Shown: positions 1 through 64,000 of the stretch, piece after piece
How the letters are laid out: each line of letters opens with the position of its first letter
Numbering within the stretch: position 1 is the stretch's first letter
Source of the DNA: Chiloscyllium plagiosum
Lineage: Eukaryota
DNA length: 64,000 nucleotides
Reading direction: 5' to 3'
NCBI RefSeq assembly: GCF_004010195.1
Contig: NC_057718.1
Span: 8,145,552-8,209,551 of the forward strand
The notes under the pieces: model-generated
The model's input: the letters and a program-made list of their open reading frames with translations, nothing else
The model's database searches: none
What the model was told of the DNA's origin: nothing
Position numbers and translations under genes: made by a program

Positions 1-726
1 ACATCAGAATGGACTCAACACTGAAGTAAATGAAGGAGAGTATTAAACAGGCAGGTAACTTGTTATTGGCTCATCGGGAATATTTCTTTGCAGTTTTCAA
101 AAAAAGCAAAGTTTTTGCACTTACGTCATTTCACAAAATTGATCTCACTCATGTTTGAGTTGTAATGATGTGATTATTACAGCCAGTAAAATCTCGCCCC
201 GACTGCAACATACACATTGCATCATACTTTACGGTGCGTCTAAATGAATGCGACAGATTTTGGTTATCAAAACTAACAGCAAGTCAAGACATGTATTTTT
301 TCGATGGGTGTGACTGAGCCATTTTATACGAACTGGGTTTACCAGTTTTCAACCAATAACCTGTCAACTTAGACCCCACCCCAGCAACCTTTTTGCAATT
401 AACTCTTTCACTCTGGGGTTACCTCAGGTGAGTGTGTAAATTTCAACTCTAGGCAAGGGAAAGGCTCCAACTGAGAAAAGATGCTCTGTCAGAGTATGCC
501 TGCTTTGCATATAGGTCATGCCATAACCAATACTTATTTCGATTGGATAAAGAACATGGTTTCTATTGTAGACCCTCGACCTTGCTCCATCATCAAATTG
601 TTGATTAGAACCTCAACTCCATGTTCCTACATCAGCTTTCCTTCAGAGCTCAATCCAACAAAAATATGAAGTTAAGTGCCTTATTTAACCTTCACCGTAT
701 TGACTCAACGATGTGATCATATTTAC

Positions 727-1185
727 AGTCCTAGAGATATACAGCATGGAAACAAATCCTTCAGTCCAACTTGTCCATGTCAACCAGACATTCTAAATTA
801 ATCTAGTCCCATTTGCCAGCATTTGGCCCATATCCCTCTAAACCCTTCCTATTCAAATACCCATCCAGATGCCTTTTAAATGTTATAATTCTACCAGCCT
901 CCACCACTTCCTCTGGGAACTCATTCCGTACACACACCACCCCGCATGAAAACGTTAATGCTTTGGTTCCTTTTAAATCTTTCCTCTCTCACCTTAAACC
1001 TCAGTCCTCAAGAATTGCACTCCTCTATCCTGGGGAAAAAAATATTGATTATTCATCCTATACATGCCCCACATAATTTTATAAAATTCTATAAGGCTAC
1101 CTGTCAGCCTTCGATGCTCCAGGAAAACAGCCCCAGCCTATTCAGCCTCTCCCTATAGCTCAAACTCACCAATCCAGCAACTTCT
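727..1185 (-). mobile_element. CR1/HER1-like LINE 3' fragment
   Basis: Reverse complement of the CR1 ORF2 C-terminus and 3' UTR that recurs at 16350-17165, 17545-18015 and 20405-20920. Confidence 0.85.
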
Positions 1186-1194
1186 GTTAAGTCG

Positions 1195-1430
1195 AGAAAG
1201 TTGCCCCTTATGTCCCTTTAAATCTTTTCTCTCTCACCTTAAACCTGTGCCCTCTAGTTTTTGGACTCTCCTACCCTCAGATAAAGACCTTGGTTATTCA
1301 GCCTATCCATAGCCCTCATGATTTTATAAACCTCTATAAGGTCATCTCTCAGCGTCTGATGGTCCAGGTACAGTAGCCCCAGGCTATTCAGCCTCTCCCT
1401 CTAGCTCAAACCCACCAATCCAGCAACTTC
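1195..1430 (-). mobile_element. Second, tandem CR1 fragment
   Basis: Repeats about 950-1185 and ends in the same CACCAATCCAGCAACTTC junction. Confidence 0.8.
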
Positions 1431-1827
1431 CGTGTAAGCCATTTCTTATGAGAGAGGAGAACGGAGGCCAAGCAAACCTAAGATGGGGATCAACTAGTTC
1501 TTTGAGGAGGTTTGTAAAGGTGGAGAAGTGGTAGAAATAGCAGCAAATTAAGGAAGGAAGATATACCAAACAGAAATTGAATTTTGCAAGTTCCCTTGAT
1601 ATGTAACATGCAATAATCAGAGAAATCTCTTTGCATTCTTTACAATTCTTTACTGGTGTTTTACATGGAGTGAGAACCTAACTGTTGAACCCAAACCAAT
1701 TTATACCTATTTGCATATGATCAAGCAGTTAATTACCCCTGCTACACAACAACCCGAAAGTAGTTTACTTACTATACCCATATTAACCTGTCATGTTGCA
1801 ATTCATCTTACCTTGGATTTTTTGTCA

Positions 1828-2150
1828 ATACATTCACAGGATGTGGGTATAACTGGTCAGGCCCAGCATTTATTGCCCATCCATAATTGTCCAGAGGGCA
1901 GTTAAGAGTCAACCACATTGCCGTGGGTCTGGAGTCACACGTAGGCCAGACCAGGTAAGGATGGCAGTTTCCTTTCTGAAAGGACATGAGCAAGCCGGAT
2001 GGGTTTGCCCAACAATTAGCAACAGTTTTGTGGTCATTATTAGACTCTTAATTCCAGATTTTTATTGGATTCCACCATCTGCAATAGCAAGGATTATCAG
2101 AGAGCACTCTTGGTTAACAGTCCCACTAGAATAGCATGAGGCTATCACCT
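1828..2150 (-). mobile_element. Shark SINE-like repeat with GGGCAATAAATGCTGG-type LINE-derived tail
   Basis: Same sequence recurs at 22460-22670, 39630-40030, 40135-40820 and 40840-41125; tail shared with the LINE end at 9370-9660. Confidence 0.7.
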
Positions 2151-3044
2151 CCCAATGTTGAGTGGGAAATAATGCATTCCATCCTCTCTCTCTCTAAAAG
2201 CCTCAAGACCAGTGGTACACGCTGCATGCTCCTTCTCTAAGGACATTCAGTTAAGAACAAGTGGCAGACTGTCAGGACTTACAACCGGGAAACAGCACTT
2301 TTTAAATCTTTTTATGAATGCCCACCTCCAAATCCCAAATTAAACAATTTCAAAGAATTACAAGCTGCAACAATAACAAAAAAGAAGGATTGAAAAAGAG
2401 AGAGGGATTAAATCAAAGTAGAATTGGGAGGGAGGGGAACTGATACTCCCCATCACCCCTGCGGTGCCCACCTGAAAATCTGCTCTGAGGAGCATTCATG
2501 CTCCCAGCTCTTTCTTGAGCCTATCCTGGGTTATTGTTAAAGGAACCAACGTGCACAAGGTTATCTGAAGTGCACTTTGTTATGTGGAGCCCAGGATGGT
2601 GCTGGGTGATTCAGGTACCAGACAATTTTGAATTGCTTCACGCCCGCTTGTCAAATTTCTGTGATGTGTGTCATTGCTAAATTTGCAATTCGTTGATGTA
2701 AAATCATCCCTTGCATGCGTTAACTATTTCCTGATGCCTGGCATTAGCCTTTGATTACAGTCTGCCCATAGCTTCCTGCTACCTGACCAGAATGCAGCTG
2801 TGCAATTTCACGGAGACCAAAGTCCTTCTCGAAATTGCATTATCCCAGGTATACCACACACATGGCTTTTACACGATTCATGCTGGTGACCCAGTGTAAA
2901 AGAAAGTGCAGTGTTAACTGCGAGACAAAGCATGGCGGGCTGAATGGCCTGCCTTTGTCCCTGTGCTCCTGTGACCCACACACACACCTGGTGGTGATCC
3001 TGTGTTACCGTTGACTTACCAACTCAACCCTGCTGCCTCGAAAG

Positions 3045-3468
3045 AAAGTCTTTCATTTATATAGCGTCCGTTGCAACCCCAAAGTGCCCCAAACCCCTTC
3101 ACAGCCAATGATGTGATTATGGAGAGCTGTGAGAAACGTGGCAGCCAATGTGTGCACAGCAGGATCCCGATTACAGCAAAGACCAAAATAATTATTATTT
3201 AGAGTGATGTTGAATAATTTGTTTTTGAAAAACCCAACATAGGCAAGGTCACCAGGGAAATCTCCATTGTCTGGCTTCAGAATATCTCAATGAGAACTTT
3301 TACATCCACTTGAGGACAGATTGAGTCTCAGTTTGGTGTTTCTCCTGAAGGACAACACATCTAACAGTGCGCATGCCCCCAGTACTGCACTGAGACAGTC
3401 ACCTTCGGACTTCAGAAAAATGATGGTGGGACTTGAGCCCTCAGCCTTGTGTTTCAGAGGTGAGGCTG
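3045..3468 (-). mobile_element. DeuSINE (SacSINE1/AmnSINE1-like), diverged
   Basis: Reverse-strand blocks CATTTATATAGCG, CAGCCAATG..GCACAGCA, CAGTACTGCACTG and GGGACTTGAGCCC in the expected order. Confidence 0.7.
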
Positions 3469-3861
3469 TTTTTCTGTTCTTTTCAATTGTGTTTATGCAA
3501 ATGATTGCTACCTTCCTCTGGCAAAAATATAAAAACATATTACAAGACAGGGGATAATTAAATTACCATTTCAAGAACAGTATTAACCTCAAGCAAAATT
3601 CCATGCGAAACAGTCAGATTTCACAGAGAAATATTTAATACACGCTCACATTCGCCAGGCTGCTTACTCTAGTGTTGAGACTGGCCATGACTGGGCAGGT
3701 TCACTCTGCCAATGATGATCCAAGGTTACAGAGGTATGACTTGAGCCAATTCAAAGGTGTGCAACGTGTTATCAACCAACCCCTGCGACATCCAAAGATG
3801 ACCAAATTCAGAGCAGTCTGTGACCCCATTTCTGAAAGGTACCCAAAGAACTCCATCGAAA

Positions 3862-4512
3862 CAAAAACAGAAATTACTGCAAAACCTCAGCAGTTCTGGC
3901 AGCATCTGTGAAGAGAAATCAGAGTTAACGTTTCAGGTCCAGCGAGCTTTCCTGGACTCATCATGTTATCTCTGATTTCTTTCGACAGATGCTGCCAGGC
4001 ATGCTGAAATTTTCCAGCAATTTGATTTGATTTATTGTAGTCACATGTACCTAAGCACAGTGAAAAGGTTTTGTTTTGTGAGTAGTACAGACAGATCATA
4101 GTAAGCAAGGACGTATAGATCACAGGGTGCAAAGACCGAGGGAGGCATAAAGGTTACAATGCAGAGGATTTGCACAAAGTAAGATCAATATTAACAAGAT
4201 CAACATTATTTGAATTTAGAGAGGTCCATTCATCAGTCTAATAACAGCAGGGAAGAAGCTGTACTTGAACCTGTTGGTGCGAGTGTTCAAGCTTCTGTAT
4301 CTCCTGCCTGACGAAGAGGTTGGAACAGAGCATTACCAGGGTGGGAGGGGTCTTTGATGATGTTGGCAGCATTTCCATGGCAATGAGAAATGTAAATGGA
4401 GTCCATGGATGGGAGGTTGGCTTCCCTGGTGGTTTGGACGGTGCACATCACCTTCTGTAGTATTTGTGTTTTTGTTTCTGATTTCCAGCAGCCACAATTC
4501 TTTCATTTTTTT
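3862..4512. mobile_element. PLE-derived fold-back mini-element; right arm split by a LINE insertion
   Basis: CAGCAGTTCTGGCAGCATCTG mirrored by CAGATGCTGCCAGGCATGCTG; tail TTTGTTTCTGATTTCCAGCA resumes at about 4461. Confidence 0.7.
4021..4460 (-). mobile_element. Rex/Babar-like (or L2-like) LINE 3' fragment
   Basis: GATTT-repeat tail followed by GGGAAGAAGCTGTACTTGAACCTG...CTTCTGTATCTCCTGCCTGAC, typical of fish Rex-type 3' ends. Confidence 0.55.
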
Positions 4513-4585
4513 GAATCTCCACCAGGAACGCTGGCTGGCAAAGATGATCTTCCTAACATCAGTACGATGTTCAACTGTAGCAAGT

Positions 4586-4696
4586 GTAGTGATTGTAACC
4601 AGCTGAACCTTATAGAGTATAAGTTCCCTGATTTGGGCTATTAATCTGACCCAATCAGGTGCCCTTGCTGACAGGTATAAACATTAGTGTCAGAGA
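4586..4696 (+). mobile_element. Probable LTR 5' fragment
   Basis: Begins TGTAGTGATTGTAAC and contains CCAATCAGG and TATAAA; truncated by the adjacent CR1. Confidence 0.4.
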
Positions 4697-4699
4697 TAG

Positions 4700-6212
4700 G
4701 TATATAAAAGGGAACAGAATCATTAAGATGAATGCTGGTCCCTTGGAAGATGAAACCAGAGAGTTAATACTGGGGAACACTGAGATGGTAATACCTTGCC
4801 TCAGTTTTCACGGTGGAGGACAATCATACCATTCCTGTTAGAATGGGCAAATCAGAGGCAATAGAAAGGGTAGAACTAAGAACAATCACCATCGAGAGGG
4901 AAAAGGTACTCAGCATACTATTAGGATTGAGGGCAGACAGGTCTCCTAGGCCTGATAGCATACATCCAAGGGTATTAAAGGAAGTGGCAGCAGAAATGGT
5001 GGATCCATTGGTTACTATATTCCAAAATTCCCTGGACACTGGAAAGGTTCCAGTGGATTGGAAAAATGCTAATGCAATGACCTTATTCAAAAAAGGAGGG
5101 AGGCAATATGTGGGAAATCATGGACCAGTTAGTTTAACATCTGTAGTTGGGAAAGTGTTAGAATCAAACATCAAGAAAGCAATATCAGGACATTCGGAAA
5201 GTCAAAATGTTATCCATCAGAGTAAGCATGAGTTTACAAAGGGCAAATCATGTTTGACTAATTTGCTGGAGCTCTTTGAAGATGTAATACGCAAAGTGGA
5301 TAATGGGGATGTTGTACACGTAATTTATCTGGACTTCGAGAAGGCATTTGATAAGGTGCTCCACAAAAAATTAATTCACAAGGTTGGATCATATGGGATT
5401 GGGGTAATTTATTAGCATGGATAGATGATTAAATGGTGGAGTGGACTTGATGGGCCGAATGGCCTTACTTCCACTCTTATGTCTTATGGTCTTATGACTG
5501 GCTGATGGACAGAAGACAGAGAGTCGGGATAAAGGAGATAATTTCTGGATGGCAGAAAGTAACTCATGGGATGCACAGGGTTGGGTCCTTGGGCCCTAGC
5601 TATTTACAATCTATATTAACAATTTGGATGCAGGGATGGAAGGCTCTGTAGCCAAATTTGCGGATGACCCAAAAATGCAGGATGGTAAATTGCAAAGAGG
5701 AAATGAAATCCTTACAAATGCATATAGATAAGTTAGGAAAGTGGGCAGTTCAGAGGATGTTCTTGAGATTGATCCCGGAGATGTTGGGTTTGTCATATGA
5801 ACAGACACTGAACTGTTTAGATCTACACTGTCTCGAATTTAGAAGAATGAGTGATCAAATTCAGAATGAAAAAAGGTCTGGATAAAATAGGCATGGAGCT
5901 GATGCTTCCTCTTGTGGGACATTCTAAGATAGGACATCATAGTCTTGGGATAAGGGGGAGCAAATTTCAAACAGAGTTGAGGGGAAACTACTTCTCCCAA
6001 AGGGTTGTGAATTTGTGGGAATTCACTGCCCCGAAGTGCGGTGGATGCTGGATTAAATTTACAGAGGGCTTAGACGGATTTTTAATTGACAATAGGTTGA
6101 AGGATTATAGGGAGAAGGCATAAAAATGGGAGGGAGGAACATATCAGCCCTGATTGAATGGCAGATCAGATTTGATGGGCCGAAAGGCCTAATTCTGCTC
6201 CAATACGTTATG
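4700..6212 (+). mobile_element. CR1 LINE ORF2 remnant (RT region to 3' end), internally deleted
   Basis: ORF 4813-5415 with SPRPDSIHPRVLKE, PVSLTSVVGKVLE, KSCLTNLLE, YLDFEKAFDKV; KFADD at about 5655; C-terminal FSQRVVNLW. Confidence 0.92.
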
Positions 6213-6349
6213 AACTTATGAAGATTCTGACACTCTGGTAGTAAAGAGGCAGTACTAAAGCCAAGGATTGTTCACATGTAAATAAACGTGAATTGGCAAT
6301 GGGTTGCCTACCTTGTAGTGTTCTTTCAGCAAGAACCATAACCACAGCT

Positions 6350-6582
6350 AAACCTGGTGAACAGTAAAGACCCCATGGCACTATATCCAAATAGAGTGAG
6401 CATTGCCCTCATAAAACCCTCAACCAACGTCACCCAAATCAGATGAGCTTCTTATATATTTCATTGGTGCTTGTGGATGCTTGATTGCAAAGATTAAATG
6501 TCACGTTTCCTTTATTTATATCAGTCACTCGATTTGAAAAGTGCTTCTTTGGTTGAAAGTTGCTCTGGGGCGTTCTGAGCTC
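6350..6582 (+). mobile_element. DeuSINE 3' half, diverged
   Basis: GTAAAGACCCCATGGCACTAT...GGGGCGTTCTGAG; reverse complement of part of 3045-3468. Confidence 0.55.
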
Positions 6583-6873
6583 ATGCTATTTCTGTTATTT
6601 CCCCCTCAGGAACAGTGAGGATTAACTGTGATGGTCCCCACCTGTGCCCTGATGTATTAGGATGTATTTCCCCTTTCCTGGTTTTGAAGAAAGCTGAGTC
6701 AAACAGGAACTCAAAGTCAAGTCTGACTCATTTGTTCAGTTCACTCAGTTGTAAGGCATGCATCCGTTCTTTACTCTATCTTTTCCGTCATACTGGCTGT
6801 CAAGTAACTGCAGACAGTAAAGGACAAGTGATCATGGGTGTTCCTATGCAATGGACAGTCTGTGATGCACCTT

Positions 6874-7090
6874 GAAAAAAGCAGTAATTGCTGGAGAAAC
6901 TCAGCAGGTGTTGCAGCAAATGTGGAGAAAGAAAGCAGAGCTAACGTTGCATATCTGGTACTCCTTCTTCATTCTGAAACTCAAAACATTAACTGTTTTC
7001 TTTTCTTCACAGATGTTGCCAGACCTGTTGAGCTTCTCCTGCAATTTCTGTTTTTGTTTCAAATTTCCAGCATCCGGGGTTCTTTGCTTT
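6874..7090. mobile_element. PLE-derived fold-back mini-element
   Basis: AATTGCTGGAGAAACTCAGCAGG inverted as CCTGTTGAGCTTCTCCTGCAATT, with an extra tail on the right arm. Confidence 0.7.
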
Positions 7091-7300
7091 ATATATGTTG
7101 TGCACCTTGCATGACACTGTTCCTTTACAGAATTTAATGGGTAAAACTTAATACCTTTACCTAGTCCCCTAGAGGCAGATTTAGTCATTTGTTTGGGTGT
7201 GGGTGTGAAGACCTCAGCTTATCTCTCCTCTTCCAGTCAAAGTGTTGCAGTCAGCAACACAAAAATACCAAATTTTAAAGGGAACAGCAATCTATACTGT

Positions 7301-7908
7301 TTTGAGAAGATTTGTAGCTCAGGTTGAGGTTTTGGATATAGGTTTGTTCGCTGAGCTGCAAGGTTCATTACCAAACGTTTCATTACCCTACTGGGTAACA
7401 TCTTCAGTGGGCCTCAGGTGAAGTAAGGCTGAAAATTCTATGCTTTCTATGTTTGGGTTTCTTTGGGCTGGTGATGTCATTTCCTGTGGTGATGTTATTT
7501 CCTGTGGTGAAGTCACTTCTTGTTCCTTTTCTCAGGGGGTGGTAGATGGGGTTTAACTCGATGTGTTTGCTGATAGAGTTCCAGTTGGAATGCCATACTT
7601 CTAGGAATTCTCGTGCATGTCTTTGTTTGGCTTGTCCTAGGATGGATGTATTGTTCCAGTAGAAGTGGTGTCCAGCCTCCTCCATATGTGAGGATACTAG
7701 TGAGAGAGGGTCATGTCTTTTTGTGGCTAGTTGGTGTTCATGCATCATGGTGGCTAGTTTTCACCGACCCAAAGAAACCCAAACATATAAATAGAAAGCA
7801 GGAATTATCAGCAGTGCTTCACCTGAGGCCCACTGAAGATGTTACCTAGTAGGGTAACAAAACGTCTGGAAATGAACCTTGCAGCTCAGCGAGCAAACCT
7901 ACATCCAA
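7301..7908 (-). mobile_element. Penelope-like element: GIY-YIG C-terminus with inverted pseudo-LTR and 12-bp TSD
   Basis: ORF 7404-7748 (HEHQLATKRHD...AREFLEVWHS); inverted terminal arms; AATCTATACTGT at 7289-7300 and 7909-7920. Confidence 0.9.
7371..7410 (-). ncRNA. Minimal hammerhead ribozyme motif in PLE terminus
   Basis: Minus strand reads CCA CUGAAGA U GUUACCC-AGUA-GGGUAAU GAAA CGUU UGG. Confidence 0.7.
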
Positions 7909-8014
7909 AATCTATACTGTATTGGAAAAGGATGATGGTTCATTGGAAAGTGCACTCTGATTGGTTGAGGGATCATCATGGAGAATACATCAAGAACCAG
8001 GTATCACCCAACAC

Positions 8015-9010
8015 CATGAAATGTAGGAACAGAAGTAGGCCATTCAGTCTATCGAGTCTGCTCTCCTATTCTATGAGATCATGTCTGATCTGACAATCCT
8101 CAACTCCACTTTCCTGCCTTTCCCCCATAACCCTTGTTCTCCTACTGATTAAAAATCTAACTATCTCTGACTTAAATATAATTAACAAACCAGCCTCAAC
8201 AGCCCTCTGCAGTAATGAATTCCCCAGATTCACTATTAATTCAGAGAAGAGATTTCTCCTCATCTCTGTCTTAAATGACTTCTTATTCTGAGAATGCACC
8301 TTCTGGTCTAGACTTTCCCACATGGGGGGAAACAGCCTTTCCACATCTTCCCTGTCAGGTCCCCTAAGAATCTTGTATGTTTCAGTAAAGTAATTTCTAG
8401 TTTGTCTAAACTCCAATGAGTACATGACAAACCTACTCAGCCTTATAAGACTGTCCCTCCATATCTGGTATCAGCCCAGTGAATCTTCTCTAAACTGCCT
8501 CCCATACCCAGATTATCTTTCCTTAGATAATGGACCCCAGTATTTTAGCTGTGGTTTGCCCAGTGCCTTGTATCATTTTAGCAAATCCTCCTTACTGTTA
8601 TATTCCATTCCCTTTGAAATAAAGACAACCATTCCATTTGCCTTCCCTATTACTCACAGAACCTACATATTACATTTTTTGTAATTCAAGGACAAGGTCT
8701 CTCAAATCCCATGTTCTGTAGATTTCTGTAGACCTTCTCAATTTAAATAGTATTCAGCTCCTCTATTCTTCACCAAAGTGCACAACCACATTTTCCCACA
8801 TTATACTCTATCAGTCTCATTTTTGCCCACTCGCTTAACCTGTCTATATCCCTCAGCAGACTCTGTGTTATCCTCACAACTTGCCTTCCTGCCTATTTTA
8901 GTGCCATCTGCAAACTTGGCTATAATATCTTTACTCTCCTCATCCAAATCATAAATCTTTATTGTAAATAATTGTGGTCCCAGCTCTGATCGCTATGTCA
9001 CTCCACTAGT
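8015..9010 (-). mobile_element. CR1 LINE 3' fragment (probably continues at about 9700-9920)
   Basis: ORF 8066-8425 YSLEFR...ETYKILRG...FKTEMRRNLFSE. Confidence 0.85.
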
Positions 9011-9049
9011 TCACCAAAGATCCTCAGACAGCACATTCTATATTCTAAT

Positions 9050-9365
9050 TAGATATAGGACAGATGCCAGAGGTAGTTTCTTTACTCAGAGAGTAGTAGG
9101 GGTGTGGAATTCCCTGCCTGCAACAATAATAGACTTACCAACTTTAAGGTAAAAACAATAACTGCAGATGCTGGAAACCAGATTCTGGATCAGTGGTGCT
9201 GGAAGAGCACAGCAATTCATCATCAACTTTAAGTACATTTAAATGGTCATTAGGTAAACATATGGATGAAAATGGAATGGTGTAGGATAGACAGGCTTCA
9301 GATTGGTCAGCACAATATCGAGGGTCGAAGGGCCTGGACTGTGTTGTAATGTTCTATGTTCTATG
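9050..9365 (+). mobile_element. CR1 3' end carrying a PLE mini-insert
   Basis: TTCTTTACTCAGAGAGTAGTAGGG...TTCTATGTTCTATG tail; same subfamily as 55180-55595. Confidence 0.8.
9149..9223 (-). mobile_element. PLE terminal mini-insert with 10-bp TSD
   Basis: CTGCAGATGCTGG...GTGCTGGAAGAGCACAGCA flanked by CAACTTTAAG at 9139-9148 and 9224-9233. Confidence 0.8.
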
Positions 9366-9369
9366 TTTA

Positions 9370-9660
9370 AATCCACGACCACTTCCATCTAGAAGGAAAA
9401 GGGCAGAGATACATGGGAACACCACCACCTTCAAGTTCCCGTCCAAGCCGCTCACCATCCTGACTTGTAAATATATCACCATTCCTTCAGTGTCACTGGG
9501 TCAAAATCCTGGAATTCCCTCCCTAAAGGCAGCTCACCCACAGCACATGGACTACAGCGGTTCAAGAAGGCAGCTCACCCCACCTTCTCAATGGGCAACT
9601 AAGGACGGGCAATAAAAGCTGGCCCAGCCAGCGATGCCCACATCCCACAATTGAATAAAT
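9370..9660 (+). mobile_element. LINE 3' end (L2-like), probable partner of the SINE at 1828
   Basis: TGGAATTCCCTCCCT...GGTTCAAGAAGGCAGCTCAC...GGGCAATAAA tail; inverse copies at 33580-33860 and 36060-36340. Confidence 0.65.
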
Positions 9661-9971
9661 AAAATAATGTTGTCATCCTGAAAATGTCCCCACGATTCCA
9701 AATTTCCGTGTTCTGTTAGTTAGCCAATCCTCTATTCATCCTGATATTCTATCTGTAACACTATGGCCTCTTCTTTTACTATCTTAAGTAGCATAATGTG
9801 TGGCACCTTATCAAACACCTTCTGAAAATCCAAATCTATTATATCTACTGCTTCCCCTTTATCTATTCTGTTTGTTATCTCCTCAACAAATCCTCGTAAA
9901 TCTGTCAGGGTTTCTCCTTCAAGTGGTAAGTGACTCTGTGCAAATTGACTATAGTGGGACTAGTAATACAT

Positions 9972-10674
9972 TGTTATGAAGATGTGGGTGTACTTTAAGA
10001 GAGTTAAAAGCAGCAGAACTACCAGACACAGCACCAAGTGTTGTCAATAATGCAACAATGTATGTAACACTTGGTAGAACTCGCTCATTGCCTGGAGACA
10101 AAAATAAATTCGAATTCGGCCAATCAGTTTAAATTATACCCCAAAAAGTTACCAATTTCCAATCAAGTTTGAATTGAGTATATTGACAATCTTAAAAGCC
10201 AATGACACAATCCAAGGTATAAGACTGGGGGAAATTGAATAGTTGAGGTGAGAACTGCCAAGTTATAGCATGTAATAGACGGCTTGAAAAAATATCTCTC
10301 TTAAAAGTACCTTTTCGAATAGTAACCTGTAACATAGAAATTCCTAACCAGGAGAAAAGAAGACACAGGAAAATCCAAAAAAAAAGAACCTAAAGATGCT
10401 TGGTTTTGAGATAAGAAATGCTGTTTGGTAAATCTTAATTGGGAGTTTTATTGAACTAGTATTATAGAAGGGAAGGTAAAAGATAGGTTAGAGACAGAAA
10501 GTGTAAATAGTGGTTAGTTAATTATTCTCTGTTATACTTTAAGAAATAAAGTTGTTAATTTTTACTGCACTTAGTTCTTGTCCACTCGAATGTTTACAGA
10601 TTACTGCATGGGATAAATCTTTTCTGTGTTCCTGTTTTTAAATTACGCAGAAGGGTTTACCCTGTGTTGTAACA
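9972..10674 (+). mobile_element. Solo LTR
   Basis: TGTTA...TAACA termini, CCAAT boxes, TATAAG at about 10218 and AATAAA at about 10545; no clean TSD. Confidence 0.7.
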
Positions 10675-11444
10675 CAGATACTGCACAGAGTTGGGTCTTG
10701 CTATGTCTTCCTGCTGCTACACTTACAGTGACTGAGCTTGGGGGTATTTTATTGCAGTTCCATTGACTCAGGCTCTCGTTTTGCCATATGGAAATTTTCA
10801 TCCCTAAGCAGAAAGCATATTTTGTGCACAGATAAGAGGTAATAAAACATGATCAGGCCATTAATCAGGATATTTCTAACAATGCCCATGAAAGAATTCA
10901 CTTAATTTAATGGAAATGTTGGTTGTGTTTGAACAAAGCAGTCTAACCCAAATCGCATAAAGGTGGCAAACTCACAAAACTAGTTGACCTGGATTATTAA
11001 CAAAGATATTTTGTTTGACATGTCTGTCTCAGTTTATTGCTGAAAATGATGGGAATTAGTACAGTAAACGTGTAGAAACAATTCACTTTAATGCACTGCC
11101 TAAATTCCATGGAAACAGAATCTCAAGCTAGAAAAAAGCCAATTTGTATCCAAACCAATCCACTCAGATAGTGACAACCACCATCCCTCAACCGGCTAAT
11201 GCTCACAAACGGGGATTCTGCTAACCTGCTTCTGAAGTTGTGCTTTCTACAGAAGCTTCCACATCGACAGGCACCAACACTTGTTCACACACACTCACAA
11301 CAATTCTCATTTACTCATTGAGTTGTGATCAAATGACCTGCATTGGCTCCCACTTCAACAGTTCATTAAACTTCACTTTCTCACAGTCAAAATGGTCAGG
11401 CAGCATCAGAGGAACAGGAGAGATAATGTTTAAGGTATAAGCGC

Positions 11445-11720
11445 TTTCTCATATCCTTGTGTTTGAATATCTTCCTGGCCTCAGCTCATCCTACCGCCAT
11501 CAACTCTACAAACCTTACAGATCTCTGCTCTCCTCCAATCCCATCACCTTGAGCATCTCCCATTATCATTGCTTCACCATTGCCTTCAGCTATCAAGCTG
11601 TAAGCTGCGGAATTCCTTCCTTAACCCTCTTTGTCTCCCAGACTCTCTCCTCCTTTATGATGTTCATTAAAACTTACTACTTTGTCAAAACCTACAGTTG
11701 TCTGTCTGAATATCTCTTTA
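11445..11720 (+). mobile_element. L2-like LINE 3' fragment
   Basis: GATCTCTGCTCTCCTCCAAT...GCCTTCAGCT...GGAATTCCTTCCTTAACC; similar to 50830-50960. Confidence 0.55.
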
Positions 11721-11959
11721 TGTAACTCCTTGGAAAGCTCCTCGTGATGAGTTATTGCATTATATTTATGTGAGTTGTTCATTCTAATGGAATGGGTGCT
11801 CATATGACTTTTTAAAGCGTACAGAGGTATGGGAGACAGATTCAATCTTGGTCCATTCCATGCATAATACCAGAATCAGAGTTTTTATGATCCGGAAGGA
11901 AGTCACTCCATCCAGGTGTCTCTCTCCTGAGTGTCTCTGAGCATTTTCCATCAGTACCA

Positions 11960-12990
11960 ATCTCCTCTCTTTTCTCTGTAATCCTGCACATGTTCTCCAT
12001 TTAAATGATCATCTTGTGCCATTTTGAAGAACTCAGATGAACCTGCCTCCACCATCCTTCCAGGCAATACATTCCATACCCTAACTAATCACTGTTTCTT
12101 TCTCAGATCGCATTTGTTTCATTTGCAAACGCTTTAAAATTATGCTCCCTCGTTCTTAATTCATGTATGAGCAGGAACACTTTCTCCCCATCCACTCTAT
12201 CCGAGCCCCTTGTGATTTTGGAAACTTCTACTGAGTGCCCTATTAGCGTTATCATCTCCAAGAAGAACTGTCCCAATTTCTCCGATCTTTTCTCATCACT
12301 GAATTGTCCCAACGCTGGAACAATGTCCCTCTGCAATCTCCTCAATACTTTCACATCCTTCCTGTAATAAGGTGCTCAGAACTGTCCAAAAAACCCCAGT
12401 TGAGGTCTAACCACTGTCTTGTATGAGTACATCATAACCTCCCTGCTTTTGCCCGATATGCCACTATGAATGAAGCCTCGAATACTTTATGCTTTATTAA
12501 CAACTCTCTCTAACTGACTTACCATATTTAATGATTTTTATGTACTTTTACACTAAGGTTTCTTTGCTCATATACACCCTTTAGAATTATACACTTTATT
12601 TTATACTCTTTCAATGTGCTTTGTACCAAACTTCACCACCTCGCACCTTGCCACATTGAATGTTATCTGCCATCTGTCCACCCACTCCACTCACTTGTCA
12701 ATGTCCTTTTGAAGTTCTACACTGTCCTCCTGATAGTTTACAACTCTTCCATATTTTGTGTCATCCACAAATTTGAAATTGTCCACTGAACACAAGATCA
12801 CGATCATTAAGATATGTCAGGGTCCCAATACAGACCTTTAAGGAATTATACTACAAACCTATTGCCAATCTGAAAAATACCTATTAAACATTAAACTCTC
12901 TGTTTGCTGTCCCTCTGCCAATTTTTATTTGCTTTTACAGCTGTCCCTTTTATTCTATGATCTATAACGTTCCCATCACTTCTTTCAATC
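11960..12990 (-). mobile_element. Old CR1 RT fragment
   Basis: ORF 12103-12354 resembles the CR1 C-terminus; reversed KFVDD motif at about 12760. Confidence 0.75.
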
Positions 12991-13289
12991 AGAGTCTACT
13001 TCCTAATCAGCCTGCATTCTCTTCTCATGCAACTTTAAAAAATGTTGTTTTCCTTTACAATTGGTATTTCTTTTGAACGTCCTGATAATTACAGAAGGAA
13101 AACTTTAATGAAACATGCTTTTTTCAGCAATACTCAATTTCTTTACTACCAGCTGACTATTTCCAAGCAGAATGCTAGATCTGGTAAGATTGGGAAAGGC
13201 CATGGTTTAAGAGACTTCACTTGCTCAGCTGGGTTTCATAGGCAGCTCCAGTGCAATTTCAACCCATCACATGGCCTAAGACCTTAAGG

Positions 13290-13575
13290 ACACAAGAAAT
13301 AATAGAAGCAGGCCATTTGGATCCTTGAAACTTCTCCCCCATTCAGTCAGATCAACATTCCTCATGTCCACTTTCCTGCCTTTTGCCCCTAACTCTTGAT
13401 TCCCCAACTGATCAAGAATCTGTCCATCTCAGTCTTCAATGTACACAAGGACTCTGCCCCCACAGCTCTCTGTGGCAAGTAATTTCAAAGACTCACAGCC
13501 CTCTCAAAGGAGAAATCCCTCTTCATTTTCATCTTAAATTGACACTCCTTAATTCTGAGACTATGCCCCCTGGTC
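13290..13575 (-). mobile_element. CR1 3' fragment
   Basis: Matches 51800-51945 plus 52655-52790. Confidence 0.75.
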
Positions 13576-14019
13576 TTTCTATCTTAACAGCCTCTAAAGT
13601 GGCTAAGTCCTGCATAGAGTCTGCAGTGGTTTGCTGATTTATACCATTAAAATGTGTGGACACTCCCCTTCTGTTTGCTTTGTCAGTGTGACTTGCACCT
13701 CGGAATCACAAAGCTGTGAGGTTGAGTACTCTTCCAGGGCTTGAGATAGTCACTACGTAATGAGCAAACACTGGAGCTGCTGATTTGTGGATCTCCTGCT
13801 AATTCCAAACCTTGTTCATTCAGCCAATGATTAAAAACAAAGGGTTGTTGGGGGTGCGGATGGGATTTACAAAGTCAGAGCGTCTTCCATGTGTCTTGGT
13901 CAACACTTCACCCTGCTGACAGTCCCAAAACAGATTGGCTGCTAATTTAGCTCATTCACTGTGGTAGCACCTTGCTCTATGCAAACATCATCCATAGTTC
14001 ACCTTGAGGTTGTGATCTC

Positions 14020-15523
14020 CCTTAAAGACAGAAACAGGGAAATATATTACAGGGAACAAAGAAATGGCAGAAGAATTGAATTGGTAATTCAGATCTGTGT
14101 TCACTGGGGAAGACACAACAATCTCCCTGAGGTAACAGTGGCTGAAGGACCTGAATTTAAGAGCATTTACATTTGCCAGAAATTGGTGTTGTTAGGTCTG
14201 AAGGTTGATAACTCTCTGGGGCCTGATGGTCTACATCCCAGGGTACTGAAGGAGGTGGCTCGAGAAATCGTGGATGCGTTGGTGATTATTTTCCAGAGTT
14301 CGATAGATTCGNNNNNNNNNNNNNNNNNNNNNNNNNNNNNNNNNNNNNNNNNNNNNNNNNNNNNNNNNNNNNNNNNNNNNNNNNNNNNNNNNNNNNNNNN
14401 NNNNNNNNNNNNNNNNNNNNNNNNNNNNNNNNNNNNNNNNNNNNNNNNNNNNNNNNNNNNNNNNNNNNNNNNNNNNNNNNNNNNNNNNNNNNNNNNNNNN
14501 NNNNNNNNNNNNNNNNNNNNNNNNNNNNNNNNNNNNNNNNNNNNNNNNNNNNNNNNNNNNNNNNNNNNNNNNNNNNNNNNNNNNNNNNNNNNNNNNNNNN
14601 NNNNNNNNNNNNNNNNNNNNNNNNNNNNNNNNNNNNNNNNNNNNNNNNNNNNNNNNNNNNNNNNNNNNNNNNNNNNNNNNNNNNNNNNNNNNNNNNNNNN
14701 NNNNNNNNNNNNNNNNNNNNNNNNNNNNNNNNNNNNNNNNNNNNNNNNNNNNNNNNNNNNNNNNNNNNNNNNNNNNNNNNNNNNNNNNNNNNNNNNNNNN
14801 NNNNNNNNNNNNNNNNNNNNNNNNNNNNNNNNNNNNNNNATGAAGGTAAGCATGCAGGTACTGCAGGTAGTGAAGAAGGCTAATAGCATGCTGGCCTTCA
14901 TAACAAGAGGGATTGAGTATAGAAGCAAAGAGGTTCTTCTGCAGCTGTACAGGGTCCTGGTGAGACCACACCTGGAGTACTGTGTGCAGTTCTGGTCTCC
15001 AAATTTGAGGAGAGACATTCTGGCTATTGAGGGAATGCAGCGTAGGTTCACGAGGTCAATTCCTGGAATGGCGGGATTACCTTACACTGAAAGACTGGAG
15101 TGACTGGGCTTGTATACCCTTGAGTTTCGAAGATTGAGAGGGGATCTGATTGAGACGTATAAGATTATTAAAGGATTGGACACTCTGGAGGCAGGAAACA
15201 TGTTTCCGCTGATGGGTGAGTGCCGAACCAGCTTAAAAATACGGGGTAGACCATTTAGGACAGAGGTGAGGAGAAACTTCTTCACCCAGAGAGTGGTGGC
15301 TGTGTGGAATGCTCTGCCCTAGAGGGCAGTGGAGGCCCAGTCTCTGGATTCATTTAAGAAAGAGTTGGATAGAGCTCTCAAGGATTGTGGAATCAAGGGT
15401 TAAGGAGATAAGGTAGGAAGAGGATACTGATTAAGGATGATCAGCCATGATCATATTGAATGGTGGTGCAGGCTCGAAGGGCAGAATGGCCTACTCCTGC
15501 ACCTATTGTCTATTGTCTATTGT
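14020..15523 (+). mobile_element. Relatively young CR1 ORF2 spanning an assembly gap
   Basis: GPDGLHPRVLKEVA before the gap; LYRVLVRPHLEYCVQFWSP and RNFFTQRVV after it; (CTATTGT)3 tail. Confidence 0.92.
14312..14839. other. Assembly gap
   Basis: Run of N. Confidence 1.
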
Positions 15524-15602
15524 CCTGGGAGACACACTTTGACAGTGAGCTGCAGCCGTATCTTTACTTATTCAATTGAGGGTTACAGTGCTTTAGATTG
15601 TT

Positions 15603-15913
15603 TTAGATTCCCTACAGTTTGGAAACAGGCCCTTCAGCCCAAAACGTCCACACCGACCCTCTGAAGAGTAACCCACCCAGACCCATTCCCCTACCCTGTA
15701 TTTACCCCTGACTAATGCACCTAACACTATGGGCACTTCAGCACGGCCAATTCACCTGACCTGCACATCTTTGGATTGTGGGAGGAAACTGGAGCACCCA
15801 GAGGAAACCCACGCAGACACGGGGAGAATGTGTAAACTCCACACAGTCACCCGAGGGTGGAATCGAACCTGGGTACCTGGCGCCATGAGGCAACACTGCT
15901 ATCCACCGAGCCC
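15603..15913 (-). mobile_element. HE1-type V-SINE
   Basis: Reverse complement of the copy at 51950-52268. Confidence 0.88.
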
Positions 15914-16349
15914 GTTTTCAAATGTTGGGACAAGACAGATGGATAACAATTATTCCTGTTCACTCTTGCATTCCTTTTGTGGTAACTTGCAACAGTGATA
16001 CACATATGAGTAAAAACAAGTAAGACAGTGTCCCTCCCAGGCACTGATGAAATGGGATTTGGAATTTCCTGTCATTTGATGCCTGATGCACTTTAGTCAA
16101 CTCTCCCTAGGCAGAGGAGGAGGCACGGAAGTAACAATTTTGTACCTTTGCCATTACATCAATTGAATGATTCCAGAATTGATATCCCTAATTCCCAGAC
16201 TTTGCTCTGCACTCCTTCACCTTCAACCTATGCCTGTAAAGGTAGAACCCACATGTGACCCCTGCTGACCTACGTTCCAGGAAGGAAGCATTGAGTCCAT
16301 ACATGGCTCACAATGCGGGTCCATAATCACAACTTCCAACCTACCATAC

Positions 16350-17165
16350 CAGTCATAGAGATGTACAGCACAGAAACAGCACAATCTAGCCCCTCCTGCC
16401 AGCACCCGGCCCATATCCCTCCAAACCCTTCCTATTCATATACCCATCCAAATGCCTTTCAAATGTTGCAATTGTACCAGCCTCCACCACTTTCTCTGGC
16501 AGCTCATTCCATATACGTACCACCCTCTGTGTGAAAACATTGCCCCTTAGGTCCCTTTTATATCTTTCCCCTCTCACCCTATACCTATGCCCTCTAGTTC
16601 TGGACTCCCCCACCCCAGGGAAAAGATTTTGTCTATTTACCCTATCCATGCCCCTCATAATTTTGTAAACCTCTATAAGGTCACCCCTCAGCCTCTGACG
16701 CTCCTGGAAAAACAGCCCCAGCCTGTTAAGCCTCTCCCTATAGCTCAGATCCTCCAACCCTGGCAACATCCTTGTAAATCTTTTCTGAACCCATTCAAGT
16801 TTCACAGCATCCTTCTGATAGGAAGGAGACCAGAATTGCACGCAATATTCCAACAGTGGCCTAACCAATGTCCTGTACAACCGCAACATGACCTCCCAAC
16901 TCCTATACTCAATGCACTTACCTATAAAGGAAAGCATATCCTTTCTACTATCCTATCTACCTGCGACTCCACTTTCAAGGAGCTATAAACCTGAACTCCA
17001 AGGTCTCTTTGTTCAGCAACACTCCCCAGTACCTTACCATTATGTGTATAAGTCCTGCTAAGACTTGCTTTCCCAAAATGCAGTGCCTTACATTTATCAG
17101 AATTAAACACCATCTGCCACTTCTCAGCCCATTGGCCATCTGATCAAGATCCCGTTGTAATCTGA
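16350..17165 (-). mobile_element. CR1/HER1-like LINE 3' portion
   Basis: ORF 16386-16937 LYRTLVRPLLEYCVQFWSP...VFTQRVVRIWNELP. Confidence 0.92.
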
Positions 17166-17544
17166 GTTCTAACTGATGAATGGCTGTCTGTGGACAGCCT
17201 TCTCTGGGACATTTGAAGAACAAAGAACGATACAGCACAGGTACAGGCCCTTCAACCCACCAAGCCTCTGCTGACACAAAGGGCCTTTCTCAACTAAAAA
17301 CCCTTTGCTTCTATGTGGTGGGTATTCCAGTATTCCCTGCAAATTCAAATATCTGTCAAGGTGCTGTCTAAATGTTGAGATGCCTGTTAAACATGCCAGG
17401 ACTGCTTTGTTGTCCAACCAACCACACGGTCTCACCAGATAAAGGCCCAACTCCAATTTGGGTTCAGATGAATGTACAGACTGGGGAAGGATGGTGTCAT
17501 CAATTCAGCGAGTCCAAGACAGTAAAGTTGCTCTGTCGTGCTGT

Positions 17545-18015
17545 GAGTCATAGAGATATATAGCATGGAAATAGACCCTTCAGTTCAACTCATCCATGCT
17601 GACCAGATATCCTAAATTAATCTGGTCCTATTTGCCAGCACTTGGACCACATCCCTCTAAACACTTCCTATTCTTGTACCCATCCAGATGCCTTTTAAAT
17701 GTTGTAATTGTACCAGCCTCCACTATTTCCTCTGGCAGCTCATTCCATACACGTACCACCCTCAGTATGAAAAAATTGCCCCTTAGGTCCCTTTTAAACC
17801 TTTCCCCTCTCACCCTAAACCTATGCCCTCTAGTTCTGGATTCCCCGACCCCAGGGAAAAGACTTTGCTATTTCTCCTATCCATGCCCCTCATGATTTTA
17901 TAAACCTTTATAAGGTCACCCTTCAGCCTCTGACGCTCTAGGGAAAACAACCCTAGCCTATTCAGCCTCTCCTTATAGCTCAAACTCTCCAATCCCAACA
18001 ACATCCTCGTAAATC
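17545..18015 (-). mobile_element. CR1/HER1-like LINE 3' fragment
   Basis: ORFs 17628-17813 and 17810-18004 (RLKGDLIKVYKIMRG). Confidence 0.9.
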
Positions 18016-18029
18016 AGGTGAGACTGTAT

Positions 18030-18132
18030 AAGAAATCAAGATTAGAGTCATGCTGGAAAAGCACAGCAGGTCAGGCAGCATCCAAAGAGAAGGAAAATCG
18101 ACGTTTCAGGCAAAAGCCCTTCATCAGGAATG
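18030..18132 (-). mobile_element. PLE mini-element with hammerhead core
   Basis: Minus strand CAUUC CUGAUGA A GGGC-UUUU-GCCU GAAACGUC. Confidence 0.75.
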
Positions 18133-18641
18133 AGCATTGGACATTCCTACAGCACATGATCAGAGCGGTTCAGGAAGGCAGCTCAGCAATACCATGTCAA
18201 AAACAATTAGGGATGGGCAATAAAAGTTGGTTCTTCCAGTAACACTGACTGCCCATGCACCAACATGAAGAAAACTTCAGTGAACCGAGCAAAAATATAC
18301 CACTCCTCCATCATTGCCAGTCCAACGTCCCACAGCCAGGATGGAGGTATCTTCACTGGATTCATGATCCAGAGAACCAGGCAACATTTTTGTAAAATTC
18401 ATTCATGGGACATGGGTATCGCTGGGAGGGCCAGTGTTTATTGCCCATCCCGAATTGCTCTATGAGAAGTTGGGGGTGAGCTGTCTTCTTGATTTGCCTG
18501 GGTAGCATACAAAACAAAACCTTTCACTGTATCCCCGGTACACAGAACAATAATAAATCAAATCAAATCAAATCACTCTATGTGCTGTAAATAGACCCAT
18601 AACGCTGTTATAGGGATGAAATTCCTGGATTTGTTAGCTAG

Positions 18642-19045
18642 TTTTGAGAAGGTTTGTAGCTCAGGTTGATGATAAGTCTGTAAGTTAGCTCGCTGAGCTG
18701 GAAGATTTGTTTTCAGACGTTTTGTCACCATGACGAGGTGACATCACCAGTGAGAGCTCTGGTGACGCGCTGGTGCTATGTCCCACCTCTCTATTTATTG
18801 GTCTCAATTTCTGAAGGTAGGTGATGTCATTTCCAGTTCTTTTTTAGATCCTTTCAACCTTCCTTGAAAAAAAGAATTGGAAATTACATCACCCACCTTA
18901 AGAAACCAAGACCTATAAATAGAGGGGCGGGACATACCACCTGTGCTTCACGGGACACTCTCACTTATGATGTTACCTAGCATGGTGACGAAACATCTGA
19001 AAACAAATCTTCCAGCTCAGTGAGCTAACTTACATACTTATCCTC
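18642..19045. mobile_element. PLE fold-back (two inverted pseudo-LTRs), hammerheads decayed
   Basis: TAAGTTAGCTCGCTGAGCTGGAAGATTTGTTTTCAGA inverted as TCTGAAAACAAATCTTCCAGCTCAGTGAGCTAACTTA; related to 7301-7908. Confidence 0.85.
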
Positions 19046-19544
19046 GGTTTCTGTCGTAATTTTATTTTTTTATTATGAACCCTTGCCCAAGTTTAATGGA
19101 TAGTTAAGGTAGAACTTAAAATTACCAGAGTTAAATTTCTGCAGGATCTAGGTGAGTATGCAGCACCTCCAAGGGTTAATTTGTGACTTGAAGCTGTACA
19201 ACTGGGGTTATACTGCTCGATTAGAGGTAGATTTGATTAAAATCTTCAAGGTATGAAGGGAACTCATAACTGATTATAGTGAGACACCATTGCTACTGCT
19301 GGCTGAAGTGTCCACAGTCAGAAGGTTTCTTAAAGACTAGAGCCAGATCATTCTGAAGAAATTATGGAAGACGAAAGACAACATCGCCATTGGACCATAG
19401 GGCTGCTCTCTCATTAGAGAGAGGTAACTGGTGGTGGTTTAACCTGAGGGTCCACCATGTCTCAGGTGGGGGGAGAGGTTAAGAAGGAGAATCCCTCATG
19501 GTAACCTCAGTCAGTGTAGGAATCACACTCATGCCATTGGTATC

Positions 19545-21003
19545 TCAAATTGGCTAGGTTTGCAGACGTTACAAAGATAGGTAGAGGGACAGATAACATA
19601 GAGGAGACGGAGAGGCGCAGAAGGATTGAGACAGGTTAGGGGAGTGGACAAAGAAGTGGCAGATGGAATACAGCATGGGAAAGTGTGAGGTCATGCACTT
19701 TGGTCGGAAGAATAGAGGCATGGACTACTTTCTAAATGGGGAGAAGATTCAAAAGTCTGAAGTGCAAAGGGATTTGGGATTTCTAGTCCAGGATTCTCTC
19801 AAGGTAAACTTGCAAGTTGAGTCAGTATTTAGGAAGGCAAATACAATGTTGGCATTTATCTCAGGACGAGTTGAATACAAAAGCAAGGATGTATTTCTGA
19901 GGCTATATAAGGCTCTGGTCAGACTGTATTTAGAGTATTCTGAGCAATTTTGGGGCCCATTCCTCAGCAAGGATACATTGGCCCTGGGGTAGATCCAGAG
20001 GAGATTCATGACAAGTATCCCAGGAATGAAAGGTTAACATATGAGGAATGTTTGAGACTCTGGGTCTATACTTGATGGAGTTTAGAAGGATGGGGCGGGG
20101 GGGAATCTAATTGAAACTTACAGAATACTGAATGGCCTGGACAAAGTGGATGTTCCCATTGATAGGAAAGACTAGTAGCCAAAGGCACAGCTTAAGAGTA
20201 AAAGGAAGACCTTTTAAAATGGAGATAAGGAGAAACTTCTTCAGCCAGAGAGTGGTAAATCTGTAGAATTCACTGCCACAGAAGGCTGTGGAGGCCAGGT
20301 CATTGAGTATATTTAAAACAAAGATGGGTATGTTCTTCGTTGTCAAGGGGATTAAGGGTTATGGGGACATAGCAGGAGAATGGGCTTCAGAAACCTATCA
20401 ACCATAGAGTCATAGAGATGTTCAGCACGGAAACAGACCCTTCGGTCCAACGTGCCCATGTCAACCAGATATCCTAAACTAATCTAGCCCCATTTGCCAA
20501 CACATGGCCCATATCCCTCCAAACCATTCTTATTCATATACCCATCCAAATGCCTTTTAAATGCTGTAATTGTACCAGTCTCTACCATTTCCTCTGGCAG
20601 CTCATTCCATACACGTACCACCCTCTGTGTGAAAATGTTGCCCCTTAGGTCTCTTTTTAAATCTCTCCCCTCTCACTCAAAACCAATGTCCTCTAGTTCT
20701 GGACTCCCCCACCCCAGGAAAAAGACCTTGTCTGTTTATCCTATCCATGCCCCTCATGATTTTATAAGCCTCTATAAAGTCACCCCTCAGCCTCCGATGC
20801 TCCAGGGAAAACAGCTCAAGCCTATTCAGCCTCTCCCTGTTGCTCCAATCTGCCAGCCCTGGCAACATTCTTGTAAATCGTTTCTGAACGCTTTCAAGTT
20901 TCATAACATCCTCCCCATGATCGAGCCTGCTCAAGTGTTGATTGAATGGCAGAGGAAACTTGAGGGGCTGAATGGCCTAATTTCTGCCCCTATGTCTTAT
21001 GGA
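19545..21003 (+). mobile_element. CR1 RT-to-3'-end fragment, interrupted at about 20405-20920
   Basis: ORF 19663-19992 KCEVMHFG...LYKALVRLYLEY; tail resumes at about 20935. Confidence 0.88.
20405..20920 (-). mobile_element. CR1/HER1-like 3' fragment nested in the previous CR1 tail
   Basis: ORF 20677-20934 VQKRFTRMLPG...RLRGDFIEAYKIMRG. Confidence 0.9.
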
Positions 21004-21581
21004 CTCAATGACTTGTTACATGAAGCCTGAGTATCTGGTGGCATTGAGAGGTCTCAAGACCAACCCTGACCTATACATCCTGATGCCCATTCCCTGTCAG
21101 AGATTGGGATAGTCAGCTTCACCAAATGTGACTACACTAACAGAATGCATGCCGTTCTCAATGATGGTATCACTGGGTTTATGACTGACTGCTTCTTCTG
21201 TATTGTCTCCATTTAGATGAGCTGTGGGGCAGCGTTCTGCCTCATGAGATGATGATTTGCATGGAATGATGATGACAGGACTGTTGATGATCTGCTTTTT
21301 AAGCCTAGTCAGAGTGCATAAGCAACTAAGTGGTTTTAGACTCACAGTGAAACAATCAGCTTGGTATGTCAATTAGAGGATAAACATTAGCCAGGACTCT
21401 GGGTAAAACCCTTCTGCCCGAAATATCATCAATGTGACACAGCAATCTCGATGCACTGGCATTGCCTAAATCTGAATTCATTAAACTCATAAATCTTGAA
21501 TCTCATGCATTTGAGTTCAAAAACATTAACACTACCATCGATGTAGTAATGGACTCTTCTCTGGGTTGATTATGAGGCAAT

Positions 21582-22378
21582 GATTCCTTCCGCTCTTGAT
21601 CCCCGCCCCTCCAATCGCCACCAAGACAGAACCCCACTGGTCCTCACTTACCACCCCACCAACCTCCATATACATTGTATCATCTGTCACCTCCATATAC
21701 ATTGTATCATCTGTCNNNNNNNNNNNNNNNNNNNNNNNNNNNNNNNNNNNNNNNNNNNNNNNNNNNNNNNNNNNNNNNNNNNNNNNNNNNNNNNNNNNNN
21801 NNNNNNNNNNNNNNNNNNNNNNNNNNNNNNNNNNNNNNNNNNNNNNNNNNNNNNNNNNNNNNNNNNNNNNNNNNNNNNNNNNNNNNNNNNNNNNNNNNNN
21901 NNNNNNNNNNNNNNNNNNNNNNNNNNNNNNNNNNNNNNNNNNNNNNNNNNNNNNNNNNNNNNNNNNNNNNNNNNNNNNNNNNNNNNNNNNNNNNNNNNNN
22001 NNNNNNNNNNNNNNNNNNNNNNNNNNNNNNNNNNNNNNNNNNNNNNNNNNNNNNNNNNNNNNNNNNNNNNNNNNNNNNNNNNNNNNNNNNNNNNNNNNNN
22101 NNNNNNNNNNNNNNNNNNNNNNNNNCTTGACCTCCTTCCACCTATCGCATTTCCAACGACCCTCCCCAAGTCCCTCCTCCCTACCTTTTATCTTAGCTTG
22201 CTTGGCACACTTTCCTCATTCCTGAAGACGGGCTCATGCCCGAAATGTTGATTCTCCTGCTCCTTGGATGCTGCCTGACCTGCTGCGCTTTTCCAGCAAC
22301 ACATTTTAAGCTCTGATCTCCAGCATCTGCAGTCCACATTTTCAGCTCTGATCTCCAGCATCTGCAGTCCTCACTTAC
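21582..22378 (+). mobile_element. Penelope-like element 3' part spanning a gap
   Basis: DRTPLVLTYHPTN (compare DRVPLVLTY in 47166-47813); hammerhead-like CTGAAGACGGGCTCATGCCCGAAATGTT at about 22222; duplicated tail. Confidence 0.8.
21716..22125. other. Assembly gap
   Basis: Run of N. Confidence 1.
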
Positions 22379-22459
22379 CCCTTCTGTATACCCAATATGT
22401 AGCTGATAGGATTGATATATGTGAATCTACAGTGGCATGTGAGAGTATCCTAGATACTG

Positions 22460-22670
22460 TAATCCAATGGAATTTGAATTCACTGAAAACAAATCTGGAA
22501 TTAAGAATCAGCTAATGACCATGAAGCTATTGCCAATTGTCAGAAAAACCCATTTGGAAAGAAATCTGCCATCCTTATCTAGTCTGGCCTACATGTGACT
22601 CCAGACCCACAGCAACTGTGGTTGACTCTCAACTGCCCTCTGAAATGGCCAAGCAAGCCACATGATTGTC
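22460..22670 (+). mobile_element. SINE-like repeat (family of 1828-2150)
   Basis: GGCCTACATGTGACTCCAGACCCACAGCAA...GTTGACTCTCAACTGCCCTCTG. Confidence 0.7.
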
Positions 22671-23936
22671 TCAATCCAAACAAAGTCTCAACAAAGAAAT
22701 GAAATGGATGGACTGGCATTGAATTAGGCATCTGAAAAGACAATGACAACCATCCTAATGAGTGCAAGATGTAAAATGTCAACAGCATGGTCTCTGTAGA
22801 ACGAACCTTCTCTCAGTACTGCACTGATGTGTCATTGTGGGCTTGAAAAGGATCTGGAGCCACCTGGCTCAATCAAGAGTGCACCCACAGACCCACAGCT
22901 AAACTGTAAAGCCATTGTTTATTTCAATCATGGTTGACCAAGGCATTGTTGTGGAGAAAATTCATTAACACATGCAACAAACAACACAGATTCACACATA
23001 GAGACCCAGTCTCTGCAAACAAAAAGCATATCTCCACGCCTTGTGCCATTTTTAATCGCCTGGGATCTTGAGGAGCCAATGGTTCCATATTATTTTCTCT
23101 ATGGCAATGTCGCAGCCAATCAGAGTCCACTTGTGAATGATTTTGCATATTTTGTCCTGTTGTATAAATTCTTGCGATTGTTTGAAATTTGGCATTCTTG
23201 TTTTGGTCCTGATGTGTGCATGGCAAATTGTTTTCCTGATACGTCTCTATTTTCAGCCAAGTTCAAGTTAAGAACTTCATTGATTTCTTGGTGTATCTGG
23301 ATTGTGAAATGCTAGTCATTTCTCCTTTTTTTGCTGTCATCCCCTGTTTACGGCCTAGTTCCAGACCATATATTGCCTTCTTGCCCTGCACTCTGAATTC
23401 AAAGTAAATATTCAATGTGGAAGAAAGTGAATCAGCACATCAGCAGAAAACATAATGAACTCTTGCGCAAATCCTGCAGAGGCGGAATCAGCCATTGTTG
23501 GAACGTAATTAACCTTCCTACCCTGAGGCGTGCTCCACCCAGAGGACACAGCTGTAAGAAAAACAGCCGAATCGCCAAAAAACCCGGCCCCAGTCAGATT
23601 GACATGTTCCCTCACTGTTGGATAACTGCTGAGGCGGCTCCAAGCGATCAAAGGAAATCACTGTTCACCAGCAACTGCAGCTGAATCAGAGTTTCATCTT
23701 CATAACTGAAGAAGGAAGCGTGGCTGGATGAGAATTGTAATAGTGAAGTGAACTATAATAGGCACGGTGGTTCAGTGGTTAGCACGGCTGCCTCACAGCA
23801 ACAGGGACCCTGGTTCAATTCCACCCTCAGGTGACTGTCTGCGTGGAGTTTGCACATTCTCCCTGTGTCTGCGTGGGTATCCTCTGGGTACTCCAGTTTC
23901 TTCACACAGTCCAAAGGTGTGTAGTTTAAGGGGATT

Positions 23937-24066
23937 AGGTGAAAATGAGGACTGCAGATGCTGGAAACCAGAGTTTAGATTAGAGTGGTGCTGGAAAAGC
24001 ACAGCAGGTCAGGCAGCATCCGAGGAGCAGGAAAATCGACGTTTCGGGCAAAAGCCCTTCATCAGG
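23937..24066 (-). mobile_element. PLE mini-element with 11-bp TSD
   Basis: TTAAGGGGATT at 23926-23936 and 24067-24077. Confidence 0.85.
24034..24066 (-). ncRNA. Minimal hammerhead ribozyme core
   Basis: Minus strand C CUGAUGA A GGGC-UUUU-GCCC GAAA CGUC GAUU; helix I is mostly lost by truncation. Confidence 0.6.
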
Positions 24067-24477
24067 TTAAGGGGATTGGTCATGCTAAATTTCTCATGAA
24101 TGTGCAAGGTAGGTGGATTAACCACAGGAAATGTAGGGTCACAGGGATGGGGTGAGATGCCTCTTTGAAGGGGCACTGTTGACTCAAGGGGCTGAATAGC
24201 CTGCTTCCACGCTGTAGGGATTCTATGAGTCAATGATATGTTCCATCACAGCGATATTAACCCCAAAGCAAGTCAACAACTTCCCTGCTTTCGTTTTCCA
24301 TCTGTGGAGAGTGTGATATTTGTAGATGTTTCAGTTTGATCCTGCACTTCCATACGGCAGTTCCACAGAGCTCCAGTTCAACCAGGTTGAGAATCTGTTG
24401 TTTTTGTTATCCGAGTGGATATGGCTGGTATTGATGCAAAGACAGTATTTCTGCTACAAATGAGAAAAGAACTTTGA

Positions 24478-25665
24478 TCAAAGTCTGTGAGAAGATTTGT
24501 AGCTCGGGTGCTCGTTGTTGTGGTTCTGTTTGCCGAGCTGGGAATTTGTGTTGCAGATGTTTCATCCCCTGTCTAGGTGACATCCTCAGTGCTCGGGAGC
24601 CTCCTGTGAAGCGCTTCTGTGATATTTCCTCCGGCATTTTCAGTGGTTTATCTCTGCCGCTTTCGGTTGTCAGTTCCAGCTGTCCGTTGCAGTGATTGGT
24701 ATATTGGGTCCAGGTTGATGTGCTTATTGATTGAATCTGTGGATGAGTGCCATGCCTCTAGGAATTCCCTGGCTGTTCTCTGTCTGGCTTGTTCTATAAT
24801 AGTAGTGTTGTCCCAGTCGAATTCATGTTGCTTGTCAGCTGCGTGTGTGGCTACTAAGGATAGCTGGCCATGTCGTTTCGTGGCTAGTTGGCATTCATGG
24901 ATGCGGATCGTTAGCTGTCTTCCTGTTTGTCCTATGTAGTGTTTTGTGCAGCCCTTGCATGGGGTTTTGTACACTACATTGGTTTTGCTCATGCTGGGTA
25001 TCGTTCTGGTGAGTTGTTGTCTGAGAGTGGCTGTTGGTTTGTGTGCTGTTATGAGTCCTAGTGGTCGCAGTAGTCTGGCTGTCAGTTCGGAAATGCTCTT
25101 GATGTATGGTAGTGTGGCTAGTCCTTTGGGTTGCGGCATGTCCTCATTCCATTGTCTAGACTCACCAGGACGAAGGACCCGATACCCAGCATGAGGAAAA
25201 CCAATGTAGTGTACAAAATCCCACACAAGGACTGCACAAAACACTACATAGGACAAACAGGAAGACAGCTAACGATCTGCATCCATGAACACCAACTAGC
25301 CACGAAACGACACGACCAGCTATCCTTAGTAGCCACACACGCAGATGACAAGCAACATGAATTCGACTGGGACAACACTACTATTATAGGACAAGCCAGA
25401 CAGAGAACAGCCAGGGAATTCCTAGAGGCATGGCACTCATCCACAGATTCAATCAAATAAGCACATCGACCTGGACCCAATATACTGACCACTGCAGTGG
25501 ACAGCTGGAACTGACAGCTGGAAGCGGCAGATTCAAACCACTGGATGCCGGAGGAAAGATCACAGAAGCGCTTCACAGGAGGCTCCCAAGCACTGAGGAT
25601 GTCACCTAGACAGGGGACGAAACGTCTGCAACACAAATTTCCAGCTCGGCGAACAGAACCATAAC
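24478..25665. mobile_element. Penelope-like element as two inverted GIY-YIG/pseudo-LTR arms, 13-bp TSD
   Basis: Minus arm LATLPYIKSISE...NVVYKTPCKGCTKHYIGQTGR; plus arm NVVYKIPHKDCTKHYIGQTGR; AAAAGAACTTTGA at 24465-24477 and 25666-25678. Confidence 0.93.
25590..25629 (+). ncRNA. Minimal hammerhead ribozyme motif
   Basis: GCA CUGAGGA U GUCACCU-AGAC-AGGGGAC GAAA CGUC UGC; predicted cleavage after 25626. Confidence 0.72.
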
Positions 25666-25997
25666 AAAAGAACTTTGAGCATTCATCATAACCATGGTAT
25701 CCACCAGGAAGTGATCTGTATCATAGTCAGACTGAATGATGCTAGAACAATTACAGGGCTGTGGTGTAAACATGTCACTGTGGTTTGTTATTGGCTATGC
25801 TTAAGGCAAATTCCAGGACAAAACAAAGGCAAGGTGCAAAGGGAACAATTTGGCTTTAAAGAAACAGTGAAAATGATTTCTGATAAAGCATTCCATGAAC
25901 CAGTTGGAAACCAATTAAAGGCTCACATGACAGAGATGATCAAAAAGAATCTTTCAAACATGCCGATTAACCAACTAACACGGCAGTTTCAGATATA

Positions 25998-26274
25998 GAT
26001 ATAGGGAAACAGGCCCTTCGGCCCAACAAGTCCACACCGACCCGCCGAAGCGCAACCCAACCATACCCCTACACCTAACACTATGGGCAATTTAGCATGG
26101 CCAATTCACCTGACCTGCACATCTTTGGACTGTGGGAGGAAACCGGAGCACCTGGAGGAAACCCACACAGACACAGGGAGAACGTGCAAAATCCACACAG
26201 TCAGTTGCCTGAGGCAGGAATTGAACCTGGGTCTCCGGTGCTGTGAGGCAGCAGTGCTAACCACTGTGCCACCC
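25998..26274 (-). mobile_element. HE1-type V-SINE
   Basis: Ends GCAGTGCTAACCACTGTGCCACC. Confidence 0.88.
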
Positions 26275-26574
26275 AAGAGTTCCCTGAGACTTTAACTGAT
26301 AGCTAGCCAATACCTATAAAATACTAGGATGGTGTTATCACTTGAAAATCAAGTGGTGTACATTTTTATCTGTACAAGATTATGTTGCATTTAGAGCATT
26401 GAGATTGTTACATTATTGAGGCACAGCATAACCAAAAGGCTCTGAGTTAAGGAAAGCCTGCCTGAAGACAGCTTTCAGTTTGGTCTGGCTGCAGTTTGTT
26501 TCAGATCAGTGAGGGCAGCACAGCCAGGAACATCCAGAGTCAAGAAACAGAAAATATATCTCTCTCCCGATTAA

Positions 26575-26695
26575 GCAAAAACTGAAAGAGCTGCAGATGC
26601 TGTAAATCAGAAACAAAACAAGAATTGCTGGAAAAGTTCAGCAGGTCTGGCAGCATCTGAGGTGAGAAGTCAGAGTTGACGTTTTGGATCCAGGG
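26575..26695 (-). mobile_element. PLE terminal mini-element
   Basis: CTGCAGATGCTG...AATTGCTGGAAAAGTTCAGCAGGTCTGGCAGCATC. Confidence 0.65.
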
Positions 26696-27104
26696 AGCTT
26701 TTCTGGTTATGTCTCTTTCCCTACTCTCTGAAAGAGCAAAAAGACAGAAAAGCCCCATAGACTAAAATAAGGAAAGCTGATGCAACAAACTTTACTTTAA
26801 CCAGCACTCTCAATAGATCAACAAAAATTATATACCTCAAATACTGAAAGTTCACTGTATTATTGTGATCTCTGTGATATCTGAGTAGTTAGTTGAGGGT
26901 GTGAATGAGAAGGCAGTCTGTGGGTAAATTTTATTTAAGGCAAAATTGCATTATCATTTAAGTGATTAATACTGTAAGTGAAGTATAATAGTGACATGTA
27001 TACTCCCTGCATTACATTTCTATTACTTACTGTACATTTTACATTGATTATGTGGACCTCTTGATTATCTGGAATATTTGATCAATCAGCACACTCCAGG
27101 GCCG

Positions 27105-28462
27105 CATACTTAAGAGGGAAATCAGGAGGCCAAAAAGGGGACATGAGATAGCTTTGGCAAATAGGAGAATCCAGAGGGTTTTTACAAATACTTTAAGGGA
27201 CAAAAGGATAACTAGGGAGAGAATAGCATCCCTCAAAGGTCAGCAAGGCAGAGTTTGTTTGGAGCTGCAAGAGATGGGGGAAATACAAAACAAATATTTT
27301 GCATTAGTTCTTACCGTGGAGAAGGACATGGAAGATATTGAATGTGGGGAAATAGATGGTGGCATCTTGAAAAATGTTCATATTACAGAGGAGGAAGTGC
27401 TGGATGTCTTGAAATGCATAAAGGTGGATAAATCCCCAGGAGCTGATCACGTATACCCTAGAATTCTGTGGGAAGCTAGGGAAGTGATTGCTGGGCCCCT
27501 TACTGAGATATTTGCATCATCGATAGTCAGCTGAGGTGTCAGAAGACCGGAGATTGACTAACATGGTACCATTATTTAAGAAGGGTGGTAAGGACAAGCC
27601 AGGGAACTACCGACTGGTGAGCCTGATATTGGTGGTGGGCAAAAGGGAATCCTGAGGCAAGGACTGATTAGGGATAGTCAGCATGGCTGTGTGCGTGGGA
27701 AATTACGTCTCACAAACTTGATTGAGTTTTTTGAAAAAGTAACAGATGAGGGCAGAGAATAAACATGATCTATATGGACTTCAGTCAGGCGTTTGAAAAG
27801 GTTCCTCATGGGAGACTAGTTAGCAAGGTTAGATCTCATGGAATACAGAGAGAACTAGCCATTTGGATACAGAACTGGCTCAAAGGTAGAAGACAGAGGG
27901 TGGTGGTGAGGGCTGTTTTTCAGACTGGAAGCCTGTGACCAATGGGGTGCCACAAGGATCGGTGCTGGGTCCACTACTTTCAGAAAAGATTTACAAGGAT
28001 GTTGGCAGGGTTGGAAGATTTGAGCTACGGGGAGAAGCTGAATAGGCTGGGGCTGTTTTCCCTGGAGTGTCAAAGGCTGAGGGATAACTCATAAAGGTTT
28101 ATAAAATCATGAGGGGCATGGCTAGGATAAATAGACAAAGTCTTTTCCCTGGGGTGTAGGAGTCCAGAACTAGAGGATATAAATTTAGAGTGAGAGGGGA
28201 AAAATATAAAAGGAACCTAAGGGGCAACTTTTTCATGTAGAGGGTGGTATGCGTATGGAATGAGCTGCCAGAGGAAGTGGTGGAGGCTGGTACAATTACA
28301 ACATTTAAAAGGCATTTGGATAGATATATGAATAGGAAGGGTTTAGAGGGATATGGGACAAGTGCTGACAAATGGGACTAGATTAGGTTGGGATATCTGG
28401 ATGGCATGGCTGAGTTGGACCAAAGTATCTGTTTCTGTGCTGTACATCTCTATGACTCTATG
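27105..28462 (+). mobile_element. CR1/HER1-like ORF2 with internal deletion at about 27980
   Basis: VDKSPGADHVYPRILWEARE; the GVPQGSVLGP motif is joined directly to the QKRFTRML C-terminal region. Confidence 0.9.
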
Positions 28463-28507
28463 GTCCCATAGGTTAATGTGTACAAGTAGTTCATTTGATC
28501 GGTTATT

Positions 28508-28760
28508 AGAACATAGAACAGTAGAGCACAGTATAGGCCCTTCAGCCCTCGATGCTGTGCTGACCTTTTATCCTATTCTAAGATCAAACTAACCTACATA
28601 CCCTTCATTGGACTTTCTTCCATGTGCCTATCCAAGAGTTGCTTAAATCTCTCTAATGTATCTGACAGCATATTCCATGAACCCACCACTCTCTGTGTAA
28701 AGAACCTACCTCTGACATCTCCTCTAAATCTTCCTCCAATCACCTTAAAATTATGCCCCG
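28508..28760 (-). mobile_element. CR1 3' tail fragment
   Basis: AGAACATAGAAC tail; ACCACTCTCTGTGTAAAGAAC. Confidence 0.75.
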
Positions 28761-29292
28761 TGCAACATCATGTTATCATTGCTGAAATCAAAAGAACTGT
28801 GAGAAATAATGCACTAATTTGTAATCCAGAAATCTTATTTTTAAAAAAATGATTTTCGTGTCTCTACTTTGGGGCCAGAGTCCAGGGTCTTTTGACAAGG
28901 ATGTGGAGTAAGGGTAGTTCAGAAATGATAAAAGGACCAATAAAATAAGATGGCATCCTGCAGTTGGAAGAGGTGCCCTGATGGATAGAATTGGCAAATG
29001 GATTTGAGGTGGAATTACTTGACAGAACTAAGAAGGCAGAGATAATTGAAATATCGCCAAAATATCTACGACTATGAAAATACAGGAGGGACCAGGTGTA
29101 CAGAGTGGTGAGTCACGAGAGTTAGTAAGAATGAAAATGCAGCTTCAACATGAGAAAGAATTTTAAAAACTTGAGTTTGAACAAAAATGAAGAGTAACAA
29201 GTTAAAGGGTGCACTAGGGACTCATCACAAAGAGAAAAAAAAGGAATGGAGTAGGGGAATAGGAGAGAGGCAGGGAATGTCAGCTTAAAATG

Positions 29293-29556
29293 ATAGAGTT
29301 ATAGTCATAGTCATATAGATGTACAGCATGGAAACAGACCCTTCGGTCCAACCTGTCCATGCCAACCAGATATCCCAACCCAATCTAGTCCCACCTGCCA
29401 GCACCTGGCACATATCCCTCCAAACCATTCCTATTCATATACCCATCCAATCAGCCTCTCCCTATAGCTCAAATCCTCCAACCCTGGCAACATCCTTGTA
29501 AATCGTTCCTGAACCCTTTCAAGTTTCACAACATCTTTCCGATAGGTAGGAGACCA
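29293..29556 (-). mobile_element. CR1 3' fragment nested in the Gypsy remnant
   Basis: (ATAGTC)n tail and HER1-like 3' UTR; internally deleted. Confidence 0.8.
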
Positions 29557-30432
29557 AAGCAAGAGACTACAAATGTTGAGGAAAGCCCCAGACTTAATCT
29601 AAAGGCAGTAAGGAAATATCTAAACTTCTCACACCACTACTGAAATTTGAAGAATAGGATGTAGAGGTATTCTTTATGTTGTTTGATATTATGGAGTAAT
29701 AAATGAAGTGGCCAATAGAAAACTGGACACTGCTCATGCAGAGCAAGCTGACAGGTAGAGCACATGAAATTGATGCATCACTATCAGAGGAGTTATCCAT
29801 TAATTATGACACTGTTACAAAAGGGTATTCTAGATGCACGTGAATTAATTCCTGTGACGTACAGGCAAAAGTTTATAAAATTCCTTAGCCAAGCATAAAT
29901 TGAATCTGCAAGACTAAATTAAAGTCATCTTGTATGATTGATATAGTGATTAGGAGTAAATACCATGTATGTAGCATGCCAAGAACATGTTATCAAAATA
30001 AATTAAAAACTCACTACCTTTCATAATCAGAACACTTGCTGAAGAACAGAGGGTTTTAAGTGTTAGACAGGCAGCAGTAATTGCTGATCCATAAAATTAT
30101 GCCTTATCTCTATCAATCTAGTAAATCTGAGGATGGAAAACAGTAAAGGTAAGTAGCCAGGGTAAAGAAGGGACAGTTGGAATTGTCCCTCGATCTCTTC
30201 CTCAGATCAGAAAGAAAGGAAGGTGGTAAGGGCGAAGGTGAAATTTGAGCTCCAAGTGTTTCCATTGTGATTAAGTCAAACTCCTCTGATCAGAATGCTC
30301 CAAGTATCATGGGAAACCCATCAAACTTATTGGGGATCAGAAGAATGAATCTGAAAAGAGACCTCAAAAGGAAATTCCCACCAATCAAATTGTAGGTTTA
30401 ACAGGAATTACCCGATTTAAGGCAATCCAAAG

Positions 30433-30535
30433 GTTAGATTAGATTCCCTACAGTGTGGAAACAGGCCCTTTGGCCCAACCAGTCCACACCGACCCTCCGA
30501 AGAGTAACCCACCCAGACCCATTCCCCCTCTGACC
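30433..30535 (-). mobile_element. HE1 SINE 3' fragment
   Basis: TTAGATTAGATTCCCTACAGTGTGGAAACAGGCCC. Confidence 0.8.
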
Positions 30536-31524
30536 CATTGAGACCACTCTGACCAATGAACCTCAGTGCTATATTTAGGGATATGGGAGCTCTTCAAACT
30601 CTTTAGTTAGAGGAGGACATGCTTTTTCAACTAAAAGAAGTAGGAATATAACTAGGCCATTCAGCCCATCAAGTCTGCTCCACCATTCAATGAGCTCGTG
30701 GCTGATCTGATCACTCTCAGCTCCATTCTCCTACTTCTATCCCAGAACCCTTGATTCCCTCATTATTTTTCTTCCACAGAGTGCAAAGAAAGCCAGAGTC
30801 TTAAAAGGCAGGGTAAATGGAGGGTGCATACCAGTTTCATCATACAAAGTGCACTTAGAATGTGATTTATTCTCTGGCACAGTGGCATTAAAAATTGTCA
30901 AGAAATTAACTGTAATTAGTTGACATACTCCAGGGAAAGGGTTGGCTGGAGGTAAACTTATAGTTTTGTCCATAATCATGGAAAGTCCAAGTGAGGTTAA
31001 AGAGATGGAAGAGTTACATGAACATATTCCAATTATGTGGAATAATAATCTACATTTCCACAGAAATATTATCCCAGTATTTGTTCTTATATTTAGAGAA
31101 AGGACCTTGAAGGACTATTTAGGAACTATAAGGTAATGTTTAGAGATATATCTGGATTTACAATGTTAGCTAGACGTGTTTTGTGAATAAAGGACAGTCA
31201 GAACCAATAAAATTACACCCTTATTCATCAACCGCCAAAGAAAACAAGCCCAAGTCGAGACAAATATTCAATACGTGTTGAGAAATGCTTGATTGAGCCT
31301 AGTCAAAGAAGCTAGGGTTTGGTATTCATGTTAGTTCCTCAACCAGATGGACCAGCTCAATCCTGCACAGAGTAGAGGAAGGTCAATGTAGTTATGAAGA
31401 CAGATTCATACCCAGTTCCACAGGCTGCATGGATCGGGTTGGCACTTCCTCATTCCTTTCCAAGATTGATCTATTGAAGGGTGCCTTACAGCAACATGTC
31501 CACCACCTGAACTGTATAGTGTTT

Positions 31525-31745
31525 TAGACCATAAGACCATAAAAAAAATAGGAGTGGAAGTAAGGCCATTCGGCCCATTGGGTCCACTCTGCCATTTAAT
31601 CTTGGCTGATGGGCATTTCAACTCTACTTACCCACACTCACCCCGTAGCCCTTAATTCCTTGCGCGGTTAAGAATTTATCAATCTCAGCTTTGAAGACAT
31701 TTAATGTACTGGCCTCCACTGCACTCCATAGCAGTGAATTCCATG
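31525..31745 (-). mobile_element. CR1 3' fragment
   Basis: (GACCATAA)2 tail; GGCCTCCACTGCACTC...GAATTCCA. Confidence 0.75.
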
Positions 31746-31899
31746 GTTTTGAACTGTGACAAGCTGCCTTCCTCTCCCTCTGTACTAATAAGCAATGCTT
31801 CTAGAGGCTAGCAGCCTTCAAATAAACACAAAGTGAATAAACACCAGGAAGGAAATAAGATTAAGAGCCATAAGATTCATCTTATGTGAATGCATGAGT

Positions 31900-32172
31900 G
31901 GTGTGCGTATGCGTGTGTGTGTTCGTGCATGTGCATGCGTGTGTGTATGCATGCATGTGTGCGCATGTGTGTTTGCATGTATGTGTGTGCATGTGTGAGC
32001 GTGTGCACATGTGTGTGTGTATATGTGTGTGTATGCGTGTGTGTGCGCATGTATGTGTGCATGTGCGTGAGTGTGTGCACGTGTGTGTGCGTTCGTGTGT
32101 GTGTATGCGTGCGTGTGTGCAGATGTGTGTCCGTGCGTGTGCACGTGTGTACGCGTGTTTGTGTGTGTGTGT
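31900..32172. repeat. Imperfect (TG)n / alternating purine-pyrimidine microsatellite
   Basis: About 270 bp of GT/GC/AT dinucleotides. Confidence 0.95.
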
Positions 32173-32424
32173 TCTTTTGTCACAAACTTGCCAAGTCATA
32201 GGTGTCTTCGAGCTCCAAACTGAAATCCTAAAGGGTTGAAGTGCTGGAAAAGTTTGTCTGAAAGCAGAAATGATTATGTGACGTGGCTGGTAGACTTGTG
32301 AGGACAGAGTGTGGAAGAACGCAGTATCTATAAAGCATGCAGAGATGTTGTGTTGAAGACAAGCGCTGTATGAAGGCCCCGAGATGTAACTGCTAAGTCC
32401 ATGCTGCCAGTGGCTTTTTTTTTA

Positions 32425-32722
32425 AGATTCCCTACAGTGTGGAAACAGGCCCTACGGCCCAACAAGTCCACACCGACCCTCTGAAGAGTAACCACCCAGA
32501 CCCATTCTCCTACATTTACTCTTGACTAATGCACCTAACACTACAGGCAATTTAGCCTGGCCAATTCACCTAACCTGCACATCTTTGGACTGTGGGAGGA
32601 AACCCACGCAGACACGGGGAAAAAGTCCAAACTCCACACAGACAGTTGCCCAAGGTGGGAATTGAACCCGGGTCCCTGGTGCTGTGAGGCAGCAGTGCTA
32701 ACCACTGAGCCACCTTGCCACC
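32425..32722 (-). mobile_element. HE1-type V-SINE
   Basis: Near full-length reverse copy. Confidence 0.88.
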
Positions 32723-33860
32723 GATTCATGTCAAGGTTTGGTGGTAGCTACTTTCTCAGGTAAGATTAGGAGAATTGTTAGCTACATACAAATGAGACAA
32801 GGTTGGTTAATAATGAGACATGTGAGGAAATCTCTGTGATTAATATGAGTATTTACATATATATGTACATATGATATTTACATGACTTACCTTTTAGAGT
32901 TTGGATTTCAAAGTAGTGGAATATGGGTGCTATCTTTGTGAATAGTAAGTTTTTAAATAAATCAGACAGTCTTATGGAATAGTGACTTAATTCAATATGT
33001 ATCAGAGAGGAGATGACTGAAAATACCTCAAGTGTTACTGGAATAAGATGCTTATATTGTAGAGTTAGGACAGGTATAATTAACATGCAATGTCATTAGT
33101 TCGTTTTCAGTTTGGAATAATCAAGAGCTGAATGTAGTTGTGATAACCAGAGATTGAAAGTTTTAAAGGCATTTGGAGAGGCCTGATTAAGGTGAGAAGC
33201 AAGTGTAGTTTTCTCCCGTAATGGAAGTATTGTACAGCGCAGGAAAAGTACAGTCACCTCACTAGAAAAGAGGAGCTTGCACATTTTCCAAACCAAAATA
33301 GTTTGAGTGGAAATAAGCGAGTTAGTAAACGTTGAGGGAGTATAAGCTCTGTTTAATGAGTATTCACGTAAGAAAATGCCACAGTTCACTGGACTGAAAC
33401 TGGGGATTTTCAGTTAATTTGATTTGATATAATAAGGAAATTCATCAGGATTTGAGTCTATATAGTAGATAGTGGCAGGAAACAGATGGAAATATTCATT
33501 TGCGGTGTATTAAGAAATTCAAACAGCTTGGTTTTCATTTATTTCCTCTTTTGGGTTGCAAACAATTTTTCATTTCTTTTATTCACGCATGGGGCATGGT
33601 TGTCCCTGACTATGCCAGAATTTATTGCCCATCTCTTGCTGCCTTTGAAGAGGTGGGGGTGAGCTGTCTTCTTCAACTGCTGCAGTCCATGTGCTGTCGA
33701 TTGACCCACAATGTTGTTAGGGAAGGAATTCCAGGATTGTTCCAGTGACACATGGTGAGTGGCTTGGAGGAGAACTAGCAGGGGGTGGTGTTCCCATGTA
33801 TCTGCTGCGCTTTTCCTTCTAGACGGAAATGGTAGTAGGTTCGGAAGGTGCTAACTAAGG

Positions 33861-34160
33861 CTTAGATTAGATTCCCTACAGTGTGGAAACAGGCCCTTCG
33901 GCCCAACAAGTCCACACCGACCCTCCAAAGAGTAACCCACCCAGACCCATTTCCCTCTGACTAATGCACCTAACACTATGGGCAATTCATCTGACCTGCA
34001 CATCTTTGGACTGTGGGAGGAAACCGGAGCATCCGGAGGAAACCCACATAGACACAGGGAGAATGTGCAAACTCCACACAGACAATTGCATGAGGCTGGA
34101 ATCGAACCTGGGATCCTGGTGCTGTGAGGCAGCAGTGCTAACCACTAAGCCACCGTGCCG
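33861..34160 (-). mobile_element. HE1-type V-SINE
   Basis: Near full-length reverse copy abutting an L2-like end at 33580-33860. Confidence 0.88.
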
Positions 34161-35706
34161 TCCTCTGAACTAGTCAACCAAGCCACTCAGTTCACAGGCA
34201 AGTAAGGACAGGTTAATAAATGCTGAGCAAATGCCCACAGCCATAAAGGAATATTTAGAAAACTACTCTTCAGGCCCTCGAAACATTTGTTGTAGGGTTG
34301 GGTGGTTGTTTGTTTTGATTGCAATGCTTGTTTAAACGGGGTCAGATGGAGATTCACATTCAGGGCAAATTACCATCAAACACTACAATTTGAGAAGAAG
34401 GGATCCCCCAGTTAACCTGGAAATGAGGAGGAATTTGCTCCTCCAAAGCATCTTCAATCTCTAGAATACGCTCCCACGACGGGTGGGAGAAGCTGAATCC
34501 CTGAATATGTTGGAAGCACAATCCAAGAGATTTTTGGATTGATGAGGTTAAGAGTATGGCAAAAAGGCAGGAAAGTGGAGTTAAGGCCCGTGCTTTTATT
34601 GAATGGTGGAGCAGGCTGGATGGGCCGAATGGCTTACTCCTCCTTTTTTTTAATCGATGTGCACTGTTGCTGGATGCCAGTTCACCAAGCCACTGGGAAT
34701 TGAGCTGGGGAAACACAGATGTTATTACCTCATCTTCTGCAACTCCAGCAGTTTCCAGCTATTTGAAGCAAGCCTCTGACCACACGCAGACGGAACTCTG
34801 AGCCGAGACCAATACTTTGGCTGTACTCCTCCATCAATAGAGCCGACAGTGTTATAACCACTGGCTTATTCATTGCACAACACTGCCCAGTCCCCACAAT
34901 CCCCTCCCCCACCAGAGCAGGCAGCATGTGGCTCAAACCACATTTGGACTCAGTTTCTAAATATTGCAGGGAAACTCTCAGTTGTGTTTTCAGTGTGGAC
35001 CATTGTCCTGCACGTTATGGCGTGGAAAATGTTTTCTTTACCAGTGACATAACTAAGACCAGACAAAAATAAAACATATTGAATCCTCACTCCATTTGAC
35101 ATAGTCTAGCTGTCTCAGTTCCACATCCCTTTCTAATTACATTCTTCCAATCCCTCTGTGAGTTCTCTTTTTGTCCTCACAAACGCATCAAGCCTCCCTT
35201 GCCAGTCCACGTGGAAGTGAATTCCTCATTCTCTGCTCAATGATTCCCCTACCTCTCTCTTCAAAATCTGAGTCCCCAGTGACACTGCTACTCTGCCCCA
35301 ATCCTGGCTGCTCCTAACGCAACTCTCATTCCTGCTCACTTAAGTCCAAGGAATACAGACTTGAAAGGCTATAATGGACAATTGGCTTAGTCATCCTTTG
35401 CCAGTGTTTGACTGTACCACCATTTGAAACACTATTGGGTCATGTTCTATTTGCTAAATCCGAACCCTATTCCAGGATCAGCCTAAAACCCAGTTTGTTT
35501 ACCCTACTGCTTTCTTAAATCCCTCTCGCGTCACCTCCAACCTCATGTGCAAGGAGCGCAAGGACATTTTGCCAACAAGAGACCAGCTGTGTCTGTCCTT
35601 CCAACAGCCCACTTTCTATTCACTCATGGGCTGGCTGGGCCAACATTTATTACACATCCCTAGTTACCCTTGAGAAGATGACCATGAGCTGCCTTCTTGG
35701 GATTAC

Positions 35707-36058
35707 ATGGTGGCTCAGTGGTTAGAACTGCTGCCTCATAGCATCAGGGACCCAGGATCTATTCCACCCTCAGGCAACTGTCTGCATGGAGTTTGCATGT
35801 TTTCCCTGTGTCTGTGTGGTTTTCATCTGGGTTCTCCGGTTTCCTTCCACAGTCCAAAGAAAGTAGGTTTAGGCGGATTGGCAATGCCAAATTGCCCACA
35901 GTGTCCAGCGATGTTCAAGCTAGGTGGATTAGACATGGGGAAATGTAGGGTTAAAGGGATAGGTGTTGGGGTGGTTTGGGTCTGCTGCTCTTCAGAGGGT
36001 CAGCATGGACTCAATGGGCAGAATGGCCTGCTTCCACACCATAGGGATTCTATGATTC
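35707..36058 (+). mobile_element. HE1-type V-SINE (older variant), inserted in an L2-like end
   Basis: TGGTGGCTCAGTGG head, V-domain, GATTCTAT tail. Confidence 0.82.
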
Positions 36059-36574
36059 TTAAACCACTTACAGTCCATGTGGTATAGATAGACCCAGAAT
36101 GCCGTGAGGGAAGGAATTCCAGGATTTTGACCCAGTTAGACCGAAGGAACGGCGATATATTTCCAGGCTGGGATGGTGACTGGCTTGGTGGGAACTTGCA
36201 GGGGTGGGGTGTTCCCATGTATCTGCTGACCTTGACCTTCTGGATAGTAGTGACCATGAATTTGGAAGGTATTATTTCAGGTACTTTAGTAAATTTCTGC
36301 AATGGATTTTGTTGATAGTACACACTGCTGCTATTGTCCAGAGCCAGAAAGCACCACCTTTGCATATCTTTGAACTGCGATCTTTCTCTTATGTCTCAAC
36401 AATCACTTCCCAGTTCTCAGAAGATTTCATCACTTTAATGGTGCTAGATAAATATATATACACAAACTGTTGTTCTGAGCACTGCTTGGGTAAAGACATT
36501 CTTCATAAATTATTTATTTCTGGACTGAGATAAGGCCATTCCACCCTTTGAAGCCACTCTGCTGTTTGACGTTT

Positions 36575-37165
36575 CATAGAATAGAATCTCTACAGTATGG
36601 AAGCAGGCCATTTGGCCCATTGATTAGATTACTTACAATGTGGAAACAGGCCCTTCGGCACAAGTCCACACCGACCCGCTGAAGCGTAACCCACCCAGAC
36701 CCATTCTCCTACATTTACCCCTTCATCTAACACAACAGGCAATTTAGCACAGCCAGTTCACCTAACCTGCACATTTTTTTTGGATTATGGGAGGAAACCA
36801 GAGCACCTGGAGGAAACCCACGCAGACATGGGGAGAATGTGCAAACTCCACTCAGAGAGTCGCCTGAGGCGGGAATTGGACCCAGACCTCTGGCGCTGTG
36901 AGGCAACAGTGCTAACCACTGTGCCACGGTGCCACCCACATTGAGTCCATACCAACCCTCTGAAGGTCATCTCACTCAAACCCACTCTATCCCTATAAAT
37001 TTGTATGGCTAAATCACCTCGCCTGCACATCTCTGGTCTCTGGGAGGAAACTGGAGCACTCAGAGGAAACCCATGCAGACACGGGGAGAACGTGCAAACT
37101 CCACACAGACAGATAGAACCCAGGTCCCTGGTGCTGTGAGGCAGCAGTGCTAACCACTGAGCCAT
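36575..37165 (-). mobile_element. HE1 SINE with a younger HE1 SINE nested at 36624-36938
   Basis: CATTGA at 36618-36623 and 36939-36944; outer SINE resumes after 36944. Confidence 0.85.
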
Positions 37166-37639
37166 TGGGCCACCCACTGGGTTAGGGCCCTGAGCTCCAC
37201 ATTCCTGCCTGATCCCTGTTACCCTTAACTCCGTCATGTGTCAAAAATCTGCATTACTCAGCCCCAAATAAACTCAATGGGCCAGTCCCCAGCCACTGTC
37301 TGGGGAGCAGATTCCCACAGACTGAAGTTAAAGGCCTTTGAAATAGAAGTAATTCTCCTCATTTCCAGCTTATTCCTAGATTGTCTGTTAGTGGGCAGCT
37401 TATTTTGACACTGCCTTATCACAAACCCACAAATTAGGAACAGGAGTAGGCCATTTACCCCCTTCAATAAGATCATGGCTGATTTGGATACTCTCCATTC
37501 TCACGCACCCCTTGAAACCAGTCACCCTACCTTTATCCAAAATCCATCTACCTCTGCCTTAAAAATATTGAAAGACTTTTCCACTGTCTTTTGAAGAAGA
37601 GTTCCAAAGACTTACACAAAGATATTCTCCACGTCTCTG

Positions 37640-38210
37640 TCAGGACATTGGTCAGTTCACTTTTGGAATACTACATTCAATTCCAGTCTTCCTGCTACAG
37701 GAAGGATGTTGTGAAACTTGAAAGGGTTCAGAAAAGATTTACAAGGATGTTGCCAGGGTTGGAGGGTTTGAGCTACAGGGAGAGGCTGAATAGGCTGGGG
37801 CTGTTTTCCCTGAATAGGCAGCGTCAGAGGCTGAGGGGTGACCTTATAGAGGTTTATAAAGTCATGAGGGGCATGGATAGGATAAATAGACAGTCTTTTC
37901 CGTGGAGTCCAAAACTAGATGGAAAAGGTTTAAGGTGAGAGGGGAAACACTTAAAAGGGACCGAAGGGGCAACTTTTTCACGCAGAGGGTGATATGTGTA
38001 TGGAATGGGCTGCCAGAGGAAATGATGAAGGCTGGTACATTACACCATTTAAAAGGCATCTGGATGGGTATATGAATAGGAAGGGGTTAAAAGGATATGG
38101 GCCAAGTGCTGGCAATTGGGACTAGATTAATTTAGGATATCTGGTCAACATGGACAAGTTGGACCAAAAGGTCTTTTTCCGTGCTGTACAGTTCTATGAC
38201 TGTATGACTC
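37640..38210 (+). mobile_element. CR1/HER1-like 3' portion
   Basis: KDVVKLERVQKRFTRMLPGLEGLSYRERL. Confidence 0.9.
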
Positions 38211-38799
38211 CTAATAGGTCAGCCCTCGTTTTTCAACACTGGATTTAAGCAAAAGTGGAACTGTTTCCCTGTGATTAGCTGTCAAAGCCATTAATCATTT
38301 TCTCGATCTGATGGAGCAAGCCTTCTCAAGTTCTCTTCTCCAGACAGATGACCCCTAGTCCGCTCAACATTTCCCTGTAATTAGTGCTTTCCTGACACAC
38401 GCTCTGTAATATTAAGGCTCAAACATTCACATGAACCATTTCTCATCCCATTCAGAGAAAAGACCAAAATCCAAGTACTCTATTGAGGTGTCAGCCTTGG
38501 CTCCAGGCTTGGTAGCCATTTGAAGAAGAGCCAGTTAGACCTTGTACACTGGCCAATATTTGTCATAGAAACAGAGAGCAAACAAAAACAGCAACAGGAA
38601 TAAATCATTCAGCACCTCGGGACTGGTCTGCTGTTCAATTAAATCACAACTGGGATCTGCAACTTAACTCAACTGAGCTGGCTGAAGGTTCGAGAAGAAC
38701 AGGGGTCATGCTCTGAGGATCCAGGGCAGATCATTTCTGACTGAGATGAGGGGAAATTTCTTCAAGTCGGTGACCCTGTGAAATTCTCTGTCATGTCAG

Positions 38800-39230
38800 G
38801 TCATAAGACCAGAGGACAGAGAAGCAGAAGCAGGCTATTTGGCCAATCAAATCTGTTCCACTATTTACTGTGATCATGGCTGACTTAATCATTCTCAATT
38901 ACCCCTTGGTCGTCAGACTGATTAAAAGGAAAATTTCCAATTTGAATATATTTAATGACCCAGCCTCGACAGCCCTCTGCAACAAGGAACATGACAGATT
39001 CATTACTCTCTGACAGAAGAAATTCCTCCTCATAACTGTCCTAAATGTAGCACCCCTTATTCTCAGGTCATTCTCTCTGGTCCTAGAATCTCCCTCAAGG
39101 GGAAACAGAATTTCTGTATCTACCCCATCAAACCCCCTAAGAATCTTTCCAACTTAAATAAGGTTATACCTCATTCTTCAAAACCTCAGTGAGTACAGGT
39201 CAATGACTAGGCCAAGCCGCTAAATATATT
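38800..39230 (-). mobile_element. CR1 3' fragment
   Basis: Similar to 8015-8450. Confidence 0.75.
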
Positions 39231-39284
39231 TCACAAAAAAATAGACTTCTAGACATTAAAGGCATCAGTGAAGAGAAAGTTGGA

Positions 39285-39410
39285 AAACCAAAGGAACCGA
39301 GGATGCTGTAAATCAGAAACAAAACAGAAACTGTTTTGAGCATAAACTCTGACTTCTCTCCACAGATGCCACCAGACATGCTGAGTTTTTCCAGCAATCT
39401 TCGTTTTTCT
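39285..39410. mobile_element. Deleted PLE fold-back mini-element
   Basis: GGATGCTGTAAATCAGAAACAAAACAGAAA followed by inverted CACAGATGCC...TTTTTCCAGCAAT. Confidence 0.6.
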
Positions 39411-40299
39411 TTGTGGTAAGAGAAAGTTGGCATGTGGTATGGTGATAGAGGAACAGCCGATATTAGATTGAATGGTGGAGCAGGGCTCAATGGGCCAATG
39501 GCCTATTCTTGTTCGTATTTTCTGTATTTACATGATACATCTATTCAATTTCCTTTCTTACCGAACAAACACTGTCAAATTCTGTCTTGTAAACTATAAT
39601 TGAACCATAGTATTCACAGCTTTTCTTCAAAAAATATTTCAAGGATGTCAGTCATTGGTAAGGCCAGTGTTTGCTGCTCAACCCTAATTGCCCATAAACG
39701 GAGTGATTTGCTCGGACCATTTCAGAGGGAAGTTAAACATCAGTCACGTTGTTATTGGTATGGAAGTCACATCCAGGTAACAACGGCTGATTTCATTCAA
39801 GGACATTAGTGAATTAGATGGGCTTTTTATAACAGAGTTGAGAGTGTGGCACTGGAAAACCACAGCAGGACATTTCGGGCAAGACCCCTTCATCAGGAAT
39901 GAAGCTTTTTTAACAACCAATGCCATTTGCTGTTGTCACTGTTTATTAGACCTGGCTTTCAAATTCAGCTTTATTAAATTTCACCTCATACTCTGGTGGG
40001 ATTTGGATCCACATTACCCGGTGACATTAACTTAACACCGATCACATTGACATTCCCACCACTCTTTGTGTAAAGCAATTAATCCTCATTTTCCTCCTAA
40101 ACATTTATCTGCAATAATTTTTGTTTATTCCTTCATAGGATATGGACATCACTGACTGGGCCAGCATTAATTAACCTTCCCTTAGCTTACTTGGGGCTGT
40201 TTAGTGTCAACCACATTGCTGTGGGTCTGGAGTCACATGGAGGCCAGACCAGGTAATTACGGCAGATTTCCTTCCTCAAAGGACTTGGTGAACCAGATA

Positions 40300-40663
40300 G
40301 GCCTGGGACCCTTTAACCTCATGGCATCAACATCGACTTCACCAGTTTCTAAATCTCCCCTCCCCCCAGCCTCACCCCAGATCCAACCCGGCACCACCAT
40401 CTTGACCTGTCCATCTTCCTTCCCACCTACCTGCTCCACCCTCCCCACCGACCTATCACAATCAACCACCCACCTATCGCCTTCTCACCTGCCTTTTCCC
40501 AACCGATTTATCTCTCAGCCTCCTTCCCTCTCCACATTCCTGATGAAGGGCTTAATCCCGAAACGTCGATTCTCCTGCTCCTCGGATGCTGCCTGACCTG
40601 CTGTGCTTTTCCAGCGCCACACCTTTCAACTGACTCTTCAGCATTTGCAGTCCTCACTTTTTC
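40300..40663 (+). mobile_element. Penelope-like 3' fragment with hammerhead, nested in a SINE
   Basis: Similar to the end of the minus-strand GIY-YIG region at about 46940-47000; CAUUC CUGAUGA A GGG-CUUAAU-CCC GAAA CGUC at 40535-40567. Confidence 0.8.
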
Positions 40664-41756
40664 CCAACAATCAGCAATGGATTCATGGTCATTATTAGAC
40701 TCTTAATTCTGGATTTTAATTGAATTTCAATTCCACCATCTGCTGTGCTGAGATTTGAACCCAGGACCCCAGACATGACCTGGGTGTCTGGATTATTAGT
40801 CTAGTAACAATGCCACTATGCTGTCTATAAAATGATTCATTGGATGTGGCAGCATTTATTGTCCATCTCTAATTGCCCAGTGGCCAGTTAAGAGTTAACC
40901 ACATTGCTGTGCATCTGTAGTCACATGTAGGCCAGACCAGGTAAGGATCGCAGATGCTTTCCCCCTTCCCTAAAGTAGGTTAACTAACCAGATGAACTAC
41001 AATTGTCACAGTCCTGCCATTAAGTTAACTTATTCCAAATTTCACTGCCATCGTGGATTTGAACCCACGAATCTCAGAATGTTAGCCTGGGGTCACTAGC
41101 CTAGTGATATTACCACTTCCCCACCTCCTCATCTTTACATCCCACTCCCTTGTTCTCGATAATGCAGAGAGTCTATTTTAAAAGCAAACACAAGAATGAG
41201 AGTGGCTCTCAGATTGGCCGTGCTCTCATTGAATAGCGGAGAATACTTGACTGGTTGATTGGCCTGCTTCTGTTGCCACATATTCTGACTTAAAATAACC
41301 CCGAAAACCAGTTTTTACACAAGTTCATGCATGTGAGTGTGCTCCAAATACCTGAGGAATTCAAGTTAAAATAACATATGGCACATATTTAAAATGCCTC
41401 AGAGAGAAGTCATCAGTAATAACCAGGCTAGCACCTTTGATATAGCAGCAAGAAAACACAGCTCATTGTAACTTATTTGCACATTCGTTATTAATAAGGC
41501 ATTGCACAATTTGATCAGAAGGATGACTGTTGGATAATGATCCAGGCGTTACGGAACTGAAATATCTTTGTCTTGTTGCTTGAAACACCAGCTGATACTG
41601 AGACTCACCCTCCCCACAGGGGCCTCTCTGGCTGACTTGTCTCCATGATGCTACTTTCTCGTGCCTTGTTAGACTGTCAACGCCAGCTCTATATTCTTCT
41701 GCTTTTCTTCTACATTCTGAGGTTGTTTCAGTCCGAGAAAATGTCACTTGTGATCC

Positions 41757-41945
41757 ATAAAAAGTGCTGGAGATCACAGCGGGTCAGGCAGCCTCTGCGG
41801 AGAGAGAGCAGCGCTCCGAGAAAAAGTCATTTCGACTAAAAACATTAGTTTTCCCTCTCTCCATGGAGGCTGCCTGACCTGCTGTGATCTCCAGCGTTTG
41901 TTGATTTCAGTACAGATTCCAGCATCTGCAGTAATTTGCTCCTAA
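41757..41945. mobile_element. PLE fold-back mini-element
   Basis: GCTGGAGATCACAGCGGGTCAGGCAGCCTC inverted as GAGGCTGCCTGACCTGCTGTGATCTCCAGC. Confidence 0.8.
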
Positions 41946-42089
41946 CTTTTGATCAAGTCTTTTGCAGGTTCTGATGTAAAGAAAGTTTATGTTTTGTACA
42001 TTCCTCATTAAAGTCCTTGGTCCCACATTACCCACAATGCCCTTTTCAGTCCCCATCTCAAACATCTCCACATTCTTTGATCCTGGGAT

Positions 42090-42855
42090 GGCAGGACTAA
42101 ATGGAGGACCCCTTATTCTCAGGTTACGCATGAAGAGAGACTGGACTGGTTAGGATGATATACTCACTGGAGTTTAGTAGAATGAGAGGGATCTCATAGA
42201 AACCGACAACATTCTAACAGGACTAGACAGGGTGAACACAAGAAGATGTTCCTGATGACCACCGAATCAAGAACCAAGGGTCATAGTTTAAAGACATGGG
42301 CTAGGCCAATTATGACTGAGATGAGGAAGAATGTCTTCACCCAGAGAGTGGGGAGCCTGCAGAATTGGGTGGCACAGTGGCTCAATGGTTAGCACTGCTG
42401 CCTCACAGTACTAGGGTCCCAGGTTTGATTCCAGCCTCGGGCAACTTTCTATGTGGAGTTTGCACATTCTCCACATGTCTGCGTGGGTTTCCTCCCACAG
42501 TCCAAAGATATGCATGGTCAGGTGAATTGGCTATGCTAAATGGCCCATAGTATTAGGTGCATTAGTCAGAGGGAAATGGGTCTGGGTGGGTTACTCTTCG
42601 GAGGGTCAGTGTGGACTAGTTGGGCTGAAGGGCCTGTTTCCATACTGTAGGTAATCTAATCTAATTCTTTGCCACAAAGTGGTTGAGGCCAAAACATTGA
42701 ATGTTTTCAAGAAGGAGTTAGATCTCATTCTTAGGGCTGAAGGGAATCAAAGGGTATGGGGAGAAAGTGAGAATAGGGACTGAGCTGGATGATCAGCCAT
42801 ATTGAATAGCAGAATGGGTTTGAAGGGCTACATGGCACACTCCTGTTTGTTTCTA
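42090..42855 (+). mobile_element. CR1 3' portion interrupted by an HE1 SINE
   Basis: TTCACCCAGAGAGTGG...GAATT then AATTCTTTGCCACA continues after the SINE. Confidence 0.8.
42366..42665 (+). mobile_element. HE1-type V-SINE
   Basis: A/B-box head, V-domain, (TAATC)n tail. Confidence 0.88.
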
Positions 42856-43188
42856 TCGAGAGTGAAACCTTCAACTCTGGATAAGACATTCTAAACGTAG
42901 CATTCCAAAAGTGCATGAGGTGGAATTGCCCTGATATGGTTATATCTTTCATTTTTTATTCAGTATTTGTCCATCGCTGGTTGAAATGGTGGTGGATGAA
43001 TGACATTCCTGGTACTCGTGCCTGAGTGCTCGACCCAGTTGAGCCTCCTGGGTGGACACAGGCTCCTGGCAATGTTGAGCCTGGAAGAGGCTGGCTATAG
43101 CTGACCTTTCCATTCCCATTTCAAGTATCGATAACTCATGTGAGGTGATGATAATGTCACTGGATTATTATCATGGACAATGATGAGA

Positions 43189-43398
43189 CACTCAGTTCTT
43201 CTATAATGTGATGGTTGTGCTCTAGTGCAATTATAGAAAAGACACACTTTAGAAACAGCTTAAAGTGTTGGTGATGTAATCGCGTTACAGCCAACACACT
43301 TCTTAAAAGTTTGCACTTTAGAAACAGCGTCCCCAATTCAACAATCACGTCACAGTGAAGTTGTGTTAACAAAACACGCACTATAGCAGAACAACCTG
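43189..43398. mobile_element. Tigger/pogo-like MITE, diverged
   Basis: Homologous to 63007-63209; imperfect terminal inverted repeats. Confidence 0.6.
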
Positions 43399-44540
43399 CA
43401 TTTGAATTATTGACATCACCAACTTTTGATATATGACTTTCTATGCCATTATCCAAGTTGTTAATAAATAATGTGAATTATTGAGGCCCTGACACAGATC
43501 CTTTTGGGATGTCACTGGTCAAATCCTAACAATTTGAGTACCTACCCATTAATCATATTTCAGAAAAGTATTACATGGCTCTTTCAACAGTGATGGTGGG
43601 CAAGGACAAGGGACAAAGACAGAGGATTGGCACTAGCTGAATGGCCTGTTCCTGCACCATAACTATTCTGCGATTTTGTTATTAATCTGTTGTGGTTTGA
43701 TTCTTAATGGATGTAGAACATAGAAAATAGGACAGTACAGTACAGTACAGTACAGGCCCTTTGGCCCTCAATGTTGTGCTGAGCACTTATCTTAATCTAA
43801 GATCAACCCAACCTACATACCCTTCAGAAAATAAAAACATAATAAATTTGCCCCTTTGACTCCACAAGACTGCTCCTCCTTTCAATATGATCATGGCTGG
43901 TCATCCAATGCTGCCAGTTGGAGTGGACCATCCCCTGTGAGTTAATTGCACCTTTTATAATGTATTGTGTTCCTGTGAGTGGGCCTGGTTCTCTATGGAT
44001 GGATCAGGCCTCTATGGTGACTGAACACCGGTATGTGTGCTGTGGGGTATGCATTTGCTGCATTCAGGACTGGACTCTGCCTTCGGTTGTGGACTCTATC
44101 TTTGGCAATGGATTCTGGATACTGGAGTGGACTCTGTTCCTGGGATTGGACTCTGCATTCTGAAGAAAACTGTTTATGGTAATGGACTCTGTGTACCAGA
44201 AAGGACTCTGTTTGTTGGTAATTAACTCTGTCTTATTGCTTGTTGGGGTTATCACCTGCATTGTCTTGTGTCCCTGGGTCTGGAAGGCCTTACTGAGAGT
44301 TGGGAGGCTCATAGGTCATCCTGAAAGCTGTCAGACTGAGAGCTGGAGGGTGGGTGGGCCGTCCTGTGAACTGGAAGGTGAGTAGGCTGCCCCAAGAGCC
44401 AGAAGGTGGGTAGGCCATCCCGATGCCAGTCTCCACGAAAGCCGGAAGGTGGGTGGGCTGTTCTGAGCACTGTCGTTCTGGGAGGGGATGGAGAAACAGG
44501 ACAGGCTGTCCTAGAGATGGCCGGAAGGTGTGTCAGGGTG

Positions 44541-44932
44541 GACCGAGAGCCGGAAGGGGCATGGTGCGGACTGAGAGCCGGAAGGGGCATGGGGCAGACC
44601 GAGAGCCGGAAGGGACATGGGGCAGACCGAGAGCCGGAAGGGACATGGGGCAGAGCGAGTGCCAGAAGGGGCATGGGACAGACCAAGAGCCGGAAGGGGC
44701 ATGGGGCAGACTGAGAGCCGGAAGGGGCATGGGGCAGACCGAGAGCCAGAAGGGGCATGGGGCAGACTGAGAGCCAGAAGGGGCATGGGGCAGACTGAGA
44801 GCCAGAAGGGACATGGGGCAGACCGAGAGCCTTAAGGGGCATGGGGCAGACCGAGAGCCTTAAGGGGCATGGGGCAGACCGAGAGCCGGAAAGGGCATGG
44901 GGCAGACCAAGGGCCGGAAGGGGCATGGGGCA
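44541..44932 (+). repeat. 28-bp G-rich minisatellite, 14 copies
   Basis: Unit GACCGAGAGCCGGAAGGGGCATGGGGCA at exact 28-bp phase. Confidence 0.95.
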
Positions 44933-45369
44933 GACCAACGCAGCATGGGAGCGGGCTGCCTTAGAGTGGCCAGAAGGTGGGAGGGCTGGGTGGTACTCAC
45001 ATTTGTTCAGCCAAATTACTGCAAGTTTGAAGTTTGCCTTTCTGTCAGATATACTGTAGCTTTTTTTTTCTTGTTCATGTGGCTTTAAATGTCTGACCAA
45101 AGACACAGCTTTCCTGTGATTACCTCCTTACATTCCACTGCAGGACGATTATTGTCCTTTCTGGCAAAAAAAAGGATTCATGGAATCACCACTCCCCTTT
45201 CTAAGGCATGGCTAATTGTTTTCAGTCTCTATGTAACAGCTTGTCTTTGTTCCTTATTCCACCTTATTCCAAACAAAGTTATTGCTGCTTCGGTTCATTT
45301 ACCTTTTGTTGATTCCTTCAATCCATGAACAGTTATTAAAATTCTTAAGTCTGTAAAATCACAATACTC

Positions 45370-46440
45370 TAATGCCTGTCAATACTAAGAAAGAGGTGAC
45401 CTTGGGTGTCTTGAGAAACACTGAAGTAGATAAGTCCCCAGGATCTGATGGGAATCTAGAGCTGAAAATGTGTTGCTCGAAAAGCGCAGCAGGTCAGGCA
45501 GCATCCAAGGAACAGGAGAATCGACGTTTCGGGCATAAGCCCTTCTTCGTCGATTCTTCTGTTCCTTGGATGCTGCGCTTTTCCAGCAACGCATTTTCAG
45601 CTCTGATCTCCAGCATCTGCAGCCCTCACTTTCTCCTGATGAGATCTATCCCAGAGAGGCAAGAGAGATTTCTAGTGCCATGATGGAGATCTTTGTATCC
45701 TCTTTAGCCACAGGCCAGGTCCTGAAAAGCTGGAGAATAGCCAATGTTGATCCTTTGTTTAAAAAAGGCAACAGAAGGATAATCTTGGAAATTATAGGCT
45801 GGTGAGCCTTACATCAGTGGTAGGGAAATTTTGGGGGAAGATTCTTAGGGACAGGATTTATTCACATTTGGATAAGAATGGACTTATTGGGGATAGTCAG
45901 CATGGCTTTATGGAGAGGAAGTCTTATCTCACAAACTTGACTGAGTTGTTTCAAGAAGTGATAAAAGTGAATGATAAGAGAAGTTGTCTACATAGACTTT
46001 ACTAAAGCAGTTGTCAAGGTCTCTCATGGTAGGCTGGTCTAGAAAATTAAATCACATGGAATTCATGATGGGTTGGCAACTTAGATTCAAATTGGTTTGG
46101 CCATAGAAGTCATAGGATAGTTATGGAGGGGTTTTCTGCCTGGAGGTCACTGAGCAGTGGTGTTCTGCAAAAATTATTCTGGGACCTCTGTTCTTTGTCA
46201 TATATGTGAACGATTTGGATGAAGGTTTTGGTGGTCTGAATAGCAAGTTTGCAGACAACATGAAAATTGGTGTGGTTGGGGTTGGCGAGGGAGATTATCA
46301 AAGGATGCAGCAGGATATAGATCAGTTGGAAAGCTGGGCAGAGAAATGGCAGATGGAGTTAATCCAGACGAGTGTGAGCTGATGCAATTTGGGAGGTCAA
46401 ATGCAAGAGGAAGGTATACAGTCAATGGAAGGACCCTTAA
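45370..46440 (+). mobile_element. CR1 RT remnant
   Basis: VDKSPGSD, SLTSVVGK, QHGF..KSYLTNL and KFADN motifs. Confidence 0.85.
45454..45635. mobile_element. PLE fold-back mini-element inside CR1
   Basis: Flanked by CTGATGGGA (45445-45453) and CTGATGAGA (45636-45644); removing it restores DKSPGSD-IYPR. Confidence 0.85.
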
Positions 46441-46444
46441 TGGC

Positions 46445-46662
46445 TACCATGCGGTGGCTTTGACACCCATCATTGTGAAATGCTTCGAGACGTTAAAAAT
46501 CCAGCCTCCCAGATTGCTTTGATACACTACAACCTGACTATCATTGCAATAGATCCACAGCAGATGCCATCTCCCTGGTCCTACAGTCATCTCTGGAACA
46601 TCTAGATAACAAGGACTGCTATTTATTGACTTTAGCTCCGCCTTCAACACCATAATTCCAAC
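46445..46662 (+). mobile_element. Rex/Babar-like RT fragment
   Basis: VALTPIIVKCFE and LFIDFSSAFNTIIP. Confidence 0.7.
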
Positions 46663-46679
46663 TATAGGCAAGCAGGAGG

Positions 46680-48470
46680 CTACAAGAACACAGCAAGGCC
46701 AGGCAGCATCAGGAGGTGGAGAAGTCGACATTTTGAGTGTAACCCTTCTTCAGAACTGGGTGTGGGTGTGGTGGGGAGCTGCAGATAAAGGGGGTGGCGG
46801 GGCAGGGTGGTGAAGTGGGGATGAGTGAAGATAGGAAGAGGGTACGACCTGATTAGTCAATGGGAGGAATGGATCTGATTGGTGGCTGGGAGGGAGAGGG
46901 GCTGGGAAGGGAGTCGGGGGATGAGGAAGGAGGTTGTTTGAAATTAGGGAACTCAATATTGAGTCCTCTAGGCTGCAGACTGCCCAGGCAGAAGATGAGA
47001 TGTTGATCCTCCAACTTACAATTCGGTTCATTGTGACAATAGAGGAAGCTGAGGATGGTCATGTTAGAAAGGAAGTGGGAAGGGGAATTAAAATGGGTGG
47101 TGACTGGGAGGTCTGGTTGGCCCCTGCGGGCCTGGCTGAGATGCTCGGCCAACCGTTCCCTAAGTTTACGTTTGGTCTCCCCGATGTAGAGAAATCCACA
47201 TGGGGAGGATCTGATGCAGTAAACTAGGTTGGAGGAGAGGCAGATGAACCTCTGTCTCACCTGGAAGGACTGTTTTGGGGGTGAGTGCAGGGTGTACTGG
47301 CAGGTTTTGCATCTTTTCCAGTTGCAAGGGAAGGTACCTGAGGGTTCGGGGGGTTGGTGGGGATAGTGGCACAAACCAAGGATTGGCAGAGGGAACGGTC
47401 CTTGCAGAAGGCAGAGAGGGATGGAGGAGGGGAAGATGTTCTTGGTGATGGGGTCTGGTTGGAGTTGGCGGAAAGTTTAAGGATGATGTGTCGGATGCGG
47501 TGGTAAGTGAGGACAAGGGGTAAGTGAGGACAAGGGGTACTCTGTCTTTACTGCACCGTGGGAAGTGGTTTAAGAGCAGGGGAATGGAAGCAGTGTGGCG
47601 GTGGGCTATCTGGATGACAAAGGGGGGCAAAGCACTTTGTTCAAAATAGATGGATATCTGGGATGCTTGGGAGTGGAATGTCTCCCCATCCGAGTGGATG
47701 TGGCAGAGGTGGAGGAAGTGGGAGGACGGGATGGAGTTCTTGCAGGATACTGAGTGGGAGGATGTATAGTCCAGGTAGTTGAGAGAGTCTGTGGGTTTAT
47801 AGTAAATGTCCATCTGAAGACTGTTGCCAGAGCTGAAACTAGAGGGGTCAAGAAAGGGGAGGGAAGTGCCTGAGATGGAGCAAGTGAATTTGAGGGCGGG
47901 ATGGAAGTTGTGGGCGAAGTCAATGAACTGCTCCAGTTCAGCCTGGGTGCAGGACCATGCACCGATGCAGTCATCGATGTAATAGTGGTAGAGTTGGGGT
48001 ACAGTGCCTGTGTAGGTACTGAAGAGGGGCTGTTAGACATAGCTTGCAAGGAGGCAGGCATAACTGGGGCTCATGGCCACCCCCTGGACTTGGAGGAAAT
48101 GGGAGGAGTTAAAGGAAAAGTTATTAAGGGTGAGGACCAGTTCAGTGAGGCGGTGGAGGTGATGCTGGATGATCTGGAGGCCATCCTTATGGGGATGTGT
48201 AATAAGGACTGCATGTCCATAGTGAAGATAAAGCGCTGGGGGCAGGGGAACTGGAAGCTACTGAAGAGATGGAGGGCGTGGTTGGTATCGCGGATGTAGG
48301 TGGGTAGTGCCTGAACCATAGGGGAGAGGATGGAGCCAAGGTAGGAGGAGATGAGTTCGGTGGGGCAGGAGCATGCAGAGACGAGTCAGCCAGGGTAGTT
48401 GGGGAGCAGGTAGAACCGGGCAGTGCGGGGCTGGGGGACTATGAGATTGGAGGTGGTGGAGAGGAGATCT
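46680..48470 (-). mobile_element. Penelope-like element (Neptune-like), frameshifted RT plus GIY-YIG
   Basis: TYIRDTNHAL, FTMDMQSL, DIYYKPTDS..YLDYTSSH, CNWKRCKTC, NLVYCIR...LYIGETKRKLRERLAEH, GLNIEF; decayed hammerhead at about 46722-46755. Confidence 0.92.
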
Positions 48471-48781
48471 ATGTAACCCGGGTAAAGAAATTTCTCCTCA
48501 TTTTGGTCCTAAATGTCTTACCCTGTATCCTCAGACGGTGGTCCCTTGGTTCTGACCAGCCCACTCCCATATCTGTTGACTCCCAGACAGACCTAACATT
48601 TGTCTAGGCGCTGAGGAGGTCAAGGGCAGGTAGTAGGCCAGCACGGGGTGTCCAGGTGGATGGGGTGTGTTGGAGGCATGAGAAGGGGTTGTCAGAGGGT
48701 GGGCGAGAGTCTTGGTTAAAGAAGTAGGCGCAGAGGCGAAGGCGGCAGAAGAATTGTTCGATGTCACGCCGTGTGTTGAAC

Positions 48782-48872
48782 TCATTCCTGAAGAAGGGCT
48801 TATGCCCGAAACATCGATTCTCCTGTTCCCTGGATGCTGCCTGACCTGCTGCGCTTTTCCAGCATTTTCAGC
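48782..48872 (+). mobile_element. PLE mini-element with hammerhead-like core
   Basis: CAUUC CUGAAGA A GGGC-UUAU-GCCC GAAA CAUC GAUU. Confidence 0.75.
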
Positions 48873-49177
48873 TAACATCTGTCTATCCCAGCTTTAAATA
48901 CATTTAATTATGGGTCATCCACATCCTTTGGGGTAGTGAATTTCGAAGATTCGTAGCCCTTTCAATTAAGAGATTTCTCTTCCCCTCAGTCCTAAAAGAT
49001 CACTCCCTTATACTGGGAGAGTGCCTAGACTCCTCAGCTGGGGCTAACAACCTCTTACTGCCTTCAGAACCTTGTGTGTTTCAATGGGAATGTCCCTCAT
49101 TCAAATAAACTCCAGAAACTAACAGCCCAATTTCCTCAGCATAGGACAATCTCTCATTGCCAGGAACCTGGCAAGTG

Positions 49178-49300
49178 GTTCCAAAGAAGGGTCACTGGAC
49201 CCAAAACGTGAACTGTGCTTTCTCTCCACGGATACTGCCAGAGCTGCTGAGTTTCCCCAGCAATGTCTGTTCCTCTTTCAGATCTCCAACATCTGCAGCT
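49178..49300 (+). mobile_element. PLE mini-element (second family), decayed hammerhead
   Basis: AAGAAGGGTC-ACTG-GACCC AAAACGT. Confidence 0.65.
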
Positions 49301-49359
49301 GATTAGTTTATAACAGTCTAATGGAACCTTGGCTGCATCACCCTCAGTGCAGGATAGCT

Positions 49360-49528
49360 TCAGTGTGGTGCTGGAAAAGCACAGCAGGTCAGGGCAGCAT
49401 CCGAGGAGCAGGCATAAGCTCATAAACATCGATTGCCCTGCTCCTTGAATGCTGCCCTGACCGGCTGTGCTTTTCCAGAGCCACACCCTCGACTCTGATC
49501 TCCAGCATCTGCAGTTCTCACTTTCTCC
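49360..49528. mobile_element. PLE fold-back mini-element
   Basis: CTGGAAAAGCACAGCAGGTCAGGGCAGCAT inverted as ATGCTGCCCTGACCGGCTGTGCTTTTCCAG; both arms share an extra G/C. Confidence 0.8.
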
Positions 49529-49969
49529 TGGCTTCTGTCTCAGATCTGCGTTTGCTTTGTGAGCTGAAGACAATTTGTTTCTCTGGCGGACGGTTTAGTG
49601 ATTGCTTTTCTGCTGACTAGCCTGGTCATGGCGAATCCGTCTCACAACCTCAGCGCGAACGGCCATTTTGACTAGCTTTTCACAGCATGGAATAGTGTGC
49701 TAATTAGCCCCAAGTCCCAGCACCTATCACTGGTTTTGATTAGAATCTAGGTGGCTGGATGCAGATCTACTGTGGCACTCATGTCCTCGACAAGAGAGGT
49801 TTTTGTAATTAGATGGCGCCAAATTTAATGCACACGTCAAACAGAAAACAAACCAGCAAGAAAGGTAAAGCAGCCAAAATATACAGTGACATGTAAAGGC
49901 GATCTGTTAAAGGCAAACAATACAAACCAATGGAACTGGAAATAGATCAGTTAACAGAAAGGTAGGGTA

Positions 49970-50097
49970 GGAGAAAGGTGAGACTGCAGATGCTGGAGAG
50001 TCAGAGTCAAAAAGTGTGGTGTTGGAAAAGCACAGCAGGTCAAGCAGCAACCGAGGAGCAGGAGAGTTGACGTTTTGGGCATAAGCCCTTCATCAGG
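49970..50097 (-). mobile_element. PLE mini-element with 11-bp TSD (one mismatch)
   Basis: AAGGTAGGGTA at 49959-49969 and AAGGTAGAGTA at 50098-50108. Confidence 0.8.
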
Positions 50098-50489
50098 AAG
50101 GTAGAGTATATGAGCGATAGCAGATAGCTGCACAAACAAGGACATTAAGTGGAAGGTTAATATATCCCAGTACATAAAGTAAAGCAAGTCAAAGTATTAA
50201 GAGTAGCAAGCCCTATGATGAACACAGAGTCACATTCAGGAAAACACAACATGGGAACAGGAAGTCTGCCCACTCTGTTAGTGCTTATCTACTACACAAC
50301 CAGTACTCCTAATCATGTGCCTGCCTTGTTCCTATATCTGTCATTTCTACATCCATCTAACTTATATTTAAACATTTATACAGACACAACTTAAGGCAGC
50401 AATTCCTGACATATATTCCACAGCCTCAGAATCTCAGCTAAAAGAAAATGTTTCTCCTTTCTGTCCTAACATACTTATGTCTGATCTAC

Positions 50490-50690
50490 TCTGACCCTGT
50501 CAAGACCCCTAAGAATCCTCAATGTTTCAATGCGACCACCTTTCAGTCTTCTAAACTCCAGTGGATAGAGTTGCAATTTGTTTAATGTTTGCTCATAAGG
50601 CAATCCCTCCAGAGTAAGGATCATCTTAGTGACTCTTCTGTGAACTGCCTCCAGTGAAATAATGTCTTTCCGTAATCAAGGGGATCAATC
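50490..50690 (-). mobile_element. CR1 fragment duplicated at 52817-53000
   Basis: Direct sequence comparison. Confidence 0.8.
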
Positions 50691-50974
50691 CAAATTAGTG
50701 GTGACTTCAAATTTACTCAACTTGCTTCCTTTGTTTGTTACCTGAAATTACTGGAAACAGTCTGTTTCAGGCCTTCACAACTTTAAATTGCCCAAGAATC
50801 TAACAAAAATACCTCCCACTTTCCCAGCTTTTCCCATATTCCTACATTCCCGGTGGTCAAGGAACATCTCGATTTTAAAATTCTGATTGGCTTTTCAAAT
50901 TCCTCCCTAGCTTTACTCCTCCCTATTTGTGAGCTCATCCTGTCCCATAACTCTCAGATATGAAACATTTTTAA

Positions 50975-51670
50975 ACATGATAAAACATTGGTTCGGCCAC
51001 AGATAGAATACTGTGTGCATTTCTGGTCAGCACACTATGAAAAGGATGTGGTTAAAACTGTAAGGCGGAGGAGCAGAAATTATGCCCATTCAGCCCATCA
51101 AGTCTGCTGTGCCATTCAATCATGGCTGATAAGTTTCTCATCGCCATTCTCCCACTTTCTCCCTGTAACCCTTGATCTCCTTGGCAATCAAGAATCTATC
51201 TATTTCCATCTTAAATATACTCAATTTGTACTGGAGAAGGTAGGACATTGCCAGGGATGAAATTATAAGTTGCAGGTGGATAAGTTATGTTTATTTTCCC
51301 TGGAGTAGAGAAAGCTGAGGAGGGAGCTTATTGAGATCTACAATGTTATGGGAGGTGTAGACAGAGTAGATCATGAAAATCTCTTCCACATGGCAGACGA
51401 CGCAAGTTTAAGACGAGGAGTAAATGGTTTTGGGGAGGTATGAGGAAAGTAGTTTTTTCACCCAGAGGGTGGTAGAAATATGGAAGGTATTGCCTGAGAG
51501 GGTGGTGGAGGTAGGCACTCTCACAACATTGAAGAAGCACCTGATAAGGACTTGAATTACCAGGGCCCAGGAGGCTCCAGATCATTTGGGATTAGTGTAG
51601 TTTGACATTTGCTGGTCAGCACAGATATGGTGGGCCGAAGGGCCTGTTTTTCTCCTGCATGGCCCTATGA
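50975..51670 (+). mobile_element. CR1 C-terminal fragments with a nested inverted CR1 tail (about 51065-51225)
   Basis: VRPQIEYCVHFWS; FTQRVVEIW. Confidence 0.75.
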
Positions 51671-51949
51671 CTTTATATCTGCACCCCGCTTGGTATCTTG
51701 TGCATTCTAAATTATAATAACTCCAATTATAAATGTGTCTTCAATGGCCTGGACCTCAAACATTGGAGTTCCCTCCCTAGATTTCCACACCTCACATTCT
51801 CCCTTGAAGACCATTGGAAATAGGAAGAGGATCTGGCCTCCCTGTTCTGCTCTGCCATTCAACAGGATCATGGCTGATCTAATAGTCATCACGTCCACCT
51901 TCCTGCCCTTTCCCTATAACCCTTGTTCCCCGACTGATCAAGAATCTTG

Positions 51950-52268
51950 TGGGTGGCACGGTGGCACAGTGGTTAGCACTGCTGCCTCACAGCGCCAGAG
52001 ATCCGGGTTCAATTCCCGACTCTGGCGACTGACTGTGTGGAGTTTGCATGTTCTCCCCGTGTCTGCGTGGGTTTCCTCCGGGTGCTCCGGTTTCCTCCCA
52101 CAATCCAAAAATGTGCGGGTCAGGTTAATTGGCCATGCTAAATTGCCTGTAGTGTTAGGTTAAAGGGGTAAGTGTAGGGGTATGGGTGGGTTGCGCTTCG
52201 GCGGGTCGGTGTGGACTTGTTGGGCCGAAGGGCCTGTTTCCACACTGTAAGTAATCTAATCTAATCTA
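51950..52268 (+). mobile_element. HE1-type V-SINE, young (CpGs retained)
   Basis: GGCACGGTGGCACAGTGG...GGGTTCAATTCCC head; (TAATC)3 tail. Confidence 0.92.
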
Positions 52269-52293
52269 TCTCAGCCTTAAATATACACAAGGA

Positions 52294-52643
52294 TGTGGAG
52301 GTGCCGGTGTTGGACTGGGGTGGAGTAAGTTAAAAGTCACACAATACCGGGTTATGGTTTATTTGGAAGCAATGGCTTTCGGTGCGTTGCTCCTTTGTCA
52401 GGTAGCTAGTGAGGCAGGATCATAGGATACAGAACTTACATACTTATGTCACATACTTATGCAATACATTGAACAAACACAGCAAACTAGATTTGTTCAA
52501 TATATCACATCTGTGTGTGACGCTATGATCTTTTGCTGTAAGTTCTGTATCCTATGATCCTGACAAAAGAGCGGCACTCCAAAAGCTTGTACTTCCAAAT
52601 AAACCTGTTGGACTATAACCTGGTGTCGTGTGATTTTTAACTT
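52294..52643. mobile_element. PLE-like fold-back (further family), 12-bp TSD with one mismatch
   Basis: TATACACAAGGA at 52282-52293 and TATACAAAAGGA at 52644-52655; arms carry CTGACAAA-GGAGC...CCGAAAGC hammerhead-like remnants. Confidence 0.75.
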
Positions 52644-53404
52644 TATACAAAAGGACTCTACCCCCACAGCTCTCTCTGTGGCAAGAAGTTCCAAAGACTC
52701 ACAACCCTCTGAGAGAAGAGATTCCTCCTCATCGCTGTCTTCAATTGGTGCCCCTTTATTCTGAGACTCTGGCTTCTGATGCTGGACTCTCCCACGAGGG
52801 GAAACATTTCCTCAGCACTGACCCTGTCAAGACCCCTGAGAATCTTTTCTGTTTCAATGGCATCACCTCTCAGTCTTCTAAACTCCAGTGGGTAGAGTTG
52901 CAATTTGTTTAATGTTTGCTCATAAGGCAACCCTCCAGAGCAGGGATCATCTGTGAACTGCCTCCAGTGAAATAATGTCTTTCCTTAAGTAAGGGGATCA
53001 ATCCAAATCAGTGGTGACTTCAAAGTTACTGTTAATACTGTAAATACTCATTGCCCTGGATTGAAGATCTGTTTAATGGGTCAAAAATTAACAAAGATGA
53101 ATTTTTGCAGGCCGACCTGTTATATTTGCTGCATCCTAATGCCTATTGACTACAGTGAAGCACTGGGGCCTGTTTCGCTATACAGGGGTCCCCTTTGGGA
53201 TCATGGCAGCTGCAGCCTTATTTCAGAGATCCATGAACCAAATCCTGCAGGGACTAAGGAGGTACAATGCTACCTTGATGACATCTGGCGGTGCAGAAGA
53301 AGTGTACTGGAGGAATTCTGGAGAAGACCCGAAAGCAGCTGCAAACACAAGAGCTGTAAAAAAAAAAGTGACTTCTTCCAGGACTAAACCGAATACGTAG
53401 AGAA

Positions 53405-53501
53405 GTCAAGATCAGAGCGGTGCTGGAAAAGCACAGCAGGTCAGGCAGCATCCGAGGAGCAGGAAAATCGACGTTTCAGGTAAAAGCCCTTCATCAGGAA
53501 T
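53405..53501 (-). mobile_element. PLE mini-element with perfect 14-bp TSD
   Basis: GAATACGTAGAGAA at 53391-53404 and 53502-53515. Confidence 0.88.
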
Positions 53502-53592
53502 GAATACGTAGAGAACATCATCGACAGCAGGGGCTCTACAAGGCACCAGAGATAATGAAGGCAATCATGGAGGTTCCTCAGCCCACTAATGT

Positions 53593-53704
53593 CCTCATGA
53601 ATGGCTTATGCCCGAAACAGCGATGCTCCTCCTCCTCGGATGCTACCTGACCTGCTGTGCTTTTCCACACTCGCCTCCAGCATCAGCAGTCCTCACTATT
53701 TCCT
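53593..53704 (+). mobile_element. PLE mini-element with 8-bp TSD
   Basis: ACTAATGT at 53585-53592 and 53705-53712. Confidence 0.75.
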
Positions 53705-55179
53705 ACTAATGTACCCTGATTAAAGTTTTCCCTGGGTCCTGTGAATTATTATCAGAAACCTTTTTCAAATTTGATGACTCTATTGAAACTGTTAGGCAAC
53801 CTTCTCTGCAAAGGTCAGTGTTGGAAATGAATCACAGAATGTGAGGGAACGTGTCTTGCTTGTCAAACAGGCATTTCAGGGGTCAGATGGCTTGGCTCAC
53901 AGGTTGCTCTTACAATTCATGTGTGATGTCTCACATTGTGGAATTGGTGCAGCTCTGGTGCACACCTGACCCACGGGAGAGCAGAGTCTGATTGTCCCAG
54001 CTTCGCATTCTCTCACTAATCCAGTGACAAGAGACATCCAAAATGGGCAAGGGGGCATTCAGCACCATTTTCAGTGTGGGGACATTTTACCGTTGGCTAT
54101 CCAGCTGCCACCTGGTCCGACCAACCGATCGGCGTCTCCTTGCGCTCAGCTTCGGTCCATACACTGGAATTCCCTCAACAGCGCCCAAACAACTCCAGGA
54201 TGGGGCCCTACACCTCTCAGCACATAAACTACGGGCAGTCAGGGTGACACTCAAATGCATTGTCTAGGCTGTCCCTGCCTTGGAGTGGAGGGCCATGCAG
54301 AATTGGGTCGAAGATTCTCTACTTCTCGCAATCAGAAAATGTGCCGATGACATTGGCCCAAGTGAGGGATGATACCAGAAATGCCCCCATTTTATGTCAG
54401 GTGACAAAGAGCCAGCAGGAGGCAACCTGAACTCAAGTTGAGGAGGTGGGGAGTTGCCAGTTCTGAAAAAGTGCCCACTACGGGGATTGAACATTAGGAT
54501 ACAAGGTGCTGGAGCGGTTGCACCATCTCAGGGTAGTCAGGGTGGAAGAACTCACCAGGAACGATTTTGAATGATCCGATTTGGATGCCCAGATTGATGA
54601 AGAAGACCAACTTGCACCAAAATCAGAAACGCCCCAAAGTTGTCATTGCTACACCCTTGGGAAAGACCCAAGGGTCCACAGCAATGTGCCCACATTAATT
54701 CTGCTGGCCCCTTGAAGGGGTCAGATGCTGCTGGTGGTAGTTGATGCTCATTCCTGGTGGCCAGAGATGGCACTAATGAAGTCTACTTGTGGACAGCTGA
54801 TGATTAAGAAACTGGACAAAATACTCACCAAGTTCAGTAACCCTGAGCAGGTTGTCACTCACAATGGTCCTCAGCTCCTCACACAGGAATTTATTGACTA
54901 CATTGGTGCATTGATGCACGATCATGACTAAAAACAAAAAGTGCTGGAGATCACAGCTGGTCAGGCAACATCCATGGAGAGAAAGCAAGCTAATGTTTCG
55001 AGTCTAGATGCCTCTTCATCACAGCTAATGTGAAGTGCGGAGAGGCCAGCATTTATGCTATAGTTGGGAGATGGGGAGTTGGAATATTGGCAGAGAAATG
55101 GTGTTAATAGTTCAGATTAAGTGATCAGAATGTGAGAATGGCAGAACAATGCAATGGATTTTGTTTGGTATAGAGGGAA

Positions 55180-55595
55180 GGTCTTAGGAGGAAAGGCTGA
55201 GGGACTTGAGACTGTTTTCGCTAGAGAGAAGAAGGTTGAGAGGTGACTTAATTGAGATATATAAGATAATCAGAGGGTTAGATAGGGTGGACAGTGTGAG
55301 CCTTTTTCCTTGGATGGTGATGGCTAGCATGAGGGGACACAGCTGAGTTGAGAGGGTGATAGATATAGGACAGATGGCAGAGGCAGTTTCTTTACTCAGA
55401 GATTAGTAGGGTTGTGGGACGCACTGCCTACAACAGTAGTAGACTCGCCAACTTTAAGGGCATTTAAATGGACATTGGATAAAAATATGGATGAGAATGG
55501 AATAGTGTAGGATAGATGGGCTTCAGATTGGTTCCACAGATCGGTGCAACATCAAGGGCCGAAGGGCCTGTACTGCGCTGTATGTTCTATGTTCT
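55180..55595 (+). mobile_element. CR1 3' fragment
   Basis: AGGTTGAGAGGTGACTTAATTGAG; TTCTATGTTCTA tail. Confidence 0.85.
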
Positions 55596-55807
55596 AATGG
55601 CGTATATAAGCCAGACTGGAATGAAGACAGTCCCTCTGGGGTGGGTGGGGGAGGAGGAGGGGGTGGTGGTGTCAGGTGGTGAGGTGAGGACATGGTGACA
55701 GAAAATGCAACACGTAGAGCTAAAAGAAAGGGAAGGAATGGGAGTGGGTTCACAACCTGAAGGTGATAAACTCAATATTAAACCCAGAAGGCTGCAAAGT
55801 GCCCAGT

Positions 55808-56455
55808 TGTCACTAAGCTAGTTCTTTTTTACCCTAAAAGCTGTTCCTTGGATCAAGGAGACTCTGTCGTTGCTTTTTTTCAGAGGGGCAATAAACCAGG
55901 CCGGGCTTCGATCAGACTGGTTTGTTACAGAGATGAAAAGGATTTTGAGAGGCCTTTTGTTTATATGTAAACAGATGAGACTTCAGGCCAAAATGGTCAT
56001 GTTTTAGAAGTGACCTGTAGAATGAAAGGGGAGTAGTCAGCTCTCTAGCTGAGCTGAGCAGTTTAATTCAGTCCAGAACTGGTTGGGAGTTCAACAGTGA
56101 GCTGTGTGGAAACTCTCTGTCTCTTTCTGCTCTTCAATTTCAACCTGTAAGCATGTTTTCCATTTATGTTGGTTTTTAAAGGGGGTTTGCTTATTGGGAA
56201 TGTTGTGTATATTCAGAACAGCATACTTAAGTCTAGTTTGGATAGACTGAGTTCTGTAGGGATTCTTTATCCTGTCCTTTGTGTTTCATTGTGTAATCTT
56301 GTGAATAAATTTTTGTCTGTTTCAAAATCTAGTAGTCAACCTAGTTAACTTACTCCGGGTAATTTTCACTATACACTTAGCGAAACAGATTTCCAAGTTA
56401 TGGTCTGGGCTGCCTGCTTAAGAGCGTTTTGAGTGGCCTGGTCTAGTCCATAACA
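55808..56455 (+). mobile_element. Solo LTR inserted in a PLE fragment
   Basis: TGTCA...TAACA termini, AATAAA at about 56304, flanks CAGT/TAGT; the flanks rejoin as a minus-strand GIY-YIG C-terminus similar to 46950-47020. Confidence 0.75.
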
Positions 56456-56635
56456 TAGTCTAACGATGAGATATTGTTCCTCCAGCTGGTGTTGTGATTC
56501 GCTGGAGCACAGAAGCATGCCGAGGAACTGACAAGGGGGCATGTGAGCAGGATGCTGTGTTGAAATGACAGGCTACAGAAAGGTCGGGGTCATGCTTGGG
56601 TGTGGACCTGAGGTGTCCTGCGATTGGCTGGTGCA

Positions 56636-56753
56636 GAAATGGGTACTGCAGATGCTGGAGATCAGAGTCAAGAGTGTGGTGCTGGAAAAGCACAACAGGT
56701 CAGGCAGCATCCAAGGAGCAGGAGAATCGCTGTTTCGAGCCAGAGCTCTTCAT
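56636..56753 (-). mobile_element. PLE mini-element with 8-bp TSD
   Basis: CTGGTGCA at 56628-56635 and 56754-56761. Confidence 0.78.
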
Positions 56754-57540
56754 CTGGTGCACTATCTTCTCTGGATCAACGGTCTTACGGAATGATTGGT
56801 ACAATTGTTAAAACACTCATCCAATGTGTCCGAGGTAGGGGTCACTCATTATTGAGTCGACAGACTTCTGGCCATGTTCCGAAACACATCTCTGGTGCAC
56901 ATGCTATTTAAAAGGAAGTTACAAACCACATTTGACTTGTTGCTACCTGAACATATGCATGAGATTGTTGAGAAGAATCAATAATCACAAATGCCCAGAA
57001 GGGAAACGGACTCCGTTTATCTCATCAGGGTGACCAATATTCAGCCTAGAGTGACAATGCTACTGCCAAGTGGGCACCTGGCTTGAGTTGATGCCATATC
57101 CAACACAATCCAAACCCAGGATGAGATCCTTGTGGCTATGGCATGCTGACCAGCTGTTAGCAGCACACCTCCAAGTGTTGGAACCAGCCATCCCCATAGA
57201 GCCTGAATAAGGCAGCAGCACAATGCCTTTGCAGCAAGCTGCTGTAGTCAATTCGGGTACCAGCCCTGGGGAAGAGACTGTCTCTGTTCCCTTGGGGTGA
57301 GCCATCTTTACCTGAGGTTCCGAAGATTGCAAAGGTGAATCCTCCATCAGAGGTAGGATGACAGATACCCACTGAATAGAACTCTCTAATGAAATGGCGC
57401 CTCCTATTGTCGTACCTAATGGAGATGGCTATCATGACCATATTAATAGTTTTGTTGTTTGTACACCCATGCTGTGTTTGGAACTATGTAGACATTGGGG
57501 TGGTTTGTTCAAGGGAAATTTTGAAAATAAAGGGGAGGAG

Positions 57541-57716
57541 TGTTATGTATTATAGTTGATGTATATTATTTTGAGATATTGTCCTTTTAAGAGGTGAGTT
57601 ATGTGATGCAGGTAGGTCCTCAGCCAGTGCTCCTGGGCTTGCTCAGACATGTTTTGGGCTTTACAGAGTACACAGGTACAGAATAAAACTTCCCTATTGA
57701 GTTACAGACCATGACG
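57541..57716 (+). mobile_element. 3' LTR of the Gypsy element
   Basis: TGTTATG directly after the polypurine tract; AATAAA at 57682; 3' end uncertain. Confidence 0.65.
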
Positions 57717-58053
57717 ACTTTGTGCTTTTTTCAGTTCTGTCTGGAGGCTAAAAACTGCACAGCACAGAATATGTTCAAAAGTAATCACCTAATTGCTCCA
57801 ATTCCGTTTTCCAGCCACTTGGCACGTAGTCTTCTATGCATATGTACATCTGGATATTTCTTCAGTGTAATGAGGGTTTCTGCCTCTCTCAACCTTACAT
57901 GCAGAGAGTTCCAGATTCCCACCACCCTCTGGGTGAAAAGGATTTTCCTCCCATCTTCTCTAAACTTTCTGCCACTTGCCTTAACCCCCACACCCCGGTT
58001 ATTGATCTTTTCTTTTCCTGTCTACCCTACCCATAGCTGTCATAATCACCAAG

Positions 58054-58840
58054 GGCACTTGGTGGCTCAGTGGGTAGCACTGCTGCCTCATCATGTCAGG
58101 GACCCAGGTTCAATTCCACCCTTAGGTGACTATCTCTTTGCACCTTGACAAGGTCAGAAGTCACATGACATCAGCATATAGCCCAATAGGCTTTTTTAAA
58201 ATCACAAGCTTCCGGAGCATCAGGTGAAGTCAAAGCGATTGAAACTTGTGATTTCAAATAAACCTGTTGGATTACAATCTGGTTTTAGATTAGATTAAAT
58301 TCCCTACAGTGTGGAAACAGGCTCTTCGGCCCAACAAGTCCACACCGACCCTCCCAAGAGTAACCCTACCCTATGTTTACCCCTGTCTAATGTAGCTAAC
58401 ACTCTGGGCAATTGAGCACGGCCAATTCACCTGACCTGCACATGTTTGGACTGTGAGGGGAAACTGGACCACCCGGAAGAAACCCATGCAGACACGGTGG
58501 GGGGAATGTGCAAACTCCAGACAGTCGCCCGAGGCTGGAATCGAGCCTGGGTCCCTGACGCTGTAAGGCAGCAGTGCTAACCACTGAGCCACTGTGCCAC
58601 CCACAACGGTGCTCTGTGACTTCTGACTTTACCCACCCTAGTCCAATATTGGCACCTCCACATCATGTGTAAAGTTTGCATATTCGCCCGGCGTCTGTGT
58701 GGGTTCCCTCCAGGTGTTCTGGTTTCCTCCCACCGTCCAAAGAAGTACAGGTTACAGGTTAGGTGGATTGGCCATGGAAAATGCAAGGATACAGGGATTA
58801 GGTGGGATGCCGTTTGGAGAGTTGGTGTGGACTCACTCCA
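58054..58840 (+). mobile_element. HE1 SINE split by a PLE fold-back (about 58148-58665), itself split by a reverse HE1 SINE (about 58285-58605)
   Basis: SINE head at 58054-58145 and body resuming at about 58666; GTCAGAAGTCAC inverted as GTGACTTCTGAC. Confidence 0.78.
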
Positions 58841-60290
58841 TAATTTAGGGGATTCCACTACTCCACTCAATCTTACATTTTGCAAGCCCACCCCCCCCCC
58901 CACCCCCATTTATTCTATTGTAACATGTATGTGGATTGACCTTTAAAATTAAAATGCAGTGGTAGTTTATGAAGCCAGATAGATTCATAGCTCTTCAGAT
59001 ACATTGACATTTGCCAGTGATTATGGAGCAGACTTGTTCATATTATCTGGTACACTCAAATTAGCAGTACTTGTAATCGTAATGTAGTAGCAAGGACCTA
59101 AACAATGGGTAATCACAATACGCTCAGTGAAGTATCACCGAGTGACCCAGTTGAGTTTTAAATCAGGCCTTTTAAAGGTTGGAAATGGAGAAGATAGTTC
59201 CTCCCATTGTTTGTGAGATGGTCACAGTCTGAAACATGAAGTAAACGCAACAACTGATCCCTGCTCAGAGACAGACAGCTTTCTCTAAGGACATTGTATG
59301 GCCCAGGATATCAGCCGTGTCGATAACACAGCTCATTTCCCAGCATGTGGAAGCTGTACTCTGCTACTCCACTTTGCACTGGGGACAGAACACAATAAAC
59401 AAAAGCAAAGAGCACCCTTGCCTCGCTTTGCAAGCACACAGGTAAAATACAAACCAGCTCCGGTTTCCCATCAGCTGGAACATATTAATAAAACTAAAAC
59501 CAGCAGTAATCAGGCTTCTGAACACTTGAGATTAGTCCATGTACATTACAGCTGACCTTGCAATTAAATGCTCTTTCATTTGAATTTCTGAACAAGAGAG
59601 ACCTTTGTGTGCTATGCATCGCCTATGGAAGACAAGACCTACATTCGGTCGAATTCAGTGAATTAAATTTGATACGGTTCTCCTTTATCAGATGAAATTT
59701 TCAGCAAGTTGCCGACATTTCAGCTACTCTGTGCTTACACCAGGTAACCTGCAGTGGACCCACTTTTAATCAACCTCTTTCAGAGACATTCTGACATATT
59801 TTTGGGGCAGGTAATTGTTAAACCAGAAACTTCTGGCCCAGAAGAAGGGACACTACCATTGCACCACAATAGCTCTTTTAAGCATAACATATCCATACTC
59901 AACCTGTTCATAAGTGTTATGACTAGGTCGGTAGGTGATAATACCAGCTCAGAGTTAGGGACATTACCATGACATCTCAAAAATCCTCAAAGACATGCAT
60001 TTTTATATATATATATTCAAATCACCAGTTCATCAATGTTATGACGCATTGTGGGAGCATATTGGGTCTTGAGCCAGAGCCTCCTGGACATTATCACTAT
60101 ACCTGAAAAGGCCTCAAAGACCCGGATCTGTATTGTGCTACAGCAGTCAGTATGGGGTTGGAGCGGAGGTATGGTAGGAAATCTGTGAAGTGGCAGAATG
60201 GATCAAAAGGTGTATTTCCTACTAATGGAGTTGGTGAGTAGCTTAGACATAGCAACTCCCAGGCACTTTGTTGGGGTCATTTCTATTGTG

Positions 60291-60508
60291 GGAGAAAGTG
60301 AGGACAGCAGATGCTGGAGATCAGAGTTGAGAGTGTGATGCTGGAAAAGCACAGCAGGTCAGGCAGCATTCGTGGAGCAGGAAGATCGACGTTTCGGGCA
60401 TAAGCCCTTCATGAGGAATTGGGGGGGGCTTATGCCCGAAACGATGATTCTCCTATCCTCGGATGCTGCCTGACCTGCCGTGTTTTTCCAGTGCCACACT
60501 CTCGACTC
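60291..60508. mobile_element. PLE fold-back mini-element
   Basis: CGTTTCGGGCATAAGCCC inverted as GGGCTTATGCCCGAAACG; the left arm has the extra tail. Confidence 0.85.
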
Positions 60509-60799
60509 ACGTCTTTTGTAGAAGTGCCTAGCAACAACAACCAGGTGTAAATGGCAAGCTGTTTCAATTTTATGTATCTATGGTAGAGACATGTCAGCAG
60601 CGGGGCCAGCATTTATGGATCTCATCATTTGCCCTGGGGAAAGATGGAGCTGGTGGTGTAATGCTGCAGTCTTTGGGCTGTAAGTAAAGCAGGCTTTTGA
60701 ATTTAAAAGGATAAAGGGTAATAAACTCTCCACATCAGCCCTGTCAAATCCTTTAAGAATCTTTCATGCTTTATAATAAGACTCTAACATTTTTGCAAC

Positions 60800-61245
60800 T
60801 GGCCTATAGGTTTACAAATTTGAACCTGACATAGGGAGGTTTTCTTATGAAAAGCTCAGCGGTTTGTGCCTCTACACACTGGAGTTTAGAAGACACAATC
60901 TCTTTGAAACATGCAAGATGCTTATGGAGCTGCACAGGGCAGATGAGGGAAAAGTTGTCTTCCCTTGTTTGGGAGTCCAGGACTAGAGGGCACAATCTCA
61001 ACAGTCACAAAATGGAGAGAGAGGAGGAGGAATTTATTCTCCTCCAGGGAAGTGAAACTTTGGAATTTTTCCCACAGAGGGCTGTCAAGCTCATTGAGTA
61101 TATTCAAGGAGAGATAGACAGTAACAAAATCAATGGTGCTGAGGGATAGGCATGAAAAGAGGTGAGCCAAAACAGCCATTACCTAATTGAACAGCAGAGC
61201 AGGGTCTATAGGCTGAATGGCCTCATTCTGCCCTCAGGTCTTATA
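60800..61245 (+). mobile_element. Old CR1 3' fragment
   Basis: ESRTRGHNL and FFPQRAV. Confidence 0.7.
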
Positions 61246-62182
61246 ACAATAAAGTACTAGATTTGTTATTGGAGCAAGTCAAGTTAACATGAGGTTTAAT
61301 AGAATTTAAAATGATTAAGAGATGTGAAAGGAAATGTAAAGACTATGGTATGGGGTGGGGGGGGTTATTTCAATAAATCATCAGACTTTTGGCAAAAATT
61401 TATTTACCCAGAGGGTCGTTGCAGAGGGTAGAATGTTTTGTCATGTCTTAGAAAAGTGGGTACATGGCTAAAGGCAGCTGGGTATCTTACAATTCACTTG
61501 GAGTCCAAACTACTGCAGTAACATGCACCTTTTACACGGATGTAGCCTGGAGTTGCGGATAGGGATGGGAATGGCTCTAATATTCTTTCCGTCATGCTTT
61601 CAAATGGGAATCTCTCCTGGTTTTCTTCATGCCTACCATTGCTGTCTCAGAAAGCATTGCAGGTTGATATTCAAGCTACTTGGTTGTGTTAAGGATATAC
61701 GCTCCTTTGCCCAAGATAGGACTCAAACACAGAGTCTACTTCAGATCAGATGCTACCCTATGCATCAGAACATCACCCATACTTAAAGGCATATAAATGT
61801 CTCTAGAACAATAGAATGGAACAGAGTAGTATAGCATAGAATAGCCTTTCTTGTCATGTGGTCTCGAATGAGTGCAGTGAAAGTTTCTAGTGCCATCTCT
61901 CAGCACCATCTCAACTACACGGTACCCAGGTATAGCTACTTTCAGTGTTTTGCAGCGTTGAAATAGTAAAAAAGTTAGCATGGGAATACTGAGTTTAAAA
62001 GTCCAGAAAGATAATAAAAAGTATCAATAAAGTACTCAAGTTATAGTCCTTTTCCAACCTGAGTTCATGTCCGCGTGACTTCAGAACACGAGGCCACGCT
62101 GTCTCCACACACTGCCCTCCATCCAGGACTCGCTCTGCACCCACTCCGGGACTTGACCCTTGACTCCCTCTGCTCTCCACTT

Positions 62183-62445
62183 ATCTGTGTGGAGTTTGCA
62201 CATTCCCCCCGTGTCTGCGCTGTTTTCCTCCGGGTGCTCCAGTTTCCTCCCAAAGTCCAAAGATGTGCAGATTAAGTAGGTTGGCCATACTATAGTGCAC
62301 ATGATGTCCATGGATGCCTAGGGTTACTGTATCATTCATGGGAAAAGCAGGATGACGGGGAATAAGGTTGGGGAGGGCTGGAGGGATGGGTTTGGGTGGA
62401 CCCGATGGGCTGAATGGCCTACTTCCATGCTGTAGTGATTCTATT
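62183..62445 (+). mobile_element. HE1-type V-SINE lacking its tRNA head
   Basis: Starts at the V-domain CTGTGTGGAGTTTGCACATTC. Confidence 0.8.
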
Positions 62446-62599
62446 CTGTAAAAACGGGAAACAAACAGCAGAATATTGTCATTGCACTACTGTGATTAGT
62501 TAGATTTCACTACTACATAGGACTAGAAATGATTACCCAAATATATTTAACTCTTGTGACAACTGCAAGTGAGTGCCCACAGTTACAGGTTAGAAAGGG

Positions 62600-63000
62600 C
62601 AGTTGAACAGCATTGATGGTTAGAAGAGTGAGAGGTGATTTATATAAAACATTCGAGGTCCAAGGGGGCCTTGAAAGAGTGGATGTGGAGAGTATTTTTT
62701 TTCTTGTGGGAGATTAGAGAACAGGAGGTGGGTGGGGGGTCACTGTGAAGAAATAAGGGGTTGCCGATTTAAGACAGAGGTGACGAGAAATGTTTTCTTT
62801 CAAAGGGGTGCCACCCTCAAAAGGAAGTGGAAGCAGAGTACTGGAATATTTTCACGGTGGAGATATATTCTTGATAAGTAAAGGGGTGTAAAGTTACAAT
62901 GGGTAGGCAGGAATGTGGAGTCATTGGAACAACCATGAGCTTATTGAATAACAGAGCAGGCTTGACGGGTCTAATTGCCCATTCCTACTCTTATGTTCCT
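62600..63000 (+). mobile_element. Old CR1 3' fragment
   Basis: AGAAGAGTGAGAGGTGATTT; TTTAAGACAGAGGTGA. Confidence 0.7.
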
Positions 63001-63006
63001 CAAGTA

Positions 63007-63209
63007 CAGTCAGTTCCTCTATAACACAATGGTTCTGTTCTTGTACAACCCCACATTATATAAAAATCGCACTTAAAGTGTTGGCGATGTAATCATGTTA
63101 CGGTGAACACGTTTTAAAAGTTCGTGCATTAGAAACAGTGCCCCCGATTCATCAATCGAATTACAGCGAACTTGCATTTACAAAATGAGCATTATAACAG
63201 AATGACCTG
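63007..63209. mobile_element. Tigger/pogo-like (Tc1-mariner) MITE
   Basis: TA-CAGTCAGTTCCTCTATAAC ... TTATAACAGAATGACCTG-TA: imperfect TIRs with TA TSD. Confidence 0.7.
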
Positions 63210-63449
63210 TAGTACATAAGAATAGAATAGAAATTTGTTGTCACTTGAACTTATACATGAAGAATACAGTGGAAAGCTTTAGAAGTTGCCCCACCATGGC
63301 TCTCACATCAATAACAGAAGTCATACATATTCATAAAAAGAAGAGAAATTAAGACAAATTTCATCACAGTTCGGTGAATGGCTCCCAGTTGGATACTGGG
63401 CCGAAGGCCGATTCAAGATTGATGGAATTTCCTGAAGACGTTATTGGGG

Positions 63450-63756
63450 TGAGACAGCCACACCAGGCAGTTGGATACCGGGATGAGACAGCTACTCCAG
63501 GCAGTTGGATACCGGGATTAGACAGCCACGCCAGGCAGTTGGATACCGGGATTAGACAGCTATGCCAGACAGTTGGATACAGGGTTGAGACAGCCATGCC
63601 AGGCAGTTGGATACCAGGATGAGTTGCCCATGCCAGGCAGTTGGATACCAGGATGAGACTGCCACACTAGGCAGGTGGATACCGGGATGGGTTGGCCACG
63701 CCAGGCAGTTGGATACCGGGATGAGAAGGGCATGCCAGACATTTGGATACTGGGCC
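63450..63756 (+). repeat. 34-bp minisatellite, about 9 copies
   Basis: CCAGGCAGTTGGATACCGGGATGAGACAGCCAYG with unit starts every 34 bp from 63463 to 63735. Confidence 0.93.
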
Positions 63757-64000
63757 AGAAGTCTCCTCTGAAGATGGCCACCATGCCAGGCCAAGACTGC
63801 CTGCGGGCCTCTGGAATATCTGGACACTGGAGAAGATCTCTACACAGCAATGTGACAACTGCACTGGCACAACACCACCATGCCAGGAAATCACCACATC
63901 GGGAGACGGATACACGGGGGCCGTGACAGTCTTTCTCCACCTTCAGGCGCCCGGGACCAATTGTGGACCTGGATCCCAAGCTTAGTCCGAGAGTCTGGGC

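Follow-up and report, generated by a model that had tools for sequence, protein, structure and literature searches.

Short hammerhead-bearing inserts of Chiloscyllium plagiosum are best seen as by-products of Penelope-like elements, with a preferred 5' end at the ribozyme edge

Penelope-like elements (PLEs) move by the least understood of the retrotransposon mechanisms, and the only biochemical study of it that we found concerns the Poseidon element PAc of Anolis (Frangieh et al. 2024, PMC11167929). In vitro, reverse transcriptase (RT) started at two internal sites of the PAc RNA, 30-40 nt apart and about 110-150 nt past the start of a hammerhead ribozyme located at the junction of pseudo-LTR (pLTR) and ORF. 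The stretch between the two starts equals the optional tail, both target strands were cut and extended, the length of the product followed the 5' end of the RNA, and cleavage by the hammerhead was dispensable. The sections on PLE architecture of Craig et al. (2021, PMC8557442) describe heavy 5' truncation, partial tandems that form the pLTRs, an adjacent inverted and 5'-truncated copy, and a tail of 30-40 bp that is often present at one end only; they also place the transcription start of Penelope and of a Chlamys element within the pLTR. Minimal hammerheads with CUGANGA, an extra nucleotide, helix II, GAAA, a palindromic 15.2-16.2 stretch, no closed helix III and a short helix I are reported in the part of Cervera & De la Pena (2014, PMC4209133) drawn on here; they occur in massive numbers, mostly single and some near each other on opposite strands, and the solo motifs were interpreted as probably truncated PLEs. 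Animal non-LTR retrozymes are ORF-less, hammerhead-bearing and PLE-related, and in the extracts used here they are defined by head-to-tail repeats yielding unit-length circular RNA, with monomers counted besides the tandem copies (PMC7229834, Cervera & de la Pena 2020; bioRxiv 10.64898/2026.07.22.740005, Li, Clavereau & Pollet 2026). Solo minimal hammerheads and opposite-strand pairs (2014), the tail and inverted copies (2021 and earlier) and internal initiation (2024) are thus known from before.

We analysed a window of 64,000 nucleotides of the C. plagiosum genome (contig NC_057718.1, positions 8,145,552 to 8,209,551, forward strand), in which a sequence-only reading had pointed out eight related short inserts, hereafter minis, with a hammerhead core at or near their start. 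The focal insert has the following features.

23937 to 24066, minus strand: focal insert, a single 130-nt module running from hammerhead to tail (profile model 1-129, 147 bits)
23926 to 23936 (left copy) and 24067 to 24077 (right copy), no strand: target site duplication (TSD) TTAAGGGGATT of the focal insert, from the TSD scan
24037 to 24065, minus strand: minimal type I hammerhead core with CUGAUGA, extra A, helix II GGGC/GCCC, GAAA, palindrome ACGU, C and the predicted cleavage site

The two TSD copies are identical over 11 bp; the 5' end lies exactly at CCTGATGA and the 3' end belongs to the long-tail class described below. On the minus strand the insert starts with CCTGATGA-A-GGGC-TTTT-GCCC-GAAACGTC and terminates in ...CATTTTCACCT. 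A 29-nt pattern of the core gave seven matches in the window at up to three mismatches and none across 100 dinucleotide-preserving shuffles. The comparison with Rfam that had been suggested returned no hammerhead model at the gathering score in the whole window and none at E<=10 in the region 23800-24200, where the sole match was a chance one to RAGATH-18; since the hammerhead is minimal and has no closed helix III, no Rfam match is expected. All the features of minimal PLE hammerheads in the consulted part of PMC4209133 were nevertheless present, with one extra nucleotide past CUGAUGA, a G10.1-C11.1 pair, the palindrome ACGU replacing helix III and a helix I of 4 bp, and the core agrees with the CUGANGA pattern of the type I hammerheads of PLEs, its cleavage site being a predicted one. 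In an alignment of 42 copies helix II was paired in 88.7% of cells, changes on both sides were seen in three of its four pairs and in seven of the eight pairs of helices I and II, and the first pair of helix I was CG in 31 copies and UA in six. The covariation score of the hammerhead was 0.281 vs 0.193 when shuffled (0/500 as high), and slid partners gave at most 0.113. Cofolding of two hammerhead RNAs led to an alternative pairing and not to the canonical dimer, an outcome that speaks neither for nor against self-cleavage as a dimer. An ORF running through the module was rejected for the focal family, as the frames from the ATG of CUGAUGA and from position 1 were seen by eye to meet stops.

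A profile built from 23 copies of the 130-nt module recovered all eight places of the sequence-only reading, each starting at model position 1 or 2, and 20 more, making 28 matches in the window. The existence of related inserts at these places, their start at or near the hammerhead core and the minimal PLE-type nature of that hammerhead were in this way borne out, the last by the core features and the helix covariation over 42 copies. TSDs were scored as length minus twice the number of mismatches, and among displaced controls (n=56) none reached 10 and five reached 8. On this scale the TSDs were strong at the focal insert (23937, score 12; 23938-24066 in the profile) and at 53404 (14), moderate at 49971 (9), 53594 (9), 56635 (8) and 39830 (8), and none was detected at 18034 and 48787. 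The other seven inserts were placed by the profile as follows.

18034 to 18128, minus strand: single arm beginning at the hammerhead edge (CATT+CCTGATGA), with a 3' end of the short-tail class (model 95); the scan gave no TSD
39830 to 39897, minus strand: single arm with an internal deletion; starts at the hammerhead edge, TSD borderline (score 8)
48787 to 48865, plus strand: short arm from the hammerhead edge, head-to-head with an ORF-bearing PLE arm ending at 48786; no TSD found by the scan
49971 to 50097, minus strand: single arm, model 1-128, TSD matching at 10 of 11
53404 to 53498, minus strand: single arm; 5' end ATT+CCTGATGA (-3), short-tail 3' end at about 94-95, perfect 14-bp TSD GAATACGTAGAGAA
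53594 to 53703, plus strand: single arm, model 2-129, TSD ACTAATGT
56635 to 56756, minus strand: single arm, model 2-126, compensatory helix II change GAGC/GCUC

The TSD CTGGTGCA of the insert at 56635 overlaps the first 4 nt of the element. As judged by the TSDs, the inserts were retroposed, as had been proposed.

A further claim was that the sequence of the minis recurs at the 3' ends of longer Penelope-like copies, two of which were named in the window. This held for both, which extend upstream of the module, and long copies were found to continue into pLTR and ORF.

22221 to 22379, plus strand: 3' module of a long PLE copy, with pLTR and ORF upstream; 21716-22125 masked as N, tail piece duplicated
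40539 to 40663, plus strand: 3' module of a long copy, with pLTR-like homology over at least about 230 nt upstream
46678 to 48786, minus strand: 5'-truncated Penelope-like element with RT and GIY-YIG frames from 48786 down to 46853; tblastn matches end at 46937

A fragment of a PLE RT was located in the same orientation about 520 nt upstream of 22221. The element at 46678-48786 (minus strand) is truncated within its ORF, where it abuts the short arm at 48787 (plus strand) head-to-head, and a hammerhead module of an older type follows at 46753-46678, about 100 nt past the ORF. Pfam identified GIY-YIG at 46853-47476 (minus strand), the adjacent frame of 288 amino acids matched shark proteins carrying RVT_1, and the nearest named proteins to this RT/GIY-YIG were uncharacterised proteins of two carpet sharks. 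By tblastn, the ORF and the hammerhead are on one strand in the copies L009, L011, L028 and L036 and in the window at 46853-48786, the GIY-YIG end of the ORF being 100-170 nt upstream. RT followed by a C-terminal GIY-YIG, on the same strand and upstream of the terminal repeat, is the order of an endonuclease-positive PLE. Upstream of protein P0001, masking covered most of L041, and L042 and L043 either were truncated or lay against an inverted arm.

In a young family with copies 97-100% alike, the hammerhead module is followed by 37 nt and then by the ATG opening the ORF. The module occupies the pLTR/ORF junction of the full element and consists of the minimal hammerhead and about 100 nt, ending about 37 nt before the ATG; the hammerhead of Anolis PAc has the same location, but there the ORF starts inside it (PMC11167929). 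Identity across families was about 82-94% for the module vs about 72-85% for the upstream pLTR, a degree of conservation that would fit a functional part of the RNA. Partial tandems forming pseudo-LTRs, as in PLEs, were identified outside the window in L061, L067, L071 and L100-L106, and none among the minis themselves. The flanks of 52 complete modules contained no shared sequence 3' of the module, and because no 3' flank continues into such sequence, no 5'-terminal module was caught among them. The minis are most readily understood as by-products of the individual PLE families, made of their last 95-130 bases copied to the front edge of the hammerhead. They resemble the PLE architecture in the sections of PMC8557442 used here, but differ from it in being miniature, with arms of 95-130 nt, and in having a preferred 5' end.

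Abundance was assessed in a sample of 264 kb, comprising the window and 200 kb in 20 random 10-kb stretches (fixed seed) of the 3.56-Gb genome; arms shorter than about 40-50 nt are missed by the profile and parts of long copies are masked as N. The profile matched 76 arms in this sample. The random 200 kb accounted for 48 matches, which occurred in 18 of the 20 stretches and covered 2.3% of bases; extrapolation of this count to the whole genome gives roughly 0.6-1.1 million matches, and module inserts may make up about 2% of the genome. Head-to-head pairs, 18 in number, contained 36 of the 76 arms; neither these inverted pairs nor the two classes of 3' end had figured in the sequence-only reading. 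Three such pairs in the window, together with a truncated arm, are given here.

9148 to 9219, minus strand: 5'-truncated arm of the young family, model 56-129, TSD matching at 11 of 12
45451 to 45636, no strand: head-to-head inverted pair, minus arm model 4-104, plus arm model 26-129
49360 to 49528, no strand: head-to-head inverted pair, arms model 34-87 and 11-129, junction in the helix II hairpin
60291 to 60514, no strand: head-to-head inverted pair, arms model 2-129 and 7-102

A TSD score of at least 10 was obtained for 17 of 58 insertion units vs 0 of 56 displaced controls, and around the whole pair for eight of the 18 pairs. Because TSDs of 12-16 bp enclose whole pairs, a head-to-head pair represents one insertion event, and an adjacent inverted, 5'-truncated copy with TSDs of variable length is what a PLE product shows. 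Priming on both strands also produces inverted structures within one TSD in the twin priming, or 5' inversion, of LINE-1, which inverts a different portion of a single RNA; the two arms here cover one and the same portion. Full head-to-tail tandems numbered 0 among the 76 matches, the sole same-strand neighbour within 100 nt being a 34-nt tail duplication at 22346, and head-to-tail units with a hammerhead, as in non-LTR retrozymes, were accordingly absent from these matches. The window minis differ from the retrozymes of the extracts cited above in being single or inverted, never tandem, and in having no sequence leading from the tail to the next hammerhead.

The 3' ends of the 44 matches with at least 60 bits fell at model positions 127-130 in 24 cases and at 85-101 in 16. 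Where bounded by a TSD, they were located at about 90-95 and at 128-130, that is, 35-38 nt apart, and in five of the six TSD-bounded young pairs one arm carried the tail and its partner did not. The minis thus possess the optional 30-40-bp tail of PLEs in the form of two alternative 3' ends. By analogy, the two classes match the two published internal RT start sites and the 30-40-bp PLE tail, and together with the pairs they may be the genomic counterpart of the Anolis reactions (PMC11167929); the minis appear to show internal initiation, the tail and both-strand extension in vivo, and in very large numbers. A repeated UCCAGCA motif precedes both 3'-end sites; a duplicated start signal is not claimed, because its spacing differs between the two (about 21-23 vs 26-27 nt).

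At the other end, model position 5 or lower was reached by 35 of the 44 matches with at least 60 bits (264 kb). Classified by eye from their flanks, 25 of these 35 arms stop within about 12 nt of the hammerhead edge, two run about 20 nt further and eight continue into a PLE; the edge-ending arms stop 0 to about 6 nt upstream of CCTGATGA. The other nine of the 44 begin at positions 6-40 and are mostly second arms of pairs with the joint in the helix II hairpin. The earlier claim of a clustered 5' start that random truncation does not predict was sustained: a 12-nt window contained 25 of the 34 ends (binomial p ~1e-15 or lower), in a comparison that under-counts truncation within the last third of the module, since the profile misses arms of less than about 40-50 nt. 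Among the 20 best genome matches to the focal copy, 14 ended at the edge, three at -30 to -45 and three were long, and among 20 complete modules of the young family, F4, four ended at the edge and 13 continued. F4 and the focal family, F1, have identical first 35 nt, and the difference in their edge ends (14/20 vs 4/20, Fisher p = 0.004) was obtained with differently chosen queries and is open to bias; in the unbiased sample 0 of 7 F4 arms ended at the edge. Other arms ended slightly upstream of it, at about -12, -20, -22, -30, -33, -38/-45 and -62.

Twenty-three copies held 5'UTR. Eleven of them end inside the module, four at the edge and two at -33 and -62; of the rest, three continue in tandem, two are recombinant and one is masked. 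The edge is the 5' end of the near-full-length arms L055 (no pLTR before it), L068, L072 and L074, which are four of the nine arms reaching that far, and since arms with 5'UTR and ORF start also begin there, it behaves as a 5' end of the element itself would. A 3' splice site at the edge was rejected, no AG being found there on reading the upstream sequences by eye. The part of PMC4209133 drawn on here gives no account of a fixed 5' boundary at the ribozyme, of classes of 3' end, of TSDs enclosing inverted pairs or of cartilaginous fishes, and the Anolis paper reports no cluster of 5' ends, its supplement also being silent on 5' ends, and no module-only insertions (PMC11167929). A published description of the preferred 5' end at the hammerhead edge, the module-only inserts and the palindromic mini-pairs as a class was not found in a search to which Repbase and Dfam were external.

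The cause of the 5' cluster that we prefer, and to which we give about even chances, would be a PLE template RNA that begins at the hammerhead edge. On the model of the Anolis element, RT would start not at the 3' end of this RNA but at module position ~92-95 or 128-130, giving the short-tail and long-tail 3' ends. It would copy toward the 5' side and run off an RNA ending at the 5' edge of the hammerhead, -6 to +1 of CCUGAUGA. The likeliest source of such an RNA end would be a pLTR-driven start of transcription, and any copy retaining pLTR and module could act as source. Nicking and extension of both target strands would put two arms head-to-head in one TSD; the TSDs themselves establish the single event, and the both-strand priming is suggested by the Anolis work. 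The minis, being without pLTR, would probably be dead on arrival. Small inverted stubs or fillers were present at the 5' junctions of L002, L020 and L040_2079, and these fit an RT running off an end and then jumping.

We favour a template RNA starting at the edge because arms with 5'UTR begin there, because of an upstream spacing like that of TATA box and initiator, and because of the pLTR start sites in Penelope and Chlamys. A TTTATCT-like box is located about 37 nt upstream of module position 1 and about 31 nt upstream of the A in an initiator-like YYATTCC, and this distance, between motifs that are weak, would be that of a TATA box and initiator. The box was seen by eye, uncounted, in most of 18 listed long copies, across families with pLTRs 72-85% alike; conservation of YYATTCC may have another reason, since the initiator overlaps helix I. 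RNA reads on L067 numbered 1181 in X19, a library of single-cell polyA type that serves poorly for locating starts, and 0 in X20. No pile-up of read starts was present among the X19 reads on L067; 277 of the X19 reads run upstream past the edge into unlike sequence, and most reads run into unlike flanks (share 0.97). Depth rose across the edge 8.8-fold in X19 and 4.6-fold in the contig run X15 (a run of unknown kind), and because X15 also steps up, the step in X19 may only reflect copy number. Further observations speak against an RNA starting at the edge: ORF-less tandem units, described below, were recently mobile with only 33 nt of pLTR and no TTTATCT box, some arms end slightly upstream of the edge, and the young family F4 shows far less of the cluster (4/20 modules, 0/7 arms of the unbiased sample, and 4/23 copies with 5'UTR, 11 of the 23 ending inside the module).

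The sequence-only reading had suggested a strong RT stop at the ribozyme fold. We keep a form of it as the main rival and regard it as rather unlikely: a long template RNA on which RT stops, detaches or switches at the 5' edge of the hammerhead, by way of a folded (dimeric) ribozyme or of a protein bound to the module. A stop tied to one position would produce a cluster common to 3'-terminal modules (25/35) and 5'-proximal modules of long arms (4/9), as observed, and template switches near the module are frequent (inverted pairs, the recombinant joints of L065 and L076, variable joints of 5'UTR and pLTR); the Anolis hammerhead is protein-assisted, with RT binding within the module (PMC11167929). 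However, RT meets the fold from its 3' side, at about position 33, and the ends lie past the far, 5' side. F1 and F4 share the first 35 nt, yet the cluster is weak in F4 (14/20 vs 4/20 edge ends, p = 0.004, with possible query bias), and the Anolis products shorten with the RNA 5' end from -126 and keep their size with hammerhead mutants (PMC11167929).

Also put forward before was a distinct non-autonomous family of SINE or retrozyme kind, which was not borne out. That the minis are a self-propagating lineage of this sort, with an internal promoter and PLE proteins acting in trans, has in our judgement a slim chance. It would agree with their very high numbers (48 matches per 200 kb of random genome, 2.3% of bases), with the complete minimal hammerhead and presumed RT-binding part retained in minis starting with ATT, and with a minimal template of about +20 to +172 for Anolis PAc (PMC11167929). 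A mobile ORF-less PLE derivative is, moreover, present in the same genome. In the young family, ORF-less units consisting of the module, 5'UTR 1-124 and the last 33 nt of the pLTR are arranged in head-to-tail arrays outside the window, for example in L100 with four modules and periods of 248, 281 and 323 nt. The joint of 5'UTR and pLTR was found at 18 places with 100% identity over 84-86 nt, and the five that were fetched showed the inherited joint followed by a second one, 140 to 1 (two places), 118 to 26, 97 to 1 and 72 to 31. A recently mobile, retrozyme-like, ORF-less tandem derivative of a PLE, with units of 250-320 nt, does exist in this genome. Unlike the window minis, it has the head-to-tail feature of retrozymes, and it fits the recent proposal, in the extract cited, of animal non-LTR retrozymes as PLE derivatives (bioRxiv 10.64898/2026.07.22.740005).

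Against a lineage of their own, short and long copies were mixed in all three supported clades of the module tree (9 short + 3 long, 26 + 15, 4 + 5); the tree, with 64 modules and 93 columns, had 46 of 60 forks unresolved, and because of this poor resolution the mixing argues only at the level of families. The short/long label changed 18 times on the tree vs a shuffled mean of 17.4. Since short and long copies occur in every PLE family, the minis are probably by-products rather than a single lineage of SINE or retrozyme kind. Further points against it are the 0/76 full head-to-tail tandems and the conserved upstream box missing from minis. A Pol III-type head such as that of SINEs (tRNA, 7SL, 5S) was not found in the window, where no Rfam family reached the gathering score and ARAGORN predicted 0 tRNA genes. 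The X19 reads mostly run into unlike flanks (0.97), as passive read-through predicts. In annotation, the minis and the palindromic pairs belong under PLE fragments and should not be entered as new SINEs; they are a source of inverted repeats able to disturb assemblies.

An origin after insertion, by deletion or by pLTR-pLTR recombination as in solo LTRs, is very improbable. The direct repeats of PLE pLTRs could recombine and an internally deleted unit, L101, exists, but the TSDs abut the mini itself, a solo pLTR would retain the pLTR upstream of the hammerhead, which minis are without, and inverted pairs within one TSD cannot arise so; solo-pLTR recombination was rejected on these three grounds. 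At the 5' end of R2 retroelement RNA there is an HDV-like ribozyme that cuts at its own 5' edge. A hammerhead, unlike this ribozyme, cuts near its own 3' side and for that reason cannot make the observed edge. Self-cleavage as the process setting the 5' end of the copied RNA is scarcely credible, and the edge as a cleavage product was rejected on positions: a ribozyme does stand at the boundary and HDV-like ribozymes define the 5' ends of some non-LTR elements (cited in the consulted part of PMC4209133), but a type I hammerhead cuts after GUC, a site predicted here to fall between module positions 29 and 30, at a distance of 29-35 nt downstream from the ends observed; starts at model 21-30 were seen in just 3 of the 76 arms, with L073 (about position 30) as one more, and no Anolis reads begin or end at the cut site, cleavage being dispensable (PMC11167929).

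If, as we prefer, the template RNA starts at the edge, the PLE hammerhead would stand at the very 5' end of the transcript, which would explain the flood of solo hammerheads in many animal genomes. A fuller version of this reading is possible, if on balance doubtful: the PLE template RNA would genuinely begin at the edge, with the ribozyme first, and be copied in a dimeric RT-RNA particle by internal start and both-strand priming, and jumps paired through the hammerheads would create the tandem units. Several hundred thousand module-only inserts and palindromic pairs would then be a nucleotide-resolution record of the transcription starts, RT starts and jumps of PLEs, and template jumps between the 3' pLTR and the 5'UTR would reveal the birth of retrozymes out of an active vertebrate PLE. 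Small inverted stubs or fillers were present at the 5' junctions of L002, L020 and L040_2079, and these fit an RT running off an end and then jumping.

PLE units without an ORF were found in head-to-tail arrays of 2–4 units each at eight genomic stretches outside the window (L067, L071, L100 and L102–L106), one of which is located as follows.

G000:C17:46331737-46335086, minus strand: head-to-tail array of ORF-less PLE units (L100)

Within each unit, the 130-nt hammerhead module is followed by positions 1–124 of the 5'UTR and then by the final 33 nt of the pseudo-LTR (pLTR). The joint between 5'UTR and pLTR was identical (100% identity) at 18 dispersed places, and the second joint of the units varied between copies among those retrieved. 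The ORF-less tandem units are a non-autonomous, retrozyme-like PLE derivative that has been mobile recently.

Rearranged copies of other kinds were also present. In L101 (G000:C5:52065305-52067654), a PLE unit of ~740 nt with an internal deletion, in which the C-terminal end of the ORF is joined straight onto the first codons of the ORF, was flanked by modules on both sides. In L059 (G000:C12:59376995-59377454), a 50-nt segment that comes from the beginning of the young PLE family's ORF region was present as three copies in tandem. L065 and L076 contained recombinant joints, with ORF or ORF-end sequence passing directly into module position ~85 or ~46, that look like template switches in reverse transcription.

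Masked stretches (N) inside or adjoining PLE internal parts concealed what lies upstream in several of the long copies. These, and a further reverse-transcriptase fragment that has no relation to the modules studied, are:

Window 14312-14839: masked
Window 21716-22125: masked
L015, L031, L041, L061, L062, L081, L083, L100, L102 and L105: masked
Window 4792-5415, plus strand: reverse-transcriptase fragment (Pfam RVT_1, E = 3e-10)

The motif UCCAGCA, at module positions ~72–78 and 103–109 (for example, window 23958-23995, minus strand), precedes both 3'-end sites of the module, with unequal spacing to the site. At L055:138-153, a near-full-length arm beginning at the hammerhead edge was preceded by AGGTAAAA, the reverse complement of the final 8 nt of the module, which may represent an abortive second-strand start or chance. 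A symmetric inverted pair at L038:2265-2531, both arms of which cover model positions 1–129 with 100% identity across 126 nt, had a 15-bp target-site duplication and 10 additional filler nucleotides at one end; this pair is either very young or has been homogenised as a palindrome.
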